DNA from: an uncultured Clostridia bacterium
Lineage (GTDB): Bacteria; Bacillota; Clostridia; Christensenellales; UBA1242
NCBI GenBank assembly: GCA_947366545.1
Contig: CANBAL010000002.1
Span: forward strand, 14,889 to 78,888
Reading direction: 5' to 3'
DNA: 64,000 nt
The translations under genes were made by a program, and so were the position numbers. The notes below the pieces were generated by a model. The model had not been told where the DNA came from and did no database searches. It worked only from the letters and a program-made list of their open reading frames with translations. This document shows, in pieces, positions 1 through 64,000 of the stretch. Each line of letters opens with the position of its first letter. Positions within the stretch are counted from its first letter, which is position 1.

Positions 1-580
1 GCAGATTTATATTCCATTTTTCCATATCTATTTCTTCATGTCCGCAACTTTGTGCTCCGTCAACCATAAAGAAAAGTCCCTTTTCTTTACATAGTTTTCC
101 TATGCTTTCAAGGTCTGCCTTGTCGCCGTTGACATTAGAAATATGGTTACAAATCACAAGATAGGTGTTGTCTTGAATTAGTGGCTCAATATCGCGTGCT
201 GTTATTCCTGTTTTTTCATGTTGGTAAGCGATAGAGAAATCAATAAGGCCAAGCGATTTTAAATGCTCGAGGGGGCGTAAAACCGAGTTGTGTTCATTTT
301 CGGTGCAAATTACATGGCCGTCTTTTTTCACACTGCCTAAAATGGCAAGATTTAACGCTTCGGTGCAGTTTTGTGTAAAAATCACATCCTCACTACTAGG
401 GCAGTTGTATAACTTGGAAAGCTTAATTCGGGTATTTTCTACTTCCATAGCGGCTTTGATGCTGGCCTTGTGTCCACTCCGCCCAGGATTAGCACCATAG
501 TGGAGTAGACTTTCATTTACCGCTCTAATAACCTCTTTTGGCTTTACGAGGGTAGAAGCACTATTGTCTAAATAAATCAT
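1..580 (-). CDS. class-V aminotransferase / cysteine desulfurase-like protein (3' part outside window)
   Basis: Minus-strand frame open to the window edge, so absent from the ORF track. ATG at 580-578 gives MIYLDNSASTLVKPKEVIRAVNESLLHYGANPGRSGHKAS..., an N-terminus typical of NifS/CsdA-type PLP enzymes. Confidence 0.75.
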   Translation of the reverse strand, partial: MIYLDNSASTLVKPKEVIRAVNESLLHYGANPGRSGHKASIKAAMEVENTRIKLSKLYNCPSSEDVIFTQNCTEALNLAILGSVKKDGHVICTENEHNSVLRPLEHLKSLGLIDFSIAYQHEKTGITARDIEPLIQDNTYLVICNHISNVNGDKADLESIGKLCKEKGLFFMVDGAQSCGHEEIDMEKWNINL

Positions 581-660
581 AATAATTTCCTTTTATCACA
601 TAATCTTACATTAATAAATATAGTGATTTAGAGGGTAAATTGTGCAAATAGGAGAATATT

Positions 661-918
661 ATGTATTATTACCTTGCCGTTTTCCGTTCTCGAAGTGAGA
701 CGCTGTATTTTGCAAATATGCTACGCTCAAATGGAGTTATCGTAAGTATTATCAACACACCGAAAGAGGCGGGGCAAACCTGTGGAATATGTGTAAAATT
801 CATGCCAAATAGTTTTGAGATTGCCAAGAACATATTTATGCAAAAGCCGTTCAGGACCTTTGCAGGATTTTATTCGGTGATGTTAAAAAATGGCGGAATG
901 GAACTCAGTAGACTTTAA
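661..918 (+). CDS. DUF3343-like small protein (putative S/Se carrier-like)
   Basis: 85 aa. AVFRSRSE...NTPKEAGQTCGICVKF resembles DUF3343 proteins, which usually neighbour cysteine desulfurases. Here it is divergent from the 1-580 gene. Confidence 0.6.
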   Translation: MYYYLAVFRSRSETLYFANMLRSNGVIVSIINTPKEAGQTCGICVKFMPNSFEIAKNIFMQKPFRTFAGFYSVMLKNGGMELSRL

Positions 919-955
919 CTTGTATAAACTCTATTAGTTTTCATATGATAAATAT

Positions 956-1495
956 ATGAAAGCGATATATAGCGTTATAATACTGTCGTTGGTGGCAATC
1001 ATGTTGTCATTTTTAATTTATTGTACGAGTGCCTATTTTTATCCTATGCGTTATACTAGTGAGATTAAAGAGGTTTGCGGGCAATATGATTTAGAGCCAT
1101 CTCTTGTTGCGTCTGTCATTAATGTGGAAAGTGGCTATAACCCAAATCGTACTTCGCCAAAGGGTGCAAAAGGTTTAATGCAAATTATGCCTTCGACGGC
1201 CGAGTGGCTGTGCGAGAAATTAAGGCTTGAATATAACGAAGAAAGATTGTATGAAGTGGAGTATAACCTTGTTCTAGGCTGCTATTATTTAAAGTCACTT
1301 ATGGGTAGTTTTGAAGATACTGTTTCGGCTCTCTGTGCGTATAATGCGGGGCCAACCAATGTGAGAAATTGGCTTAGCGATAGTAAGTATTCTTCAGACG
1401 GAAAAACCTTAAATAACATACCATTTGCCGAAACAGAAAATTATGTAACAAAACTCAATAAAAATCTTAAATACTATAGCCGAAAATACAAATAA
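956..1495 (+). CDS. membrane-anchored lytic transglycosylase (SLT domain)
   Basis: N-terminal TM helix, then SLT motifs VINVESGYNP, GLMQIMPSTAEW and AYNAGPTNV. Confidence 0.85.
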   Translation: MKAIYSVIILSLVAIMLSFLIYCTSAYFYPMRYTSEIKEVCGQYDLEPSLVASVINVESGYNPNRTSPKGAKGLMQIMPSTAEWLCEKLRLEYNEERLYEVEYNLVLGCYYLKSLMGSFEDTVSALCAYNAGPTNVRNWLSDSKYSSDGKTLNNIPFAETENYVTKLNKNLKYYSRKYK

Positions 1496-1566
1496 AAGTG
1501 CATAATGCACCCAAAAAATTTGACAAACCTCTTGAAATTATGTTAATTTTACTTAAGAGGTAAAAA

Positions 1567-3033
1567 ATGGCAGAAATACAAAATTTATCAACCGAACTTG
1601 AGGTAAGAAAGCAAAAGATACAAGACTTAAAAGATATGGGAGAAATTCCATATAAGGCAAAATTTGATAGGACTTGCACAATTAAAGAGGCAAGGGGCAA
1701 ACTTGGCGAGCATGTAAAGATATGTGGTCGTGTTGTTTTTAAGCGCGTCATGGGTAAGTTTGGTTTTATGCAGATAAGGGATATTGAAGATAAAATTCAA
1801 ATATCTGTGGGGCGTAACGAACTTGACGAAGAGGCATATACATTCTATAAAAAGTATGTCGATATAGCCGATTTTGTAGGCGTCGAAGGTGAGGTTTATA
1901 CCACTCAAACTGGTGAAGTTACGGTCAAAGCGGAGAAGGTGACCTTGCTATCTAAAACCATGCGTTCGCTCCCAGAGAAATTCCATGGCCTTACAGATAC
2001 CGAGGCTAAGTATCGTCAAAGATATCTTGATTTAATTTCTAATGAAGAGGCAAGGGCGGTATTTATCGGAAGGAGTAAACTTCTTGCATTTATAAGGAAA
2101 TATCTTGGTGAAAATGGATTTATGGAAGTGGAGACCCCAATTCTTCAAAATGCTGTGTGCGGAGCAAGTGCAAAACCTTTCTTTACACATCATAACGCAC
2201 TTGATATAGATCTTAACCTTCGTATAGCGCCAGAAACCTACTTAAAGCAATGCATAGCAGGTGGCTTTGATAGGGTTTTTGAGGTTGCAAAATGCTTTAG
2301 GAATGAGGGTATGGACACTCAACATCTTCAAGAGTTTACACAGGTTGAGTGGTATGCTTCTTATTGGAACTACGAGGATAATATCAAATTTTTCCAAGGC
2401 TTTTTAAAAAATCTTTTGCTTGAACTTACAGGGAAAACCACAATAGAAAAGGACGGCGTGGTATTAGATTTCGGTAAAGAGAATCTTGATAGAATAAATT
2501 ATGTTGAGTCTATGCGTGAAATTTTAGGCTTTGATTTTCTTGCTGAAAATGACCCAGTTGAACTTAAGAAGAAAATAGTTGAAAAAGGCCTATTCACAAT
2601 GGGCGAACTTGAGGATTATAAATCAGTAAGCCAGATAATTGACTTTGTATATAAAAAGAAGATTAGGGAGAAGATTGTACAACCAACCATTTTATATAAC
2701 TACCCAGCCTCTTTAATTCCACTTGCTCGCCGTAATGATGAAGATGAGCGCATTATTGATGTGTTCCAAGTGGTTGTTATGGGTACAGAGCTTTGTAAAG
2801 CATATTCTGAGCTTGTAAATCCAATCCAACAACGACAGGCCTTTGAGAAACAACTTGAAGCAAAGAAACAGGGCGATGATGAAACCATGGATCTTGATGA
2901 AGGCTTCATGCTTGCCATGGAACATGGTATGCCACCAATAAGCGGCCTTGGATGTGGCCTTGATAGACTTTTAATGCTTATTTATAATCAACAATCGGTA
3001 AGGGATGTAGTACTTTTCCCAATTATGAGGTAG
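1567..3033 (+). CDS. lysS: lysine--tRNA ligase, class II
   Basis: 488 aa. N-terminal OB-fold region, class II core motifs (FRNEGMD, GLGCGLDRLLM). AAGAGG RBS upstream. Confidence 0.95.
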   Translation: MAEIQNLSTELEVRKQKIQDLKDMGEIPYKAKFDRTCTIKEARGKLGEHVKICGRVVFKRVMGKFGFMQIRDIEDKIQISVGRNELDEEAYTFYKKYVDIADFVGVEGEVYTTQTGEVTVKAEKVTLLSKTMRSLPEKFHGLTDTEAKYRQRYLDLISNEEARAVFIGRSKLLAFIRKYLGENGFMEVETPILQNAVCGASAKPFFTHHNALDIDLNLRIAPETYLKQCIAGGFDRVFEVAKCFRNEGMDTQHLQEFTQVEWYASYWNYEDNIKFFQGFLKNLLLELTGKTTIEKDGVVLDFGKENLDRINYVESMREILGFDFLAENDPVELKKKIVEKGLFTMGELEDYKSVSQIIDFVYKKKIREKIVQPTILYNYPASLIPLARRNDEDERIIDVFQVVVMGTELCKAYSELVNPIQQRQAFEKQLEAKKQGDDETMDLDEGFMLAMEHGMPPISGLGCGLDRLLMLIYNQQSVRDVVLFPIMR

Positions 3034-3035
3034 AA

Positions 3036-3659
3036 GTGAAAGCGCAAGAAATAAAAAAACATCTTGATAGATTATTTCCCTTTGCAGAGTGTGAATTACA
3101 TTATAACAGTCCTTATCAGCTTCTTGTTGCGACAATCTTGTCAGCGCAATGCACAGATAAAAGGGTGAACGCAGTCACGAGTGAACTTTTTAAGCGTGCA
3201 AGCACGCCTTATGAAATGGTTAAACTTAGTCAGGAAGAATTAGAAAACATTATTCACTCTTGTGGCTTTTATCATAATAAGGCAACGAATATCTTAAAGA
3301 TGAGTAAGGAGCTTGTTGAAAAATACAATGGACAAGTACCGGGGTCGCTAGAAGAGATGCAGACCTTAGCTGGGGTCGGCAGAAAGACGGCGAATGTTGT
3401 TTATAGCGAGGGGTTTAAAGGTGACGCTTTTGCGGTAGACACCCATGTACTACGGGTGTCAAATAGACTAGGGCTAGCCGATACTCAGGATCCAACAAAA
3501 TGTGAACTTGCACTTACCAAATTCTTTCCAAAGAAGGACTGGAGCGAACTTCATCTTCAAATGGTGCATTTTGGTAGATATAAGTGTAAGTCGCAAAAGC
3601 CAGACTGCAAAGAATGTCCGTTTGAGAGAATATGTAAATTTAATAAGGAGGAGAAGTAA
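3036..3659 (+). CDS. nth: endonuclease III
   Basis: HhH-GPD motif LAGVGRKTANVV and C-terminal 4Fe-4S loop CKSQKPDCKECPFERIC. GTG start. Confidence 0.93.
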   Translation: MKAQEIKKHLDRLFPFAECELHYNSPYQLLVATILSAQCTDKRVNAVTSELFKRASTPYEMVKLSQEELENIIHSCGFYHNKATNILKMSKELVEKYNGQVPGSLEEMQTLAGVGRKTANVVYSEGFKGDAFAVDTHVLRVSNRLGLADTQDPTKCELALTKFFPKKDWSELHLQMVHFGRYKCKSQKPDCKECPFERICKFNKEEK

Positions 3660-3660
3660 A

Positions 3661-4383
3661 ATGAAAACAATTATCGTCACAGGAGCGGCAAGTGGAGTAG
3701 GTAGAGAGGTTAGCCTTACATATAAGGATGAGAATTTAATTCTTATAGATAATAATAAAAAGAAACTTGAACTTCTTTCTAAAAAACTAGGAGATAAGCA
3801 TTCTTACTTTGTATGTGATATTTCTGACATGGAGCAGTTGCAAGAAACCTTTAAATTGATTGAAAAGAAATATAAGAAAATCGATGTACTGGTGCATTGT
3901 GCAGCGGTTTGGACAAAGGGGAATATGACGGAGCAAGATGAAGGTCATTTTGCTGAGATTAATACTTTTGAGCGTATTAAACAATTAATAGATGTCAATG
4001 TTTATGGCTTAATTGCGATGGTAAAGTCAGTGCTACCATTTATGAAAAAACAGGGGTATGGGCAAATAATAAATATTAATTCTTCATGTGGAGTAAATAT
4101 TGAGGAGCCATGGCCAGTATACACTGCATCAAAGCATGGCGCACACGCATTTTCAAAGGCAATTATGAATGACCTTATAAAGAATAAAATTAAATTAACT
4201 GATATACACCCAGGACTAATAAATACTGATTTTTATATAAACGCAAATGATCCACTTCCAAAGGAGATTATGGATACAGGATTAAGGGCAAAAGATGTTG
4301 CTAATGTGGTAAAATATCTTGTAGAACTTCCAAAAGATATAGCAATACCAAGTATAGAAATTAAGAATATGAAAAATATTTAG
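3661..4383 (+). CDS. short-chain dehydrogenase/reductase (SDR)
   Basis: MKTIIVTGAASGVGRE Rossmann motif and YTASK catalytic Y-x3-K. ATG 3661 preferred over the 3502 ORF start, which overlaps nth. Confidence 0.85.
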   Translation: MKTIIVTGAASGVGREVSLTYKDENLILIDNNKKKLELLSKKLGDKHSYFVCDISDMEQLQETFKLIEKKYKKIDVLVHCAAVWTKGNMTEQDEGHFAEINTFERIKQLIDVNVYGLIAMVKSVLPFMKKQGYGQIININSSCGVNIEEPWPVYTASKHGAHAFSKAIMNDLIKNKIKLTDIHPGLINTDFYINANDPLPKEIMDTGLRAKDVANVVKYLVELPKDIAIPSIEIKNMKNI

Positions 4384-4417
4384 TTTGTGAGCGACCGACG
4401 AGATGGTGTCTCCCCAA
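4384..4417 (+). repeat. 34-nt direct repeat, copy 1 (TTTGTGAGCGACCGACGAGATGGTGTCTCCCCAA)
   Basis: 34/34 identical to 4596-4629. Starts right after the SDR stop codon. Confidence 0.95.
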
Positions 4418-4595
4418 AAAACAATCTTTCCAGTAAGGAAATCAAAACTGGACTGGCGGATTTCCGAGGGGAAGGACTTTGTCCGGCGAGGAAGCGGATA
4501 AGAGAAATGTATCATTTCTCCCGCGTAATCCAGAAGGACCCATTACGGAAGGAGGTTGGGAGGGAAACCATTGAGGCAGCGAGTCAAATCTGAGA
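4418..4595 (+). ncRNA. candidate structured non-coding RNA or inserted cassette in the obg leader (family unknown)
   Basis: GC/purine-rich relative to its flanks. Several nested hairpins: GGAC-ttt-GTCC; GCGG..GAGAAAT-gtatc-ATTTCTC..CCGC; CGTAAT-N12-ATTACG; GGTT-N8-AACC. No convincing ORF. Confidence 0.35.
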
Positions 4596-4629
4596 TTTGT
4601 GAGCGACCGACGAGATGGTGTCTCCCCAA
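4596..4629 (+). repeat. 34-nt direct repeat, copy 2
   Basis: Identical to 4384-4417. Immediately followed by the obg RBS AAAAGGAG. Confidence 0.95.
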
Positions 4630-4644
4630 TAAAAGGAGTTAAAT

Positions 4645-5913
4645 TTGTTTTTAGACAGAGTAAAGATTTCAATTAAAGCGGGAAATGGTGGCAATGGTGC
4701 CATATCTTTTTTGCGTACAAAACTTGTCGCGAATGGCGGGCCAGACGGTGGTGAAGGCGGCAAAGGAGGGGATATTGTCTTTGTTGCGACCCGTGATATG
4801 AATACTCTATATAGTTTCCGTTTTAAAAAGAAGTTTGTTGCTGGTGATGGATTAAATGGTGCTAAAAAACTGCAAACTGGTGCCAGTGGTAAGGATGAGC
4901 TTATTGAGGTTCCATGCGGCACGGTTATCATAGATGCTAAAACAGATAAAATAATTGCTGATTTGTATGAACATGGTATGAAGTTCACGGCTTTAAAGGG
5001 TGGCAATGGTGGTCATGGTAATGCTTATTATAAATCATCTATTAAACAGGCGCCACATTATTCACAAACTGGCGAAATTACTACATCTCGTGAAGTGATT
5101 TTGGAATTAAAAACGATAGCCGATGTTGGCTTGGTTGGATTTCCAAATGTAGGTAAATCCACCTTGCTTTCATGTATTTCAAATGCAAATCCAAAAATAG
5201 CAAATTATCCTTTCACCACCTTGTATCCAAATCTTGGTGTGTGTGAGGTAAAAGGGCAGGCTTTTGTGGTCGCTGACATCCCAGGGCTTATAGAGGGCGC
5301 GAGTGAAGGCCAAGGCCTAGGGCATTATTTCCTTAAGCATGTGGAGCGAGTAAGGCTTATAATTCATCTTATTGATGTTTCCGAAAGTGATGGCAGAAAT
5401 TTCTTGGAGGATTACGATAAGATAAACAACGAACTAAAAAAATATAGCGAAAAACTGACTAAGGTAGAGCAAATAGTAGTCCTTTCAAAGACAGATTTGG
5501 TTGATAAAGATACTCTTGACACCCGTCGTAAAGCCTTTGAAAAGAAAACAGGTATTAATCCGCTTAAAATTTCTGGTGCAACCTATGAGGGGATTGAGAA
5601 CTTAAAACTTACGGTACTTGAAAAGTTGTCTCATATTCCAAAAAGTGAGCCTATTGAAATTGAGGAGCATGACTTTGATAAAAGAGACACTTCTTCCATT
5701 GTTATTACCTGCGAAGATGATGGCACCTTTGTGGTAAGTGGCGGTAAGATTGATAACTTTATTCGGGGAGTGGTGCTGGATGATACTAGGTCGTTCGCCT
5801 ATTTCCAAGCAAAACTACAAGAAATGGGCATTATAGATATGCTTAAAGAGCGCGGACTTAAGAACGGCGATAGCGTAAGAATTAAAGATATTACATTTGA
5901 ATATATGCAATAA
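4645..5913 (+). CDS. obg: GTPase Obg/CgtA
   Basis: Glycine-rich Obg fold (GNGGNGAISF, GGPDGGEGGKGG), G1 GFPNVGKST, G3 DIPGLIEGA, C-terminal extension. TTG start 7 nt after AAAAGGAG. Confidence 0.95.
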   Translation: MFLDRVKISIKAGNGGNGAISFLRTKLVANGGPDGGEGGKGGDIVFVATRDMNTLYSFRFKKKFVAGDGLNGAKKLQTGASGKDELIEVPCGTVIIDAKTDKIIADLYEHGMKFTALKGGNGGHGNAYYKSSIKQAPHYSQTGEITTSREVILELKTIADVGLVGFPNVGKSTLLSCISNANPKIANYPFTTLYPNLGVCEVKGQAFVVADIPGLIEGASEGQGLGHYFLKHVERVRLIIHLIDVSESDGRNFLEDYDKINNELKKYSEKLTKVEQIVVLSKTDLVDKDTLDTRRKAFEKKTGINPLKISGATYEGIENLKLTVLEKLSHIPKSEPIEIEEHDFDKRDTSSIVITCEDDGTFVVSGGKIDNFIRGVVLDDTRSFAYFQAKLQEMGIIDMLKERGLKNGDSVRIKDITFEYMQ

Positions 5914-5978
5914 TTTCAATATATAGTGGCTATTATGCATACATACTAGCGATATATTGTGTAAAAGAGAGGTTAGGT

Positions 5979-6275
5979 ATGTTGACAACAAAACAGCGTG
6001 CACATTTAAGGGGACTTGGAAATGCACTTGAACCTGTAATGCAAATAGGGAAAGAGGGATTAAGTGAAAACTCCTATGAAGCAATAAATGCACTTTTGGA
6101 GGCAAGAGAACTTGTTAAAATTAAGGTGTTAAAAAACAGTGACCTTCGTGCAAGAGAGGTGTGTCAAATGGTGTGCGACAAGTTAGAGGCAGAGCCAGTG
6201 CAGGTCATAGGCTCAAACTTTATCATTTATCGCACTTCTTCTAAAAAGGATTTTAAACATATAGAGCTTATATGA
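5979..6275 (+). CDS. yhbY: YhbY/CRS1-type RNA-binding ribosome assembly protein
   Basis: 98 aa. LTTKQRAHLRGLGNALEPVMQIGKEGLSE...VKIKVL matches the CRM/YhbY domain. Confidence 0.85.
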   Translation: MLTTKQRAHLRGLGNALEPVMQIGKEGLSENSYEAINALLEARELVKIKVLKNSDLRAREVCQMVCDKLEAEPVQVIGSNFIIYRTSSKKDFKHIELI

Positions 6276-7076
6276 TTATAAAACTTCACTTGGTATTTCT
6301 TCACCTTTGTTTGAATAACAAATAAGTGCAAAAATGAGTAAAACAGAACTTACAATACAATAATAGAGGTTTATTCTCACAAAAAAGCTAGACAAAAGCA
6401 AAACAAAGGCGGAGAGTAAGTAGCCCTTTGCCTTGTCGCGACTAAAAGCAAATTTAATAAGTTCCTTAAAAGTACGGGACTTATCTTTTTTATATTCAAA
6501 AGATATATCAGGAAAATAATCAAATTCTTTGTATAGACATTTATAGGAAGAAAATTTATCTAACAGTAATATTTGCATATCAAAGTTGCTTGCAAAACTT
6601 ATAGTTTCTGGTGTTACGCTCCCGCAAACTATAATTATTTTAGTAGGATTTTCTTTTTTTACGCTACTTGCAATTTTAATTACATCGTCATTATTTATCG
6701 CGGAAAATTTAAGGCACGGAAAGATAACACTTCTGGTTTTTTCGCTATTATTTATTAATATATATTTAGACTTTTTTTCTACAGAAGGGTATCTTTTTTT
6801 TGCCAGATGATAGAAAAAGTCAAGGCTACCTCCCTTTGTTGCAAGTGATAAAAAGATGTTTTCAGCATCCTCTTTTTCCTTTAATTTAAGGCTTGATGCC
6901 GTGCTCTTTTTATTTGAAATAAAGTGTAAAAATAGGTAAATAAGGCCGCTTGCGACTATACTTATAAGAAGGCAAATCCAAAGCGAGCGAATAAAATATC
7001 TTGTCCAAATAAATACAAGAAAAAATATAATAAAAATTTTTAAAATAATTTGTAATATAAAAAGAATTTTTTTCAT
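6276..7076 (-). CDS. hypothetical membrane protein
   Basis: 266 aa. Two N-terminal and two C-terminal TM helices around a soluble middle region. No recognisable motif. Confidence 0.55.
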   Translation of the reverse strand: MKKILFILQIILKIFIIFFLVFIWTRYFIRSLWICLLISIVASGLIYLFLHFISNKKSTASSLKLKEKEDAENIFLSLATKGGSLDFFYHLAKKRYPSVEKKSKYILINNSEKTRSVIFPCLKFSAINNDDVIKIASSVKKENPTKIIIVCGSVTPETISFASNFDMQILLLDKFSSYKCLYKEFDYFPDISFEYKKDKSRTFKELIKFAFSRDKAKGYLLSAFVLLLSSFFVRINLYYCIVSSVLLIFALICYSNKGEEIPSEVL

Positions 7077-7164
7077 GTGATAATATTAGGCAAAAATTTA
7101 AAAAATTAAACTATTAATTTGACAAATAAATATTTTTCATATATAATCGGAAAAAGAGGTAGAA

Positions 7165-7500
7165 GTGTTTCAGAAATATTTAGATTTTTTAATGACGCAA
7201 AAAGGGAAAAACATTGCTGTTTATGATATTAGCGGAGAAAATAATCTTGCTGATTATGTTATAATTCAGCATTTTAACAGCAATTTAGAAAATAAGAAGT
7301 TTGCAGATGCATTTATGCAAAATTTTGGAATAGATATTAACCCTGACGGTTATAGCCGAGGTGAATGGATAATTTTTGATCTTGATAAGGTTATAATTCA
7401 TAGTTTTGTAATAGATAAAAGGGAAAAATATAATTTAGATAAATTGTGGCAAAATAAAAAGATGAATTTAGCAATTAAAAAAAATAAAAAACAAAGTTAA
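7165..7500 (+). CDS. rsfS: ribosome silencing factor RsfS (iojap)
   Basis: 111 aa. ...ADYVIIQHF...GEWIIFDLDKVIIHSF...REKYNLDKLW is the RsfS signature. GTG start. Confidence 0.85.
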   Translation: MFQKYLDFLMTQKGKNIAVYDISGENNLADYVIIQHFNSNLENKKFADAFMQNFGIDINPDGYSRGEWIIFDLDKVIIHSFVIDKREKYNLDKLWQNKKMNLAIKKNKKQS

Positions 7501-7556
7501 ATACTTTGTTTTTTTTATCTATTATGTTATTATTGTTTTATCTAGGAGGGCAGGGC

Positions 7557-7988
7557 TTGATAAAGATTTGTTATGTATGCTCTGGAAATACTTGTAGGTC
7601 AATTATGGCTGAAAGACTTACCAAAGTAAAATTAAAAAAACTAGGAATTAAGAATATAAAAGTGTCTTCTAGGGGAATAAATGCAAGTGGAGAAAATATT
7701 GCAGAGAATGCAAAAAAGGTGCTTAAAAGGTTGGGGGCGAGTGCAGTAAACCGAAAATCTGTAAAACTAAGGAAGGTAGATGTAGATACTTTGTATGTGA
7801 CAATGACTAAGGCGCAAAAGCAAGCGCTAGGCAAAGGTAAAATAATTGCGTTTGCCGAATTAGTTGGAAAAGATATTATTGATCCCTATGGACAAGACGA
7901 AATGATCTATTATGAGACGGCACAAGAGCTTGAAAAAGGTATACAAGTTTTATTAGAGAAAATATTAAAATATGAGGTGAAAATATGA
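7557..7988 (+). CDS. ywlE: low-molecular-weight protein arginine/tyrosine phosphatase
   Basis: CX5R P-loop VCSGNTCRS near the N-terminus. TTG 7557 follows AGGAGGG; the 7506 ORF start has no RBS. Adjacent to rpiB, as ywlE-ywlF are in Bacillus. Confidence 0.82.
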   Translation: MIKICYVCSGNTCRSIMAERLTKVKLKKLGIKNIKVSSRGINASGENIAENAKKVLKRLGASAVNRKSVKLRKVDVDTLYVTMTKAQKQALGKGKIIAFAELVGKDIIDPYGQDEMIYYETAQELEKGIQVLLEKILKYEVKI

Positions 7989-8407
7989 TAATTTTAGCAA
8001 GTGACCATGCAGGATATTTACTGAAAGAGGAGTTAAAGAAGTTTTTTAATAAGGAAAATATCATCGCGATAGATGTAGGCTGCTATAGTCGTGAGGCAGG
8101 TGATGATTATCCAGATTTTGCTAAGGCAGGCTGTGCTAAGGTGCTTGAGGATCCGCGCAATGTAGGGATTTTCATTTGTGGCTCAGGAATAGGCATGGAT
8201 ATGGTGGCAAACCGCAATCCTAAAATAAGGGCGGCACTTTGTCATAATGAGAAATTTGCTGAACTTGCTAGGGCGGACAATGACGCCAATGTTTTAGTTT
8301 TAGCAGGAAGATTTTTAAAACCTAAAAAGGCGATTAAGATAGTTAAGGTGTTTTTAACTACCGATTTTGAAGGCGGTCGTCATGCAAGGCGCCTTAAGAA
8401 ATTTTAG
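7985..8407 (+). CDS. rpiB: ribose-5-phosphate isomerase B
   Basis: MIILASDHAGYLLKEEL..., GIFICGSGIGMDMVANR: RpiB/LacAB family. Confidence 0.92.
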   Translation: MIILASDHAGYLLKEELKKFFNKENIIAIDVGCYSREAGDDYPDFAKAGCAKVLEDPRNVGIFICGSGIGMDMVANRNPKIRAALCHNEKFAELARADNDANVLVLAGRFLKPKKAIKIVKVFLTTDFEGGRHARRLKKF

Positions 8408-8416
8408 GAGGAAGGG

Positions 8417-9190
8417 ATGATAAATGTACTTGTTCCAGTTACTGAGAACGCAGAAGAGTTTTGGACATCCGTGAAATCTATTTGCGATGATGTAAATGTT
8501 CAAATCATAATAGGGGTAAAGGACGGCATCGCGAGACAATATGATTTTAACATTCCAAACGCTATCGTGAAAGAGTATGGCGATAATGTAACAAGGGAAG
8601 AGATGCTGAATGATTTTCAATCGCTACTTTTGGGTGAAGGTGTGTTTATAGCAAGAAAGCCTTTCACAAAAGACGAGTTTGCAAATTTTACCTCACAAAA
8701 AGAGCAAATAGTGGTTTGCAAGAGTAAGGATAAAAATAAGTTTGTATCCTTTGTGAAAAGGATATGGCGAAATGTAGTTAAATTCATATTTGGCGTCAAA
8801 TTTTTTGAGGGCGATCCATCACTTATATATTTTAATGAAGACCTTGGTGGAGTTTTAACTAATGTAAATAATTTTTCCTATAGTACAAGAATAGATCGAT
8901 GGCGTGCAACCACCAAAACCGCGGTAGAGTCCTCCTATCCAAATGTCAAACCTGAGCAAGATAAAGCACTAAACATCAAATTAATTATCTTTGCGATATT
9001 GGCGCTTGTTATAGGTGCGGTAACGACTACGCTTGTGTGCATATTCGCAAAAGTGACGATTGTGATAGGGTTACTTCTTGCTTGTTTGGACATAATTTGT
9101 TTAAGTATATCCGTGCTGTTATTTATTGCTCTTACTTTCAATATGCAGGTAGGGCATAAGAATATAAACAATATTAAAAAGGGGGAATAG
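8417..9190 (+). CDS. hypothetical protein with C-terminal TM helices
   Basis: 257 aa. Strong RBS AGGAGGAAGGG. Soluble N-terminal domain plus 2 TM helices. No diagnostic motif. Confidence 0.55.
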   Translation: MINVLVPVTENAEEFWTSVKSICDDVNVQIIIGVKDGIARQYDFNIPNAIVKEYGDNVTREEMLNDFQSLLLGEGVFIARKPFTKDEFANFTSQKEQIVVCKSKDKNKFVSFVKRIWRNVVKFIFGVKFFEGDPSLIYFNEDLGGVLTNVNNFSYSTRIDRWRATTKTAVESSYPNVKPEQDKALNIKLIIFAILALVIGAVTTTLVCIFAKVTIVIGLLLACLDIICLSISVLLFIALTFNMQVGHKNINNIKKGE

Positions 9191-10192
<1,002 letters not shown>

Positions 10193-10205
10193 TAAGGAGA
10201 GAGGT

Positions 10206-10538
10206 ATGAAAAAGAAGGAAGAAAACAAGACGCAAACAACCACCACTAAAACAAAAACAAGTCCAAGATGGAGTTTTCAAAAGCTGCTTGATTGCATTGC
10301 GTATTTCGGTACAGCATCAATCGCTGTTGCCTTAATTATAAGTATGATTTTCAAAGGAAACAACTGGGGCGTTACAGTAGCATTTAAAACAATAGGTGAT
10401 ACAATTGCATATGTACTTACCATGATACTTGCTGCTTTCTGGGTAAAAAGAAAAAAACATATTGCATGGCTAATATGTTACATAGTGTTTGTCGTTGTTA
10501 TAATTGTAATGTATGTAATGACGAACCTAGTTTCATAA
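10206..10538 (+). CDS. hypothetical small membrane protein
   Basis: 110 aa. Thr/Lys-rich N-terminus, three predicted TM helices. RBS AGGAGAGAGG. Confidence 0.55.
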   Translation: MKKKEENKTQTTTTKTKTSPRWSFQKLLDCIAYFGTASIAVALIISMIFKGNNWGVTVAFKTIGDTIAYVLTMILAAFWVKRKKHIAWLICYIVFVVVIIVMYVMTNLVS

Positions 10539-10539
10539 T

Positions 10540-10911
10540 ATGAAAAATTTTATTATCACGGCGGTTGGACTAGCACTCATAATCACTTTTGGCTTTTTAA
10601 GAAGGGTATGGGCACCGTTTATATACTTTGCCCTTGCCTTTATTATGGTGTTATCTATTTATTGGCTTGTAGTTTTAATAAAAGACTATATACATAATTA
10701 TTATAAAGACATAGACGAAGACTTTAAGTTGTATAAGGCCAAGCTAATAAATTCCAGCGAAATTACTTTGGAGCAGATAGAAAAAAGCCCTAAATATTAT
10801 CTTAAAAAATTTCGTCGAACGCAATGGAAAGAGAAAGGGATTGATATATTAAAAATAAGTTTTGTCCTAGGCATATTAATTGCAGGCATCATATTATGTT
10901 TTACCTTATAA
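10540..10911 (+). CDS. hypothetical small membrane protein
   Basis: 123 aa. 2 N-terminal and 1 C-terminal TM helices. Start is 1 nt after the previous stop. Confidence 0.55.
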   Translation: MKNFIITAVGLALIITFGFLRRVWAPFIYFALAFIMVLSIYWLVVLIKDYIHNYYKDIDEDFKLYKAKLINSSEITLEQIEKSPKYYLKKFRRTQWKEKGIDILKISFVLGILIAGIILCFTL

Positions 10912-10989
10912 AAATATAAAACCCAACTATAAAGGAGGGTTTTTTCTTTATCTCGTCAATACTCGCGTACAAATTTGTGGCATAATTGC

Positions 10990-11018
10990 TTGATAAAAAG
11001 GCTCTCGTATGGTATAAT
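10990..11018 (+). promoter_or_regulatory. sigma-A type promoter of tig
   Basis: TTGATA (10990-10995), 17-nt spacer, TGgTATAAT extended -10 (TATAAT 11013-11018). Confidence 0.6.
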
Positions 11019-11045
11019 TATGAAAGTTCGAAAAAGGAGAAAAAT

Positions 11046-12320
11046 ATGTATAAATACGAATTAAAAGAAAAACAAGGCTCATTAAAAGTAAGCATATCTG
11101 CAAAAGATTGGCAGGATGCTGTTGAGAGAGCCTATGAAAAGAACAAAGGCAAGTATAATGTTCAAGGATTTAGAAAAGGTAAGGCACCAAGAAAGGTAAT
11201 CGAGCAAACATATGGCGATATGGTTTTCTTTGATGACGCCTTTGAAGATGTAGTTTCAAAAGAGTATGGAAAATTCCTTAATGAAAACAGAGAGGTAAAA
11301 CCTGCAAGTATGCCACAGGTAGAAATGAATAGTTTTACTGCCGACAAGGGAGTAGAGGCTACACTTACTTTTGACCTTATGCCAGAGGTGTCGCTTGGCG
11401 ACATTAAGTCATTAAAAACTAAGAAAAAGGCTGCAAAGGTGGATGACAAAATGGTGGACGCCGAACTTGAAAGAATGAGATCGGCTCATGCACGCTTTGT
11501 AGAAAAGGAAAAGACTGCCGAGAACGGAGATTTTGCTACTATTGATTTTTCTGGTAGTGTTGATGGCGTTAAATTTGAGGGCGGCACAGCAGAGAATTAT
11601 AGACTAGAACTCGGCTCACACACTTTTATTGATGGCTTTGAGGATCAGGTCGTAGGAATGAAACTTGGGCAGACTAGAGATGTTAATGTAACCTTCCCAG
11701 ACAATTACCAAGCAGAAAATCTCAAAGGCAAGCCTGCTGTATTTGTGGTAACACTCAAAAAGGTTGAGGAAAAACAGTTGCCAGAGCTTAATGATAAGTT
11801 CATAGCAGATTCGACAGAATTTGAGACCTTAGATGAATATAAAAAGAGTTTAAAGGAAAGACTTTTAAAGGACGCTGAGAATAGAGCGGAACACGAGTAT
11901 GAAAATGCATTGATCGAGGAAGTAGTGTCATTAAGCACAGTAGATATTCCACATTCAATGATTCATGAAGAGGCTCATTATCTCATCCATGACCTTGAGC
12001 ATAGATTGTCTCATCAAAACATGAAACTTGAAGATTATTTGCGCTATTCTAATATGACTTATGATGCTCTTCACGAGAAAATGGAAGAAGGGGCAAAGAG
12101 AACAGTAAAGACTCGTTTAGTTCTTCAAGCAATAATTACAAAGAATAATATTACTGTAAGTGAGGCCGAACTTGAGGCACATCTTGCAAAATGGGCAGAG
12201 AGATACAATATGCCACTTGAGGAAGTTAAAAACACAATTTCTGATCAAGATAGAGGCTACTTTGAGAACGAAGTAATGATGGAAAAACTTATTTCATACC
12301 TCAAAGGTGAAAGCAAATAA
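11046..12320 (+). CDS. tig: trigger factor
   Basis: MYKYELKEKQGSLKVSIS..., GFRKGKAPRKVIEQ ribosome-binding motif, FKBP-like middle domain. ATG 11046 has RBS AAAAGGAGA; the 10986 start is rejected. Confidence 0.93.
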   Translation: MYKYELKEKQGSLKVSISAKDWQDAVERAYEKNKGKYNVQGFRKGKAPRKVIEQTYGDMVFFDDAFEDVVSKEYGKFLNENREVKPASMPQVEMNSFTADKGVEATLTFDLMPEVSLGDIKSLKTKKKAAKVDDKMVDAELERMRSAHARFVEKEKTAENGDFATIDFSGSVDGVKFEGGTAENYRLELGSHTFIDGFEDQVVGMKLGQTRDVNVTFPDNYQAENLKGKPAVFVVTLKKVEEKQLPELNDKFIADSTEFETLDEYKKSLKERLLKDAENRAEHEYENALIEEVVSLSTVDIPHSMIHEEAHYLIHDLEHRLSHQNMKLEDYLRYSNMTYDALHEKMEEGAKRTVKTRLVLQAIITKNNITVSEAELEAHLAKWAERYNMPLEEVKNTISDQDRGYFENEVMMEKLISYLKGESK

Positions 12321-12381
12321 AGACAAGATTCGCACTCATAAGATATGTGAATAAAAGTAGAATAAATAGGGAGGATAGAAT

Positions 12382-12972
12382 ATGTTAATACCTATGGTAG
12401 TGGACCAAAGCGGAAATGGTGAGAGGTCATATGATATATATTCAAGATTACTTGAAGACCGCATTATATTTCTGAATGGTGAAATAGATGACAACGTGGC
12501 AAATAGTATTGTTGCCCAACTTATATACCTTGAAGGAAAAAATCCAGATAAAGATATCTTTCTTTATATAAATTCTCCAGGGGGCAGTATAAGTGCGGGG
12601 CTTGCCATATATGACACTATGAAATATATCAAGTGTGATGTATCAACTCTGTGTATAGGGCTTGCTGCGTCCATGGGTGCATTTCTTCTTGCCGGTGGAA
12701 CAAAGGGGAAAAGGTTTGCTCTTCCAAACAGTGAAATTCTTATTCACCAACCACTTGGCGGAGCGCAAGGTCAAGCAAGCGATATTCTCATCCACGCAAA
12801 ACATATTGAGTTCATAAAGAAAAAAATGAATACAATACTCAGTGCAAACACTGGTAAGCCATTAAAGGTTGTCGAAAAAGATACAGATAGAGATAACTTT
12901 ATGACCCCAGAAGAAGCAAAAGACTATGGTATAATAGACGAAATATTTGTAACTCGTAAGAAAACAAAATAG
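12382..12972 (+). CDS. clpP: ATP-dependent Clp protease proteolytic subunit
   Basis: [11 protein letters not shown]..., catalytic [18 protein letters not shown]. Confidence 0.97.
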
Positions 12973-12981
12973 GGAGGCAGT

Positions 12982-14238
12982 ATGTTAGATGACGAAACTT
13001 GCAGTTGCTCATTCTGTGGCAAGTCACAAAAGAATGCAAAAAAGTTAATCGCCAGCCCAGGTGGCGAAGCATTTATATGTGACGAGTGCATAGCAATATG
13101 CCGTGATATAATGAGTGATGAGGAGAAGAAATCATCTTTCGAGAAGATTGAACTTCCAACACCTGAGGAAATAAAGTTAAAATTAGATGAGTATATTGTA
13201 GGACAAGACGAAGCAAAACGAGTACTTGCTGTTGCGGTATATAACCACTATAAAAGGATAAATTACAATTTTGCTGAGGATGTAAAAGATATAGAACTTG
13301 AAAAAAGCAATATTCTCATGGTAGGGCCAACAGGCTCAGGCAAAACACTCCTTGCAAAAACACTTGCAAAAATTTTAAAAGTGCCTTTCGCTACAGCAGA
13401 TGCAACCACGCTTACTGAAGCGGGTTATGTCGGCGATGATGTTGAAAATATATTGTTGAAACTCATCCAAAATGCAGATTATGATATCGGAAAAGCAGAA
13501 CGCGGGATTATCTATATTGATGAGATAGACAAAATCGCAAAAAAGACGCAAAATGTATCTATAACACGGGATGTCGCTGGTGAGGGTGTGCAACAAGCAC
13601 TATTAAAAATTATGGAATCTACCGTGGCAAATGTTCCGCCACAAGGTGGCCGTAAACATCCACATCAAGAGATGATTCAAATTGACACCACAAACATTCT
13701 ATTCATTTGTGGTGGAGCCTTTGTTGGACTTGATAAAATCATAGAAAAGAGGGCGAATGATACCTCAGCACTTGGTTTTAGTGCATCAGTCAAAGGCGAA
13801 GACGAAAAGATTAGTGCAGAGATTGTCAAAGATGTTCAGCCAAATGATCTTATAAAATTTGGTCTTATTCCAGAGTTTATCGGTAGACTTCCTGTAGTAG
13901 TAGGGCTTGATGATCTAGATGAAAATGCATTGTCTAAAATTTTAGTTGAGCCAAAGAATTCAATTATCAAACAATATAAACTCATGTTTAAGATAGATGG
14001 CATTGATATAGAATTTTCGGGTGATGCAGTCAAGGCGGTGGCTAAAAAGGCGATGGATTTAAAGACAGGTGCAAGGGGGCTTCGTACAATTCTTGAAAGT
14101 AAGATGAATAAACTGATGTATGAGGTGCCAAGTCATAAAGACATTTCAAAGATAATTGTCACCGATAAATTTATTGAACTTGACAACTCTGAGCCTGAAA
14201 TTATAAAAATTGAGCCAGATAAAAAAGAAGTAGGTTAA
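12982..14238 (+). CDS. clpX: ATP-dependent Clp protease ATP-binding subunit ClpX
   Basis: Zn-finger CSFCGK...CDECI, Walker A GPTGSGKT, Walker [10 protein letters not shown]. Confidence 0.97.
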
Positions 14239-14302
14239 TTTATAGCCTATTTCTTTTGTTTATAAATTTGTTTTATGATATAATTAATCTAAGAGGTGGG
14301 GA

Positions 14303-15058
14303 ATGAAAATAAAAATTGCGAACTTTAATATAAGCGGCGGTATTTACGATAATACACAAAACTGTGACTACCTAGATAAGAAAGCAGCACAAAATTATGA
14401 TGATAAATTTCAGAAAGAAATTATAAAACTTATAAATAAAAATCAAATTGATGTGATTTCTTTTCAAGAGATAATTACAACTAAATCTACCAAATATATA
14501 AATAAGATTATGGAAAATACTAATTTGAAATATTGTTCATTTTTTGAATTAAGCCCATGTAATTTGGTCGAAAATACAAATTGTGGAATAGCGGTTTTAT
14601 CAAGATATAAATTATCGGGTGTGAAAAAGATAATGTTTAATAACCCAAAACTTGCCAAAACAACAAAGACTGGAAAAACTTATTATACTTTTGATAAAGG
14701 GTGTTTATTTTGCATAGTCAATGCTGGAGATAAGAAGTTAAGATTATTGACACACCATGGGTTCCCTTATAGACGATTTAATTCGACTTCTGGGCAAAAC
14801 CTTCAAGTGTTTAAGCAATTTGATGACATTATTGAACAATGCAAACCAGATATGGTGACAGGTGATTTCAATGAACAAGATTTTATGTCTTTAATGCCCA
14901 AATTTGATAGTAAATTTAGAAGGACAATAAATGCTATAACTACAGATGATGGAATGAAATTTGATGATATATGTATTTTAAAATCCCAAAAAGCAAAAAC
15001 CAAGATAGTAGAAAGCCAATCTGATCATTTTATGGTAATGGCATCAATAGAAATTTAA
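14303..15058 (+). CDS. endonuclease/exonuclease/phosphatase (EEP) family protein
   Basis: 251 aa. N-terminal ..NFNISGG.., FQEI, GDFN, C-terminal SDHFMV motif. Confidence 0.75.
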   Translation: MKIKIANFNISGGIYDNTQNCDYLDKKAAQNYDDKFQKEIIKLINKNQIDVISFQEIITTKSTKYINKIMENTNLKYCSFFELSPCNLVENTNCGIAVLSRYKLSGVKKIMFNNPKLAKTTKTGKTYYTFDKGCLFCIVNAGDKKLRLLTHHGFPYRRFNSTSGQNLQVFKQFDDIIEQCKPDMVTGDFNEQDFMSLMPKFDSKFRRTINAITTDDGMKFDDICILKSQKAKTKIVESQSDHFMVMASIEI

Positions 15059-15099
15059 CAAATTATTAAATCTACACATATAAACATATAGGAGGTTAT

Positions 15100-15381
15100 A
15101 TGAGTAGATTTTTTAATATTTATAACAACGGAAATGTAGAAAATACATACAAAACAATTCAAAATACTCGTGCCGATATAATAGGGGAATTAGACGCCAT
15201 TATTCAGTACGATAGTCACTATCATGAAACCGATGACCCAAGGGCAAAACAGACAATTCGTGATATAATGGAAGAGGAAAAACTCCATATTGGCCAACTT
15301 TTTGGATTACTTTTCAGCCTTGACACAACTAGCAAAACCCAATTTGAAAAAGGTCTTGATGAATTTAATGAAACAAAATAA
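15100..15381 (+). CDS. small ferritin-like (rubrerythrin/EncFtn-like) protein
   Basis: 93 aa. IGELDAIIQYDSH...MEEEKLHIGQL resembles the E..Y / EExxH di-iron motif. No neighbouring encapsulin gene. Confidence 0.5.
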   Translation: MSRFFNIYNNGNVENTYKTIQNTRADIIGELDAIIQYDSHYHETDDPRAKQTIRDIMEEEKLHIGQLFGLLFSLDTTSKTQFEKGLDEFNETK

Positions 15382-15410
15382 AAAACAGCCGTAATCGACT
15401 GTTTTATTTT

Positions 15411-15492
15411 TGGTGCGGGCGGTGGGACTTGAACCCACACTCTTTCGAACACGCCCCTTAAACGTGCGCGTCTGCCATTCCGCCACGCCCGC
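15411..15492 (-). tRNA. tRNA-Leu (type II; canonical fold gives anticodon AAG)
   Basis: Minus strand: GCGGGCG-TG-GCG..CGC-G-CACGT-TTAAGGG-GCGTG-TTCGAAAGAGT-GTGGG-TTCAAGT-CCCAC-CGCCCGC-ACCA. 7-bp acceptor stem, T-loop TTCAAGT, extra arm, encoded CCA. Confidence 0.85.
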
Positions 15493-15522
15493 ATCTTTTT
15501 TGAATTCGCACACCTATAATAT

Positions 15523-15605
15523 GCGCCCGTTTACTTAAACGCACGCGTCTGCCACTGCACCCCAAAAACATTGTTTTAGGGGAACCCCGCATCCGCCACG
15601 CCCGC
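15523..15605 (-). pseudogene. degenerate tRNA-Leu-derived fragment
   Basis: Repeats the tRNA 5' part GCGGGCGTGGCGGA, then a 32-nt hairpin insert, then GTGGCAGACGCGTGCGTTTAAG. No T-arm and no 3' acceptor strand. Confidence 0.6.
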
Positions 15606-15677
15606 ATACTAGTAGACTTAATTGCATACCTGCTTTTTAAGTGTACTTTGATATTATATAAAAATTTTTTTATATTG

Positions 15678-16571
15678 TCAACTGATTTTTATAAGTTTAT
15701 TGATATCTTCTGGAAAATCTATTTCAAAATTTAATGTTTTGTTTAGGAAAGGGTGGAAAAAGGAAATCTCTTTGCATACTAGGGCGGAGTGAAAAATCAC
15801 GCTGCTTTTTTTACCGTAAATTTCATCGCCAAGAAGTGGATGCCCGATACTAGATAGATGCAAGCGGATTTGGTGAGTGCGACCATGTTCAAGTTTAAGT
15901 TTGATGAGTGAATAGCCTTCAAGTTGCATAATAGGGGTTACATAAGTAGTAGCAGGCTTGCCATTAGGAGAAATTATCCTTTTGCGTACATTAATGCCGT
16001 TTTCAATTAATGTTTGAATAGGTGAGTTTATCGTAATAGGAGACTGCATAACTCCTTCACATAGTGCATAATAGGTTTTTTCGATATTTTTTATTTTATT
16101 GCAGGCAATTAAATTTTTTGCAAATATTACAATGCCAGCAGTATCTTTGTCAAGGCGATTTAAAACTCTTATAGTAGAGCCTTCGCCTAGATAGTGCATA
16201 ACACCTCCTGACAGGTTATAATCATAATGGGAGCGATTGGGAATGGTGCTTATGCCAGCGGGCTTATTAATTAGGAGGTAGTATGCATCTTCATACACTA
16301 TATCTAGTGGTAGTATGCATGGCATAATACTTGATTTTGAGTTGTCGTTGTTTGCAATTTTTAAAATTTGCCCTTCTTTTATAGGCTCAACTATTTTTAC
16401 GGGAGTGTCATCAAGAAGAATATAACCGATTTGTTTACGCAAAAAAGAAGTGTACCTTTCGGAGACACCATTGCTTTTTAAAAAATGGTACACTGATTTA
16501 TAGTCTTTATCTATGATAAACTGCTGGTATTCCACGGGGTTATTATAGCATTGTTTGAGGGAAGAAAGCAA
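15678..16571 (-). CDS. RluA-family pseudouridine synthase
   Basis: S4-like N-terminus, catalytic NRLDKDTAGIVIFAKN, HGRTHQIRLHL. Start uncertain: TTG with an abutting SD. Confidence 0.85.
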   Translation of the reverse strand: MLSSLKQCYNNPVEYQQFIIDKDYKSVYHFLKSNGVSERYTSFLRKQIGYILLDDTPVKIVEPIKEGQILKIANNDNSKSSIMPCILPLDIVYEDAYYLLINKPAGISTIPNRSHYDYNLSGGVMHYLGEGSTIRVLNRLDKDTAGIVIFAKNLIACNKIKNIEKTYYALCEGVMQSPITINSPIQTLIENGINVRKRIISPNGKPATTYVTPIMQLEGYSLIKLKLEHGRTHQIRLHLSSIGHPLLGDEIYGKKSSVIFHSALVCKEISFFHPFLNKTLNFEIDFPEDINKLIKIS

Positions 16572-16583
16572 CCTTTAGTGTCA

Positions 16584-16617
16584 ATAAAAAACAAGTCACT
16601 TTTGTGACTTGCTTTTA
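16584..16617 (-). terminator. intrinsic terminator of the 141-aa gene
   Basis: CAAGTCAC-tttt-GTGACTTG hairpin with a T-run on the minus strand. Confidence 0.7.
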
Positions 16618-17043
16618 TTACATTTCATCGTCTTCTTTGATCTTGATTAATGCCGCGCCTTCTGCCATTGCGCAAATTCCAACGAGTGGCATACATAAAC
16701 CTATGTTTAAACCCTGTGCTGTTTTATACTCCTTACCTAAACTTGACTTTTTTAAATTTTCAACTACAAATTCTTGTGAGTTAAGTTTATCTTGTAATTG
16801 TGCATATTCCTTTGACAATGCAATTGTTTCCTGTGCATCTTTGCTTTCTGACATGGCTTGTTCAAGTTTTTTAAGTTGAGCATTGTGTTTAGCACAAGCG
16901 TCTGCATATTCTTGTGACCTCATGTATTTTATTATCGCTGTCTGCATTTGATCTTTAGTTATTTGGCAGCCTGCGATAGAAGCAGATAAACCAACAAACG
17001 CTGTAATGTATGTACAGATACGAATGACCTTGCGTTTCTTCAT
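16618..17043 (-). CDS. hypothetical lipoprotein/membrane protein with coiled-coil middle, C-terminal TM and acidic ...EDDEM tail
   Basis: 141 aa. Signal peptide with lipobox SIAGC, helical Q/K/E-rich core, TM GLCMPLVGICAMAEGAALI. RBS AAAGGAG. Same architecture as 23092-23595. Confidence 0.65.
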   Translation of the reverse strand: MKKRKVIRICTYITAFVGLSASIAGCQITKDQMQTAIIKYMRSQEYADACAKHNAQLKKLEQAMSESKDAQETIALSKEYAQLQDKLNSQEFVVENLKKSSLGKEYKTAQGLNIGLCMPLVGICAMAEGAALIKIKEDDEM

Positions 17044-17069
17044 TTTCTTTCTCCTTTATTTATGGCTTT

Positions 17070-17099
17070 ATTATACCATAGTGGGGGGGGGATTGTCAA
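17070..17099 (-). promoter_or_regulatory. consensus sigma-A promoter with C9 tract in the spacer (candidate phase-variable)
   Basis: Minus strand: TTGACA (17099-17094), 18-nt spacer ATCCCCCCCCCACTATGG, TATAAT (17075-17070) with TGn extension. C9 run = 17083-17091. Confidence 0.75.
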
Positions 17100-17117
17100 T
17101 ACCCTTTTTTAGTTTTT

Positions 17118-17188
17118 TAGATTTCTCCGTTGCGCCCTTATGGGCTTCGGTCGAAATGACAAAAGGATGGGCGGTCGAAATGACAAAA
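17118..17188 (+). repeat. REP-like intergenic hairpin repeat, copy a
   Basis: TAGATTTCTCCG-[GCCC-ttat-GGGC]-TTCGGTCGAAATGACAAAAG, plus a second GGTCGAAATGACAAAAG. Related copies at 44548-44590 and 47399-47466. Confidence 0.85.
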
Positions 17189-17265
17189 GAGAGAAAGTAC
17201 GGGATGACGAGAGTGGATGGGACAAAGGGTGAAGAAAAGTATTATAAATACTTTGGCTAATTTGT

Positions 17266-17295
17266 TTGACAAAATAAGGGGCGAGGGAGTATCAT
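17266..17295 (+). promoter_or_regulatory. probable promoter of pheST
   Basis: TTGACA (17266-17271), 18-nt spacer, TATCAT (17290-17295). No T-box leader follows. Confidence 0.45.
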
Positions 17296-17319
17296 TAAAA
17301 CATATTTATAGGAGCGATT

Positions 17320-18339
17320 ATGAAAGAACAACTTTTGAAGATTAAAGAAGATGCACTTAAAGAGTTGGGCGGAGTGAAAACACTGACTGAACTTAACGAT
17401 TTAAGAGTGAAATATCTTGGAAAGGCAGGTGCCCTTACCGCGATTTTACGCGGTATGCGTGAGGTTGCGCCCGAGGACAGACCTATTATTGGTGCACTTG
17501 TAAACGAGGTGAGAGAGAGCCTTGAAAATGCGATAAAAGAAAGAGGAGAGAGCCTTGAAACCGAGGCATTAAATGCCCGTCTTGCAAGTGAGAGCGTAGA
17601 CATTACCGAGCCTAGCCGTGGGCAAGCGCGAGGTGCGTTGCATCCAGTGACCCGTGTGCTTGACAAACTTATTTCAAGTTGCGTTGACATGGGTTTTAGT
17701 GTTGTGCAAGGACCAGAAGTGGAAACAGATTATTACAACTTTGAGGCAATGAATATTCCTAAAAATCATCCTGCAAGAGATATGCAAGATTCTTTCTATA
17801 TTACCGACAGCATTCTGCTTAGAACACATACTTCACCTATGCAGGCAAGAGAACTTGAGGTGAGAAAACCACCTTTCAAAATTGTTGTGCCTGGGGCGAC
17901 TTATCGAAACGACAGCGACTCTACACACAGCCCTGTGTTCCACCAAATGGAAGGGCTGGTGGTTGACGAACATGTTTCTATGGCCGACCTTAAAATTATG
18001 CTTAATGAACTTATGAAAAGAGTGTTTGGCGAGGGAACAAAAACAAGATTTAGACCTGCCTTTTTCCCTTTTACTGAGCCAAGCATTGAACTTGATGTGA
18101 CTTGTCCAACCTGTCATGGTGAGGGTTGCAGAATCTGCAAGGGCACGGGTTGGCTTGAACTTTTAGGCGCTGGTGTGGTAAATCCAAAGGTGCTTGAAAT
18201 GAGTGGGGTGGACTCTAGGAAATACAAGGGATTTGCTTTTGGAATTGGTATCGAGCGTCTTGCCATGGTGCTTAATGGAGTGCCAGACCTAAGAACACTT
18301 TTCAAAAACGATATTAGATTTTTAAATCAGATGAGGTAG
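17320..18339 (+). CDS. pheS: phenylalanine--tRNA ligase alpha subunit
   Basis: 339 aa. Class II motifs (HPARDMQDSFY, FRPAFFPFTEPS, GFAFGIGIERLAM). Confidence 0.97.
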   Translation: MKEQLLKIKEDALKELGGVKTLTELNDLRVKYLGKAGALTAILRGMREVAPEDRPIIGALVNEVRESLENAIKERGESLETEALNARLASESVDITEPSRGQARGALHPVTRVLDKLISSCVDMGFSVVQGPEVETDYYNFEAMNIPKNHPARDMQDSFYITDSILLRTHTSPMQARELEVRKPPFKIVVPGATYRNDSDSTHSPVFHQMEGLVVDEHVSMADLKIMLNELMKRVFGEGTKTRFRPAFFPFTEPSIELDVTCPTCHGEGCRICKGTGWLELLGAGVVNPKVLEMSGVDSRKYKGFAFGIGIERLAMVLNGVPDLRTLFKNDIRFLNQMR

Positions 18340-18344
18340 GAAAT

Positions 18345-20735
18345 ATGAAGGTTACATATAATTGGCTGAAAGATTTTGTTGACATTGACATTTCGGCAGA
18401 AGAACTTGCAAAGCGTTTGACCGCTGCGGGTATGGAAGTGGAAGAACTTATTTATCAAAATGAGCATCTTCACCATGTTGTAGTGGGCAAGATATTAAAA
18501 ATAGAAAGACATCCGCAAGCCGACAAACTGGTTGTTTGTCAGGTGGACATTGGGAGCGAGGTGACACAAATTGTTACTGCCGCAACAAATGTGTTTGAGG
18601 GTGCTATGGTGCCGGTAAGTCTTGCGGGGGCAGACTTATGCAACGGCATAAAAATTGAAAAATCAAAACTGCGTGGCGTGGACTCCTTTGGTATGTTCTG
18701 CAGCGGTGAGGAACTGGGAATTGATGACAATTATTTTGAAGGCGCAAGTGTGAACGGCATTTTGATATTGCCTGAAGATTTTGTTGCGGGTACACCTATT
18801 GACAAAGCACTGAAACTTGACGACATTATTTTTGATATTGGCGTAACACCTAACAGGGCGGACTGCATGAGTGTGATTGGTATTGCTCGTGAAGTATGTG
18901 CTGTACTGGGAAAGAGTATGAAAGAGGTTGACCTTTCATATAAGGCACTTGGCGATGATGTAAACAACCATGTAAAAGTGAATGTGCTTACTGACAACTG
19001 CCATAGATACATGGCGGGTTACATTCGTGATGTGAAAATTGAGCGTTCGCCTATCTGGATGAGATGCAGGCTTAACGCTGTTGGTATCAAACCTATCAAC
19101 ACCCTTGTTGACATAACCAACTATGTGCTTGTGGAAATGGGACAACCTTTGCATGCTTTTGACGGAGGGCTTATTACAAACAATCACATTATCGTTCGTC
19201 AGGCGGAAGAGGGAGAAAGGCTCGAATGTTTAAATCACGCTACATACAACCTTGACAATGATGTTATGGTGATTGCTGACGAGGAAAAGCCTATGGTTAT
19301 TGCAGGGGTTATTGGGGGAATGAACTCTTGCATTAATGACAGCACTTTCTGCTGTGTACTTGAATCAGCGGTGTTTGACCTTAAGAGCATTAGGCTTACA
19401 AGCAAAAGATTTGGTGTGCGTACCGATTCTTCTGCGCGCTATGAAAAAGGTGTGAATGTTGCCTCTGCTGAAATGGGAATCAAAAGAGCGTTACATCTTA
19501 TAGACAAGTTGGCTTGCGGAACCATTTCAAAAGGACTTATCGATCTTAAGCAAAAAGAAAATGAGGTGAGAAACATTGAAGGCTCTATAAAAGAGATAAA
19601 CAGCATTTTAGGAATAAATGTTCCACCAGAAATCATGAAGAGAATTTTAAACAGCCTTTGCATTAAAACTGAGATAAAAGGAGACAAACTTTTATGCGAA
19701 GTGCCTCCTTACCGAGAAGATATTGAAAATAACAACGACCTTGCAGAGGAAATTATTAGATTTTATGGCTACGACAAGTATGATGAACTTGGGCTTGAAC
19801 TTTTTGCGAACGCGAGTGTGACAGAAGGACGACAGATGCCTAGGGTAGCACTTGAAAACAAAATGAAGGATGTGCTTATAAATAACGGCTTTTATGAGAC
19901 TCTTAATTTCTCACTTTGTGCGCCTAACTTATGTGAGAAACTGTTGATTGATGACCTTAGGAAAGAACATATAACCATTGCAAACCCTATTTCTGAGGAC
20001 ATTTCTTGTCTGCGTACAAGCATGGCAGACGCACTTCTTATCGACCTTGAAACAAACCTTAAAGTAGGGAATAAAGATATTCGTCTTTTTGAAATTGGAA
20101 GAACTTATCATCCAAAAGAACTGCCTCTTCGTCACCTTCCTATTGAGAAAAGTAGACTTTCTTTCCTTGTAAACGAGAAGGGATTTGATTTCTTCAATTT
20201 GAAAGGGCTTGTTGAAAACCTACTTATTCTGACTTCGGTTGAGTGGAAACTGGTGCGTTCAAGCGAGCCTTATCTTCATCCAAACATAAGTGCGGACATC
20301 ATGTGCGGGAAAAATAAGATTGGCTATTTTGGCAAAATTCATCCGCTCGTTGCTAAGAATTATGACATTGACCCTAATACCTATTATGGTGAACTTGACA
20401 TGGACTATCTTGCCGCTTTCCAAGAAAAACACTACAGTGTTAGGGCTGTATCAAAATTCCCTATTGTGGAGCGCGACATCGCTGTGGTTGTAGATGAAAA
20501 CAAAACTTGTGAAGAGATTTTATCTGCGGTTAAATCTGCTTGCGGGGGACTTTACTACTCTAGTGAGTTATTCGACATTTACAGAAGTGAAAGCCTTGGA
20601 CAAGGCAAGAAAAGTATGGCAATAAAAATTAAACTTTCAAGTGGTGACCATACCCTTAAAGATGAAGAAGTGAATGGCGTGATAAACAAAGTGCTAAAAG
20701 CCTTACAATTTAGATTTGGTGCGAGCCTAAGATGA
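18345..20735 (+). CDS. pheT: phenylalanine--tRNA ligase beta subunit
   Basis: 796 aa. MKVTYNWLKDFV start, tRNA-binding OB domain, B3/4, B5 and FDX-ACB domains. Confidence 0.97.
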   Translation: MKVTYNWLKDFVDIDISAEELAKRLTAAGMEVEELIYQNEHLHHVVVGKILKIERHPQADKLVVCQVDIGSEVTQIVTAATNVFEGAMVPVSLAGADLCNGIKIEKSKLRGVDSFGMFCSGEELGIDDNYFEGASVNGILILPEDFVAGTPIDKALKLDDIIFDIGVTPNRADCMSVIGIAREVCAVLGKSMKEVDLSYKALGDDVNNHVKVNVLTDNCHRYMAGYIRDVKIERSPIWMRCRLNAVGIKPINTLVDITNYVLVEMGQPLHAFDGGLITNNHIIVRQAEEGERLECLNHATYNLDNDVMVIADEEKPMVIAGVIGGMNSCINDSTFCCVLESAVFDLKSIRLTSKRFGVRTDSSARYEKGVNVASAEMGIKRALHLIDKLACGTISKGLIDLKQKENEVRNIEGSIKEINSILGINVPPEIMKRILNSLCIKTEIKGDKLLCEVPPYREDIENNNDLAEEIIRFYGYDKYDELGLELFANASVTEGRQMPRVALENKMKDVLINNGFYETLNFSLCAPNLCEKLLIDDLRKEHITIANPISEDISCLRTSMADALLIDLETNLKVGNKDIRLFEIGRTYHPKELPLRHLPIEKSRLSFLVNEKGFDFFNLKGLVENLLILTSVEWKLVRSSEPYLHPNISADIMCGKNKIGYFGKIHPLVAKNYDIDPNTYYGELDMDYLAAFQEKHYSVRAVSKFPIVERDIAVVVDENKTCEEILSAVKSACGGLYYSSELFDIYRSESLGQGKKSMAIKIKLSSGDHTLKDEEVNGVINKVLKALQFRFGASLR

Positions 20736-21898
20736 TTTACTTAGATAACGCAGCCACTACGCCTATGTTTGAAGGGGCAGCAGAGCAGTACAAGAAATAT
20801 GCGTGTGAACTTTTCTACAATCCTTCCGCAGGGTACGGCGAGGCAATAAAAATTTCACGGCTTTTGCAGGAGGCGAGAAAGACTATTTTGGATAGGCTTG
20901 GTGCCGCAAAGGGGGACATTATTTTCACGAGTGGAGCTACTGAAAGCAATAATCTTGCGATTCAGGGTAGCGAGCGCAGTGGCAAGTGGGAATATGTTTT
21001 TTCTGCAGGAGAGCATCCAAGTGTTTTTAATGTGGCAAAAAGTTTGCAACAAAAAGGCTATGTCGTGCATTTTGTTCCACTTGGAAAAGACGGACAAATT
21101 GATTATGGTGCGTTAGAAAAAGTCTTGAATGAAAAGACAAGGCTTATTTCTGTCATACATGTGAGTAATGAAACGGGGGCTATAAACGATATAGCCCGAA
21201 TTTCTTTGCTCCGTGACAGGCTTTCGCCAAAAGCACTTCTTCATGTTGACGGTGTGCAGGCTTTTTGCAAAATACCTTTTAGTGTGGACAGGCTTGGCGT
21301 TGACCTTTATACCATTTCCTCCCACAAGTTTCATGGACCAAAAGGAGTGGGCGCGTTATATGTGAGAAACAAAGGCGCCCACAAGTTTCATGGACCAAAA
21401 GGAGTGGGCGCGTTATATGTGAGAAACAAAGGCGGGCTTAAAAACATCGTTTTTGGCGGTGGACAGGAGGGCGGTTTACGCTCGGGTACCGAAAATGTGA
21501 GTGGCATTATGGCTATGATATGGGCGGTTACACATATTAACACTCAAGAAAATTTTGAAAAAGTGACAAAGTTAAAAAACGCATTTTTAGAGGTGTTAAA
21601 ATCTGAGGCTGGAATTGGCGTAATAGATGTGGGAAGTCCTTACATTCTCTCTTTAAGTTTTAAAGGCGTGAAGGGGGAAACCTTGATGCGAAGGGTGGAG
21701 AATGAGGTGATTGTTGGAATAGGTAGTGCATGCTCGACAAGATATGCTGGCAACCGGATATTAGAACAACTTATCGCTCGTGACGAGGTGATTTCAAGCG
21801 TGAGAGTGAGTTTTAATGCTTACCTTACCTTAGACGAAGTTAAAAATGCGGCTATGATAATTAAAAATGCCTATAAGAATTTATTGGAGAAGGTGTAA
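20732..21898 (+). CDS. cysteine desulfurase (NifS/IscS-like) with internal 19-aa duplication
   Basis: MIYLDNAATTP..., GATESNN, SSHKFHGPKGVGALYV PLP-lysine motif (present twice), GSACS active-site loop. Overlaps the pheT stop and is coupled to thiI. Confidence 0.9.
   Translation: MIYLDNAATTPMFEGAAEQYKKYACELFYNPSAGYGEAIKISRLLQEARKTILDRLGAAKGDIIFTSGATESNNLAIQGSERSGKWEYVFSAGEHPSVFNVAKSLQQKGYVVHFVPLGKDGQIDYGALEKVLNEKTRLISVIHVSNETGAINDIARISLLRDRLSPKALLHVDGVQAFCKIPFSVDRLGVDLYTISSHKFHGPKGVGALYVRNKGAHKFHGPKGVGALYVRNKGGLKNIVFGGGQEGGLRSGTENVSGIMAMIWAVTHINTQENFEKVTKLKNAFLEVLKSEAGIGVIDVGSPYILSLSFKGVKGETLMRRVENEVIVGIGSACSTRYAGNRILEQLIARDEVISSVRVSFNAYLTLDEVKNAAMIIKNAYKNLLEKV
21321..21434 (+). repeat. perfect 57-bp x2 in-frame tandem duplication
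   Basis: 21321-21377 is identical to 21378-21434. It encodes HKFHGPKGVGALYVRNKG(A/G) twice. Confidence 0.95.
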
Positions 21899-23049
21899 TG
21901 GATAGAGTGCTTTTATTAAGATTTGGAGAACTTTACCTTAAAGGTAAAAATCGTAATATTTTTGAGGGAAAACTGATTTCTAATATCAAACAGAGTTTGG
22001 CGGGCGAGGAGTTCTCTTTTCATTCCACTTTTGGACGCTATATTATAAGTGGCTACAATCAAGAGCGTGAAGGCGAAATAATAAGAAAGTTAAAATGCGT
22101 GTTCGGGCTATATAGTCTTTCACCTGCAGTAGAGGTTGATGCGACTAAAGAGGAAATTGAAAATGAAGTGCGAAAAATAAGAATTGAACCAAAATCATTC
22201 AAGGTTAATGTAAAGCGTGCCGATAAAAACTTTCCTATTCCGTCTATGGAGTTTGCGGCATACTTAGGTGGCGTGATACTTGAAAACAACAAGTGTGAAG
22301 TCGACCTATACAATCCACAAGTGGAAGTGAATGTTGATATTCGTATGAATGGACGAGCATATATCTATTTTGAGAAGATTGCTTGTCAAGGGGGACTTCC
22401 GCTTGGTACTGCTGGAAAGGGACTTTTGCTTCTTTCTGGTGGGATTGATAGTCCAGTGGCAGGCTATTTAGTTGCAAAGCGCGGACTTGAAATTGAGGCG
22501 CTGCACTTTCACTCTTATCCATATACAAGCGAAAGGGCTAAAGAAAAAGTAATAAGTTTGGCGGAGAAGTTGACTGCTTATTGTGGAAAAATAAGATTAC
22601 ATACAATTTCCTTCACCAAGGTGCAGGAGGAAATCCACAAACATTGTGCACCAGAGTACATGATCACGATTATGCGCAGGATTATGATGAGAATTGCCGA
22701 ACGAATTTGTAAAGCAAATAACCTTGGCGCAATTATTACTGGGGAAAGCCTGGGACAGGTGGCAAGTCAGACCATGCAAAGCATGACAGTGACGGGAGGT
22801 GTGATTGAAAGTCTTCCAGTATTTAGGCCTTGCATTGCTATGGATAAGGAAGAGATTATGGCGGTGGCGAGGAATATTGATACATATGAAACTTCAATTC
22901 TTCCTTATGAGGATTGCTGTACAGTATTCCTACCAAAGTTTCCTGTAATCAAGCCTACAATAGAAAAAGCAGAAAAGGAAGAGCGAAGGCTCGACCTTGA
23001 AAAACTTATTGAAGAGGCAATGGCAACGGAAGAGATTTTAATGATATAA
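21898..23049 (+). CDS. thiI: tRNA 4-thiouridine(8) synthase / thiamine sulfur-transfer protein ThiI
   Basis: LLRFGELYLKGKNR (ferredoxin-like/THUMP region), PP-loop LLLSGGIDSPVAGY. Confidence 0.93.
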   Translation: MDRVLLLRFGELYLKGKNRNIFEGKLISNIKQSLAGEEFSFHSTFGRYIISGYNQEREGEIIRKLKCVFGLYSLSPAVEVDATKEEIENEVRKIRIEPKSFKVNVKRADKNFPIPSMEFAAYLGGVILENNKCEVDLYNPQVEVNVDIRMNGRAYIYFEKIACQGGLPLGTAGKGLLLLSGGIDSPVAGYLVAKRGLEIEALHFHSYPYTSERAKEKVISLAEKLTAYCGKIRLHTISFTKVQEEIHKHCAPEYMITIMRRIMMRIAERICKANNLGAIITGESLGQVASQTMQSMTVTGGVIESLPVFRPCIAMDKEEIMAVARNIDTYETSILPYEDCCTVFLPKFPVIKPTIEKAEKEERRLDLEKLIEEAMATEEILMI

Positions 23050-23062
23050 TATTTACGAAAAT

Positions 23063-23093
23063 AAAAAGGGGACTGTTTAAGTCCTCTTTTTTT
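23063..23093. terminator. bidirectional intrinsic terminator
   Basis: AGGGGACT-gttta-AGTCCTCT flanked by an A-run and a T-run. Lies between convergent thiI and the 167-aa gene. Confidence 0.7.
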
Positions 23094-23595
23094 ACATTTC
23101 GTCTTCTTCATCAACATGTGTGCCGCTTATTTCTTTCGATTTCTTTTTCCTTTTAAAATAATCTGTAGAATAAAGTTTGTATTCCAAGTAGGCTGCCCCA
23201 AAAGATAATGATAGTGGAGCTATGCCACATAGAGAAATTGCAAGGTCTCTATTTCGGAGCTTTATGTTTTCAGGCTTATCTGCAAACATACATTCGGCTA
23301 TATAACCTCTATCTTCTTTTAGTTTCTCTAGATATTGGATTTGCTTTTCAGTAAGATGAGTAATTTTTTTGTTTAAAATGTTGTTAAGTGAAGCTTCGAG
23401 CAAATCAATTTGATCTTGTATTTCTGCTTTGTGTACTGTAAATTCTTCGCTTGCTTTGTATGCGTCCATAGCATTGTCAAATTCTACCATGCCGTAGCTT
23501 ATCATAAAAATTCCACTACCTAAAAGTAGTACAGGGGTGGCAGCATAAGCAAGGGCGGTGCCGAGTTTTTTTAGTGCGGTATTGTTGTTTTTCAT
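23092..23595 (-). CDS. hypothetical membrane protein (N-TM, coiled-coil, C-TM, acidic ...EEDEM tail)
   Basis: 167 aa. TM LAYAATPVLLLGSGIFMISYG, helical core, TM LCGIAPLSLSFGAAYL. RBS AAGGAG. Architecture and promoter match 16618-17043. Confidence 0.65.
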   Translation of the reverse strand: MKNNNTALKKLGTALAYAATPVLLLGSGIFMISYGMVEFDNAMDAYKASEEFTVHKAEIQDQIDLLEASLNNILNKKITHLTEKQIQYLEKLKEDRGYIAECMFADKPENIKLRNRDLAISLCGIAPLSLSFGAAYLEYKLYSTDYFKRKKKSKEISGTHVDEEDEM

Positions 23596-23616
23596 ATTCT
23601 TCTCCTTGATGCTTTT

Positions 23617-23647
23617 ATTATAACATAGCGGGGGGGGGAGTTGTCAA
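23617..23647 (-). promoter_or_regulatory. consensus sigma-A promoter with C9 tract in the spacer (candidate phase-variable)
   Basis: Minus strand: TTGACA (23647-23642), 19-nt spacer ACTCCCCCCCCCGCTATGT, TATAAT (23622-23617) with TGn extension. C9 run = 23630-23638. Confidence 0.75.
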
Positions 23648-23743
23648 TACCCAATTTTGAAATATTAATAAAATGTATACCCACTCATAATTATAAATTT
23701 CATTTTTATAAATTTGCATAAAACTCAATTTATATAAAAAATA

Positions 23744-23761
23744 TGTGAATAAATATGCAAA
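23744..23761 (+). promoter_or_regulatory. ARG box-like operator 1 upstream of argR
   Basis: TGTGAATAAATATGCAAA matches about 14/18 of my recollection of the Bacillus AhrC consensus CATGAATAAAAATKCAAK. Abuts the -35. Confidence 0.5.
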
Positions 23762-23767
23762 AATCAC

Positions 23768-23796
23768 TTGCATAATTATAAAAAACGATGTATAAT
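23768..23796 (+). promoter_or_regulatory. probable argR promoter
   Basis: TTGCAT (23768-23773), 17-nt spacer, TATAAT (23791-23796). Confidence 0.5.
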
Positions 23797-23807
23797 AATG
23801 AAAAATG

Positions 23808-23825
23808 CATGAATAATCATAAATT
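23808..23825 (+). promoter_or_regulatory. ARG box-like operator 2
   Basis: CATGAATAATCATAAATT (about 12/18 to the consensus), downstream of the -10. Further TGCATAA half-sites nearby. Confidence 0.4.
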
Positions 23826-23888
23826 TATAATTATGCATAATGGCTACAACCCCCGAAAATAAAGAGATGTAGCGATTTAGGAGGAAAA

Positions 23889-24341
23889 ATGGCAAGAAGT
23901 GCAAGACAGTCAAAAATCTTGGAACTTATCTCTACAAAAGAGATTGAGACACAAGAAGACCTCGCAAGAGAACTTAAAAATGCAAACTTTGACATTACTC
24001 AAGCAACCATTTCAAGAGATATAAAGGAACTTGGTCTTACCAAGATACTTTCTAGTTCTGGTAAGTACAAGTACTGCTTTGTTGGTGGCGAAGAGCAGGT
24101 TATTTCTAATAAGTACATAACTATTTTCAAAGAGGCTGTAATATCTGTTAAGAGTGCACTTAATATTGTCGTTGTAAAAACCATTAAAGGACTTGGAGCA
24201 GGTGTTTGTAGTTTTGTTGATAAATTGAATTTGACAAACCTTATGGGTGCCACCTGTGGCGATGATACTGTGATGCTTGTTTTCCCTACTACCACCGAGG
24301 CAAATGAAATTGTAATGACTCTTAACGACATTCTCGCTTAA
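23889..24341 (+). CDS. argR: arginine repressor
   Basis: ARQSKILELISTKEIETQEDLAREL...QATISRDIKELGL winged-helix. C-terminal GTCGDDT oligomerisation/arginine-binding motif. Confidence 0.92.
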   Translation: MARSARQSKILELISTKEIETQEDLARELKNANFDITQATISRDIKELGLTKILSSSGKYKYCFVGGEEQVISNKYITIFKEAVISVKSALNIVVVKTIKGLGAGVCSFVDKLNLTNLMGATCGDDTVMLVFPTTTEANEIVMTLNDILA

Positions 24342-24350
24342 GGAGATAAA

Positions 24351-26021
24351 ATGCTTGAATTATTAAAAATAAAAAATGTAGCATTAATAAAAGATTTGGA
24401 AGTTAATTTTAAAAGCGGTTTTAATGTTCTGCTTGGCTCCACTGGCGCAGGCAAGAGCATTATTTTTGATGCACTTGAATTTGCACTCGGCGGAAAGGCG
24501 GATAAGACGCTTATTCGCTCTGGCGAAAGCATGATGAAGGTAGAGGCAATATTTTCTTCTTTAAGTGAAGAAGTTGCTAGTACTCTTGTTGAAATGGGAG
24601 TGCTTGAAGAAGGCGAGAGTGAGATTTTATTATCACGCAGTTTGAGTCTAGATGGCAAAAATACTATAAGAATAAATGGTGCCCCTGCTACAGCGGGTTT
24701 ATTAAAAGAATGCGGGGCTTTGCTGTGTGATAGTTATTCGCAGCATGAAAGCGTTAGCCTTCTTAATAGTAAAAATCACCTTGCTATGCTTGATAAACTT
24801 GGCGGCAAGGCGATAAAAGAAATTAAAGAAAAACTTGAAATTGAGTATAGTGCTTTAAACGAAATTCTTAACAAAATCAAATTGCTTGGTGGGGATGAAT
24901 TTGAAAGAGAGCGGACGAAATCCCTTCTTGAATATCAGATTAAAGAAATAGAGCGTGCCGAAATATATGAAGGCGAAGAGGAAGAGGTAAGGCAAAAAGT
25001 CACACTTATGTCTAGCAGCGAAAAGATTTTTGATGCGGTCAAGACCTGCGAGGAACTTCTTGAAGGCGGGAGCATGAGTGTTTTACCGTCTTTACAAGAA
25101 GCGGGCAGTGCATTAGGAAGCCTCGCTAGTATCGAGGAAATTGACAGGTGCAGGGAAAGATTAAATAGTTGCAGACTTGAAATAGAGGACATTTTTGAAA
25201 CCCTAAGAGATATTAGTGAAAAAACCACTTTTGACGAAAGAGAACTTGACAGGTTAAACAACCGTTTAGATCTTATAAAATTGCTTTGTAAGAAATACGG
25301 TGGAAGTGAAAGTAAGGTACTTGAATTTTTGCAAAGTGCCAAAAGTCAGCTTGACAATCTTGAAAATAGTGAATTTGAACTTATAAAGTTAAATAAGCAA
25401 AAAGATGAGCAGGAAAGAAAGTGTATTGCCATTTGTGAAGAACTTTCCTTATTAAGAAAGAAGATTGCTCTTGACACCGAAAAGGCGCTTATGAAGGAAC
25501 TTAAAGAACTTGGAATGAAATCTACACGCTTTGTCATTGAGTTTACAAAACTTGAAGGGATAACTTCAAATGGCTATGATAGCGTTGAATTTACTTTTTC
25601 TGCCAACATAGGACAAGAGGTAAAGTCGCTTAGCAAAACGGCGTCTGGCGGGGAAATGAGCCGAGTTATGCTTGCTTTTAAGACAATATTTGCCCGTGCT
25701 GGTGTGGCACAAACCCTTGTATTTGATGAGATAGACACCGGTATAAGCGGAGAAGTGGGATACATTGTTGGTGAAAAACTTTCCGCACTTAGTGAGCAGG
25801 TTTTATGTATTACTCATCTTGCGCAGGTGGCTTGTCAAGGAAATGCCTTCTATTATGTCGACAAATATACCGAAAATGATGCAACCTATACCAAGATTGA
25901 TGAACTTGAAGGGGAGAAAATTGATAACGCTCTTGCAAAATTAATAAGTGGTGAGGATGTGACGGAGGCTGCACTTAAACACATTAAACAGCTTAGAGCG
26001 AACAGAGTGAAAGCTAAGTAG
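24351..26021 (+). CDS. recN: DNA repair protein RecN
   Basis: SMC-like. Walker A GSTGAGKS, long coiled coil, signature SGGEMSRVMLA, Walker B LVFDEIDTG. Confidence 0.95.
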   Translation: MLELLKIKNVALIKDLEVNFKSGFNVLLGSTGAGKSIIFDALEFALGGKADKTLIRSGESMMKVEAIFSSLSEEVASTLVEMGVLEEGESEILLSRSLSLDGKNTIRINGAPATAGLLKECGALLCDSYSQHESVSLLNSKNHLAMLDKLGGKAIKEIKEKLEIEYSALNEILNKIKLLGGDEFERERTKSLLEYQIKEIERAEIYEGEEEEVRQKVTLMSSSEKIFDAVKTCEELLEGGSMSVLPSLQEAGSALGSLASIEEIDRCRERLNSCRLEIEDIFETLRDISEKTTFDERELDRLNNRLDLIKLLCKKYGGSESKVLEFLQSAKSQLDNLENSEFELIKLNKQKDEQERKCIAICEELSLLRKKIALDTEKALMKELKELGMKSTRFVIEFTKLEGITSNGYDSVEFTFSANIGQEVKSLSKTASGGEMSRVMLAFKTIFARAGVAQTLVFDEIDTGISGEVGYIVGEKLSALSEQVLCITHLAQVACQGNAFYYVDKYTENDATYTKIDELEGEKIDNALAKLISGEDVTEAALKHIKQLRANRVKAK

Positions 26022-26046
26022 AGTTACATATATTTTGTTAAATTGA

Positions 26047-26082
26047 GTAGACTATCCTAGTAAGGGTTAGTCTACTTTTTTT
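26047..26082 (+). terminator. intrinsic terminator after recN
   Basis: GTAGACTA-N13-TAGTCTAC followed by TTTTTTT. Confidence 0.7.
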
Positions 26083-26091
26083 GGAGGATAT

Positions 26092-27300
26092 ATGAAGTGG
26101 CTGAAAAAAATTATTGTTATAGTTTATATACTTTCGTTTTTATCATTAGCACTTATAAGCAATGTAAACTTTAAGGAAATCTTTTTATTGCCAGACAACT
26201 TTATTGCTAGTTATAGCGATATTGATAATGTGAATGAGAACTCTCTTCTCGGTGGTTTTGTCAAACTTTCACTTGAGAAAAAGACCACTGATGTTGGCAC
26301 CACCAAGGAGGATGAAGGCACTATTATAATTAAACTTTTTAACCTTATACCTATTAAAAAAGTAAATGTTCAAATTTTGCCTGAAGAAGAGGTGTATGTT
26401 GGGGGCGTGCCTATAGGACTTAACATTAATTCCTTGGGGGCTATGGTGGTGAGCGATACCATGGTGGACACAAGTGAAGGAAATGTAAAGACTATAAAAA
26501 ACTCGACCTTTAAAACAGGGGACATTTTAAAATCTATCAACGGCAAAGAAATTGAGAGTGCTGACGATATCGCGAAGATAATTTCTGACACGGGTAGTGA
26601 CGAAGTTGATATTAAATTTTTAAGAAAAAATCAAGAAAAAGATGCCAGAGTTAAACTCCTTAAAAATGATGAGGGCAAATATAAAATTGGCCTTTGGGTG
26701 CGTGATGATATTTCCGGTATTGGCACCCTTACCTATGTAGACAAAAAGAGCCATAATTATGCGGCACTTGGGCATCCTGTGACAGATAGTAGTGGTGGCA
26801 ATATTATCCCTGTTGCAGACGGAAAGGTTTACGCTTGTTCACTTATCGGTATAAACAAAGGGGAAAGAAATGCACCTGGGGAACTGCGATGTCTTTTCAT
26901 GCAAAGTGATGAAAAGGGTAGTATTGAAAAAAATAGTAAATTTGGAATATTTGGACATCTTGAAGATACCGAGGCGATCGTGGATGAAAACCTTACAGCA
27001 AAGCTTGGTGGCAGGCTCGGGGTTAAGACTGGAAGTGCCAAGATTGTTTCAAGTGTGAGCGGTATCCGTGAGGAATATGATATTGAAATTATCAAGGCAA
27101 GTTATCAGTCTAAATCTAGTGATAAGAGTATTGTGTTTAGAGTAAAAGATAAGCGGCTACTAGAACTTACTGGCGGAATTGTGCAGGGAATGAGTGGCTC
27201 GCCTATCATTCAAAATGGAAAAATTATCGGTGCTGTGACGCATGTATTTTTACAAGATCCTACCAAAGGCTACGGGGTATATGTGGACTGGATGCAGTAA
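26092..27300 (+). CDS. spoIVB: SpoIVB peptidase (S55), sporulation signalling protease
   Basis: N-terminal TM, PDZ region, GIGTLTYVD...AALGHPV and GMSGSPIIQNGKIIGAVTHVF catalytic motifs. Sits downstream of recN as in other spore formers. Confidence 0.9.
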   Translation: MKWLKKIIVIVYILSFLSLALISNVNFKEIFLLPDNFIASYSDIDNVNENSLLGGFVKLSLEKKTTDVGTTKEDEGTIIIKLFNLIPIKKVNVQILPEEEVYVGGVPIGLNINSLGAMVVSDTMVDTSEGNVKTIKNSTFKTGDILKSINGKEIESADDIAKIISDTGSDEVDIKFLRKNQEKDARVKLLKNDEGKYKIGLWVRDDISGIGTLTYVDKKSHNYAALGHPVTDSSGGNIIPVADGKVYACSLIGINKGERNAPGELRCLFMQSDEKGSIEKNSKFGIFGHLEDTEAIVDENLTAKLGGRLGVKTGSAKIVSSVSGIREEYDIEIIKASYQSKSSDKSIVFRVKDKRLLELTGGIVQGMSGSPIIQNGKIIGAVTHVFLQDPTKGYGVYVDWMQ

Positions 27301-27363
27301 AGGTTTCACTTTGCTTGGCGATTTTGTCGCAAAACTTTAAGAGGGAAAAAGTGCCTAAGGCAC

Positions 27364-27389
27364 AAAAAAGAGGCTGTTGCCTCTTTTTT
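27364..27389. terminator. bidirectional intrinsic terminator
   Basis: AAAAAAGAGGC-tgtt-GCCTCTTTTTT between convergent spoIVB and the 126-aa gene. Confidence 0.75.
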
Positions 27390-27768
27390 ATTCGTCCTCA
27401 TCTTCGCTTTCATCAGCCATTTGGGGAACACGACTGATTGAACTTAAATTTTCGATTGCGTTTATCATCTCATTTGTATGAGAGATTAAACTTTCAAGAT
27501 ACTCGCAAAGACTTTCAGTTTGATACTCGGCTTTTGTGCCATAGTTTTCCGTCTTCGCGTTTTTTGCGTAATACCTTATATGTTTTAATTTTTTGAATGC
27601 GTTTAGTGTCATTTGATATTCTAGCAGGCATTCATCCATAAGTGTGCTTATCCCTCTTTCATACAATCCTTTTATGCGACTGCTTTTTCGCTGTTTAATC
27701 GCATTATGTGTTTGCTTTAAATCTTCTTCGATTTTGTGATACCTATATAAAAAATTCTCGCTTAACAT
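27388..27768 (-). CDS. hypothetical protein with acidic C-terminus
   Basis: 126 aa, predicted helical, ends ...ADESEDEDE. RBS AGGAGGAAAA. Confidence 0.5.
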   Translation of the reverse strand: MLSENFLYRYHKIEEDLKQTHNAIKQRKSSRIKGLYERGISTLMDECLLEYQMTLNAFKKLKHIRYYAKNAKTENYGTKAEYQTESLCEYLESLISHTNEMINAIENLSSISRVPQMADESEDEDE

Positions 27769-27937
27769 TTTTCCTCCTAATATAATAATTTATATTGTTA
27801 AGATGAGAATTTTGCTAAAAACAAAAAAGAAGTTTACCTCAATCTCTAAACTTCTTTTTCGTACATGTGAAGCATATCTCCTTCACAGTATTATCATGTG
27901 CAGGTTATGGAATATTATACAAAGTTTTTAAACTTTT

Positions 27938-28975
27938 TTATTCTCCTCTTAGTTTTACTTTGTCAGCAACACTTTTGCGCATATCTTCATTAATGGCTGC
28001 GTAGTGTTTCTTGGTTGTGTTTACATCCTTATGGCCAAGCACATCAGCGACGATATATATATCTTTGGTTTCGCGATACAGATTAGTGCCATATGTACTG
28101 CGCAGTTTATGTGGAGAAATTTTTTTAAGAGGGGAGGCGATACGTGCAAATTTTTTGACTAAGTTTTCGACAGCTCTTACAGAGATTCGCTTATTTTGAA
28201 GAGAAATAAACATTGCTTTTTCGTCTTTATCAAGTTCGAGAGTGGCGCGTTTTTCTAGCCATGTTTTTAGTGCCATTGCCACTTCATTTGAGAAATATAG
28301 CATAGACTGGTTTCCGCCTTTTCTGGTCACTATAAAGGCGTTTTGGTTAAAGTCAAAACTTTCCACATTAAGGCCAACAAGTTCGCTAATACGGATGCCT
28401 GTGCCAAGGAAAAGGGTGATGATGGCGTTGTCGCGCTCAAAGGTGTTTTTATTGTACGAAATTTGCTTTTGTGAAAAATCGGTAGGGTTTTCGACCGCAT
28501 TCATAAGTGCGGACACCTCATTTTGCTCAAGCTTTATAATTTCTTTATTATGTAGTTTTGGTGTTTCAATTTTACTAGCGATATTTGCGGATAGCATGTC
28601 GTGATTAAATAGATACTTAAACAGGCTTCGTAGAGACGCAAGTTTTCTTGCTTTTCCTCTTTCACTGTTTCTATATGTTTTGCCGTCTTTTTCATAAAGG
28701 GCAATATATGACAGGAATTGCTCTATATGGCGGGATTTTAGGGTGTCTAAGTCGGCAGTAGTGATGTTTTCTGGTGGCTTTTTAAATACAAATTCGCTCA
28801 GGTAATCAAAAAACACAGAAAAATCCATGGCGTAATTGTATCTAGTAAGTGAACTTGTGTTATTTTCCACACCTACAAAGAAGTCATAACAAAATTCTGG
28901 AAGATTATCAAGGTATTTTCCAGTTTTAACTCTGTTTTGCATATCGCGTCTTTCATAGAAAGAAGGTTTTCCCAT
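27938..28975 (-). CDS. tyrosine site-specific recombinase (Xer/phage-integrase family)
   Basis: 345 aa. SAM-like N-domain. Catalytic residues in context: TGIRISE (R), HKLRST (H-x-x-R), VLGHKDVNTTKKHY (H...Y). Confidence 0.9.
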   Translation of the reverse strand: MGKPSFYERRDMQNRVKTGKYLDNLPEFCYDFFVGVENNTSSLTRYNYAMDFSVFFDYLSEFVFKKPPENITTADLDTLKSRHIEQFLSYIALYEKDGKTYRNSERGKARKLASLRSLFKYLFNHDMLSANIASKIETPKLHNKEIIKLEQNEVSALMNAVENPTDFSQKQISYNKNTFERDNAIITLFLGTGIRISELVGLNVESFDFNQNAFIVTRKGGNQSMLYFSNEVAMALKTWLEKRATLELDKDEKAMFISLQNKRISVRAVENLVKKFARIASPLKKISPHKLRSTYGTNLYRETKDIYIVADVLGHKDVNTTKKHYAAINEDMRKSVADKVKLRGE

Positions 28976-28981
28976 GTTTCT

Positions 28982-29010
28982 ATTATATCTTATTTTTATT
29001 TTATTGTAAA
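28982..29010 (-). promoter_or_regulatory. promoter of the recombinase gene, probably giving a leaderless mRNA
   Basis: Minus strand: TTTACA (29010-29005), 17-nt spacer, TATAAT (28987-28982), then AGAAAC and ATG (28975). No SD sequence. Confidence 0.55.
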
Positions 29011-29029
29011 GTAATTTTGACCACCATAT

Positions 29030-29061
29030 ATTGTGGCTAGTATGTGCATATTAGCCACAAT
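29030..29061. repeat. 32-bp palindrome (site A): ATTGTGGCTA-N12-TAGCCACAAT
   Basis: Perfect 10-bp arms with 12-bp spacer GTATGTGCATAT. 29026-29050 recurs at 40680-40704 (24/25 identical). Confidence 0.9.
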
Positions 29062-29147
29062 TAAGGCAATACTTAGATAGTATTGATTTAAAAATAGTTG
29101 CTTTTATTATATTTAATATTTATAATTAACTCATATAAGGAGAAAAA

Positions 29148-30431
29148 ATGATAGACATAAATTTGATCAGGACAAATCCAGACCTTGTAAAAGGAAATAT
29201 TAAAAAGAAATTTCAGGAGCAAAAACTTCCGCTTGTTGATGAAGCGGCCGCTCTTGACGGCAAAATTCGTGCGCTAAAACAGGAAGGTGATGCACTTCGA
29301 GCAAGCAGAAACACGCTTTCTAACCAAATTGGGGCACTTATGCGTGAGAAAAAGATTGATGACGCAAATAAGGTGAAGGCACAGGTGGTTAAAAACAACG
29401 AGAGAATCTCTGAAATTGAGGCGCAGGAGCAAGAACTTTCTGCTTCTTTGCGTAAAATCATGCTGACAATACCAAACATAATTGACAAAAGCGTGCCTAT
29501 TGGTAAGGATGACAGCGAAAATGTGGAAGTAGAGAGGTTTGGGGAGCCAAAAGTGCCTAACTATGAGATTCCATATCATGCTGATATCCTTGAAAGCCTA
29601 TCTGGGGCAGATTTTGAAAGCGCAAGAAGGACAAGCGGTACTGGTTTTTATTATCTACTTGGTGATATTGCAAGGCTTCATTCCGCTATACTTGCCTATG
29701 CGCGTGATTTTATGATAGACCACGGCTTTACTTATTGCATTCCGCCATTTATGATTAGAAGTGATGTTGTGAATGGTGTTATGAGCTTTGACGAAATGGA
29801 AAACATGATGTATAAAATCGAAGGGGAAGATTTATACCTTATTGGTACAAGTGAGCACTCTATGATTGGTCGATTTAAGGATACAACTCTTAAAGAAAGT
29901 GCCTTGCCACAATGTTTGACATCATATTCTCCATGTTTTAGAAAGGAAATAGGCGCTCACGGAATTGAGGAACGAGGCGTGTATCGTGTGCACCAGTTTG
30001 AAAAACAAGAGATGATTGTTGTTTGTAAGCCAGAGGACTCTATGGATTGGTATGAAAAGATGTGGAGACTTTCTGTTGAACTATTCCGCAGTATGGATAT
30101 CCCAGTACGCCAACTTGAATGCTGCAGCGGTGATTTGGCCGATCTTAAGGTTAAAAGTTGCGATATTGAGGCTTGGAGCCCTAGACAAAAGAAATATTTT
30201 GAGGTTTGCTCTTGCTCTAATTTAGGCGATGCTCAGGCTAGACGCCTTGGAATTAAGTATAAAACAGATAAAGGTGCGGTTTTAGCACATACACTTAATA
30301 ATACTGTTGTTGCGCCACCACGAATGCTTATTGCATTTTTAGAGAATAATTATAATGAGGATGGTAGCATTCGCATTCCTAAGGCTTTGCAGCCTTATAT
30401 GGGTGGAAAAACCGTTATTACTAAAAAATAG
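29148..30431 (+). CDS. serS: serine--tRNA ligase
   Basis: N-terminal coiled-coil arm, class II core (FRKEIGAHG, TLNNTVVAPPRMLIAFLENN). Confidence 0.97.
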   Translation: MIDINLIRTNPDLVKGNIKKKFQEQKLPLVDEAAALDGKIRALKQEGDALRASRNTLSNQIGALMREKKIDDANKVKAQVVKNNERISEIEAQEQELSASLRKIMLTIPNIIDKSVPIGKDDSENVEVERFGEPKVPNYEIPYHADILESLSGADFESARRTSGTGFYYLLGDIARLHSAILAYARDFMIDHGFTYCIPPFMIRSDVVNGVMSFDEMENMMYKIEGEDLYLIGTSEHSMIGRFKDTTLKESALPQCLTSYSPCFRKEIGAHGIEERGVYRVHQFEKQEMIVVCKPEDSMDWYEKMWRLSVELFRSMDIPVRQLECCSGDLADLKVKSCDIEAWSPRQKKYFEVCSCSNLGDAQARRLGIKYKTDKGAVLAHTLNNTVVAPPRMLIAFLENNYNEDGSIRIPKALQPYMGGKTVITKK

Positions 30432-30439
30432 GAGAAAAA

Positions 30440-31399
30440 ATGAAGGTACAAATCAGTAAATCGCTTATTGAAAGCATCATTAGAAATGAAAACACGCAGT
30501 ATATTGAGTCTACAAATGAAAAAGTGAACTCTCTTTTAAGCTACTGTGTGGATGAACTTTCAAGAAAATCGGCATTTATAAGCCTTGATAACACCATTTT
30601 GCAGCCTATGAATGAGCTGATTACTGGTGCTTTTACTGACAACTCAAATTTTGTGTATTTTTTAGGTATCGACAATGCTCAACTTGAGATAAATACGCTT
30701 TCAGCAACTCAATTTTGGAAGAAATTTAAGGAACGAATTATTTACGCGTGGCAAAATCGAAATCCTAAGAAGAAAAAGAAAAGAAAAAAGAAAAACAAGG
30801 ATATAGAAGAAAAGAAATTGCCGGAATTTAACCCAGAAAAATACAATTTGTATACGCTTTGTGAAGATTTACAAAATACGCTTGCAAGTAATTTAAGTGT
30901 AACTTCAATCGTTTATAGAGAAAATAATCGTCTGAGAATTGTTGGAAAAGATGATTTTGGTTCCAGCGTGCAAATTATAATTTATCCCGTATTTACTGAT
31001 GGCGAAGTTTACAAGTATTTTGTAGACAAAAAGAAAGGGTTTATAAAAATTAATAATGATTTGCGTGTTACAGCACTTGAAAGCAAAGTAAATTCAGTAG
31101 GTGAGTCTTTTATCGACCTTTTGAAAGTGTTTAATGTGCTTTATTATAACGCAAACAGAGTTTTGCCTAATCAAATTTTTATGGAAAGTTTATTGTGTAA
31201 TTGTCCTAATGAACTTTTTAGCGAAAATGTCTATGATTCATTTACAAAAATATTGAATTATCTTACTATGTCGAATATAAAAAATTTTAAAAGCATAGTA
31301 AATCCAAATAAAGATATTTTTGTAGACCAGTTATGCGGAAATAGCGCATATGGATATAGAAAAATGATAAATATGCTATTAGATATAAAAAATGATTAA
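30440..31399 (+). CDS. hypothetical protein, possibly degenerate nucleotidyltransferase-fold (OAS/cGAS-like helical signature)
   Basis: 319 aa. Starts 8 nt after the serS stop, with RBS AGGAG. FIDLLKVFN...LPNQIFMESLLCNCP resembles the NTase C-terminal helical domain. Canonical GS / DxD motifs are not evident. Poly-Lys insert NPKKKKKRKKKNK. Confidence 0.55.
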   Translation: MKVQISKSLIESIIRNENTQYIESTNEKVNSLLSYCVDELSRKSAFISLDNTILQPMNELITGAFTDNSNFVYFLGIDNAQLEINTLSATQFWKKFKERIIYAWQNRNPKKKKKRKKKNKDIEEKKLPEFNPEKYNLYTLCEDLQNTLASNLSVTSIVYRENNRLRIVGKDDFGSSVQIIIYPVFTDGEVYKYFVDKKKGFIKINNDLRVTALESKVNSVGESFIDLLKVFNVLYYNANRVLPNQIFMESLLCNCPNELFSENVYDSFTKILNYLTMSNIKNFKSIVNPNKDIFVDQLCGNSAYGYRKMINMLLDIKND

Positions 31400-31464
31400 T
31401 TTGATGCATTTTTATGCAAAAATTTTAATTATTAAAAAATAACATAATAGTTGTGTTTTTAAAG

Positions 31465-31538
31465 CTAGTATGCGGTATTCTATGCGTAAAAGTTGTGTTT
31501 TACGCATAGAATATAAAAGTTGCATACTAGTGTTTTTT
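31465..31538 (+). terminator. long-stem intrinsic terminator of the serS operon
   Basis: CTAGTATGC / GCATACTAG outer stem plus a 16-bp perfect inner stem TATTCTATGCGTAAAA / TTTTACGCATAGAATA, followed by TGTTTTTTG. Confidence 0.75.
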
Positions 31539-31630
31539 GTCCCCGTTTTGACAAATGTGTTGTGGGTTTGAAATATGAGATGTTCCCTATTTGATTTAAT
31601 ATCCACCCTGCTTTATTTCAAAATCCCCTA

Positions 31631-31659
31631 TTGACAACAGGGTTAATGTATGATAAAAT
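31631..31659 (+). promoter_or_regulatory. consensus sigma-A promoter
   Basis: TTGACA (31631-31636), 17-nt spacer, TGaTAAAAT extended -10 (31654-31659). Confidence 0.65.
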
Positions 31660-31680
31660 GAAATATAAATGGAGGGAAAT

Positions 31681-32127
31681 ATGAAATTTGAATACATAAA
31701 ATCTAAAGAGCAATTAGAGAAAATTTTTAAAGATTTGCCAGATCTGAGGGTTGAGTTTGAAGAGAAAATTGGTTATTTAATTCGTTCAACTGCCACAAAT
31801 ATAAAAGAAGATGGCACATTTGAAAAAGTTGCGTTTCCTACTCATGAAATAGCGTATATAGCAAGTGATTTTGAGGTGAAGTTATTTGATGATAATGAAA
31901 CTTTAAGTAAATGGATGAATAAGAGATTACATAATGCACTTGTAAGGCAAAATGGTTATACCACAAAGTGGTTTAAATATATTGATGCTGATTATAATAG
32001 GCGCTATGAAAAAATAGATCAGGAGAGAAAAAAGTTGAAAGCTTGGTATAACAGTAAAACAGATGAAATACATCAAGCCATTATAGACACAATAGGCACG
32101 ATTTACAACGATGACGAAAGCGAATAA
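31681..32127 (+). CDS. hypothetical protein with acidic C-terminus
   Basis: 148 aa from ATG 31681, 5 nt after GGAGGG. The 31669 start overlaps the RBS. Ends ...NDDESE. Confidence 0.55.
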   Translation: MKFEYIKSKEQLEKIFKDLPDLRVEFEEKIGYLIRSTATNIKEDGTFEKVAFPTHEIAYIASDFEVKLFDDNETLSKWMNKRLHNALVRQNGYTTKWFKYIDADYNRRYEKIDQERKKLKAWYNSKTDEIHQAIIDTIGTIYNDDESE

Positions 32128-32153
32128 AAAACAGCCGAGAGGCTGTTTTTTTG
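32126..32153. terminator. bidirectional intrinsic terminator
   Basis: AAAAAACAGCC-gaga-GGCTGTTTTTTT. Confidence 0.8.
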
Positions 32154-32159
32154 TTTGCA

Positions 32160-32780
32160 CTACCCTATTTGTAAAAGGAAAGAATAGTTATCAAGTTGTT
32201 TTTTAAGTGATTTGTATTCTGGGCAATATGTTTTTACCTCTTCCCAGAAGGCTTTGGAATGATTTAGATGTACGCCATGGCATAGTTCATGCACTACAAC
32301 ATATTCAATTAGTTCTTTTGGAAGGATAACAAGTCGCCAATTTAGTTTCATATTACCATTTCTATCGTAACTGCCCCATACATGACGAGAATTTGATAGT
32401 TTTAGTGATTTATATGTAAGGTTTATTCTCTCGCTTATCTCTTTTGCAATGGCAGGCAAGTGTTTTTCTGCCTCGTCATGATAGAAATCTAATAGTTTTT
32501 CCTTTTTATTCCCCTGCATGAGAAGGCTAAGGTCAATATCTTCACACCTATACTTTTGCCCAAGCAGGTAAATATAAGACTGAAAATCAAACTCGTCATG
32601 GAAGGTATTGATTTTATTTATCCTTTTTTGTTGTTTTTCAATCCAGTGTGATTTAGAAGATATAAAGTCCTCGATTACCGCCGTAGTAGCCTTTAAAGGT
32701 GCTTTTACTATTATCTCTCCGTTGCTATTTACACGCATGGAGATTGTTTTTCTTTTTTCTCTTATAAGATTGTATTTCAT
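32160..32780 (-). CDS. YgjP/DUF45-type (M48-like) metal-dependent hydrolase
   Basis: WGSYDRNGNMKLNWRL...EYVVVHELCHGVHLNHSKAFW: HExxH in the typical DUF45 context. Confidence 0.85.
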   Translation of the reverse strand: MKYNLIREKRKTISMRVNSNGEIIVKAPLKATTAVIEDFISSKSHWIEKQQKRINKINTFHDEFDFQSYIYLLGQKYRCEDIDLSLLMQGNKKEKLLDFYHDEAEKHLPAIAKEISERINLTYKSLKLSNSRHVWGSYDRNGNMKLNWRLVILPKELIEYVVVHELCHGVHLNHSKAFWEEVKTYCPEYKSLKKQLDNYSFLLQIG

Positions 32781-32843
32781 AAGTATATTATAGCATATAT
32801 TAACAAAATACTAAAACAAAAAAGTGGCAAAGCCACTAATTTA

Positions 32844-33341
32844 TTAACCTTCATTTTCACCATCATTATTTTTGCTGTTTGATTGTGTTTTTATTGAGTT
32901 ATAGAAAAATTTAACATCCTCTTCGGTTAACCTCAGTTTGTCAAATTCCTCTATTGGCAGTTGAAGTTCAATTTGAACCAAGCCTTTTACCACTGGCGAC
33001 AATTTTGGCCAAGACTCTATAAGATTAAATATAGGTGTTCCGTCGCAAAGTTTGTCATTTAAAGAGTAGTTTTTATCAAGTATGACTTTTTTAAAGCCAG
33101 AACTCACTTGCGGTTTGTCTACTGTGGAAAGTTCAATGTGAATTGTGTTATCATTTTCGATTGGAAATTCGTTAGGCTTTTTTGCATAACCAGCCAAGAT
33201 AGAAGAGTCGTTGATTATCTTGAAAGCTATTTCTTTTGTTGTTTTAAGAAAGAAATAATTTGAGAGTGAATAGTTGTTCCACCCTATTGTATCGTTTAAC
33301 GTTTCTTTTAACTCTTTCACTGTGATTTCTTTATTTTCCAT
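32844..33341 (-). CDS. hypothetical protein
   Basis: 165 aa. RBS AAGGAG. No recognisable motif. Ends ...NNDGENEG. Confidence 0.55.
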   Translation of the reverse strand: MENKEITVKELKETLNDTIGWNNYSLSNYFFLKTTKEIAFKIINDSSILAGYAKKPNEFPIENDNTIHIELSTVDKPQVSSGFKKVILDKNYSLNDKLCDGTPIFNLIESWPKLSPVVKGLVQIELQLPIEEFDKLRLTEEDVKFFYNSIKTQSNSKNNDGENEG

Positions 33342-33409
33342 GCTTATCTCCTTTAACGCAGATATTATACCATATTATTCACATTTGTCAAGTGCGACAT
33401 CTTTTAGAA

Positions 33410-33465
33410 CACTATTATGCAGTGCATATTAGCACAAGATATGGCAAAATTTTTGCATAATAGTG
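33410..33465. repeat. 12-bp perfect inverted repeat CACTATTATGCA-N32-TGCATAATAGTG enclosing GTGCATATTAGCACAA (site D)
   Basis: Lies just upstream of the -35 of the PadR-like gene. The inner 12-mer GTGCATATTAGC is shared with site A (29044-29055). Confidence 0.8.
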
Positions 33466-33474
33466 CCAATTTAT

Positions 33475-33503
33475 TTGACTGGTGCCATTTTTTTATATAT
33501 AAT
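33475..33503 (+). promoter_or_regulatory. sigma-A promoter of the PadR-like gene
   Basis: TTGACT (33475-33480), 17-nt spacer, TATAAT (33498-33503). Confidence 0.6.
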
Positions 33504-33535
33504 TTATCTATAAATATATATAAACGAGGGAAATT

Positions 33536-35182
33536 ATGGATATTTACGCAAAAGGTCAACTTTCTTTCTTGATTTTAAACTGTCTTTTAGAGAGAGATTT
33601 TTATGGGCTTGATATTATCACTGAGATAAGAGATCGCACCAACGGGAAGATGGATTTAAAGAAGCCGAGCGTTTATTCCAACCTTACAAGAATGGAAAAA
33701 CAAGGACTTGTTTCTTCCTATTTGCAGTCCAGTGATCTTGGCCCTAACAGACGCTATTACAGCATTACTGAAAGAGGAAGAAAGACCCATCAAGAGTTAA
33801 AAGAAGAGTTTGAACGCAATCATTTTGATGTGTTTAGAGATTTTGGCGAGGCTGAGGCTATAATACAGCCTATTGTATCAGAGCAAGTGCAGCCTGCACC
33901 TGCTCCCGTGCAAGCGGAGGTGGAAGAAGATGAAGAAATTGGGGATTTCTTTGATTTCTCTTCGTTTGATAGTCCTAAAGAAATTGTAAAAGAGGAAGAG
34001 AAAGTTGAAGAACCTGTGCAAGAAACGGTAGTAGAAGAACCTGTGCAAGAAGTCATTTTAGAAAAGCCTACTATAGAGCCAGTGCAAGCACCTGCACCAG
34101 AGCCAACGCCTTATGTCTCCCCTCTTAAAGCACAAGCCGAGGAGGTAAAACAAGCAAGTTTTGATGACCCTGATTATAACAAGCGCATATATGACATTAC
34201 CAAGGATTTTAACAAATATCGCAAAAAGAGAAGTTTTGCAGAAGATCAAATGGCAATGGAAGTGAAAGAAAGCGATTTGTCACTTAATGATGCTGAAGCA
34301 AAAAGACAACAAAAGGTGGAAGACTTTAAAACTGCTCTTCTTGAAAGCAAGGGGCGTTTTGGCGAGAGAATGGCTGAGGAAGAATTTAAAAGACCTGCTG
34401 TCACGTCTGCACCTGCAAGACCAATGCCAGTGCCAACTGTTGCCGTGCAAGAGGAAGAAGAAAAGCAGGATGACGGCGTGTTCATAAAAACCCGAGTAGA
34501 GCGGGAAAATGTTATGCGCAGCCGCAAGATTGAGCCTCCAAGACTTAAAATTATCAATGAAAATCCTCCCCTTCCAGCACCTAAGCGTGATGCGAATATT
34601 GACCCTTCTCACAAGGAAATTATTTCACAGTTATATTCAAAGAGCAAAGGCAGCGAGCCTATTCATGAAGAACTTGATATTGGACTTTATGACTATGATG
34701 ACCTTGCCGATTATTACAAATCAAGCAACATCTCCTTTAGAACTTATGAGCAAAGTAAAGCGAAAACAAAGCATAACACAAACAAACTTAATATGATAAC
34801 CTCGGTTTTAACATTTACTTTATTATGTATTTTCTCCAGCATTTTATTCGCGGTGTTATATACTCAACATTTGACTAATCCGAACACGAGTTTCCTCTAC
34901 ATAATTATTCCTGGAGCATATTTTATTGATGTTTGTGCTAGAATTTCCGCACTTAAAAATACGAGTTGGGAGCCAAAGCCAATGCTTCCTCAGTGGTTTA
35001 TGTGGATTATGACATTGCTTTGTGCGGGCGTGGTTGTCGGACTTAACTTCCTATTTGGAATGAATACAGGCAATATTCAGCCTTTCTATACAACACTTAC
35101 ATTGCCTCTTGCTTCAATAATTGCGGTGTTACCTTTCCACTATTATTTGAAACGAGGACTTTACATCAAACATTGGAGATAG
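33536..35182 (+). CDS. membrane-anchored PadR-family transcriptional regulator
   Basis: N-terminal PadR winged helix (LSFLILNCLLERDFYGLDIITEI...KKPSVYSNLTRMEKQGLV), long P/E/V/Q-rich repetitive linker, about 4 C-terminal TM helices. Confidence 0.8.
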   Translation: MDIYAKGQLSFLILNCLLERDFYGLDIITEIRDRTNGKMDLKKPSVYSNLTRMEKQGLVSSYLQSSDLGPNRRYYSITERGRKTHQELKEEFERNHFDVFRDFGEAEAIIQPIVSEQVQPAPAPVQAEVEEDEEIGDFFDFSSFDSPKEIVKEEEKVEEPVQETVVEEPVQEVILEKPTIEPVQAPAPEPTPYVSPLKAQAEEVKQASFDDPDYNKRIYDITKDFNKYRKKRSFAEDQMAMEVKESDLSLNDAEAKRQQKVEDFKTALLESKGRFGERMAEEEFKRPAVTSAPARPMPVPTVAVQEEEEKQDDGVFIKTRVERENVMRSRKIEPPRLKIINENPPLPAPKRDANIDPSHKEIISQLYSKSKGSEPIHEELDIGLYDYDDLADYYKSSNISFRTYEQSKAKTKHNTNKLNMITSVLTFTLLCIFSSILFAVLYTQHLTNPNTSFLYIIIPGAYFIDVCARISALKNTSWEPKPMLPQWFMWIMTLLCAGVVVGLNFLFGMNTGNIQPFYTTLTLPLASIIAVLPFHYYLKRGLYIKHWR

Positions 35183-35283
35183 CATTACTTTTCTAGATTA
35201 GAAAAGTAACAAAAGACTTGAGGGGTTGCGATTCCCCTCAAACTCCCACAAACGCTTTCTAAGCAGAAGATAAAAAAGAATCA

Positions 35284-35907
35284 TTATATGGATTCTTTTT
35301 TATTATTTGATTTTTTGTGTTTGATGTTTTTAATAAGACTTGCAATTAAATCTATACTGAGGAAGATTATTACTATAGCAACTGAGAACATTAGAATATA
35401 CCCTATTGAATTTTCTAGCACTGTGCATAGCAGCGTAACTATTGCGCAGGAAATGAAAGCACCACAAGAAATTGCTAAAAAAGATTTGCCTGTTTTAAGA
35501 CTCGATAGTCCCGCAATGAAACTGCCCGCCCATACCCCAGTAAGAGGAAGAGGTAAGGCGACAAAGGTGCAGAGGCTAAGATACTTTTTAAAATCACCCT
35601 TTTGTTTTTCTAGCAGCGTGGATTTTACGCTATAGCGCGATTTAATTACATTCGTAATAAAACCCGTTGTATGTGCTTTGATTTTTCTTCCAGCGTATAT
35701 CATAAGAATGCTTGGGATTAGACTGCCGATAAAAGCAAAAAGGAATGCTTGCCATGCTGGAAGAGCGCTCTCTGCCCAAAAGCCAGTGTTCATTGCAAAA
35801 GGAATAGCAATCTTGCTTTCAAGTGTTGGAATCATGGCGAGCAATATTACGGCAAGCCAGATACAAGAAGCAAAATGCTGCGAGAGTATTTCGATTAGAT
35901 TTTCCAT
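35284..35907 (-). CDS. putative small multidrug export-family membrane protein (COG2426-like)
   Basis: IPTLESKIAIPFAM and ALPLPLTGVWAGSFIAG resemble the Sm_multidrug_ex signature. Multiple TM helices. Confidence 0.65.
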   Translation of the reverse strand: MENLIEILSQHFASCIWLAVILLAMIPTLESKIAIPFAMNTGFWAESALPAWQAFLFAFIGSLIPSILMIYAGRKIKAHTTGFITNVIKSRYSVKSTLLEKQKGDFKKYLSLCTFVALPLPLTGVWAGSFIAGLSSLKTGKSFLAISCGAFISCAIVTLLCTVLENSIGYILMFSVAIVIIFLSIDLIASLIKNIKHKKSNNKKESI

Positions 35908-35965
35908 ATTTCTATTTTATTCGTGGTTACTTATGAATATGAAAAAAAGTGGCTAGGCCACTTTT

Positions 35966-36571
35966 TTATTTTTTTCTAGGATTTTGAATTACATTAACAT
36001 GAAATTTTGGTACGCACTGCTTAGTATCTACATATTGTAGTAATTCTTCAAACTTTGTATACCCTGTTACTCGATTAAAATGTCCTGCTGTTTTAGATAT
36101 AATAGTTTTTGCATCTATTAATTTTGCAAATTCTATAAGTTTATCATATTTAACATAAGGGTCATTTTCGGATAAATAACAGACCCGTTCTTTGCACAAA
36201 TCTTTAAACTTTTCTGCTTGATTTGTGTACATGGTGCAGTTGACATTGTCGTAATCTTCGTCAAGTCCGAGCATTTGGTTAAAACCCGAGATCATTATTG
36301 CTTTCCCTATTTTTATATTATTTCTAATACAATATTTGACTAAGAAAATACAAGCGATTGAGTGACAGAAAAATACACTTTCTTCATTAATAAATCTTTT
36401 CACAGAGTTAAGCACCATTTCCCAATTTTGATAGGTTTGTCGGTTTTCTCCCACTGGGAAGTCTAAATTATAGCAACTCCCCCCCCCGCATTTAATTTGA
36501 TTTTCAAGCCATGGAAACCAATGGTCTTGACTGGAACCAAAGCTACCATGAATAATAAAATAATTTTTCAT
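35966..36571 (-). CDS. alpha/beta serine hydrolase (YdeN/RBBP9-like)
   Basis: FIIHGSFGSSQDHWFPWL, nucleophile elbow CHSIAC, C-terminal GHFN. Contains an in-frame G9 tract (codons 29-31). Confidence 0.72.
   Translation of the reverse strand: MKNYFIIHGSFGSSQDHWFPWLENQIKCGGGSCYNLDFPVGENRQTYQNWEMVLNSVKRFINEESVFFCHSIACIFLVKYCIRNNIKIGKAIMISGFNQMLGLDEDYDNVNCTMYTNQAEKFKDLCKERVCYLSENDPYVKYDKLIEFAKLIDAKTIISKTAGHFNRVTGYTKFEELLQYVDTKQCVPKFHVNVIQNPRKK
36479..36487 (-). repeat. G9 homopolymer (sense strand) inside the hydrolase CDS
   Basis: tgc ggg ggg ggg agt encodes C-GGG-S. The flanks CAACT-C9-GC on the plus strand are identical to the promoter tract at 23630-23638. Confidence 0.95.
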
Positions 36572-36786
36572 TTTTCCTCCTTATTTTTCTTCCTAAAAAA
36601 GGAAACTATACATAGCGCAAATGGAATGGCACATACGCCTATAATAAGCGGCGTCAATGGGACAAGTAGTCCCCTTAATTCAAACACATCTACCCCACAA
36701 GCATCAAGAATAGGAATATACGCAAAACTTATACCTATAAGTCCTAACGACAATACTGTTAAAACAATTTTCCAAAAAAGTTTCAT
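36568..36786 (-). CDS. hypothetical small membrane protein
   Basis: 72 aa, two TM helices, ATGA overlap with the hydrolase gene. Confidence 0.45.
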   Translation of the reverse strand: MKLFWKIVLTVLSLGLIGISFAYIPILDACGVDVFELRGLLVPLTPLIIGVCAIPFALCIVSFFRKKNKEEK

Positions 36787-36790
36787 TATT

Positions 36791-37369
36791 TTAGAACCTT
36801 GCGATGTATCTATATAATATCTGAATCCATTCTGTTCTTGGATGAAAAAGTCCTTGATCCGCCATTTCCTTTATTTCGAAAATTGTAGCATATCGTACAT
36901 CTTCAACTTCATTTTTCTGTATATGAATGTCTTCAAGTGGTACATTCAAGTTGTATATGAAGAAATCGTAGAACTGGTTTTCTATGAAATTATCAGCTAA
37001 CGACAACTGGTTTCGGAAGGAGCCCATAAATCGAAAGTCGCGAACGCCAACTTTTTTAGGCAACATATAACCTAATTCTTCCATAATTTCGGTCGCGGCA
37101 CAACTTACACTATCTTGACCAAATGGAACATGTCCTGCGGTTGATAAATCCCAAAGTCCCGGAAACTTTTCTTTTGTTTTTGCACGCTTTTGAATAAGTA
37201 TTTTGTTTTCGTCATTAACTATGGCAACAATAATTGCACGATGCCATAAACCAGTTTTATGAACTTCACCCCTAGTGGCAGGACGATTTGTGCCTACACC
37301 ATTTTCATTAACAACTTCTAAGAGTTCCCCACCCTGTTCATAGTGTATTTTGTCTATTAGATTCTCCAT
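36791..37369 (-). CDS. Nudix hydrolase
   Basis: Nudix box GHVPFGQDSVSCAATEIMEELG. Confidence 0.85.
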   Translation of the reverse strand: MENLIDKIHYEQGGELLEVVNENGVGTNRPATRGEVHKTGLWHRAIIVAIVNDENKILIQKRAKTKEKFPGLWDLSTAGHVPFGQDSVSCAATEIMEELGYMLPKKVGVRDFRFMGSFRNQLSLADNFIENQFYDFFIYNLNVPLEDIHIQKNEVEDVRYATIFEIKEMADQGLFHPRTEWIQILYRYIARF

Positions 37370-37400
37370 CTTGTCTCCTTATTGAAGTATAGGTTTGCAC

Positions 37401-38987
37401 TTATTTTGCTATATCACTAAATCTTGATTCGCGGATTACATTTACCTTAATTTGTCCTGGATATTGCATTTCATTTTCAATACGCTTTGCAATATCTTTG
37501 GCAAGGTACATTGCATCATTATCGCTGATCTCTTCAGGTTTAACAATAATACGAACCTCTCTGCCCGCTTGGATTGCATAAGACTTATCTACGCCCTTGA
37601 AACTATTGGAAATCTCTTCAAGTTGCTGTAAGCGTTTGATATAGTTTTCAAAGCTTTCTCTTCTTGCACCTGGGCGTGAACTTGAAATTGCGTCTGCCAC
37701 TTGTACGATGATTGCCTCAATACTATGGAATGGAACATTGCCATGGTGAGCCTCAATACAGTGAATTACCTCAGGGCTTTCCTTATACTTCTTGGCAAGG
37801 TCTACGCCGATAGTAACATGGGTACCTTCGATTTCATGGTCAAGTGCCTTACCAATATCGTGGAGGAATCCTCCGCGTTTTGCAATGGTGGCGTTTGCAC
37901 CAAGTTCGCTTGCTATCATGCCGGCAAGGAGTGCGGTTTCAATGCTATGTTTAAGGCAGTTTTGGCCATAGCTTGTCCTATATTTAAGTCTGCCCATAAT
38001 CTTAACGAGTTCTGGGTGGAGATTGTAGATTGCCACCTCGTTGCAAGCATTATCGCCGGCTTCTTTAATTGTCTTTTCAACTTCCTTGGTTGCTTTCTCA
38101 ACAACCTCTTCCACTCTTGTTGGATGGATTCTACCATCTACAATAAGTTTTTCAAGAGACAGTCTTGCAATCTCTCTTCTAATTGGGTCAAAACTTGAAA
38201 TAGTGATTGCTTCTGGTGTATCGTCAACTATAAGTTCTACCCCCGTTACACTTTCGATTGAGCGGATATTTCTGCCCTCTCTACCAATAATCCTTCCCTT
38301 CATTTCGTCATTTGGAAGAGCCACTGTGGTCACCGTCATCTCACTTGAAAGGTCGGTGGCGCATTTTTGAATTGCACCCATAACAATTTCTTTTGCGTGA
38401 GTTTCTGCGTTTTCTCTTGCTTCATCTTCAATTTGCTTTACAAGTACGCCGGCGTCTTTCTTAGCCTCTTCTGTAATGGAAGAAATTAAAACATCTTTTG
38501 CCTCTTTCTTGCTCATGCCAGAAATCTTTTCAAGTTTTTCAAGCATATCTTCTTTGATTTTATTATGCTCTTCAATTTGATTTGCGATCTTTGTACGCTC
38601 ATTTTCAAGGGCATTACGCTCTTTATCAATCTGTTCGAGTTTGGTATCTACAGAAGATTCCTTCTTCGACACATACTCCTCTCTTTGTGACAGACGCTCT
38701 TCCATTTTCTGAATCTCATTGCGTCTTTCTTTTGCCTCGACATTGGCATCATCTTTAATCTTTTGTGCTTCTTCTTTTGCTTCTAGAATGCTTTCTTTTT
38801 TGATAGTCTTCGCTTCTGCGTATGCCTCTTCAATAATCTTAACGGCATTGGATTTGCTTTTTCCAATTTTCTTTGTTGCGATTAATTTATATAATAAAAT
38901 GCCCGCACCTACACCAACTATGGCGCAAGCAATTCCTATAACGGCGGCAATAGCAGGAGCAACACTACATAACATGCTTATGCTCAT
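37401..38987 (-). CDS. rny: ribonuclease Y
   Basis: N-terminal TM, coiled coil, KH domain ([12 protein letters not shown]), HD domain ([12 protein letters not shown]). Confidence 0.95.
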
Positions 38988-39098
38988 ACTTTTCCCCTTT
39001 TAATAGTAGCGATAAACTACTACTTTGATTATACACTAATTTCATTTTTTAAGTCAAATGAATTATATATATTACAATAAAAAAAGTGGCGTTGCCAC

Positions 39099-39452
39099 TT
39101 ATTCGCTTTCACTTGGTCTTTTAGCAAGATAATTTGGTGCTTTATATTCTTTTGTCTCGGGATTGAAGAGCACTGATTTATGATTGCGGATTTTTACATC
39201 TGCCCAGTTATCTTCTCTAAGTGATGAAATATCAAGGAACCTTTCTTCGCAAAGTTCCCATGTGTTTACATTGAAAAAGGTCCAACCGTCACTTAGTTTA
39301 ACGATAGCCCAACCGGATTCATTTGGTGTGTAACCTTCCTCAAAGAGTTTTGGTATTTCTTCCCCAGTAATTTTATTATAAAAAGAAAAGCCTTCCTCAT
39401 CTTCTACGCATCCCCAGCCTGCTTTATTCGGATAATAATATTTTCTGTTCAT
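39099..39452 (-). CDS. hypothetical WG-repeat protein
   Basis: 117 aa from ATG 39452 (RBS AAAGGAG). Repeated GW motifs (KAGWGCV, ESGWAIV, SDGWTFF). Ends ...RPSESE. Confidence 0.55.
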   Translation of the reverse strand: MNRKYYYPNKAGWGCVEDEEGFSFYNKITGEEIPKLFEEGYTPNESGWAIVKLSDGWTFFNVNTWELCEERFLDISSLREDNWADVKIRNHKSVLFNPETKEYKAPNYLAKRPSESE

Positions 39453-39526
39453 TTTTTGCTCCTTTGAATGACTAAATTGTAGCATAGAAAACCTACAATG
39501 TCAATATGGAAAATAAATAATAGCAC

Positions 39527-40715
<1,189 letters not shown>

Positions 40716-40724
40716 ATCTTGTAA

Positions 40725-41771
40725 TTATTCTTTATTTATGTAAAAATTGCTATCTCCAAAACTGAAGAAACGATATCTTTCTTTTACCGCTACATTATAA
40801 ATTCTCATGGTTTCATCATATCCTAAAAATGCGGCAACAAGCATTATAAGTGTGCTTTCTGGTAGGTGAAAATTGGTTATAAGTCCATCTACCACCTTAA
40901 ATTTATAACCGGGATAGATAAATATTTTTGTGTCTGTTTTCTGTGGGTGAATAATGCCCTGCTCATCTGCCGTACTCTCAAGCACCCTCACAGAGGTGGT
41001 GCCTACTGCAATGATGCGTCTTCCCTCTTTTTTGGCTTGATTGAGGAGTTTTGCGTTTTCCTCACTCATTTCGATGTATTCGCTATGCATATCATGATTT
41101 AAAATGTTATCTTCTTTAACTGGACGGAAGGTGCCAAGCCCGACATGAAGAAGAACTTCAACTATTTCTACACCCTTCGCTTTGATTTTTTCAAGAAGGG
41201 CAGGCGTGAAATGTAATCCTGCTGTTGGAGCGGCCGAAGAGCCCTCTATTTTAGAGTAAACCGTTTGGTATCTTTCCTTATCTTTTAATTTTTCATGTAT
41301 GTATGGTGGAAGTGGCATTGTGCCCACCTCGCTTAAGCGATGCTCAAAGGTGCCAACAAAATCAAATTCAATTAGACAACTGCCATAGTCATATTTTTCA
41401 AGTATAGTACAACTAAGTTTTTCGCTGAAAGTGATTTTTGTCCTCTCTTTAAGTCTTTTGAAAGGTTTTGCAATCACCTCCCATTTTTTAAGGTCAAGGC
41501 GTTTTTGCAGAAGTATCTCAATTTTTGCGCCCGTGTCTTTATAGCCAAAAAGCCTTGCTGGCAGAACGCGAGTGTTGTTTATAACAAGCACATCCCCTTT
41601 TTTGAGATAGTCCACAATATCATAAAAATGCTTATGTTCAATTTTGTCACTTTTCTTATGATAAACGAGGAGTCTAGAATTATCTCTTGGCTCTACCGGC
41701 GTCTGTGCTATGAGTTCCTCTGGCAAGTCATAATAGTAGGAACTTTTTAAAAGTAAATCTTTTTCTTTCAT
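40725..41771 (-). CDS. queA: S-adenosylmethionine:tRNA ribosyltransferase-isomerase
   Basis: YDLPEELIAQTPVEPRD, TAGLHFT, AVGTTSVRVLES. Confidence 0.97.
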   Translation of the reverse strand: MKEKDLLLKSSYYYDLPEELIAQTPVEPRDNSRLLVYHKKSDKIEHKHFYDIVDYLKKGDVLVINNTRVLPARLFGYKDTGAKIEILLQKRLDLKKWEVIAKPFKRLKERTKITFSEKLSCTILEKYDYGSCLIEFDFVGTFEHRLSEVGTMPLPPYIHEKLKDKERYQTVYSKIEGSSAAPTAGLHFTPALLEKIKAKGVEIVEVLLHVGLGTFRPVKEDNILNHDMHSEYIEMSEENAKLLNQAKKEGRRIIAVGTTSVRVLESTADEQGIIHPQKTDTKIFIYPGYKFKVVDGLITNFHLPESTLIMLVAAFLGYDETMRIYNVAVKERYRFFSFGDSNFYINKE

Positions 41772-41773
41772 AT

Positions 41774-42352
41774 TTAACTATTTTCTTGATTTAATTTAGG
41801 GTATGTAAACTTGCAGGTTTTTGAATAGATTTTATATGGGGCTTTTGCCCGATAAATTACCCGCTCTTCTTTTGGTATTTGAATTAATTTCTTTGCTCTA
41901 TCCATATGGAAAATTCCTTCCAAATGGTCGAGTTCGTGTGAAAGTACAGTGCATACAAATCCCTCAAAATTAGTTATAAAATCCCCCCCCCGCATATCTT
42001 GATATTTAATCCTCATGGCATAAGGGCGTTCTACAAGTCCAAAATTTAACATCCCGCTAAAACATGCTTCCCAGAATTCAGTTTTTCCGCATTGTGAAAT
42101 TATCTCAGGATTTATAAGTACTAGCCAATCTTTTTCTGGGTTTGGAGAACAATCGCTTGATGTGGATTTTATTACAACAATTCGTTTTGGAATGCCAAGT
42201 TGTATAGATGCCATTGCAAAACAACCATTATGTGTGCGACAATACTCTTTTACAATTTCTACATCTTGTTCAAGATTTTTATCTGGGAAATTCACCTTTG
42301 CTGACTTCTGCCGTAAGAATGCCTCATTTTCTGCGATTGTAATTGCTTCCAT
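41774..42352 (-). CDS. def: peptide deformylase (divergent paralog-like)
   Basis: IQLGIPKR, EACFS (EGCLS-like), HELDHLEG metal site. Contains an in-frame G9 tract. Confidence 0.82.
   Translation of the reverse strand: MEAITIAENEAFLRQKSAKVNFPDKNLEQDVEIVKEYCRTHNGCFAMASIQLGIPKRIVVIKSTSSDCSPNPEKDWLVLINPEIISQCGKTEFWEACFSGMLNFGLVERPYAMRIKYQDMRGGDFITNFEGFVCTVLSHELDHLEGIFHMDRAKKLIQIPKEERVIYRAKAPYKIYSKTCKFTYPKLNQENS
41983..41991 (-). repeat. G9 homopolymer (sense strand) inside def
   Basis: atg cgg ggg ggg gat encodes M-R-G-G-D, upstream of the HELDH motif. Confidence 0.95.
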
Positions 42353-42367
42353 TTTTCTCCTTTTTTA

Positions 42368-42934
42368 TTATTTGGTTAATGCTTTAAAATCAAATGTGAT
42401 TGGTTTTCCATTGGGTATTTCAAATGATAGATAATTGCCATCATTGGGAATGCCTTTAAAGTAACTCATTAAAATACAACCTACTCCACCATGAGATACA
42501 ATTAGTATATCATCATTTGGATGTTGTTTTAATTCATCAAGGAAGTTAAAAACTCTCTTTTCAACCTCCTTTATACTTTCAGCAAGTTTAAATTTTTGTT
42601 TAGAATTTATATTCCAAAACCCTAGAAAATCGAATTCACTTCGTGTCAAACCTTCAAATTCACCAAAATCTCTTTCTATAATTCTTTCATCAATTATTAT
42701 AGGGTTATTTCCTTTATAAATTATGTCGCAAGTCTGTCTTGCCCGCAATAAAGGGCTGCAAAAAACTTTTTTAAACTTTTTTCCTTTAATAGATTCTGCG
42801 GTTTGTTTTGCTTGCTCTATTCCTGTATTGTTTAATGGAAGGTCAACTCTTCCTTGACATTTAGGGTCTTTAATCCCCCCCCCGTTTCTATGTTCATTCC
42901 AGTCGGTTGAGCCATGTCTTACAAAATAGATCAT
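42368..42934 (-). CDS. histidine phosphatase family protein (phosphoglycerate mutase-like)
   Basis: [17 protein letters not shown] motif, VSHGG. Contains an in-frame G9 tract at codons 18-20. Confidence 0.87.
42875..42883 (-). repeat. G9 homopolymer (sense strand) inside the histidine phosphatase CDS
   Basis: aac ggg ggg ggg att encodes N-GGG-I, within an apparent insertion between the WN and QG family motifs. Confidence 0.95.
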
Positions 42935-43953
42935 AAAAACTCCTTTCCTAGATGTTTATAGGCGGGCTCAAGTGCCACTCTACCGCGTGGAGTGCGTGAG
43001 ATAAAACCAAGTTGAAGAAGATATGGTTCGTATACATCTTCGATTGTGGTTGCATCCTCACTAATGGTTGCAGCAAGTGTGTCAAGACCTACAGGCCCTC
43101 CACCGAATTTGTCAATTATAGAAAGAAGAATCTTTCTATCAATTAGGTCTAGGCCAAGTTCGTCAATTTCCATAATCTTTAAAGTTTTTTCAGCGATTTC
43201 AAGTGTTACTTTGCCCTGTCCTTGTATCTCTGCGTAGTCACGAACGCGTTTTAAAAGTCTATTTGCAATTCTTGGTGTTCCGCGTGAGCGTTTTGCAATT
43301 TCCATACTTGCCTCAGCAGCAATTTCTACGCCTAAGATTTTTGCAGAACGGTCGATGATTACTTTAAGTTCCTCTGGTGAGTATAGTTCAAGTCTACAGA
43401 TAATACCAAATCTATCGCGAAGTGGGTTTGTAAGCATACCTGCCCTTGTGGTTGCACCGATTAGAGTGAAGGGTTTTATTTTCAATCTCATGTTTCGTGC
43501 AGAAGGACCTTTGCCCACGATAAAATCAAGGGCGAAATCTTCCATGGCTGGATACAAAATTTCTTCTACCGATTTATTCAATCTATGTATTTCATCTATG
43601 AAAAGAACATCATTTTGATTGAGGTTTGTTAGTATTGCGGCGAGGTCTGCAGCATGTTCTATTGCAGGTCCTGATGTCACTTTAAATTGTGAGCCAAGTT
43701 CATTTGCGATAATGTGTGAAAGTGTGGTTTTACCAAGTCCTGGAGGGCCATACAAAAGTACATGGTCAAGGCTCTCCTTTCGAGACTTTGCAGCCTTGAT
43801 ATAAACAGACAAACTTTCCTTTACCTTACTTTGCCCGATGTATTCATCAAAAGTGGTTGGGCGAAGTGAGTTTTCAATTTCGGCATCAGTGAGATTTTTC
43901 ATGCTTGTTATAAATCTGCTGTCTGCCACTTGATCTTTATTGCTTTCTATCAT
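42931..43953 (-). CDS. ruvB: Holliday junction helicase RuvB
   Basis: Walker [10 protein letters not shown], Walker [10 protein letters not shown], sensor and winged-helix C-terminus. Confidence 0.97.
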
Positions 43954-44537
43954 GACCTATACCCCCTTAATGCTTTAGATATAATTTCTTCGGCGGTGGC
44001 CGACTCGCTGGCATTTGCCCTTGCAAGCATATATGCCTCATTCTTGCTTATTCCAAGAGAAATCAAAGTTTGTGTTGCAAGTTCTACCGCACTTTCATCA
44101 AAGGTATTGTCATAAGTGGTGTCGGTTTGAAGTGCAAGATCAATTTTATCTTTAAGTTCAAGGCATACTCTTTCTGCTGTCTTTTTGCCAAGGCCTTTTA
44201 TTGTGGAAAGAAGTTTAACATCCTCTTTTTTGATAGCCACTGTAAGATCATTAAGATTAAGCCCAGATAAGATTGCTATGGCAAGTTTTGGGCCTACTCC
44301 GCTTACTGTTATAAGTTTTAAAAATAGTTCCTTTTCCTCTTGTGTGGAAAAGCCAAATAGAAATACTCCGTCCTCCCGTACAGCCATATAGGATAGCACT
44401 TTACAAGTGTCGCCTACATGAGGAAGGCTTGTTAATGTATTGTTAGATACTGCAAGTTCGTAACCAATCCCTCCGACATCCAAGGTGAGCATCCCCTCTT
44501 TCTTCTCTTCAATTATTCCTCTTAAAGATGAAATCAT
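43950..44537 (-). CDS. ruvA: Holliday junction DNA-binding protein RuvA
   Basis: [12 protein letters not shown]..., HhH motifs ([24 protein letters not shown]). Confidence 0.93.
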
Positions 44538-44547
44538 TTTATCTCCT

Positions 44548-44590
44548 TTAGATTTCTCCGCGACGCCTTCGGCTTTGGTCGAAATGACAT
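44548..44590 (+). repeat. REP-like intergenic hairpin repeat, copy b
   Basis: TTAGATTTCTCCG-[GCC-ttcg-GGC]-TTTGGTCGAAATGACA between ruvC and ruvA. Confidence 0.85.
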
Positions 44591-44600
44591 TTACAAATGT

Positions 44601-45092
44601 CTAGCGCGCTTGATTTTGATTTAGTGCATTGCTTGTTTGACTATGGCATATGGCCACTGCAAGTGCATCAGCGGCATCATCAGGTTTTGGAACAGAATTT
44701 AACCCAAGTATTGCTTTTACCATGTATTGCACCTGCGCTTTTTCTGCACGGCCATGACCTGTTAGTGCTTGCTTTATTTGAAGTGGTGTGTATTCGTAAA
44801 TCTTCCCACAATATTTTTGGCAGGCAAGTATGATAACTCCCCTTGCTTGTGCCACTTGAATTACAGTTTTTTGGTTTTTGAAATAAAAGAGCTCCTCTAT
44901 TGCAACCACTTCAGGTTTATATTTATCGAATAAAAATTTTAAGTTCTCCTCTATCTCTTGTAGTCGTTCTGGGAAACTAGCCTCTTTTGGAGTTGTGATA
45001 GCACCGTAATCTAGTACCATGTTTGGTTTTTCAGTGTCAATTACGCCATAACCTATAATTCCGTATCCTGGGTCTATTCCTAATATTATCAT
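44601..45092 (-). CDS. ruvC: crossover junction endodeoxyribonuclease RuvC
   Basis: MIILGIDPGYGIIGYGV, AIEELFY, DAADALAVAICH catalytic acidic residues. Confidence 0.95.
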   Translation of the reverse strand: MIILGIDPGYGIIGYGVIDTEKPNMVLDYGAITTPKEASFPERLQEIEENLKFLFDKYKPEVVAIEELFYFKNQKTVIQVAQARGVIILACQKYCGKIYEYTPLQIKQALTGHGRAEKAQVQYMVKAILGLNSVPKPDDAADALAVAICHSQTSNALNQNQAR

Positions 45093-45169
45093 AGTTAAAT
45101 TTTACAACACATCATGAAACAAAGTCAAACAAAAAAGAGAGCAATACGCCCTCTATATAAAAGTAAAAG

Positions 45170-45859
45170 TTATTTTATTCTATTAATTATTAAATCTTCA
45201 ACTATTAGTTTCTTACTGGTAAAGATGTTCTCATAGATAATTTCGGCCAAGTCTTTTGCTGGCATAAAAGAGGCTTGTTTTTCTTTTGAAATATAATCTC
45301 TACTATTTTTATAAAAATTTGTATTAATGCCACCGGGGTATATTCCATATATTTGTACATTTGTGCCGTTATATGCAGACTTTAAACTCTCAGTATAACC
45401 GCGCTCTCCCCACTTTGTAGCACAATAAACGCTTTCCTGTTTGTTGCCTCTTAGGGCTGCTGATGACATTATATTTATAATTTTTCCGCCAGTTTTTTCC
45501 ATAGTTTTTAAGGCGTTGGCGGATAATAGAATCATACCTTTTAATCCCTCAAAGCACAAATCAATATCTTTTAATGTGTATTCAGTTGGTATTTTAAATG
45601 AAGAGGCTCCAGCACAGTTAACTAAGCAAAGAATTGCACCAATTTTATTTACTTCTTTAATTGTCTTCTTTACAAAACTTTCGTTTGAAATATCTCCTGC
45701 AAAATCTTTGTAATTTTTAGTAAAAGCTTTTCTTAATTTTAAAAGCGTTTTTTCATCTTTGTCTATATTGCAAACAAAATAATCATTGCTTAAAAAAGTT
45801 TTAACAAGTTCCAACCCAAGTCCACTAGCACCGCCAGATATAATGACAACTCCTTTCAT
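45170..45859 (-). CDS. short-chain dehydrogenase/reductase (SDR)
   Basis: VIISGGASGLGLE, NCAG, YCATK catalytic motif. Confidence 0.85.
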   Translation of the reverse strand: MKGVVIISGGASGLGLELVKTFLSNDYFVCNIDKDEKTLLKLRKAFTKNYKDFAGDISNESFVKKTIKEVNKIGAILCLVNCAGASSFKIPTEYTLKDIDLCFEGLKGMILLSANALKTMEKTGGKIINIMSSAALRGNKQESVYCATKWGERGYTESLKSAYNGTNVQIYGIYPGGINTNFYKNSRDYISKEKQASFMPAKDLAEIIYENIFTSKKLIVEDLIINRIK

Positions 45860-45874
45860 ATTTATCCCCCTTAT

Positions 45875-46606
45875 TTATTCTTCATCTGGAAGATTCACAT
45901 TGTGGTAAACTTCTTGGACATCATCAAGATCTTCAAGTGTATCTATCATACGATTGAAAGATACAAGTTTTTCTGGTGCAAGGTCAACATAATTGTCTGG
46001 CACCATGGTAACCTCTTGAGATTCAACGCTATAACCTGCTTTTGTAAGTGCCTCTGCCACGCGTGTGCAGTCATTTGGCTCAGTGATAATTTCAAGTGAG
46101 TCATCATATTCAACAACATCTTTCGCGCCAGCGTCGAGTGCCTCAAGCATAACTTCGTCGGCATTTACTCCTTCGTTTGAAACAGAAATAACGCCCTTTC
46201 TTTGGAAAAGATAGGAAACGCAACCATTTGCCCCTAAACTGCCACCAAATTTATCAAAAGCATGGCGAACATCGCCTGCAGTTCTATTTTTATTATCTGT
46301 AAGGCATTCTACAATGACTGCAGAGCCACCTGCGCCATAGCCTTCATAAGTGCAGTTTTCATAATTTACACCAGAAAGCTCACCAGCCGCCTTTTTTATA
46401 CTACGCTCGATTGAGTCGTTTGGCATATTATTTTGTTTTGCCTTGGCTATAACATCACGAAGGCGTGGGTTTGAAACGGGATCAGAGCCGCCAGCCTTAA
46501 CTACAACTGCGATTTCCCTTCCTATTTTTGTAAACACCTTACCTCTTGCGGCGTCACTTTTTCCTTTTCTTGCTTGAATATTATGCCATTTTGAATGTCC
46601 TGACAT
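45875..46606 (-). CDS. yebC: YebC/PmpR family DNA-binding regulator
   Basis: MSGHSKWHNIQARKGKSDAARGKVFTK, the hallmark N-terminus. Confidence 0.95.
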   Translation of the reverse strand: MSGHSKWHNIQARKGKSDAARGKVFTKIGREIAVVVKAGGSDPVSNPRLRDVIAKAKQNNMPNDSIERSIKKAAGELSGVNYENCTYEGYGAGGSAVIVECLTDNKNRTAGDVRHAFDKFGGSLGANGCVSYLFQRKGVISVSNEGVNADEVMLEALDAGAKDVVEYDDSLEIITEPNDCTRVAEALTKAGYSVESQEVTMVPDNYVDLAPEKLVSFNRMIDTLEDLDDVQEVYHNVNLPDEE

Positions 46607-46646
46607 TTTTTCCTCCTATTTGTATTTAAAGTACCATGTTTATTCC

Positions 46647-47375
46647 CTATTTGTCAAACAAATCCTTGGCAATTTGATACATAATTATTGAGCCGCTGGT
46701 CGCTACATTTAGGCTTTCTACCTCTTTTTCCATTGGTATGCTGACAGTAAGGGTGCATAACTTAGATATTTCATCGCTGATGCCATTTCCTTCGTTACCC
46801 ATAACTACACCGACAGGCTGAGTGAAGGACTTTTTGAAAATATTTTCCCCGTGCATATCTGCTTTAAGCAGGCATAACTGCCATTTTGAAGCAAGTTCAA
46901 TAAATTTTTCGCGGGGTACTTCATATATTTTTTCATCAAAGATTGTTCCAACGCTGCTGCGAACAAGTTTTGAGTTGCGAACAGATACGCAGTCAAGCAT
47001 AAATATACTTTTAAAGCCGCAGGCACAAGCAGTCCTAATAAGAGTGCCGGCATTGCCTGGGTCTTGAATGCCGTCAAGCACTAAGAAATTGGTGGTTGGC
47101 TTTTCTACCATATGTTGTATGTATTCTGCAACGCATACTACTCCTTGTGGGGTTACGGTGTCGGCTAACATTTTTATTGTGGTGCTGTCCGTTTTATAAA
47201 CATGGTACTTTTCACCCCAAATATTTAGTTTTTCATCGTCTACTAATATGTAAAGAGGCTTTACACCCTTTGCTATGGCGTCTTTAATTATTTTTAGGTT
47301 ATCCAAAAAAAGGAGACTCGTCTCTTTCTTTAATCTCCTTAACTCTTTTATTAAAGAATTAGTGGCTTTTTCCAT
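46647..47375 (-). CDS. TrmH/SpoU family RNA 2'-O-methyltransferase
   Basis: LDGIQDPGNAGTLIRTA, VMGNEGNGIS, SLNVATSGSIIMY. Confidence 0.85.
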   Translation of the reverse strand: MEKATNSLIKELRRLKKETSLLFLDNLKIIKDAIAKGVKPLYILVDDEKLNIWGEKYHVYKTDSTTIKMLADTVTPQGVVCVAEYIQHMVEKPTTNFLVLDGIQDPGNAGTLIRTACACGFKSIFMLDCVSVRNSKLVRSSVGTIFDEKIYEVPREKFIELASKWQLCLLKADMHGENIFKKSFTQPVGVVMGNEGNGISDEISKLCTLTVSIPMEKEVESLNVATSGSIIMYQIAKDLFDK

Positions 47376-47398
47376 AGACTCCCCTTTTTTTGTGTGTT

Positions 47399-47466
47399 TT
47401 AGATTTCTCCGCTCCGCTATCGCTCTGGTCGAAATGACAAAGTAGAGGCCGGTCGAAATGACAAAG
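47399..47466 (+). repeat. REP-like intergenic hairpin repeat, copy c
   Basis: TTAGATTTCTCCG-N14-CTGGTCGAAATGACAAAG plus a second GGTCGAAATGACAAAG. Lies between rplT and the methyltransferase gene. Confidence 0.85.
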
Positions 47467-47477
47467 CGTAAGGCTTG

Positions 47478-47819
47478 TTATTTTACTTGTGATACAAGGG
47501 CTGAGAATGCCTCTGGCTCTCTTACTGCCATGTCTGCAAGCACCTTACGGTTTAAGGTGATATTGTGGCTTTTAAGCCCTGCAATAAATCTTGAATAAGA
47601 TATTCCGTTTTGGCGGCATGCTGCATTTATTCTTGTAATCCATAATGCCCTGAAATCTCTCTTCTTTTGCTTACGGCCGATATAAGCATATTGTCCAGAT
47701 TTCATTACTTGCTCTCTTGCAGTTCTATATAATTTTGATTTTGCTCCGCGGTAGCCTTTTGCACTCTTAAGAATGGAACGGCGTTTCTTTACTGCGTTTA
47801 CTCCTCTTTTAATTCTCAT
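47478..47819 (-). CDS. rplT: 50S ribosomal protein L20
   Basis: [26 protein letters not shown]... Confidence 0.97.
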
Positions 47820-47831
47820 GTTCTTTCCTCC

Positions 47832-48026
47832 TTATTTGCACAAAAGGGACTTGATATTGTCAGCATTCTTTCCTGCAATGTATGAACCCTTTCTTAATTT
47901 TCTTTTTCTTGCTTTTGCTTTGAATGTTTGGAAGTGACCTTTATTTGGTCTTGCAAATTTTACTTTCCCGTTTGCAGTTACGCGGAAACGCTTTTTTGCA
48001 CCACTGTGTGTTTTTTGTTTTGGCAT
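47832..48026 (-). CDS. rpmI: 50S ribosomal protein L35
   Basis: MPKQKTHSGAKKRFRVTANGKV... Confidence 0.95.
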   Translation of the reverse strand: MPKQKTHSGAKKRFRVTANGKVKFARPNKGHFQTFKAKARKRKLRKGSYIAGKNADNIKSLLCK

Positions 48027-48039
48027 TGTATTTCTCCTT

Positions 48040-48552
48040 TTAGTTTTTCTTTGGGGTGATTACAACAAATGCATTTCGACCCGCAATTTCAGGCTCTTTT
48101 TCAATAAATCCACATTCGCTTACCCTTGATACGAAATCTTTGATAATCTCAATCGCCCTTGATGCGTAGGCTTGCTGACGCCCCTTCATTTTTAGCGTCA
48201 CCTTTACCTTATTTCCGCCCTGCAAAAACTTGCAAGCGTTTTTAACGCGGTATGCAATATCGTACTCTTCAATCGTCATGGAAAGTTGTACCTCTTTGGT
48301 TTCAACTACCTTTTGAGATTTACGAATCTCTTTATCCTTCTTTACTGCGTCATATTTGAATTTGCCGTAATTTAGGATTTTGCATACTGGTGGCTTTGAT
48401 GCACCTGACATCATGACAAGGTCTAAATCCTTGCTTTGTGCAAGTGAGAGAGCCTCGCTGGTTGGCATTATGCCAAGCTGCTCTCCCGTTTCGCCGATTA
48501 GTCGCACCTCAGCTGATTTGATTTGTTCATTGATTAAAAGTTCCTTAAAAAT
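48040..48552 (-). CDS. infC: translation initiation factor IF-3 (AUU start)
   Basis: The frame extends 15 codons upstream of the ORF-track GTG to ATT at 48552 (IFKELLINEQIKSAEVRLIG...). It is preceded by AAAGGGGA. An AUU start is the classical IF3 autoregulatory feature. Confidence 0.9.
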   Translation of the reverse strand: MFKELLINEQIKSAEVRLIGETGEQLGIMPTSEALSLAQSKDLDLVMMSGASKPPVCKILNYGKFKYDAVKKDKEIRKSQKVVETKEVQLSMTIEEYDIAYRVKNACKFLQGGNKVKVTLKMKGRQQAYASRAIEIIKDFVSRVSECGFIEKEPEIAGRNAFVVITPKKN

Positions 48553-48713
48553 TGTTGTATTCCCCTTTTACAAAAAATTTGGTGGAAGCAAAATATTTCC
48601 ACCAAACAAAATTTTATTACTTTTCCCGTTTATAACAAGATTAGCGTTAAATTAAGTTGTTACCAAGCCAAATCAATTTTCGGCTGGTGAGAAGTGGAAA
48701 CTTCTACTTTCAT
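48553..48713 (-). promoter_or_regulatory. L20-type leader / attenuator of the infC-rpmI-rplT operon
   Basis: Extended -10 TGcTAAAAT (48728-48720). About 160-nt structured leader ending in the terminator TTTGGTGGAA-N9-TTCCACCAAA + TTTTTT (48572-48606), just before the infC RBS. Confidence 0.5.
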
Positions 48714-48737
48714 GCTTGAATTTTAGCATATATAAAT

Positions 48738-49328
48738 TTACTTGTCAACTATTTTTGACACTTTTTTCTCACGAAATAAGGTTTTTTCAAGAATTTTGCC
48801 AAGGGCAAGAATTATCTCATTGGATTTTGTGAGAGCCTTCGTCTTCATAAGTGCCTTAAAAAAGATTGTTGCACCCGCAATGAGTGCGCTTACCGACACC
48901 GTGATTAAAACTACTAGCGAGGGTGAAGAAATATTTTTACTTAGTGACGCCACCACGCAGGCACCACCTGCACCGCAAAGAGTGGAACATATATCCCCGA
49001 CCACATCGGCACAAAAGGAACATACCTTTTCACAATTTTTGCAGAGCCGTAGACCTACCCTTGCACCTTTAACATTTTCACTATTCCATTTTAAGAAAGT
49101 CTCTTCGTCCGCACTTGCCACCGCTATGCCTAGCATATCAAATATTACACTTATTGCAATAAAAATAACAATACATATTATTGCCATTATCGCACCTATA
49201 CTTGATAGCACAGTTTGACTTAAAAAGCCAAATATAAGTGACAAACTTATAGACAAAAATAAAACCTTTATCGCCCAGCGCTTATTATTTGAGGTGGCAA
49301 GAGTAACCACTTTACTATATTTTTTCAT
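48738..49328 (-). CDS. hypothetical Cys-rich membrane protein
   Basis: 196 aa, about 3-4 TM helices. Loop CKNCEKVCSFCADVVGDICSTLCGAGGAC (CxxC...CxxC). Confidence 0.6.
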   Translation of the reverse strand: MKKYSKVVTLATSNNKRWAIKVLFLSISLSLIFGFLSQTVLSSIGAIMAIICIVIFIAISVIFDMLGIAVASADEETFLKWNSENVKGARVGLRLCKNCEKVCSFCADVVGDICSTLCGAGGACVVASLSKNISSPSLVVLITVSVSALIAGATIFFKALMKTKALTKSNEIILALGKILEKTLFREKKVSKIVDK

Positions 49329-49391
49329 AATAATAGTATATTTTAAAATCCGTTTTTATATGATAGAAAAAAGCACGCGAGATGTGTGCTT

Positions 49392-51074
49392 TTATTCTGT
49401 TTCATCAATTGCTTGAAAATAAGTTAATTTTTCTTGAAAAGAAGACCTATACGGAGTGAAAAGTTTGAAGTAATATTCTGCAGATTTTTCTCCATAAATT
49501 GAAGAGTAATATTCAATTTCATTCTGCCTTGATAGATATGGAACTTTTATGGAGTTTTCTTTTAATTCTGTAAGCAAAACTTCGATATCTCCATCCTCTG
49601 AATATTCTTCTAGAATTTCGCATAATTGATACAAGTAAGTTTGATTCATATTAAAGTTTTTAATTGACTCAAGGCATTGTTTTGCTTTGGAAATTATGGT
49701 GTCTTTAAGGTTTTCCGTCATTTCGACTGAGTAATTTACAATAATGACATAGGCATATTGTAGTTTATTTTCATTTATATATTTTATTGCAAGTGCTTCG
49801 GGATTTGTTGGTTTTAAATAGACAGGAAGGTTTACAAGAGAGGAAAGCGAGATGTCGCCATTTTCCAATATCTCATCAAGATTTATACGCTCCGCCATCT
49901 TCTTATACCCTTCCTTTTGATAGTAATGTATCATGGAAGAAAGATAAGGTATGCAAGGATTTCCATCTTCTATAAATCTTGCCAAAAGGTTATGACTGAA
50001 ATTGTCATCGTCTTTATTTCGTGCACAGGAGAAATATAATAGTGAAATATATAACTGGTTTTTTGTTTCTATATAATCTATATATTTTTCATAGCGCATA
50101 TTTAGGAGTTCTTTCTTGGCCGGTAACTTACTTTCCTTTTCGTTTGTTTTCTTTTCATTAAAAATAGATAAAGAAAGTGTTCTAAATCCTTTATCAGTTT
50201 TATTAAATCTGTGGGTGTTTGCTTTGTCAAGAATTAGTCCCATTTGTGATAGTTTTGAAATGTCAATTTCTTGGCACAATTCCTTCATTGATTCTTCTAC
50301 CATTTCCACATAGCATTTATCTGGTTCTCCTAATTGCATATCTTCGTAGTATAATTCTTTTATAGACTCAATTATTTTTCGTTTATGAGAAGAACCAATT
50401 GCAGCATAAATTGCATCTAGTTGATCTAATATATGAAAGGTAAATACAAGTCCACCTTTTCGTGCATCACTTTCATGTGGATATATTTCATATAATAATT
50501 CGCTGATTAATTCTTTATCAAATTTACTACAATTTTTATCCCCATTTTTGTAATGAGAAAGATAGGAAAAGAAATTATAAGATTCATTGCCATTAAATAG
50601 CGCATTTCTATGTAAAAATGTGAACTGCGTGTTTCTCTTTGACTGAATATCATGGGTAAGTTCGTGACCTAAGGTGTCTATCATTGCGCAAAGACTTAAA
50701 AGGCGGAATTCTAGGCTTTCTTTGTCGTTTAAATTCTCTAATACTTCAGTGATATGCTTATTGGAAATATTGATTTCACCCTGTCCAGCATTGCCTACTA
50801 AAAATTCAGGAAGGTTTTTAAAATATACTTTAGGAGCGGAATAATTGCCTAGGTCAATAAAAGGGTTGTCTTCAATTAACGCATGTAAAAATGAGGTTAG
50901 TTCTTTTCTAGTAATATTTTTATTCTCAATGATTTTATCAATGAATTTTAACATTTTTATTTCTTTTAAGGCTTGATTGGCTTTCTCTTTAGATAAAACC
51001 AAAACCTCATTTCTTAGAATGCGGTTGATGGTACTTTTAAAATATTTCTTTTGCATATTGCATGGGATTGTCAT
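49392..51074 (-). CDS. hypothetical large protein with zincin HExxH motif
   Basis: 560 aa from ATG 51074 (RBS AGGAG). DTLGHELTHDIQ, plus a downstream YPHESDA as a possible third ligand. No TM or signal peptide. Ends ...AIDETE. Confidence 0.62.
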   Translation of the reverse strand: MTIPCNMQKKYFKSTINRILRNEVLVLSKEKANQALKEIKMLKFIDKIIENKNITRKELTSFLHALIEDNPFIDLGNYSAPKVYFKNLPEFLVGNAGQGEINISNKHITEVLENLNDKESLEFRLLSLCAMIDTLGHELTHDIQSKRNTQFTFLHRNALFNGNESYNFFSYLSHYKNGDKNCSKFDKELISELLYEIYPHESDARKGGLVFTFHILDQLDAIYAAIGSSHKRKIIESIKELYYEDMQLGEPDKCYVEMVEESMKELCQEIDISKLSQMGLILDKANTHRFNKTDKGFRTLSLSIFNEKKTNEKESKLPAKKELLNMRYEKYIDYIETKNQLYISLLYFSCARNKDDDNFSHNLLARFIEDGNPCIPYLSSMIHYYQKEGYKKMAERINLDEILENGDISLSSLVNLPVYLKPTNPEALAIKYINENKLQYAYVIIVNYSVEMTENLKDTIISKAKQCLESIKNFNMNQTYLYQLCEILEEYSEDGDIEVLLTELKENSIKVPYLSRQNEIEYYSSIYGEKSAEYYFKLFTPYRSSFQEKLTYFQAIDETE

Positions 51075-51180
51075 TTTTTCTCCTATGAGTAAAGTGTAGC
51101 ACAAAATAATAAAAAGTCAAGATTAAAGTGTGCGAAATCGCCTAGATTCTTCCACTATGCCCGGGATGACAAGAACAAAG

Positions 51181-51384
51181 TTACTCAGGGATTTCAGTGA
51201 GTTTATCAAGTTCGTCCTTCACCTCTGTGAGTTTGCCCTTTGCTTTATTCAAATGCTCACTACATATCTTTGCAAGGCGTGCCCCTTCCTCAAACAAGGT
51301 GACTGCCTCGCTCATTGGCAGGTTGCCGTTTTCTAATTTTTCAATTATCTCTTCAAGTTTTTTGCTTGCCTCTTCGTAACTCAT
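51181..51384 (-). CDS. xseB: exodeoxyribonuclease VII small subunit
   Basis: 67 aa. SYEEASKKLEEIIEKLENGNLPMSEAVTLFEEG. Confidence 0.9.
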   Translation of the reverse strand: MSYEEASKKLEEIIEKLENGNLPMSEAVTLFEEGARLAKICSEHLNKAKGKLTEVKDELDKLTEIPE

Positions 51385-52493
51385 TCTTCCTCCTTTATTG
51401 GCTTTGCTTTCACCCTTCCGTCTGCAAATATGATATCAAGATTTTCATTATAATTAACCCCCTTACTGCTTGAAAGTGGTTGCCCGTTCTGCTCTATCTT
51501 TGCATACCCCTGCTTTAAAAGAGTGGTAGGGTTTAGTTTTTTTAGTGCGTTTTCATTAAGTCCAAGTTGGTAACTTCTTTGATTTAAGTAATTGTTTATT
51601 GCATTTACAAAATTGTTTTTTAGATAATATAGATTATCTTTAGATGAGATATAATTTCTAGCGGCATTATTAAATCTTGAAATTAGTCGTTTAAGGCTGA
51701 TTACCTGACCCGAAAGTTCCTCGGTGAGCAGTTCTGCCGCAGCAGACGGAGTTGGCGCCCTAAGGTCGCTTACAAAGTCAATTATCGTAAAGTCTGTTTC
51801 ATGCCCGACTGCAGACACTATTGGTTTAACGCAGTTATAGGTTGCCCTTGCAACTACCTCAGTATTATAAGCGGCAAGGTCTTCCAAACTGCCACCACCC
51901 CTTGCAACCACAATGACATCGACATTTGCGTATTTATCCATTTGCTCAATAGCGTGGGCAATTTCAAGTTCGGCTCCCCTGCCTTGAACCTTTGTTGAAT
52001 ACAAAACTATATCAAGTTGTGGATTTCTTCTCCATGACACATTTTTAATATCTTGGATTACTGCGCCGTCCCTTGATGTGATAACGCCTATTCGCTTTAT
52101 CGACTTTGGCAATGGGATTTTATGCTCAGCAGCAAAAAGACCTTCCTTTTCAAGTTTTTCCTTTAAACGCAAAAACTCTTCAAACAGTTTACCTGCGCCG
52201 ACTTCTTCCACCCTATTCACACTAAAAGAAAGTCGTCCGCCTTTGACATAAAAATTTGGACTTCCAGTGACCACTATCTGTTTCCCCTCTACAATTTTAT
52301 CGGCGTAAGCGGGATAGAAACACACGCATGGCAGAGTGGCATTTTCATCTTTAAGTGAAAAATATGTAATTTGCCTTGCGTTTGATACACCAAAAACTTC
52401 CCCAACAACTGATATATTGTGGAGAAGTTCCTCTGCGTCAAATATCTTTTTTATATACCCATTAAACTGGGATACTGTTATTGTTTCAAGCAT
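51381..52493 (-). CDS. xseA: exodeoxyribonuclease VII large subunit
   Basis: OB-fold N-terminus (VSQFNGYIKKIF...VVGEV), catalytic core RGGGSLEDL, HETDFTI. Confidence 0.93.
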   Translation of the reverse strand: MLETITVSQFNGYIKKIFDAEELLHNISVVGEVFGVSNARQITYFSLKDENATLPCVCFYPAYADKIVEGKQIVVTGSPNFYVKGGRLSFSVNRVEEVGAGKLFEEFLRLKEKLEKEGLFAAEHKIPLPKSIKRIGVITSRDGAVIQDIKNVSWRRNPQLDIVLYSTKVQGRGAELEIAHAIEQMDKYANVDVIVVARGGGSLEDLAAYNTEVVARATYNCVKPIVSAVGHETDFTIIDFVSDLRAPTPSAAAELLTEELSGQVISLKRLISRFNNAARNYISSKDNLYYLKNNFVNAINNYLNQRSYQLGLNENALKKLNPTTLLKQGYAKIEQNGQPLSSSKGVNYNENLDIIFADGRVKAKPIKEEE

Positions 52494-52867
52494 TACTCAC
52501 CTTTTACTATCGTGGCAAGTACGCCATTTATGAACTTTGCACTCCTTTCGGTGGAGTATTTTTTGGCAAGTTCCAAAGCCTCATTTATCGCTACCTGTGG
52601 TGGCGTGGAAAGGTATTTAATTTCGGTGAGTGCCTCATACATTATTGCCAAGTCCGCTTTATATACCCTATCATACTCATATCCGATTAAATGCTTTTCT
52701 ATTAACTCTTTAAGTTCTGTCTTATGTTGCAAATAGCCTTCGATTATCTCTTTTGCAAAAGCCGTATCCCCTTCTTTTAAAGAAGAAGTGAAGTTGCCTA
52801 TCTCCTGTGTGGTGAAAAAACTTGCAAAGATGTATTGAAAAGCACATTCTCTTCCCTCTCTCCTCAT
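52493..52867 (-). CDS. nusB: transcription antitermination factor NusB
   Basis: [12 protein letters not shown]..., [14 protein letters not shown]...KFINGVL. Confidence 0.9.
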
Positions 52868-53241
52868 TGGCCAACATCTCCGTCATCTTTATCACATACG
52901 ACATCTATAACATGGACATTAATCTTGCCTGGTTTAATGCCTACCATTGCATTCAAACTGTTCTTCACATTCTCTTGAACGCGGAAGGCTATATCAGGTA
53001 CGCTATACCCATTCCTTACATTCATATAAATATCTACTTTGAGTGTGTTATTATTCTCAAACTTAATGGCTACGCCCTCTGTCTTATTTTTGAAGGGTCT
53101 TTTGATAAGTGGAAGATAATTATTTGTGAGGCTATCTACACCGCTTATCTCTTTTGCTGCCAAGTTTATAATAGACAAAAGGATATCTCTATCGATATCT
53201 ACTTTGCCTTTATTCGTCATGTTTGTCTGTTTCTTTGTCAT
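52864..53241 (-). CDS. Asp23/Gls24 family envelope stress protein
   Basis: [20 protein letters not shown]... V.V.V pattern. Position between spoIIIAH and nusB matches Bacillus yqhY. Confidence 0.87.
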
Positions 53242-53292
53242 TTTGCTACCTCTTATATCGGTAGTATATCATATTCTTTCATTATTTTGCAA

Positions 53293-53763
53293 TTATTCTA
53301 CTGGTATTACTTTAATATTTTTAATACTTGTGCCGAGTTGCCCTTGGATTACCGCTACGATTTGTGCTACCTCTTGCTCATTAAGTTTCGCCGCCTTTAC
53401 TACCGCATTTACATTCTTTTCAGAAATAGTAACTACGCAGTCCTCAAAGCCCTTTGCTTTGATAAGTCCCTCTACTACAAGTTCCTTATCCATTTGTCTT
53501 ACGAGGTTGAGTCTTGCATTCTCTGCGTTGGTAACCGCCTCAGTAGTTGAACTTGGGCTTGCAATAATTGCGTCATAGTAGAGCATTTCTTGGTCGCGTG
53601 TAGACTCTCTATCACTTCTATATGCCGAAAAATAACTTGCTGTCGTTGTTGTGGATGGTGGATTGTTATTTACACTATTATTTAACGCAATGTTTAAATA
53701 CCCTGTTACTCCGAGTAATAATACCATGACTGTTAAGATTATGATTTTTGTTCTCTTTTTCAT
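53293..53763 (-). CDS. spoIIIAH: stage III sporulation protein AH
   Basis: N-terminal TM. FSAYRSDRESTRDQ..., EGLIKAKGFEDCVV..., last gene of the spoIIIA operon. Confidence 0.82.
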   Translation of the reverse strand: MKKRTKIIILTVMVLLLGVTGYLNIALNNSVNNNPPSTTTTASYFSAYRSDRESTRDQEMLYYDAIIASPSSTTEAVTNAENARLNLVRQMDKELVVEGLIKAKGFEDCVVTISEKNVNAVVKAAKLNEQEVAQIVAVIQGQLGTSIKNIKVIPVE

Positions 53764-53775
53764 TTCCTTCTCCTT

Positions 53776-54309
53776 TTATTTACCTGCTAATATCGTGATG
53801 TTTTGATTTGGCACATTTACCACTGTCTGCAATGCTGAAAGCAAGTTCATTTTGACACTTACATTATCGGCTCCACTTGATGTGACTACTATGCCTTTTA
53901 TCGTCGGGTATATCTCCTTCTCAAGCACCGGTTTCCCATCCACCATTATTAACTGGCTGGTTGTAACCTTTCCACCATCTGCACTTGTCTTTGTTTCCTC
54001 TTTGGTTGCGTAAACATATTCAAATCCGCTATCAAGTGTAATGACTACATTAACTTCGCCCGCCCCCTTTACGCTTGTTAGTACACTTTCAAGTTTATTC
54101 TCAAGGTAGTCCACATATTCCACACTTGAAGAAATGTTTTGGTTGTTTTCTGTCGTATCTTGTCCCTCCGATTTCTTTCCGCCGCCAAGTGTAGACAGGT
54201 ATATCGCTAGTATTATTATCGCAAACCCCACCGTTAAGTATATCTCAATGTGCTTTATCTTCTTTAACCGCTCAAGTATTGCTGTCACGCCCTTCCCTAT
54301 ACTACTCAT
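53776..54309 (-). CDS. spoIIIAG: stage III sporulation protein AG
   Basis: TM, then LENKLESVLTSVKGAGEVNVVITL... IKGIVVTSSGA. Confidence 0.85.
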   Translation of the reverse strand: MSSIGKGVTAILERLKKIKHIEIYLTVGFAIIILAIYLSTLGGGKKSEGQDTTENNQNISSSVEYVDYLENKLESVLTSVKGAGEVNVVITLDSGFEYVYATKEETKTSADGGKVTTSQLIMVDGKPVLEKEIYPTIKGIVVTSSGADNVSVKMNLLSALQTVVNVPNQNITILAGK

Positions 54310-54802
54310 TGAATAAAACTTGTCCCTCCTTTATCTGTACATTTTCTTGAATTATGTTTACAATATCATGTCTGATACCTACTATATCTTTATGAGGTGC
54401 ATTTCCTTTTATGACTATTTTACTTATATCGACATATATCGACTGGATTTCTACTTGATGGGCAAAGATATCTGCGTTTATGGAAACCGTCACCTCCCCG
54501 TATCCCTCTTTTTCTATCGCCTTCTCAAGCCCTTCCTTTGTCTTCATGATTTTATCTAGATTAATTTGATACAAGTAATCTTCTTGAAGCACTATCTCCT
54601 CACTATTGAACACATTGGACAAATCGAGTTTTATATTCAGTAATTTGGGGATTGGCATGATTATTACTAGCACGATTATAAAGGAAAATACGCCTTTAAT
54701 ATATCTATTTATTTGTCCGTTTGGCAGGATTAATTCGACTATCGCACTTAAGAGGATTACCCCCGCTATCGACATTATCCAGTTTGAAATTGTCCCTATC
54801 AT
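54302..54802 (-). CDS. spoIIIAF: stage III sporulation protein AF
   Basis: Two N-terminal TM helices (WIMSIAGVILLSAIVELILPNG...). Operon position. Confidence 0.8.
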   Translation of the reverse strand: MIGTISNWIMSIAGVILLSAIVELILPNGQINRYIKGVFSFIIVLVIIMPIPKLLNIKLDLSNVFNSEEIVLQEDYLYQINLDKIMKTKEGLEKAIEKEGYGEVTVSINADIFAHQVEIQSIYVDISKIVIKGNAPHKDIVGIRHDIVNIIQENVQIKEGQVLFNE

Positions 54803-54811
54803 TTCCGCCCC

Positions 54812-56050
54812 CTATACAATATTTGCACTTACGCATACAAGTCCCAGCAGGATGAAATATATGAACGCAACGCCAATGAGCAAACTGATAAGCAGGGTCA
54901 TACTTTTTGAAAGTGATGAGACGAAGTTTGCCACTTGGCCGTTGCCGAGAGGCTCCACAATTCCCGCAATCAGTTTGAGTGCAAGCATGAAAATAACGAG
55001 TTCGAGCAGCGGCGAAATTACTGTGGCGACAAGTAGCAGTAGTCCGCCTGCGCCTACCGCGTTTTTAATGAGATTTGAACTTGCTAGTATAAGACCAAAG
55101 CCGTCCGATATATATGAGCCGAGAATTGGTACATAGGACTTAATCGCATATTTTGCCGTCCTTATGCTTATGCCGTCTACTGAACCTGCTGTGATACCTT
55201 GAATTGACAAAAAGGCGGAAAAAATTGTGAAGATTAGGCCTGTAATCCATTTATAACTGCTATTAAAAAAGGAAGTGAATTTATCGAGTTTTATATTTGT
55301 GGACAGGTTTGATACCACACTGAACACCATGGAAAATATAAATATCGGCAGCAAGACATATGTGAATATATTTAAAATTACTCCGCTTAAAAGTGCCATA
55401 GCAGGCTGGTAAACACTGACAGACACCGTACCGCCTATCGCTGTCATCAGCGTCAGGAGCAAGGGAAAAATGGCATCCATTTGCCCTTTTATATTCATTA
55501 TTGTGCCGCTTGTAAGTTTTATCATATGGGTAGTCATAGTCAGAAGTATCACCGCTATCATCCCATAGGTGACGAAATGTATAAGATTTGAAATAGATTT
55601 GCCATTTGTGTTTGGCCGTAATCCTTGCAGCATCCCTCCGAAAATTGCTATTGCGATTACCGAGGAAATTATTGGAAGGAATTTAAGCAGGTTATCAAAC
55701 AGCAAAGATAATATCGCCTGCCAGATGCTGCTGCTATTATCGGCAAACTCGCCGTTAAGGATTGATGTTACTTTATCAAGAAAACTGCTGCTTCCAAAAA
55801 TATCGCCTTCCTTACCTGTAAGAGAAGCAATCAGACTTTCAATATTTGAAAAATCTAGTTTGCCTAGTTGATTAAATATCGTGTCTTCAAATTCCTGCTC
55901 GACATCTGTTTTACCATCGTCTGTGACCGCGTATGCCACCGGCGAGGCAAGTGGTACGAGGAGAAATACAAGAAGCACGACAAGGAGTACCTTCTTTAAT
56001 TTCCCACTTTTCTTTTTACTGTTTGGGCGTTTGTATCCTAGTTTCCTCAT
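54812..56050 (-). CDS. spoIIIAE: stage III sporulation protein AE
   Basis: 412 aa. Signal/TM plus polytopic permease-like body. Operon position. Confidence 0.9.
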   Translation of the reverse strand: MRKLGYKRPNSKKKSGKLKKVLLVVLLVFLLVPLASPVAYAVTDDGKTDVEQEFEDTIFNQLGKLDFSNIESLIASLTGKEGDIFGSSSFLDKVTSILNGEFADNSSSIWQAILSLLFDNLLKFLPIISSVIAIAIFGGMLQGLRPNTNGKSISNLIHFVTYGMIAVILLTMTTHMIKLTSGTIMNIKGQMDAIFPLLLTLMTAIGGTVSVSVYQPAMALLSGVILNIFTYVLLPIFIFSMVFSVVSNLSTNIKLDKFTSFFNSSYKWITGLIFTIFSAFLSIQGITAGSVDGISIRTAKYAIKSYVPILGSYISDGFGLILASSNLIKNAVGAGGLLLLVATVISPLLELVIFMLALKLIAGIVEPLGNGQVANFVSSLSKSMTLLISLLIGVAFIYFILLGLVCVSANIV

Positions 56051-56436
56051 GGCAACAACTCCATGATGATTTGTAGAATGCTTGTTACGATTGGCATTGC
56101 CATTACAAGGATGATTATCTTTCCGCCCAAAAGAACTTTATCGCCTAAACTTGAATTTCCAGTGTCAGCACATATGCCAGCAGTAAACTCTATTAAATAC
56201 CCTATTCCTACTATCTTGATTAATAATGAATATAGATTTCCCGATATTCCAGTGGTATTGATAATAAGCTTTAGTGCATCAAATACTGAGGTTAAATAGT
56301 TTACAAGCATGGCAAGAATAATAACTCCACTGGCTAGGGCTATCAATATCGCATAATCGCTTCTTACTGGTTTTACCACTATAGTTGCAATACACCCGAT
56401 TAGAGCTACCGCCACTATCTTATAAACTAAATCCAT
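56047..56436 (-). CDS. spoIIIAD: stage III sporulation protein AD
   Basis: 129 aa, 4 TM. MDLVYKIVAVALIG... Confidence 0.87.
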   Translation of the reverse strand: MDLVYKIVAVALIGCIATIVVKPVRSDYAILIALASGVIILAMLVNYLTSVFDALKLIINTTGISGNLYSLLIKIVGIGYLIEFTAGICADTGNSSLGDKVLLGGKIIILVMAMPIVTSILQIIMELLP

Positions 56437-56445
56437 ATCTCCCCT

Positions 56446-56640
56446 TTAAAAACTAAAAAGCGTTTTTATCGCAGTAAACAAGTCGCCTATCATCCCTAGT
56501 ATCATAACAAGCACTAGGATTAGTCCCGCTAGCGTTGCCATAGTGGCGATTTCTTCCTTCCCCGTTTGTTTGAGTATCTGGCCTACGATAGCAGTTAGTA
56601 TTCCTATCGCGGCGATTTTGAATATTATATCCACCCCCAT
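56446..56640 (-). CDS. spoIIIAC: stage III sporulation protein AC
   Basis: 64 aa from ATG 56640 (RBS AAGGAGG). MGVDIIFKIAAIGILTAIV..., 2 TM. Confidence 0.85.
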   Translation of the reverse strand: MGVDIIFKIAAIGILTAIVGQILKQTGKEEIATMATLAGLILVLVMILGMIGDLFTAIKTLFSF

Positions 56641-56650
56641 TTTTACCTCC

Positions 56651-57151
56651 TTAGCAAAGTAGCACAACTACCATAAGTCCCGCCACTATGCCGAGTTTTA
56701 TGGAAAGTGTGCCGTACTTTTTGTTTTCTGTGGTGGCCAAAGTTGATAATTCTTCAAAGCGTTTTTCATAATTTTTAAGTTCTTTACTTTGGTTGTCAAG
56801 ATCGCTGCGACCTAGAGATTTAAAAAATAAAAATATTGTGTCTTTTTCATTTTGTTTTAAAAAGTTCATACCTTTGAAAAGTTTATCTTCCTCAAGAGGT
56901 ACATTATTTTCAAGGTAGTCTAAAAAGTTTTTATCAAGCCCTTGTAGGCTGCGTTTTGTTTTATCATCAAAATTTGAAAACAAATTTTTAAGGCGTTCCC
57001 GTGAAAAATTTATCTCGACATCGAGTTTTTGACAGAGCATGACGAGAGCGCGAAAAAAGTTATATCGACGGCGATATTTTAGTGAATATATATAGCCGAT
57101 AAGAATACATACCGATGACAAAATTGCAATAATTATCCAGTTCATTTTCAC
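56651..57151 (-). CDS. spoIIIAB: stage III sporulation protein AB
   Basis: 166 aa. N- and C-terminal TM with a helical GspF-like middle. Operon position. Confidence 0.8.
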   Translation of the reverse strand: MKMNWIIIAILSSVCILIGYIYSLKYRRRYNFFRALVMLCQKLDVEINFSRERLKNLFSNFDDKTKRSLQGLDKNFLDYLENNVPLEEDKLFKGMNFLKQNEKDTIFLFFKSLGRSDLDNQSKELKNYEKRFEELSTLATTENKKYGTLSIKLGIVAGLMVVVLLC

Positions 57152-57155
57152 TCTC

Positions 57156-58064
57156 CTAATATCTTCCTAGACGCGAAAAATTTTCATTGTACACGCCCTC
57201 AATTGTGCCTGCACCCTTACGCAAAGAAAGTAAAACATACCTTTTAAATATCTTCTCTTCGATAAGTTTGTGAAAGGATGGTTTCTTTAAAAAACTTTCA
57301 ATACTATCGCAGTGTGCGGATGCAAGTATATTGACGCCACAATTCGCACAGTAGCGTACCGCCTCAACATCTTCTTCATCACCTAGTTCGTCTGTGACTA
57401 TTAGGTTTGGTGAAAGTGAGCGTATTCCATTTTCAAACCCCACCTTTTTGCGTGCAAATGATATCTTGTCAGCATAATTTCCTAGACTTTTGCCGTTATT
57501 GATATCAAATTCACCTCGTTCGTCAAGCACAAGTACATTAAACGCGTAATTTCTTTCACTAAGTTGGCAAATAAAATCCCTTAAAAATGTTGTTTTACCC
57601 CCGCCTGGTGGAGATAGTACCAAGGTGTTTAATATGTTTTCATCCTCTAGCATCATAGGAAATACAGGAAGAGCGCAATTTTTAATTTCATGCGGTATAC
57701 GAATATTGATGCTATTAAAATTTGTCATGGTTTTGATATGCCCATTTTCTTCAATCATATCTCCGCCTATGCCTATTCTTATCCCTTCATTAGTGACAAT
57801 AAAGCCCTTTTTTATTTGCTCATTTACGGAATATATTGAACATTCACTGGCACGAAATATAATATCTTCTAGCATTATTTTGCTGGCAAATATCGCCTCT
57901 TTTAGATTGCCTGTTGTCCCCCTCTCGCTTAGAAAAAATCTTTGCATTCCTATTGCAAGCACAATAGGCTTGTCCGCACGCATCCTTATTTCATTAATCG
58001 CATTGAAACTTATTCTTTCAGTTATAATGTTGTAGATGTTTTCTGGCAGGATATTTTTAAGCAT
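57156..58064 (-). CDS. spoIIIAA: stage III sporulation protein AA (secretion-type ATPase)
   Basis: Walker A SPPGGGKTTFLRD, Walker B LIVTDELG. Confidence 0.92.
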   Translation of the reverse strand: MLKNILPENIYNIITERISFNAINEIRMRADKPIVLAIGMQRFFLSERGTTGNLKEAIFASKIMLEDIIFRASECSIYSVNEQIKKGFIVTNEGIRIGIGGDMIEENGHIKTMTNFNSINIRIPHEIKNCALPVFPMMLEDENILNTLVLSPPGGGKTTFLRDFICQLSERNYAFNVLVLDERGEFDINNGKSLGNYADKISFARKKVGFENGIRSLSPNLIVTDELGDEEDVEAVRYCANCGVNILASAHCDSIESFLKKPSFHKLIEEKIFKRYVLLSLRKGAGTIEGVYNENFSRLGRY

Positions 58065-58187
58065 AGTTCCTCCTCTCTTTTAGACTATGCTTGAGGGTAA
58101 CAAAAAAGAAACTTGCGATTTTGCAAGTTTTGTCGAAAATATTAGGATAGAAGTGCCTTAGGCACCCTATGAGGAAAATGTGTTAAA

Positions 58188-58214
58188 TAAAAAAAAGCAC
58201 GGGTGTGCTTTTTT
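58188..58214 (-). terminator. intrinsic terminator (GCAC-GGGT-GTGC type), copy 1
   Basis: AAAAAAAAGCACGGGTGTGCTTTTTT overlapping the stop of the 168-aa gene. Near-identical copy at 58779-58805. Confidence 0.75.
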
Positions 58215-58719
58215 ATGAATTTTCGTCTTCTTCCCTTTTTTTATAATAATCATAATTATCAAATGCAGAGATAACTCTTTGTGCAAAGTATTTTGTATCT
58301 GAAAATAACCAAGAATCATAATCAAGATCTTTAAGGTAAGCGTAAAACCAAGTATCTTTGTAATAATCACTTCCTGAATTATAACTGTAGCTGTTACGAT
58401 ATGAATCTAGGTTTTTCTCAATTATTTTGTCTACATGTTCTTCTTCATCTTCATCTATAGAAAAATTCGAAAAATCAATTTTATCAGGAGCCTCTAGGCT
58501 ATCTCTATGCCAATAAGAAATTCCTCTTTGGTCAAAATAATTGTTTATGATATACACTATTTCATTATATACTAAGTAATTATAGTATTGTTTATATGTG
58601 ATATGACCAGATGTGAGTTTTGGCGGAACTGTTGTATCCCCAGTTGGACTATTATCAAAATCGGTAGTTGCGTAAGAACATATGCCAGCTAATCCTAGTA
58701 AAAATAAAATTAATTCCAT
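58213..58719 (-). CDS. hypothetical secreted Tyr/Asp-rich protein
   Basis: 168 aa. Signal-like MELILFLLGLAGICS. Y/D/N-rich. Ends ...KKREEDENS. Confidence 0.55.
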   Translation of the reverse strand: MELILFLLGLAGICSYATTDFDNSPTGDTTVPPKLTSGHITYKQYYNYLVYNEIVYIINNYFDQRGISYWHRDSLEAPDKIDFSNFSIDEDEEEHVDKIIEKNLDSYRNSYSYNSGSDYYKDTWFYAYLKDLDYDSWLFSDTKYFAQRVISAFDNYDYYKKREEDENS

Positions 58720-58778
58720 TCTTTCTCCTTTCTACAATTATAAAATAGCACTAAAAGTATTGCATGTCAATAGGCAAA

Positions 58779-58805
58779 ATAAAAAAAGCACGGGTGTGCT
58801 TTTAT
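58779..58805 (-). terminator. intrinsic terminator (GCAC-GGGT-GTGC type), copy 2, after efp
   Basis: AAATAAAAAAAGCACGGGTGTGCTTTTATTTT overlapping the efp stop. Confidence 0.75.
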
Positions 58806-59362
58806 TTTACTCTTTCAAGATATGAGCCGTCACGAGTGTCGACACGAATCTTATCGCCTATATTTACAAAGAGTGGAACTTGAAGAACATATCCTGTCTC
58901 AAGTTTTGCTGGCTTTGTAGTGGATTTGGAAGTATCGCCTTGGATTCCTGGCTCACAATCTATTATCTCAAGTTCTACAAATGTTGGTGCGTATACTGAG
59001 AATGGATTGCCCTTATAGAAATACATTGTACAATTTGTGTTTTCTTTAACATAATTGAGAGCTTCTGCCACTGAATCGCGGTTGAGTGGGATTTGATCGT
59101 ATGTCTCTGTATCCATGAAATAATAAATATCGCCGTCGCTGTATAGGTAAGTCATTTCCTTTTTCTCAATTACTGCAATTTGGAATTTATCACTTGGATT
59201 GAAAGTCTCTTCCTTTACTGCGCCTGTCATAACATTCTTATATTTCACTCTTACAAATGGTGATCCTTTACCTGGTTTTACATGAAGGAAATCAACTACT
59301 GTATATACTGATCCGTCCATTTCAAAGGTGGTTCCCTTTCTAAATTCGCCTGCTGTTACCAT
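58802..59362 (-). CDS. efp: elongation factor P
   Basis: [40 protein letters not shown]... Confidence 0.97.
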
Positions 59363-59419
59363 ATTCTTTTCTCCTTAATTTAATTTCGCTACTATTCTAA
59401 CATATAATCAGTCGTTTGT

Positions 59420-60274
59420 CTAGTGATTATCATAATATTTTTTCATAATACTTGCATCTCTTGGCTGCATTCCTGCTGATTCACTTATAATGCGAGGGGT
59501 AAGATTATATTCTTTTATTACATCTATCATTGGCTCAAAATCAGGGCCATATATCTCATCCTCAAAATTTAAATGGCGAATTTCACCCTTCTCCCCATAT
59601 TCAATTTTTGAAAAGTGTATATGAGAGTTATTTATTCGATTTATTCCTAGTTTTTCTATTGCATAGTCAAAAACCTTTTTATAATCCTCTTTTCCTTTTA
59701 ATCCACCATGGGTAAGAGCATTGATATGACCAAAATCAAAGGTTGGAACAAGGTGAGAATTTGTTAAGCATAAGTCTACGACCTCCTTATAAGTGCCGAT
59801 CTGAGCGGGTTTACCCATGGTTTCTGGGCAAATCCAAATGCCTTGTAAAAGCCCTTCTTCTTCCAGTTTTGAAAACATTTCTATAAACCTATTCTTGATA
59901 AGGTCAATACTTTCGCCCCTATCCTTTCCGCCGCAGGACCCAGAATGGAAAACTAGGTGATCTGCATAGCCAAAGGCTTTAAGAAACTTTATACCGGTGC
60001 GTATATACCCTTCACTTTTTGCGTACATCTCGGGATCAGGATTTGCAAAATTAATAAAGTATGGGGCATGAACACTTACAATTATATCATTCTCTTTAAA
60101 TTTTTTGCCTACCATTTCCGCCGTATCAGTTTTCATGCGATAGCCGTGACCAAATGAATACTCAAAAGCATTGAGTCCCCTTGCTTTTAGCCAGTCGGGA
60201 ACCTCAAATATTGAAGTTTTACCTTCATTTTCAAATTCTATTCCACAGCCTGATGGACCAAATCGAGTTGTCAT
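59420..60274 (-). CDS. endonuclease IV-like TIM-barrel protein (AP endonuclease family 2)
   Basis: VHAPYFINFANP, VFHSG, PETMGK, FDFGH, HIHFS metal-ligand pattern resembles Nfo. Confidence 0.78.
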   Translation of the reverse strand: MTTRFGPSGCGIEFENEGKTSIFEVPDWLKARGLNAFEYSFGHGYRMKTDTAEMVGKKFKENDIIVSVHAPYFINFANPDPEMYAKSEGYIRTGIKFLKAFGYADHLVFHSGSCGGKDRGESIDLIKNRFIEMFSKLEEEGLLQGIWICPETMGKPAQIGTYKEVVDLCLTNSHLVPTFDFGHINALTHGGLKGKEDYKKVFDYAIEKLGINRINNSHIHFSKIEYGEKGEIRHLNFEDEIYGPDFEPMIDVIKEYNLTPRIISESAGMQPRDASIMKKYYDNH

Positions 60275-60283
60275 ATTTCCCCC

Positions 60284-61138
60284 TTAAATTAATCTTTGCT
60301 TAAATTTGATTTCTTTTTCTTTTGCCTCTACAATGCCGAGGAAGGTGTTATCATTATAGGCTTTGTACTGCCCGTCTTCTACCTCTTTTATAAGCCGAAC
60401 TCCATTCAGTAAAAGCGAGGTATCTTTTTGATTAAAGTTTATTTTTTTTAAATCAAAAACGCTATCAAGCGGAATAATTTTATATTCGCCGCTTTTTATT
60501 GCTTGAATAGAATGACTATCTTTTATGTCGAAAATACCGCATTTTGTGCGTTGGATGCGAGACATCACACCATATGTTGATAGTGCTGATGCCATATCTC
60601 TGCAAAGCGACCTTATATATGTGCCACTGGAACAATGAATTAAGAAGCGAAAGGTATTGGTGTCAAGATAGGACAAAACCTTTAAATCATAGATTTCAAT
60701 CACTTTTGGTTTTAGCGGCACTTCTTCCCCTGCTCTTGCGAGGTCATAAGCCTTTCTTCCATTTATTTTTTTTGCTGAATATGCGGGTGGCACCTGGGGA
60801 AAGCGTCCTATAAAACGAGGGATTACTTGTTCGACAGCATCAAGCGATATGATTTTATCGTCTTGTGCGGTTATCTTCCCTTCAAGATCTAAGGTGTCAG
60901 TAGTTATGCCAAATTTAAAATCTGCAACATACACCTTATCTTTACTTAGAAAGTAATCGAAAAGTTTTGTCCCCTTACCAAGAGTGACAGGAAGCAAACC
61001 TTCACCCTCTACATCTAATGTGCCAAGATGCCCTGCCTTTGTGGCATTTAATGCTTTTTTGACGACATTTACTGCGGCGTTGGAACTTATACCGCGTGGC
61101 TTATCAAGTAGGACTATACCATTTATTTCATTTTTCAT
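60284..61138 (-). CDS. truB: tRNA pseudouridine(55) synthase
   Basis: GIVLLDKPRGISSN, KAGHLGTLDVEGEGLLPV catalytic Asp motif. Confidence 0.95.
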   Translation of the reverse strand: MKNEINGIVLLDKPRGISSNAAVNVVKKALNATKAGHLGTLDVEGEGLLPVTLGKGTKLFDYFLSKDKVYVADFKFGITTDTLDLEGKITAQDDKIISLDAVEQVIPRFIGRFPQVPPAYSAKKINGRKAYDLARAGEEVPLKPKVIEIYDLKVLSYLDTNTFRFLIHCSSGTYIRSLCRDMASALSTYGVMSRIQRTKCGIFDIKDSHSIQAIKSGEYKIIPLDSVFDLKKINFNQKDTSLLLNGVRLIKEVEDGQYKAYNDNTFLGIVEAKEKEIKFKQRLI

Positions 61139-62117
61139 GGACTAGCCTACTTTTTAAATATTTTCTAATCTCTTTTAAGACTATTTTTTCAGCATCTGAC
61201 ATTGACTTTGCTTTTATTACACAGCCTGCTGCACCGATATGGCCGCCCCCTCCAAGGTTTGCGGCAATTCCATTGACTGCATAACCGAGCCTACTTCGCA
61301 TTGAGCAGTTATATGTATTATTATCAAGTTCTATAATGCAACAAGAGACATTAATTCCTTTAATTGATGCGAGTTTCATACTAAAACCGTCACAATCTAT
61401 CTTCTCTGCCTTTGCTTTTTTAAGATCGGCTTGAGTGACGGTGCATATTCCGATTTCTTTATCTACGCGCTTAAAAGTCTCATAAAAAGTTTTTGTGATA
61501 TTTACCTCGGATTGTGATTTTTGACGATTTATAACATCATTTACCTTTGCTATATCCGCCTTTAACATACTAAGTTCATAAGCCGCAAGGAAGGATTCTG
61601 GATTTGTGTTTGTATTGGTAAAACTATTGGTATCAGTCAAAAGCCCTATATATAAAATGGTGGCAATTTCTGGCGAGATAATAGCCTTCATTGCTTTTAA
61701 AACTTTAAAAACAAGTTCACAACAAGAGGAAGAAGCCACATCGACATATTGTATTTTTCCTATCTCCTCTCCACAACTTAGGTGATGATCTATTTTGATT
61801 GTGTTGGGATGATGTTTTACAGCCTCCCCATAAATGCCTAGGCGTTCTACATTTGGTGTGTCTACACTTATTAATAGGTCATAGTCTTCTGGAATAATTT
61901 TGCCTGTTTTTACTAAAGAGGCATCTAAAAGTAGATTCTCTTTATCATTTAATGCCCTATTTGAATACATATCTACTTTTTTGCCTGTTTTGATTGCATG
62001 ATATAGAGCATACATGCTTGACAGAGCGTCAAAGTCAGGCCGTATATGGCAAAATAGAGCAATACTATTTGCCCTATTTATTTTATCCTTTATCTGTCTA
62101 TAAACCTTATTCATCAT
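61128..62117 (-). CDS. nrnA: DHH-family phosphoesterase (NrnA-like oligoribonuclease/pAp phosphatase)
   Basis: HIRPDFDALSS, SVDT, IDHH, DHHA1 GGGGHIGAAG. Confidence 0.85.
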   Translation of the reverse strand: MMNKVYRQIKDKINRANSIALFCHIRPDFDALSSMYALYHAIKTGKKVDMYSNRALNDKENLLLDASLVKTGKIIPEDYDLLISVDTPNVERLGIYGEAVKHHPNTIKIDHHLSCGEEIGKIQYVDVASSSCCELVFKVLKAMKAIISPEIATILYIGLLTDTNSFTNTNTNPESFLAAYELSMLKADIAKVNDVINRQKSQSEVNITKTFYETFKRVDKEIGICTVTQADLKKAKAEKIDCDGFSMKLASIKGINVSCCIIELDNNTYNCSMRSRLGYAVNGIAANLGGGGHIGAAGCVIKAKSMSDAEKIVLKEIRKYLKSRLVHEK

Positions 62118-62481
62118 CCCCTCCCTTATCTTCAGGAATTTCTAATGTTTTTAGTATCTCGTTTATTCTTATAGAGGCCTCCATGCCCTTATCATACTCG
62201 AATATAAGTTCAGGAATATATGGCATTTTTACCATCTCGGCAAGTTCTCTTTTAATATAGCCAGAGGATTTTTTCAATATCTTTAACACATTATCTATAT
62301 TTGTTCGATTGTTTGTATCAAGTCCTACCTTGACTTTACAATACTTAAAGTCTGGTGTCACATTAACCTCACTGACATACAACATATCTGTAAGGCGTGG
62401 GTCATTTAGTTTATGATTTAATATCGTTGACAAACATCTTTGAAGTTCACTGTTCGCGCGCTCTATTCGATTTGATGGCAT
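62107..62481 (-). CDS. rbfA: ribosome-binding factor A
   Basis: RIERANSELQRCLSTIL...DPRL...VSEVNVTPDFKYCKV. Confidence 0.92.
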   Translation of the reverse strand: MPSNRIERANSELQRCLSTILNHKLNDPRLTDMLYVSEVNVTPDFKYCKVKVGLDTNNRTNIDNVLKILKKSSGYIKRELAEMVKMPYIPELIFEYDKGMEASIRINEILKTLEIPEDKGGDDE

Positions 62482-62563
62482 TTTACTATCTCCTTTTTTT
62501 TATTAGGACAGACACCAAGTAGAAATCCGTCAGCCCATAAATATTTATAATGAAGGGTTATTT

Positions 62564-64000
62564 TTATGTGCGTTTTACTACTTCTTTAATGTAGAAGTTG
62601 ATGATATCATCTTCTTTAAAGTCAACATTATCACGCAATTTGATACCGCATTCGTAACCCTTTGCGACCTCGGCTTTCTCATCTTTTACTATCTTAAGGG
62701 ACTCAACTACGCTATCGCCAATTTCTTCATCACCACGCATAACTCTTGCGACTGCACCGCGTGTGACTTTTCCGTCTTTGACATAGCAGCCTGCAACCTT
62801 GCCAGCGGTGGAGAGTTTGAATACTACCCTAACCTCAGCATTTCCGATGTATTTTTCCTCATACTTAACGCTGAGCATACCTGTAATGGCGTTGGTGATA
62901 TCATCGACAACTTCATAGATGATTTTATATTGTTTAATCTCTACCTTTTGGCTTTCAGCAAGTGCTTTCGCCTTTGGTACTGGTTTTTGATTGAAGCAGA
63001 TTATTATTGCACCTGTGGTGTTTGCAAGTATTACATCAGATTCTGTCACTGCACCGGCTCCGCTATGGATGACATTTACCTTTGCCTCTTCATTTGCAAT
63101 AGCCATTAGAGCGCCTTTGAGTGCCTCGACTGATCCGATTGTATCTGCTTTTATGATTATATTAAGATTTTTAAGGCTGCCTTCATGCACCTTATTCATA
63201 AAGTTATCAAGAGTAACACCTGAGTTATGGAGACTACGCTCTTTCTTAATCTTATCAATACGCTCCTGTATTACCTGTTTTGACAAGCTTTCTTCTACTG
63301 CGTACACTTGATCGCCAGAAAGAGGAACCTCATTAAAGCCAAGCACCTGCACTGGTGTAGATGGGCCAGCACTCTTAACACTTTTGCCGCCATCGGTGAA
63401 CATTGCCCTAACCTTTCCATAAGTGATACCTGACATAATAGAATCGCCGACTTTGAGCGTACCATTTTGTACAAGCACTGATGCCACTGGTCCGCGATTT
63501 TTATCAAGTTCGGCCTCAATAACAACACCAGTAGCCATTTTCTTTGGATTGGCTTTAAGTTCCTGCATTTCACTGACAAGAAGAATCATCTTTTTAAGTT
63601 CATCAAGCCCCATGCCAGTTTTTGCGGAAATTGGAACTATAACTGCATCACCGCCCCACTCTTCTGGAAGAACATCATGCTCGGCAAGTTGTTGCTTAAT
63701 TCTATCAGGGTTTGCCTCTGGCTTATCCATTTTATTTATTGCAACTATCATTGGCACATTTGCTGCCTTAATATGATTTATTGCCTCAACCGTTTGTGGC
63801 ATTATACCATCATCAGCAGCAACAACAAGGATTGCAATATCGGTTGCCTTCGCGCCTCTTGCACGCATTGCTGTGAAGGCTGCGTGGCCTGGGGTATCAA
63901 TAAAGGTGATTTTTTCGCCATTGAAACTGATTTGATAAGCACCTATACTTTGAGTTATACCGCCTGCCTCGCCTGCCACGACATTTGTCTTTCTGAATGC
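62564..64000 (-). CDS. infB: translation initiation factor IF-2 (N-terminal part outside window)
   Basis: The frame stays open to the window edge. G-domain motifs [23 protein letters not shown], then the C-terminal beta-barrel domains. Confidence 0.95.

Follow-up and report, generated by a model that had tools for sequence, protein, structure and literature searches.

In the window, by which we mean the whole 64,000-nucleotide stretch of Clostridia DNA analyzed here, a run of nine cytosines lies between the -35 and -10 hexamers of a consensus promoter on the minus strand (locus 1), and of the readings that we considered, the one that explains this run best, and toward which we lean, is a slippage-prone expression switch. 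The run would then be a hypermutable tract that selection maintains within the spacer of a strong promoter of the sigma-A type. Replication slippage would add or remove one C, the spacer would shift between 17 nt with C8 (the optimal length), 18 nt with C9 (as assembled) and 19 nt and beyond, and transcription would switch, in a heritable and reversible way, among a high, an intermediate, and a low or off level. Locus 1 would be one of a lineage-wide set of G/C runs of 9-10 bases acting like the contingency loci of Campylobacter, some of them in the promoters of surface or membrane proteins and others in frame within genes for small accessory enzymes. Both the length switching at the locus-1 promoter and its effect on expression are what we infer from the sequence.

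The original prediction had read this promoter as TTGACA, an 18-nt spacer containing the C9, TGgTATAAT, an AAAGGAG ribosome-binding site and an ATG at 17043, and each of these coordinates is correct (Table 1). The spacer is composed of at-CCCCCCCCC-actatgg, and its 3' end, tATGg, corresponds to a -16 TRTG or TGn extended -10 element. A consensus scan gave the promoter a score of 12/12 plus the TG, from which strong activity is predicted, and the start codon lies 27 nt downstream of the -10 hexamer. The arrangement of a homopolymer between the -35 and -10 boxes, followed by a ribosome-binding site and an ATG, is that of the opc/porA type, and the nine cytosines fall within the range of tract lengths (7-8 or more G:C) at which high-frequency slippage is expected. 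The TG-extended -10 may make the promoter tolerant of changes in spacer length, so that their effect would be blunted. Upstream of the promoter lies a 17-bp palindrome that is a possible operator, together with two exact direct repeats that sit in a stretch of about 66 bp. This stretch is lacking from the homologous cassette of a related locus, L077. The other end of the cassette is formed by a hairpin that is followed on the minus strand by TTTTTT and is conserved in the L077 homologue.

Table 1. Features of the two run-bearing promoter loci and of the intragenic runs in the window
Feature	Position	Strand	Remarks
-35 hexamer, TTGACA	17094-17099	-	Sequence and consensus scan
C9 homopolymer (G9 on the + strand)	17083-17091	-	Spacer positions 3-11
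Promoter spacer, 18 nt, at-C9-actatgg	17076-17093	-	atCCCCCCCCCactatgg
-10 hexamer, TATAAT	17070-17075	-	TGg directly before
Ribosome-binding site, AAAGGAG	17051-17057	-	ATG 7 nt further on
141-aa ORF, small membrane-anchored protein	16618-17043	-	Opens at ATG 17043
Palindromic hairpin, terminator	16592-16611	-	Called on the + strand by the scan, tail CTTTTATT
17-bp palindrome	17237-17253	-	AAGTATTtatAATACTT; 5' of the promoter and conserved in L077
Two exact 18-nt direct repeats	17148-17189	-	CTTTTGTCATTTCGACCG; 24 nt apart
Paralogous promoter, locus 2	23617-23647	-	TTGACA act C9 gctatgt TATAAT; 19-nt spacer
Locus-2 C9	23630-23638	-	
167-aa ORF driven by locus 2	23092-23595	-	
G9 in Ser_hydrolase gene 35966-36571	36479-36487	-	YdeN-type; KCGGGS; coding strand, in frame
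G9 in peptide deformylase paralogue 41774-42352	41983-41991	-	MRGGD; coding strand, in frame
G9 in His_Phos_1 gene 42368-42934	42875-42883	-	Histidine phosphatase; NGGGI; coding strand, in frame

The loci used for comparison were syntenic loci from other samples and assemblers, identified through the cluster members of PheS and of a NUDIX protein. The lineage is sparsely represented: the nearest PheS outside the 90% cluster of the window's own protein is 73% identical, the matches that carry a name are 'Clostridia bacterium' metagenome-assembled genomes (MAGs), and nine of the ten window proteins that were checked have few or no companions in their 90% clusters. An exact-protein look-up of the 141-aa protein was without a match, as was that of the window PheS, and a word-indexed homology search with the 141-aa protein returned only the protein itself. 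HMMER run with it over 1.8 billion representative proteins added only the 150-aa homologue encoded at L077, which shares 36% protein identity and ends in the tail EEDDEM. Judged by these searches, the 141-aa protein is a member of a tiny, private and fast-evolving family. No significant family match was found in Pfam, NCBIfam or PHROGs. An AlphaFold prediction from the single sequence gave a helical bundle (pLDDT 69) without a significant match in the PDB. The protein begins with a KKRK signal peptide and the lipobox IAGC, continues with a helical coiled-coil core, and closes with a C-terminal hydrophobic segment and the acidic tail KEDDEM. The lipobox, in the context MKKRKVIRICTYITAFVGLSASIAGC, fits the pattern [LVI][ASTVI][GAS]C. 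Since the L077 homologue has an N-terminal hydrophobic segment without a lipobox, the conserved trait is membrane anchoring, not lipidation.

The promoter, 5' untranslated region and terminator of the cassette are, by eye, about 90% identical between the window and L077. The L077 promoter contains an uninterrupted C9, and its spacer is 19 nt compared with 18 in the window, the difference being an extra A beside the run. The cassette (16586-17274 in the window, 8296-8940 in L077) lies in opposite orientations in the two with respect to its neighbors, the pseudouridine synthase gene and pheS. We considered and set aside an invertible element, as there were no convincing flanking inverted repeats and a promoter that is inverted together with its gene would not switch; we therefore treated the inversion as an evolutionary rearrangement. 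The cassette is absent from two other comparison loci, L079 and L080. With regard to a T-box or other RNA element in the intergenic region next to pheS, Rfam gave only a tRNA in the window.

Locus 2 is a paralogous promoter with the same C9 (context GGGTATTGACAactC9gCTATGtTATAATAAA), and the 167-aa protein that it drives has the architecture of the 141-aa protein, with an N-terminal transmembrane segment, a coiled coil, a C-terminal transmembrane segment and the tail EEDEM. In four related loci the locus-2 gene has been lost by a deletion between GAAGAA microhomologies that left ATG-TGA behind, and the orphaned promoter there reads TTGACT-ttgCCCCgctctgt-TATAAT, with the run decayed to C4. The decay of the run after loss of the gene implies that the run persists only ahead of a gene that it can control, and its conservation across diverged homologues together with its loss along with the gene argues that it is maintained in connection with the downstream gene.

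Runs of this kind are far more frequent than base composition would allow. At 37% G+C, a first-order model predicts about 0.055 C/G runs of at least nine bases in the window, and we found five, each of exactly nine; for runs of 6-8 bases the same model predicts about 6.5 in the 64 kb, and none was present. The C9 is thus not a product of chance, which bears out the original prediction that such a run was very unlikely to arise by chance. Across about 234 kb from the clade (sequences not deduplicated), the numbers of G/C runs by length were 414 of 4 bases, 81 of 5, 4 of 6, 0 of 7, 1 of 8, 18 of 9 and 3 of 10, a bimodal distribution with a sharp peak at 9 and nothing at 7. An excess of long G/C runs with a narrow mode near nine is what is expected of contingency loci. 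More distant relatives (L083, L084 and L212-L229) had no such runs of 9-10 bases.

Three of the five window runs lie within intact genes, so the run is not a feature specific to promoters, a point that the original prediction had missed. The G9 is read as three GGG glycine codons in both the hydrolase and the phosphatase genes, and as two GGG codons plus a CGG arginine codon in the deformylase paralogue; GGG makes up only 15% of the glycine codons in the window. These three genes are candidates for translational phase variation. In all six intragenic loci the coding strand carries the G, and in the promoters the sense strand carries the C, so that orientation with respect to transcription differs between the two classes. 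When all runs are read as C, the 5' neighbor is T at 8/8 independent loci (about 4e-4 by chance) and the 3' neighbor is G or A, never T. These invariant flanks suggest either a mutational signature or a longer motif that is recognized. A replication-strand polarity of the Chi or KOPS type was also considered, in that the presumed leading strand carries the G in each of the five window runs. It was rejected, since the L077 promoter runs have the opposite polarity, which indicates that orientation follows the gene and not replication. Cumulative GC skew peaks at about 33000-36000 of the window, and gene orientation converges there, from mostly plus to mostly minus; together these suggest that the replication terminus lies inside the window. 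A Phage_integrase (Xer-like) gene is located at 27938-28975.

In the clade, the genes driven by run-bearing promoters all encode membrane proteins or lipoproteins. Beside pheS, several relatives carry a gene for a 232-aa lipoprotein that the window does not have, with a promoter of the form TTGACA-N3-4-C9-gtgc-TATTTT. The run there is C9 in L077, L080, L205 and L206 and C10 in L079, and the spacers measure 17 nt in L077, L080 and L079 and 16 nt in L205 and L206. These spacers differ in the flanking bases (acct, agt, act), and the C10 of L079 is offset by a flanking change. In a more distant species (L220-L229) a 240-aa homologue of this lipoprotein has an A8 and no C run about 60 nt upstream, within a promoter that reads TTGCTT-A8gaaaagtgt-TATAAT or TATAGT with a 17-nt spacer and whose -10 is polymorphic between samples. 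When each distinct variant of a run-bearing promoter is counted once, the spacers measure 16, 17, 18, 19 and 19 nt. As a control for spacer length, we scanned metagenomes with a generic cassette pattern, the matches listed being ordinary promoters: among 109 promoters of the same form in those matches, 66% had a 17-nt spacer and fewer than 5% a spacer of at least 19 nt, and a C run longer than 4 was absent among the matches listed.

The intragenic runs could likewise be followed in relatives. Of eight loci with the Ser_hydrolase run, six (the window and five related loci) have G9 and two have G10; the run is in frame in each, with flanking codons that differ among them. The His_Phos_1 orthologue in L081 has NSKG at the corresponding position and no run. 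A gene for a cupin-like protein of 113 aa contains an in-frame G9 in L081 (5108-5116). In L207 the same gene has a frameshift exactly at its G9 (3231-3239), so that the called gene is 80 aa as against 113, and the conserved C-terminal half lies in the +2 frame, where a G10 would be needed to restore it. The L207 gene looks like a natural OFF allele. Coding-strand runs with both ON and OFF alleles, as expected of contingency loci, thus occur in this clade, the OFF allele having been seen once only. At the same site in L208 (2850-3240), an ardA-carrying mobile element, which may be a conjugative transposon, has its junction at a G8, and this G8/G9 site may be an insertion target or breakpoint.

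We also scanned GTDB genomes with the pattern TTGACAN{1,3}CCCCCN{0,10}TATGKTATAAT, which returned 76 loci, none of them from the source organism. In MAGs of other Clostridia, C8-C13 runs were found in TTGACA...TATAAT spacers ahead of lipoproteins and of peptides with double-glycine leaders; the spacers were mostly over-long, a result that is partly forced by the search pattern. A MAG from a Hadza sample (CAKSIH01; L005, L062, L070 and L073), along with L028 and L072, had C9-C13 in spacers of 19-21 nt. The three CAKSIH01 promoters that could be read precede double-glycine-leader peptides (LENVSGG or LEHASGG) that look bacteriocin-like, and the C-run promoter of L072 precedes a lipoprotein.

A C9 placed between perfect boxes, where each slip changes the spacer by one base, makes some heritable variation in expression mechanistically expected. 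The slipped-strand switch of the original prediction gains from the conservation of the run, from its decay when the gene is lost and from the frameshift at a sister run. The comparison of tract length among related strains that had been put forward as a check yielded no example of it, which weighs somewhat against the switch: both locus-1 cassettes are C9, and at no promoter was there a pure change in run length, the spacer differences lying beside the run. A tract that switched freely should vary more than this, unless what assemblies record is a strongly favored mode; insertion and deletion biases of the C. jejuni type, which would hold length near nine, can reconcile hypermutability with constancy in assemblies. 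The T that precedes the run at every independent locus is also not explained by slippage alone. The placement of spacer differences and the constant flanks (T on the 5' side, G or A on the 3' side) would fit a static, sequence-specific T-C9-R element with no length switch, either an operator for a poly(C)- or poly(G)-binding regulator or a structural block within the spacer. Such an element would also account for a run length of nine in 18 of the 22 sightings, promoters without any frame constraint included, and decay of the run upon gene loss fits a functional element of any kind. We nevertheless regard a static element as rather unlikely, given that the same run occurs in the coding regions of unrelated genes (as Gly-Gly-Gly, in the G sense) whereas promoters have the C sense, that one intragenic run carries a frameshift, that lengths of 8 and 10 are also seen, and that slippage is elevated in a G:C run of nine bases regardless of any other role (PMC3401435). 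It is highly doubtful that T-C9-R is instead actively kept at nine, in promoters and genes alike, by a dedicated factor or by targeted run-length homeostasis or mutagenesis in place of passive slippage; that proposal would explain why length hardly varies even in the absence of a frame constraint, why the 5' neighbor is always T, and why spacer changes fall beside the run.

The runs could also be a neutral by-product of a mutational bias specific to the lineage, in which insertion-biased slippage, once a run has passed about six bases, drives it to an equilibrium near nine with no adaptive switching. The bimodal lengths, with their gap at 7 and sharp peak at 9, agree with such a process and correspond to the equilibrium that would follow from the biases toward insertion and deletion measured for C. 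jejuni. Runs in genes whose products are not at the surface (the deformylase paralogue, the phosphatase and the hydrolase) fit it as well. Yet substitutions would be expected over the divergence in question, and the C9 is intact between cassettes whose proteins have diverged to 36% identity; the Ser_hydrolase run has been kept in eight loci, in every case by the less-used GGG codon; the run decays once the gene is lost; and selection would be expected to remove runs prone to frameshifting from intact genes unless they conferred a benefit. We consider a neutral origin unlikely on these grounds. It is extremely improbable that the run or its exact length is an artefact of assembly, polishing or sequencing. 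Homopolymers are error-prone and the five window runs of exactly nine resemble a cap at first sight, but three of them keep long ORFs in frame, the occurrence of lengths 8 and 10 means that there is no cap, and the same runs recur at homologous sites across samples and assemblers (SPAdes NODE, k119/k141 MEGAHIT-style, Logan and JGI). The finding of 9-10 base runs at homologous sites in independent assemblies makes an artefact unlikely.

If the switch reading is true, an uncultured gut-type lineage of Clostridia uses dense, Campylobacter-like polyG/C contingency loci, among them spacer switches in the promoters of small membrane proteins that form a private family. Such a system would also mark out the surface proteins on which phage, host immunity or competitors exert fluctuating selection. 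For the annotation of MAGs, frameshifts at such runs, as in L207, would likely be phase states and not pseudogenes or assembly errors. We found no earlier report in the literature of a homopolymer switch in this lineage, and the papers on phase variation in gut commensals and Clostridia that we found concern invertible DNA and methylation; homopolymer switching in Clostridia would provide a second source of heterogeneity beside these.

The closest counterpart to locus 1 is found at opc and porA of Neisseria meningitidis, where a poly-C or poly-G tract lies between the -35 and -10 elements and tract length sets the spacer and, with it, expression. Locus 1 shares with them a G:C homopolymer between the two boxes of a gene for a surface or membrane protein, and differs in its host, a member of the Gram-positive-type Clostridia, in its perfect hexamers and TG-extended -10, and in having C9 in both homologous copies. 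In fim2/fim3 of Bordetella pertussis a C-stretch spaces the site of the activator BvgA from the -10, and the vlp genes of Mycoplasma hyorhinis have a poly-A promoter tract. These systems are alike with ours in having a homopolymer in the promoter region, variable surface (lipo)proteins and small paralogous families, whereas the C tract here stands between sigma-A boxes of consensus sequence, with no activator implied.

For the set of runs as a whole, the nearest likeness is with C. jejuni, in which polyG/C tracts have a modal length of nine, 80% have polyG on the coding strand, insertions are favored at G8/G9 and deletions at G10/G11, and tracts of G8-G11 switch at high rates (PMC3401435). The clade shares with C. 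jejuni an excess of G/C runs that peaks at nine bases, intragenic runs whose G lies on the coding strand, frameshifts at runs, and weak conservation between genomes of the run at a given locus. It belongs to another phylum, a substantial share of its runs lie in promoter spacers, and density is higher in the window, at 5 per 64 kb compared with the 29 polyG/C loci reported for the NCTC11168 genome (PMC4965091). Single-nucleotide indels in intergenic homopolymers are reported to alter transcript levels of adjacent surface-protein genes in Gram-positive bacteria, at Spy1336/R28-Spy1337 of S. pyogenes and at poly-C/G tracts of Cutibacterium acnes (PMC7098570, PMC4746626, PMC3224659); as described in these reports, those tracts, unlike locus 1, do not lie between perfect boxes and do not form a dense system of uniform nine-base runs. 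The homopolymer in a promoter spacer is therefore an established mechanism, and what the present case adds, modestly, is its lineage together with runs that are so dense and so uniform in length.

Follow-up and report, generated by a model that had tools for sequence, protein, structure and literature searches.

Slippage at homopolymers is a textbook mechanism of variation in Neisseria, Haemophilus, Bordetella, Mycoplasma and Campylobacter. The vlp genes of Mycoplasma hyorhinis carry a poly-A tract within the promoter spacer and encode lipoproteins with size-variable repeat regions, and in the fim2 and fim3 promoters of Bordetella pertussis, which have no good -35 element, a C-stretch spaces the site of the activator BvgA from the -10 element. 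In Neisseria meningitidis, the porA promoter holds a poly-G tract between -35 and -10, where 11G, 10G and 9G correspond to a 1x, 2.2x and 13x drop in expression (PMC3639595), and the opc promoter, in the passage of PMC5084427 that cites Sarkari 1994, contains poly-cytidine. Cutibacterium-type precedent comes from C. acnes HPT_37, in which C5 versus C7 between -35 and -10 is accompanied by a 2-fold expression difference (PMC4746626). The poly-G/C tracts of C. jejuni have a modal length of nine, which has been ascribed to the mutational pattern, G8 mostly gaining and G11 mostly losing bases (PMC3401435). Phase variation in gut Firmicutes and Clostridia has so far been ascribed mainly to invertible promoters or elements, and our literature search found homopolymer-spacer promoter switches reported for neither Clostridia nor gut Firmicutes. 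Here, we describe a clostridial promoter in which, with a probability of about 0.6 on sequence and comparative grounds, a slipped-strand C tract would tune transcription of an envelope-protein gene via the -35/-10 spacing.

The window, by which we mean the whole 64-kb stretch of DNA analysed, has 37% GC and a Clostridia-like gene content comprising pheST, a NifS-like desulfurase gene, thiI, argR, recN and a gene for a SpoIVB-type peptidase. The cassette that we call locus 2 (23617-23647, minus strand) lies between convergent thiI and divergent argR. Direct reading of the letters gives a -35 hexamer TTGACA (23642-23647), a spacer that counts base by base to 19 nt (ACT + C9 + GCTATGT, 23623-23641), and an extended -10 element TGtTATAAT (23617-23625, with TG at 23625-23624 and TATAAT at 23622-23617). 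The C9 homopolymer (G9 on the plus strand), the presumed slippage site, occupies 23630-23638 within the spacer. Downstream on the same strand, a ribosome-binding site AAGGAG (23602-23607) stands 6 nt 5' of the ATG at 23595, which opens a 167-aa ORF for a small predicted membrane protein (23092-23595), and the monocistronic unit is ended by a bidirectional hairpin terminator (23063-23091) common to the convergent thiI.

The locus 2 promoter matches the consensus at 12 of 12 positions and adds the TG, and the cassette type is present twice in the window. The second copy, locus 1 (17070-17099, minus strand), reads TTGACA, AT-C9-ACTATGG (18 nt), TATAAT, with its tract at 17083-17091, and precedes a 141-aa ORF (16618-17043, minus strand) whose product has a lipobox-like IAGC and an EDDEM tail and is remotely homologous to the 167-aa protein. 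In the window, near-consensus promoters, counted at no more than one mismatch in 12, peak at a spacer of 17 nt (10/23), and locus 2 is the sole 19-nt spacer among these sites. The organism thus appears to keep canonical spacing, from which 19 nt is off-optimum. An earlier reading of this DNA from its letters, here called the sequence-only reading, had placed TTGACA, the spacer, TGtTATAAT, AAGGAG and the ATG at 23595 exactly where we find them; its description of the 19-nt spacer as suboptimal agrees with the 17-nt peak of the other near-consensus promoters, and it was right that locus 1 is the same cassette and locus 2 one base longer (18 versus 19 nt). Judged by its hexamers, the locus 2 promoter is a predicted sigma-A type promoter with a supra-optimal 19-nt spacer. 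The homopolymer-in-spacer layout, taken as a tract of at least about 7-8 nt between -35 and -10, is present at locus 2 and conserved in relatives.

Other readings of the promoter were set aside. An alternative sigma factor was rejected because the hexamers fit sigma-A alone, and an alternative -35 inside the tract was rejected because the sister species would offer TTGTAC, a 3/6 match with a 15-nt spacer. An activator-spaced C-stretch promoter of the Bordetella fim type fails on the perfect and conserved TTGACA, and no repeated activator-like site was found adjoining the locus 2 -35. At locus 2, Rfam detected no RNA element, its one match in the window being a tRNA. In a scan of genome contigs for GTATTGACAA-N8-20-CTATGKTATAATAA, all matches were strong Clostridia promoters of a generic kind that lacked C tracts, so the cassette flanks are plain consensus promoter sequence and do not mark a mobile element.

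Runs of this length are far from expectation in the window. Matches to C8 or longer number 10 against 0.24 expected, the cassette pattern has 2 matches against 0.00 expected, and the length distribution of G/C homopolymers is bimodal, with 124 runs of length 4, 29 of length 5, none of lengths 6-8, and 5 of length 9; together these figures exclude a chance origin of the C9 tract. Such an excess of long G/C homopolymers with a gap at intermediate lengths is Campylobacter-like, as seen in this one 64-kb window. In addition, independent assemblies (Logan, ENA, NCBI) have a C8-C10 tract at the same promoter position in orthologs and paralogs. It is therefore extremely improbable that the run arose by chance in the window alone or through an error of sequencing or assembly: homopolymers are in general difficult to sequence, and nothing more speaks for this explanation, against which stand the recurrence of the tract in independent assemblies of relatives and its frequency far above the chance expectation.

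Three further 9-nt G/C runs lie in frame, in Gly-rich codons, inside minus-strand genes of the window. They are located at 36479-36487 in a Ser_hydrolase (PF06821) gene (35966-36571), at 41983-41991 in a peptide deformylase gene (41774-42352), and at 42875-42883 in a His_Phos_1 phosphatase gene (42368-42934). All three G9-bearing enzymes match their Pfam models over the full length, which would make G9 the ON state. A deformylase gene is a surprising place for a slippery tract.

We retrieved the corresponding site in relatives via ArgR homologs. The thiI-argR site (window 23050-23888; contigs L015-L033 and L071-L090) emerges as a hot spot of presence/absence and gene swapping, which may have no insert, one to three small genes of the two-transmembrane (two-TM) family, or an unrelated 217-aa gene. 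In the sister species (ArgR 89% identical), a 157-aa paralog stands behind GGTATTGAC[T/C]-TGTA-Cn-GATATG[A/T]-TATAAT, and the alternative content is the unrelated 217-aa gene, whose promoter has no tract. Another lineage has the site empty of any insert. In a third lineage (L071, L072), the ORF has been deleted between GAAGAAGATG-like repeats, leaving a scar of promoter, RBS, ATGTGA and the retained terminator, and in these ORF-deletion alleles the tract is reduced to C4 and the spacer to 14-15 nt. In a fourth lineage, one to three family genes in tandem follow TTGAC[T/A]-TA-C9-GCTT[G/A]TG[G/C]-TATAAT (19 nt) or, alternatively, a GC-rich insertion has replaced the -35 and left just CCC of the tract. 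An ortholog of locus 2 is on a 933-bp Logan contig (L014), which encodes the sole detectable homolog of the 167-aa protein (P0002, 45% identity) behind TTGACA-ATA-C9-ACCATGC-TATAAT with a 19-nt spacer, and its upstream DNA is nearly identical to that of the window.

Across this set, the anatomy of the cassette is conserved. The -35 is TTGACA, TTGACT or TTGACC in every orthologous or paralogous cassette, TGnTATAAT is kept in all of them, and the distance from the 3' edge of the tract to TATAAT is 7 nt in most and 8 nt in two paralogous cassettes (L084 and L089). C9 is also the length in the paralogous cassettes of L084, L089 and L091. The 167-aa, 141-aa and ArgR proteins of the window had no exact match among recorded proteins. 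Scanning metagenome and viral sequences for TATTGAC-N2-6-C6+-N3-12-ATGNTATAAT yielded mostly unrelated C6 promoters and no orthologs. Consensus promoters with C9-C10 in spacers of 15-21 nt do occur sporadically in unrelated taxa of 24-56% GC (L037, L043, L050, L053, L055, L060), where the genes downstream are unrelated and some encode membrane proteins; the spacer C-tract motif may thus be more widespread than the literature implies.

The region upstream of argR (23650-23880) is AT-rich and contains repeated TATGCA...ATAATTAT-type motifs resembling ARG boxes. These motifs are present in all lineages, also in those without the small gene, and end ~45 nt upstream of the -35, which makes an influence of ArgR on the cassette conceivable. 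Elsewhere in the window, the cysteine desulfurase gene (20732-21898) contains a perfect 57-bp tandem duplication (21321-21434; 2.0 copies, 100% match) that is in frame and doubles the SSHKFHGPKG (PLP-lysine) segment, giving a protein of 388 aa versus 369-370 aa in relatives; the segment may have been duplicated recently or be a product of misassembly.

The ortholog of locus 1, on contig L091, has AAT-C9-GCCATGC and a spacer of 19 nt. The same contig holds a second C9 in a promoter-like site (2120-2137), with TTGACA and a 17-nt spacer to a weak TATTTT, and the gene behind it (2200-2898), adjoining the locus 1 ortholog, encodes a 232-aa lipoprotein (lipobox LLTAC). The position of this site 5' of a lipoprotein gene suggests that C9 promoters serve other envelope proteins too. 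We also observe a dispersed short repeat, TGTCATTTCGACCG, in 6 copies versus 0.1 expected (window 17148-17185, 44576-44589, 47426-47463 and 49716-49729), two of them immediately upstream of the locus 1 promoter. A related insert of ~190 bp (L014, 115-300) lies just upstream of the locus 2-type promoter. This repeat may be a REP/MITE-like element targeting these promoter regions.

The length of the tract differs between strains. In 15 independent assemblies of two alleles of the sister-species cassette, 13 have C9, one has C8 (SRR29855682) and one has C10 (SRR22050060), where the C8 and C10 calls are the consensus of short-read metagenome contigs and may include low-coverage homopolymer miscalls. 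Over 4.3-4.5 kb, the C8 contig (L015) has 0 substitutions relative to C9 contigs (L021/L022), and the tract is the one indel column between them; likewise, a C9 contig (L017) and the C10 contig (L020) differ by 0 substitutions in 4925 bp and by one indel column, again the tract. These length-polymorphic pairs are thus otherwise identical strains, and they come from the same studies. The allele type of locus 2 itself (23630-23638) is represented by two sequences, the window and L014, both C9, and one contig (L098) starts inside the tract. Counting all promoter tracts at the consensus level, exactly C9 is found in 20/22 observations. The sister-species ortholog of the cassette occurs with C8, C9 and C10, so the tract is not invariant across strains, which was the comparison on which the sequence-only reading had let its slippage claim depend. 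That claim stands in that tract length varies in nature, but slippage appears less free-running than it implied, given the hold at nine.

This constancy could also be explained by a C9 that is a functional element of fixed length, either a site bound by a protein or a rigid, A-like stretch of G.C pairs setting the geometry of the promoter, with C8 and C10 being assembly errors. The occurrence of exactly 9 in nearly all observations, across species and loci, speaks for such an element. However, the flanks of the tract differ among cassettes and the spacer ranges from 17 to 20 nt, so that no common geometry or extended motif exists, and identical G9 runs are found within unrelated coding genes. 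Furthermore, each deviant length is the sole difference in >4 kb, and the only regulator nearby is ArgR, whose AT-rich boxes sit upstream of the cassette. We therefore regard a fixed-length element as quite improbable.

The proposed tuning starts from a unit that would comprise a sigma-A promoter, a leader of ~15 nt, a gene for a two-TM protein and a terminator, seated in the variable thiI-argR site. Slipped-strand mispairing at replication would add or remove one C in the spacer, whose length would be set by the tract (19 nt for C9, 18 for C8, and 17 for C7), and the altered spacing would change the fit of the sigma-A holoenzyme to both hexamers. At the resting length of C9 the spacer would be too long, and the presumably low expression would be borne mainly by the extended -10; contraction of the tract would then raise expression and expansion lower it. 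The outcome would be a heritable, reversible and graded heterogeneity, a form of volume control, of a fast-evolving envelope protein, and locus 1 would act likewise, independently, on a paralog. Three evolutionary observations favour tuning: the tract always stands 7-8 nt from the -10, a consensus -35 is retained, and the C run has decayed where the gene or the -35 is lost.

The state in which these promoters rest is harder to reconcile with tuning. Depending on the flanks, C9 gives spacers of 17, 18, 19 or 20 nt, all but one above the optimum, and every clear cassette rests at a supra-optimal 18-20 nt; we count the oddness of every member resting in a poor spacer state against tuning. Since C9 is held across spacers of 17-20 nt and in coding genes, the resting length appears intrinsic to the tract and independent of promoter geometry. 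A TGn extended -10 can render a -35 partly dispensable in sigma-70 and sigma-A promoters, and with the TGn conserved in these cassettes, any switch may be blunted. Taken together with the tight hold at nine, the conserved TGn argues against a crisp ON/OFF switch.

The same observations lend themselves to an account in which the tract is mutable yet functionally neutral. The lineage would have a mutational process, such as mismatch repair that is weak or missing and an equilibrium length of nine, that makes and keeps G/C9 runs at any site that tolerates them, and the extended -10 promoter would fire whatever the spacer, so that changes in the tract would scarcely affect expression. The recurrence of length 9 in three coding genes as well as in promoters whose spacers span 17-20 nt, and the retention of TGnTATAAT in all cassettes, fit this account, as does the explanation of the modal nine in C. 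jejuni by mutational pattern and not by selection for switching (PMC3401435). A neutral tract does not, however, account for its constant position 7-8 nt from the -10 in diverged cassettes, nor for a perfect or near-perfect -35, which would be pointless if unused, and the reduction to C4 or C3 occurs precisely where the gene or the -35 has been lost. We consider neutrality unlikely on balance, and tuning by spacer length remains our preferred reading.

The product of the locus 2 gene belongs to an undescribed family. By hydropathy, the 167-aa protein has a K-rich N terminus, a TM segment at ~10-39, a helical middle, a second TM segment at ~116-138 and an acidic tail, EEDEM. It aligns collinearly with the 141-aa protein and with the 144-207-aa proteins of relatives, which share the layout of K-rich N terminus, TM segment, helical region with a conserved 'Y..S..Y...C' motif, second TM segment and charged tail, and hhalign relates the 167-aa type to the 141/157-aa type with 79% probability (E 1.6e-5). 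An exhaustive HMMER scan of 1.84 billion representatives recovered 20 family members at E<=1e-3, and a profile word-index search with the family returned its own members alone. Pfam, NCBIfam, PHROGs and PADLOC gave no family match for the 167-aa protein, only coiled-coil noise. The AlphaFold model of this protein is all-helical and of moderate confidence (pLDDT 66), and a Foldseek search of the PDB found no match below E 0.2; the best one, to the TM-helical-TM protein Wzc, is not significant. We conclude that this is a tiny, lineage-restricted family of predicted two-transmembrane helical proteins, and the most economical reading of the models is a membrane-anchored, externally looped, fast-diverging protein that would be exposed at the surface. 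Another kind of slip affects the gene for the 157-aa protein in the SRR298556xx strain of the sister species, where a change from (TA)2 to (TA)3 (L021/L015/L022 versus L018/L019) truncates the protein to 122 aa with loss of the second TM segment; the promoter there is still C9 or C8.

A wider interpretation would place these tracts in a contingency system of the Campylobacter style in an uncultured Clostridia lineage of the gut type, built on G/C9 tracts and made up of portable TTGACA-C9-TGnTATAAT cassettes together with in-frame G9 runs in enzyme genes, including that for peptide deformylase. In its promoter arm, the cassettes would sit at recombination hot spots and drive, in a vlp-like manner, a hypervariable, lineage-specific two-TM family together with at least one lipoprotein. 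We put this forward tentatively, as a possibility we would rather doubt than expect; if true, commensal Clostridia would have their first described homopolymer phasome.

Confirmation of tuning would mean that commensal Clostridia also hedge their bets by slippage for envelope proteins, and that an undescribed family of small membrane proteins is a likely target of pressure from phage or the host, with phage or host immunity as the presumed selective agent. The cassette also provides a signature for metagenome mining, TTGACA-N2-4-C8-10-N7-8-TATAAT. At such sites, heterogeneity of the homopolymer interrupts metagenome assemblies or leads to miscalls in them, as illustrated by the contig that begins within the tract (L098).

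The kind of mechanism proposed here is already known and has an actinobacterial precedent, and what is new is probably its occurrence in Clostridia. The closest likeness is to porA and opc of Neisseria, with a G/C homopolymer of ~9-13 nt in a sigma-70-type spacer. There, one-base slippage grades the expression of an envelope protein, as we propose for the present cassette. Our cassette differs in belonging to a spore-forming Clostridia lineage of Gram-positive type, in its extended -10, and in its product, a small two-TM protein from an undescribed family. In addition, the resting spacer is too long (18-20 nt), whereas the common length in porA gives an optimal spacer. With C. acnes HPT_37 the cassette shares a poly-C spacer in a Gram-positive commensal and a length that differs among strains; that tract, however, is short, clade-fixed and not hypermutable, and it precedes a metabolic gene in a high-GC actinobacterium. 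The fim2 and fim3 promoters likewise have poly-C upstream of the -10, where its length sets the expression of surface-protein genes, but the perfect -35 and the lack of an evident activator site set our cassette apart.

C. jejuni resembles our organism in its AT-rich genome, excess of G/C tracts, mode of nine and scarcity of intermediate lengths, with tracts both intragenic and intergenic (PMC3401435, PMC4965091). Most C. jejuni tracts are intragenic ON/OFF switches in surface-glycan genes, whereas here 2/5 tracts are in promoter spacers and 3/5 in enzyme genes, and the tracts are locally denser, at 5 per 64 kb as compared with 29 per genome in C. jejuni. Finally, the vlp system is similar in having a small, fast-diverging family of membrane-anchored proteins with their own homopolymer promoters, clustered at variable loci. 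The vlp genes switch independently, a feature that we propose, from sequence, for the C9 cassettes as well; the tract is poly-C here and poly-A in vlp, and we found no sequence relationship between the two.

Follow-up and report, generated by a model that had tools for sequence, protein, structure and literature searches.

The recombinase gene, the S1 palindrome and the replication terminus

The window (the whole stretch of DNA that was analysed, 64,000 nucleotides) contains a tyrosine recombinase gene transcribed divergently from serS. The 172-bp spacer between the two genes contains a palindrome, below called S1. The features of this region and of the adjacent replication terminus are the following.

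27938-28975, minus strand: gene of an XerS-like tyrosine recombinase, 345 aa (translation, profile searches, structure comparison)
28982-29010, minus strand: predicted sigma-70-type promoter of the recombinase gene, TTTACA (29010-29005), 17 nt, TATAAT (28987-28982) (consensus scan)
29021-29036, no strand: 16-bp outer box CCACCATATATTGTGG (CAC-N8-GTG), overlapping the left arm of S1 (read from the sequence)
29030-29061, no strand: palindrome S1 with perfect 10-bp arms (inverted-repeat search, folding)
29148-30431, plus strand: serS, seryl-tRNA synthetase gene, divergent from the recombinase gene (Pfam of orthologues)
33536-35182, plus strand: gene of a PadR-family protein, 548 aa, with an N-terminal winged-helix domain and a long C-terminal part
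35183-35283, no strand: convergence point (gene orientation and cumulative GC skew)

The 345-aa protein next to S1 had been taken for a recombinase in an earlier note on this DNA. Indeed, it is a complete tyrosine recombinase: all residues of the catalytic set R-K-H-R-H-Y are readable (GTGIRISE, RKGGN, HKLRST, LGHKD, KKHYAA), and the protein has the Pfam Phage_integrase domain and a SAM-like N-terminal domain. No arm-binding domain was detected by NCBIfam and Pfam profile searches. The best NCBIfam match over the full length is XerS (NF003462, profile positions 8-356 of 360), with a score of 184.6 bits that falls short of the cut-off of 267 bits. It is followed by XerC, XerA and XerD, of which XerC and XerD score under their cut-offs. 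Among solved structures, those of XerA and XerD are the nearest, and XerH is weaker (E = 2e-8 against 5jjv). With over 8000 clusters scored, the family is very large; the best 120 are 75-100% identical. The homologues come from uncultured gut Clostridia, in records labelled Christensenella-like or "Candidatus Caccovivens".

Between the -10 box of the recombinase gene and its ATG there are 6 nt, with no Shine-Dalgarno sequence; thus the recombinase mRNA is probably leaderless. The relatives are arranged alike. On the other side of the spacer, the region upstream of serS is short and contains no T-box. A search of positions 28900-31750 against Rfam returned nothing even at E <= 1.

The arms of S1, ATTGTGGCTA (29030-29039) and TAGCCACAAT (29052-29061), are fully complementary and enclose the 12-nt centre GTATGTGCATAT (29040-29051), exactly as described in the earlier note. 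Its distance to the -35 box of the recombinase gene, given there as about 20 nt, is 19 nt from the near end of S1 by the promoter consensus scan. In the inverted-repeat search the dyad extends inward, forming 15-nt arms with 14 of 15 positions paired and a 2-nt centre. Since the symmetry goes on inward, S1 can also be parsed as a 13-6-13 site: ATTGTGGCTAGTA, TGTGCA, TATTAGCCACAAT. A search for the two-arm pattern finds it once in the window and not at all in 100 shuffled sequences. Folded as single-stranded DNA, S1 has z = -2.7, with 3 of 200 shuffles folding equally well. It is not the longest perfect inverted repeat of the window, which is the M2 site at 31476-31513 described below.

Counted from the ATG of the recombinase gene, S1 spans approximately positions -55 to -86, a location of the sort used by activators or upstream repressor sites. 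It does not look like an intrinsic terminator: no T-run accompanies it, the promoters on its two sides are divergent, and the terminator scan did not report it. As S1 is situated between divergent promoters, it is probably not transcribed and thus should act as double-stranded DNA.

Nearly all genes of the window are on the plus strand up to position 35182 and on the minus strand from position 35284, and the cumulative GC skew has its maximum at about 34-36 kb. A check of the skew had been suggested in the earlier note; within the window, the skew and the orientation of the genes both switch in the manner of a terminus at approximately 35.2 kb, about 6 kb from S1. The convergent layout and the skew switch are repeated in six relatives (L123, L124, L125, L134, L135, L136). 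Thus the recombinase locus has a terminus position in the window and in these six genomes, but not in three genomes of another synteny type. A 25-bp palindrome at the convergence point (35185-35209) was considered and rejected, as it is not kept in relatives. Neither a canonical dif nor a difSL site was found in the window: the best match to the E. coli and B. subtilis dif sequences is 19/28 and the best match to difSL is 22/31, none of them near the switch. The latter match is at 36766 and is unrelated to S1 or M2.

S-type sites in the window and in related genomes

Several sites of the window resemble S1 and together form the S-type family.

5914-5962, no strand: S-type site between obg and a small yhbY-like ORF, with an inner spacer of 4 and flanked by two 16-bp boxes
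33400-33470, no strand: S-type palindrome ACTATTATGCA-G-TGCATATTAG with an extra half-site TTGCATAATAG, in the divergent spacer upstream of the PadR-family gene
40684-40715, no strand: S2, ATTGTGCCTAGTATGTGCATAATTCACACAAT, a second and nearly identical copy within the 55 bp between queA and tgt, in the same orientation as S1

A search for further copies had been proposed in the earlier note. The exact pattern is found once in the window, but S2 agrees with S1 in 25 of the 28 core positions, and thus S1 is not unique in kind. The distance between S1 and S2 is 11.6 kb, and this interval includes the terminus besides the serS and RNase Y genes. The near identity of two sites within one genome suggests concerted evolution.

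The half-site is roughly (TTG)CATA[AC]TA[GC]-nCAC-AATAT, and copies alternate in orientation. This creates junctions of two kinds, the inner one being TATG-N-CATA, and the outer one CAC-N8-GTG, that is, the 16-bp box. In S-type sites it is the outer box that keeps its spacing from genome to genome. A further S-type look-alike lies inside a pseudouridine synthase gene (16285-16340).

For comparison, 80 loci around recombinase homologues and ten 21-kb loci from long contigs were considered. Gene order A, that of the window, is o319, serS, S-type site, xer, spoIVB, recN. Order B has the same left side, followed by xer and rny/tgt/queA. Order C is clpP, tig, xer, S-type site, spoIVB, DUF45, S-type site, padR, and order D is like C with xer reversed.

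Of 46 loci, about 28 have a recognisable S-type site upstream of the recombinase gene, and about a third have none. The strong dyad symmetry of the S1 site of the window is rare: about 6 of 46 loci reach 6/8 pairs in the outer arms. At the position orthologous to S1, the inner spacer is 2 in approximately 16 loci, 5 in approximately 10 and 4 in one, the recombinases being 81-97% identical. Relatives at 85-87% protein identity have a spacer of 5 versus 2 in the window. At paralogous positions the inner spacer may be as long as 7, 13 or 14, while the CAC-N8-GTG spacing remains constant. A core site of a recombinase should keep an invariant arm distance with a 6-8 bp centre across orthologues, and the orthologues of S1 do not. 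A conserved recombinase should not tolerate a 3-bp change between its binding arms, and thus the shift of spacing speaks against S1 as a crossover site.

In L131-L133 (orders C and D), the skew has one sign over 21 kb and nearly all genes have one orientation, and S-type palindromes still flank the recombinase gene. In L040, such a palindrome occupies the convergent spacer between the stop codons of xer and spoIVB. Thus S-type sites travel with the recombinase gene even away from the terminus, which argues against a dif role.

Other members of the family are also kept at orthologous positions. The queA-tgt site was observed in L017/L134, L123 and L124. The palindrome upstream of padR has a spacer of 5 and lies 90-126 nt before the ATG (240 nt in L134) in six of the seven terminus-type genomes. 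Beyond the relatives, a scan of metagenomes for the S1/S2 pattern returned 29 loci; they belong to unrelated organisms, and the neighbouring genes are absent from all of them. A scan of viral sequences for the S pattern gave chance-like matches only, with no sign of an Xer-integrating element.

The M2 pair as a candidate crossover site

The longest perfect inverted repeat of the window lies on the other side of serS.

31476-31513, no strand: M2 pair, TCTATGCGTAAAA (31479-31491), GTTGTG (31492-31497), TTTTACGCATAGA (31498-31510) (inverted-repeat search)
31465-31539, plus strand: compound hairpin, whose outer arms CTAGTATGC (31465-31473) and GCATACTAG (31522-31530) enclose M2 and are followed by TGTTTTTTG

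In the window the arms of M2 are perfect over 16 bp (TATTCTATGCGTAAAA, GTTGTG, TTTTACGCATAGAATA). The pair occurs there once, 2.4 kb from the recombinase gene and S1. The motif is found downstream of the o319 gene in 30 of the 32 loci that reach far enough, and its variants are present in relatives with only 55-62% identity of the recombinases. The collected set has 34 instances with 25 distinct sequences (33 from related genomes and one from the unrelated phage fragment L130), and all 34 have a 6-bp centre. The centre in related genomes is usually [CG]ACA[AG][GC], in a single orientation relative to the recombinase gene. The conservation is 0.94-0.95 in the arms versus 0.49 and 0.66 in the flanks. 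Thus M2 has what is expected of a core site across orthologues, namely an invariant arm distance and an asymmetric centre of 6-8 bp.

The distance from M2 to the maximum of the cumulative skew is 0-5.3 kb in seven genomes (the window, L123-125 and L134-136), and it does not exceed 0.5 kb in three of them. In L131-L133, which have no skew switch, no M2 pair was seen in the 10 kb around the recombinase gene, nor was it found in L054 and L032. In about twenty loci, a single M2 half-site is situated at positions -59 to -62 from the ATG of the recombinase gene; it is degenerate in the lineage of the window. Being a lone half-site in untranscribed DNA, it points to recognition by a protein rather than to RNA pairing. 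S-type half-sites also flank the M2 pair.

The viral scan for the M2-pair pattern produced five matches. Four of them are plain terminator-like hairpins in unrelated phages. The fifth, L130, has full 13-bp arms, with no sign of an Xer-integrating element.

On the other hand, M2 has a number of RNA features. The region folds on the serS-o319 strand into a long hairpin followed by a U-run (-48.7 kcal/mol, z = -6.9), and the serS-o319 transcript may end at this compound hairpin. When one arm has a substitution, the other nearly always has the matching one, and two changes confined to one arm would give G-U pairs in the same transcript. One possibility suggested by the hairpin, the U-run, the symmetric substitutions and the G-U pairs is that M2 is mainly a conserved terminator or RNA element. 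It could have this role alone or besides another one. Between the two sites, nevertheless, it is M2 (31479-31510) that is the more likely crossover site, or candidate dif, of the XerS-like recombinase, as judged by its conservation, spacing and position relative to the skew.

The recombinase and M2 may be compared with several known systems. The arm sequences of difSL and difH have been given in the literature, and difSL adjoins xerS (PMC5357621). [quoted passage not shown] Firstly, the recombinase matches XerS best over its whole length including the N-terminal extension, and the lengths are close (345 aa and about 356 aa). Secondly, its gene is a few kb from a terminus-type skew switch. Thirdly, there are a palindromic site and a half-site directly upstream of the gene. 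Finally, the inner layout of M2, AAAA-N6-TTTT, resembles that of the difSL arms, although the sequences otherwise differ. However, the recombinase scores 184.6 bits against the XerS cut-off of 267, neither S1 nor M2 resembles the difSL sequence, and M2 is 2.4 kb from the gene rather than adjacent to it and has a 6-bp centre instead of an 11-bp one. Since the recombinase misses the XerS score and the sites do not match difSL, it is not classed here as XerS.

In Helicobacter and Campylobacter, XerH/difH is similar in having a single long recombinase with the site near its gene, and the left arm of difH, AGTTATGAAAA, ends with A4 next to the centre, as the left arm of M2 does. However, the recombinase is weakly related to XerH, with XerA and XerD scoring better, and the lineage is different. 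The canonical XerCD/dif system (28 bp, 11-6-11) shares with this locus an Xer-clade tyrosine recombinase near the terminus and a 6-bp centre, as in M2. However, the recombinase scores under the XerC and XerD cut-offs, and the window matches dif sequences at no more than 19 of 28 positions. Finally, Cre/loxP-type sites have perfect inverted 13-bp arms and an asymmetric spacer, and S1 and M2 can each be divided likewise into two 13-bp arms and a centre that is short and asymmetric. This is a likeness of geometry only; Cre is a phage recombinase, and loxP has an 8-bp spacer.

By analogy, the recombinase and M2 are a candidate system working like the single-recombinase Xer modules XerS/difSL and XerH/difH. 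If M2 were confirmed as the crossover site, this would be the third bacterial single-recombinase dif system beside these two, with its own site sequence. It would cover a large clade of uncultured gut Clostridia; thousands of protein clusters were counted in the recombinase family. M2 would then serve as a marker of the replication terminus in metagenome-assembled genomes, and the recombinase with its site would be a new pair for genetic tools.

Possible roles of S1

On balance, and with considerable reserve, we regard it as probable that S1 is an operator-like protein-binding site in double-stranded DNA, possibly bound by a PadR-family protein, with the 13-6-13 M2 site as the candidate dif. 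That the palindrome is simply the operator of the recombinase gene was mentioned in the earlier note as a fallback. It is now the favoured reading, given the multi-copy family, the labile spacing and the position between promoters. A dimeric regulator would bind S1 and tune transcription of the recombinase gene, and perhaps that of serS as well. The best candidate for the binding protein would be the PadR-family protein encoded 4.5 kb from S1, although this assignment is less certain than the binding itself.

The PadR-family gene is located within a few kb of the recombinase gene in every genome whose fetched DNA extends to it, among the 21-kb loci as well as in many 7-kb loci. Several copies of the site, the tolerant inner spacing, a member of the family upstream of padR and the presence of the PadR gene nearby fit a regulator with relaxed spacing requirements. 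Indeed, as would be expected of PadR-type operators, there is an inverted repeat upstream of padR and there are related sites at the recombinase gene, tgt and yhbY. The putative assignment of S-type sites to PadR comes from this neighbourhood and from analogy with a studied regulator. The latter is cdPadR1 of C. difficile (PMC5050560). Its targets are AT-rich inverted repeats in which the distance between the arms matters little; its motif has about 200 matches, and an obg promoter is among the DNA that it binds. The operators of cdPadR1 and the S-type sites have in common that they are AT-rich inverted repeats with tolerant spacing present in multiple copies. Moreover, one set of cdPadR1 operators is upstream of the gene of the regulator itself, as is one S-type site here, and an S-type site is found just downstream of obg, while in C. 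difficile the obg promoter is one of those bound by cdPadR1. However, the half-sites are TACT/AGTA and ATGT/ACAT in PadR-family operators versus CATA-TAG-CAC here, and the protein encoded here is 548 aa long with a long C-terminal part. More generally, the known PadR motifs (ATGT-N8-ACAT; TACT-N11/12-AGTA) are unlike the S-type half-site.

There are further observations against the operator reading. One of them is the near identity of S1 and S2 mentioned above. Another is that S1 parsed as 13-6-13 with an asymmetric centre has an acceptable geometry for a tyrosine-recombinase site. Moreover, S-type palindromes are always found right beside the recombinase gene, in one group of genomes on both sides, and the orientation of this gene differs between two synteny types; all this would also fit recombinase action at S-type sites. 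On present evidence, from sequence comparison, S1 would nevertheless be an ordinary regulatory element in an interesting neighbourhood.

The two kinds of sites could also belong together. This would be an undescribed Xer system of uncultured gut Clostridia, in which the XerS-like single recombinase would cross over at M2, whereas the S-type sites, S1 included, would be accessory or regulatory within the same nucleoprotein machinery, bound by a partner such as the PadR-family protein encoded at the terminus, a protein that would be membrane-linked. We consider such a combined machinery unlikely. The S-type sites in it would flank the core, adjoin the promoter and mark the ends of segments inverted in some lineages.

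Rather unlikely is binding of S1 by the recombinase itself in a role other than crossover, that is, for autoregulation, as an accessory or arm-type site, or as an occasional substrate of inversion. It would explain the tight linkage of S-type sites to the gene on either side of it, and the S-type palindrome that remains at the 3' end when gene orientation differs between the two synteny groups, as well as the S-type half-sites flanking the M2 pair. However, the arms of S-type sites and of M2 have no common sequence, so a single DNA-binding surface is unlikely to read both, and the recombinase has no detected arm-binding domain. Moreover, the S-type sites at queA-tgt, obg-yhbY and padR are far from any obvious role of a recombinase.

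The main proposal of the earlier note was that the palindrome is a dif-like core site. In this reading, the XerS-like recombinase and S1 would form a gene-plus-site module, with two monomers on the arms and the strand exchange across TGTGCA. We find this quite unlikely. Its attractions are that S1 adjoins the recombinase gene as difSL adjoins xerS (PMC5357621), can be parsed as 13-6-13 and is about 6 kb from the skew switch, that the window has no canonical dif, and that S-type sites are found beside the recombinase gene in every synteny type. However, a directly oriented, near-identical copy is 11.6 kb away, and recombination of S1 with S2 would remove two genes that are probably essential, serS and that of RNase Y, and thus would probably be lethal. 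The proposal further disagrees with the paralogues in the window, with the inner spacing of 2-5 bp among closely related recombinases, with the relatives that have no site (about a third) and with the S-type palindromes that adjoin the gene where no skew switch exists. Finally, the better conserved 13-6-13 site M2 is nearby and fits a dif role better. This case is cautionary: a perfect palindrome beside a recombinase gene near the terminus resembled dif, and comparison across genomes favours a regulatory site.

It is unlikely to the same degree that S1 is a member of a family of dispersed extragenic palindromes, of the REP/BIME or structural-DNA kind, which would have no dedicated regulator and would be tolerated or reused as terminators or spacers. 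Such a family could account for the presence of several copies in alternating orientation, often in the arrangement "half-site, inverted half-site, half-site", for members directly after stop codons or between genes of an operon, and for those in convergent spacers that are flanked by A- and T-runs and resemble bidirectional terminators. The 8-mers CATAATAG and CATACTAG are about three times commoner than predicted from base composition (by our own estimate of the expectation). However, members of the family are kept at orthologous positions across genomes between which a conserved protein has diverged by 20-30%, no RAYT-type transposase was seen in the window, and no role in a transcript or as a terminator is applicable to S1, situated between divergent promoters.

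The 16-bp boxes around S1 were also compared with NrdR boxes, in which case S1 would be the stretch between two boxes. The consensus of NrdR boxes is acaCwAtATaTwGtgt, scanned as ACACWATATATWGTGT, and the boxes considered here score 12-14 of 16. Pairs of boxes are 17-18 bp apart, within the range of 14-18 bp tolerated in vitro by NrdR of Listeria (PMC12051234). This explanation is very improbable, however, as none of these sites has ribonucleotide reductase genes beside it, natural NrdR linkers are 15-16 bp, the "linker" is the best conserved part of the site, and there is a single complete box at S1. An NrdR operator consists of two boxes 15-16 bp apart upstream of nrd genes, and no such arrangement is seen here.

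Several other candidates were rejected. The CATA-TA and TTGCAT motifs could suggest promoters of the sporulation sigma factors G, F, E and K or of sigma-54, but, judged by eye, the required -35/-24 elements are wrongly spaced. The S1 arm TGTGGCTAA matches a DnaA box (complement TGTGGATAA) at 8 of 9 positions, but this match is not conserved in orthologous sites. As for ArgR, the S-type sites form no full ARG boxes and have no arginine genes alongside. The palindromes upstream of argR and the inner arms of S-type sites have the half-site TGCATAAT in common.

Candidate dif site and the adjacent 319-aa protein

The longest perfect inverted repeat of the window, named the M2 pair, lies downstream of the serS gene, and a conserved gene, o319, occupies the interval between the two.
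31476-31513 (core 31479-31510): M2 pair, TCTATGCGTAAAA-GTTGTG-TTTTACGCATAGA
30440-31399: o319, encoding a conserved 319-aa protein

The M2 pair is kept in over 30 genomes of relatives, always with a centre of 6 bp, and the skew maximum is nearby. It is a candidate dif site. As RNA, the same region folds into a terminator-like hairpin. The o319 protein had no match in Pfam or NCBIfam. In all related genomes, distant ones included, that have both the pair and a callable ORF at this place, it is encoded with the M2 pair on one side and serS or the recombinase gene on the other. The sole exception is locus L077, where no ORF of at least 100 aa is present at this position.

Both arms of the M2 pair are matched in full by ACTATGCGTAAAA-GTATAG-TTTTACGCATAGT in a phage fragment (locus L130, IMGVR_UViG_3300028914_002708, positions 1274-1310). 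This site is followed by two CACAATATA boxes upstream of phage terminase genes. The fragment possibly comes from a phage of the same clade.

Terminus-type convergence and gene order

A convergence of the replication-terminus type is located at 35183-35283, flanked by the 3' end of a PadR-family gene on one side and by a small multidrug-export-like gene on the other. This gene pair is kept at the skew switch in seven genomes (the window, L123-L125 and L134-L136). The PadR-family protein (33536-35182) is unusually long, with 548 aa in the window and 523-760 aa in its relatives. Its linker is acidic and rich in proline, and its C-terminal part is hydrophobic and looks membrane-embedded.

The window was compared with loci L017-L036, L072 and L134. 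Between the gene order of the window (o319, serS, recombinase gene, spoIVB, recN) and one with the same left side in which rny, tgt and queA follow the recombinase gene, a terminus module of approximately 7-10 kb (SmMDR, padR, o319, serS and the recombinase gene) is inverted relative to its flanks. In the loci with clpP and tig, the recombinase gene alone is flipped (L131 and L133 versus L132). In the closest relatives outside the species of the window (L003 and L004), the recombinase gene is followed by the ribosomal protein genes rplJ-rplL, not by spoIVB. The DNA 3' of the recombinase gene is a hot spot for gene-order change.

Upstream regions and S-type palindromes

The recombinase gene appears, from its upstream sequence, to be leaderless: at 28976-29010 and in the homologous loci the -10 box ends 6-8 nt upstream of the ATG, and no Shine-Dalgarno sequence precedes the gene in this region or in many of the other genomes, where the same pattern holds. 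The upstream region of serS is short (29062-29147) and contains no T-box leader, nor any Rfam match, which is unusual for aminoacyl-tRNA synthetase genes of Firmicutes.

The operator-like (S-type) palindrome at 29030-29061 has a near-identical copy, S2 (40684-40715), in the queA-tgt spacer, immediately before the ribosome-binding site of tgt, and S-type sites occur in this spacer in other genomes as well. A good S-type look-alike, ACACTATATCTAGTGG TAGTATG CATGG CATAATAC, lies within a pseudouridine synthase gene, in its coding sequence (16285-16340). The half-site TGCATAAT is common to the inner arms of S-type sites and to ARG-box-like palindromes, ATTATGCAA-N7-TTGCATAAT, upstream of argR:
23769-23838, window
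18175, L131
2019, L132
18091, L133
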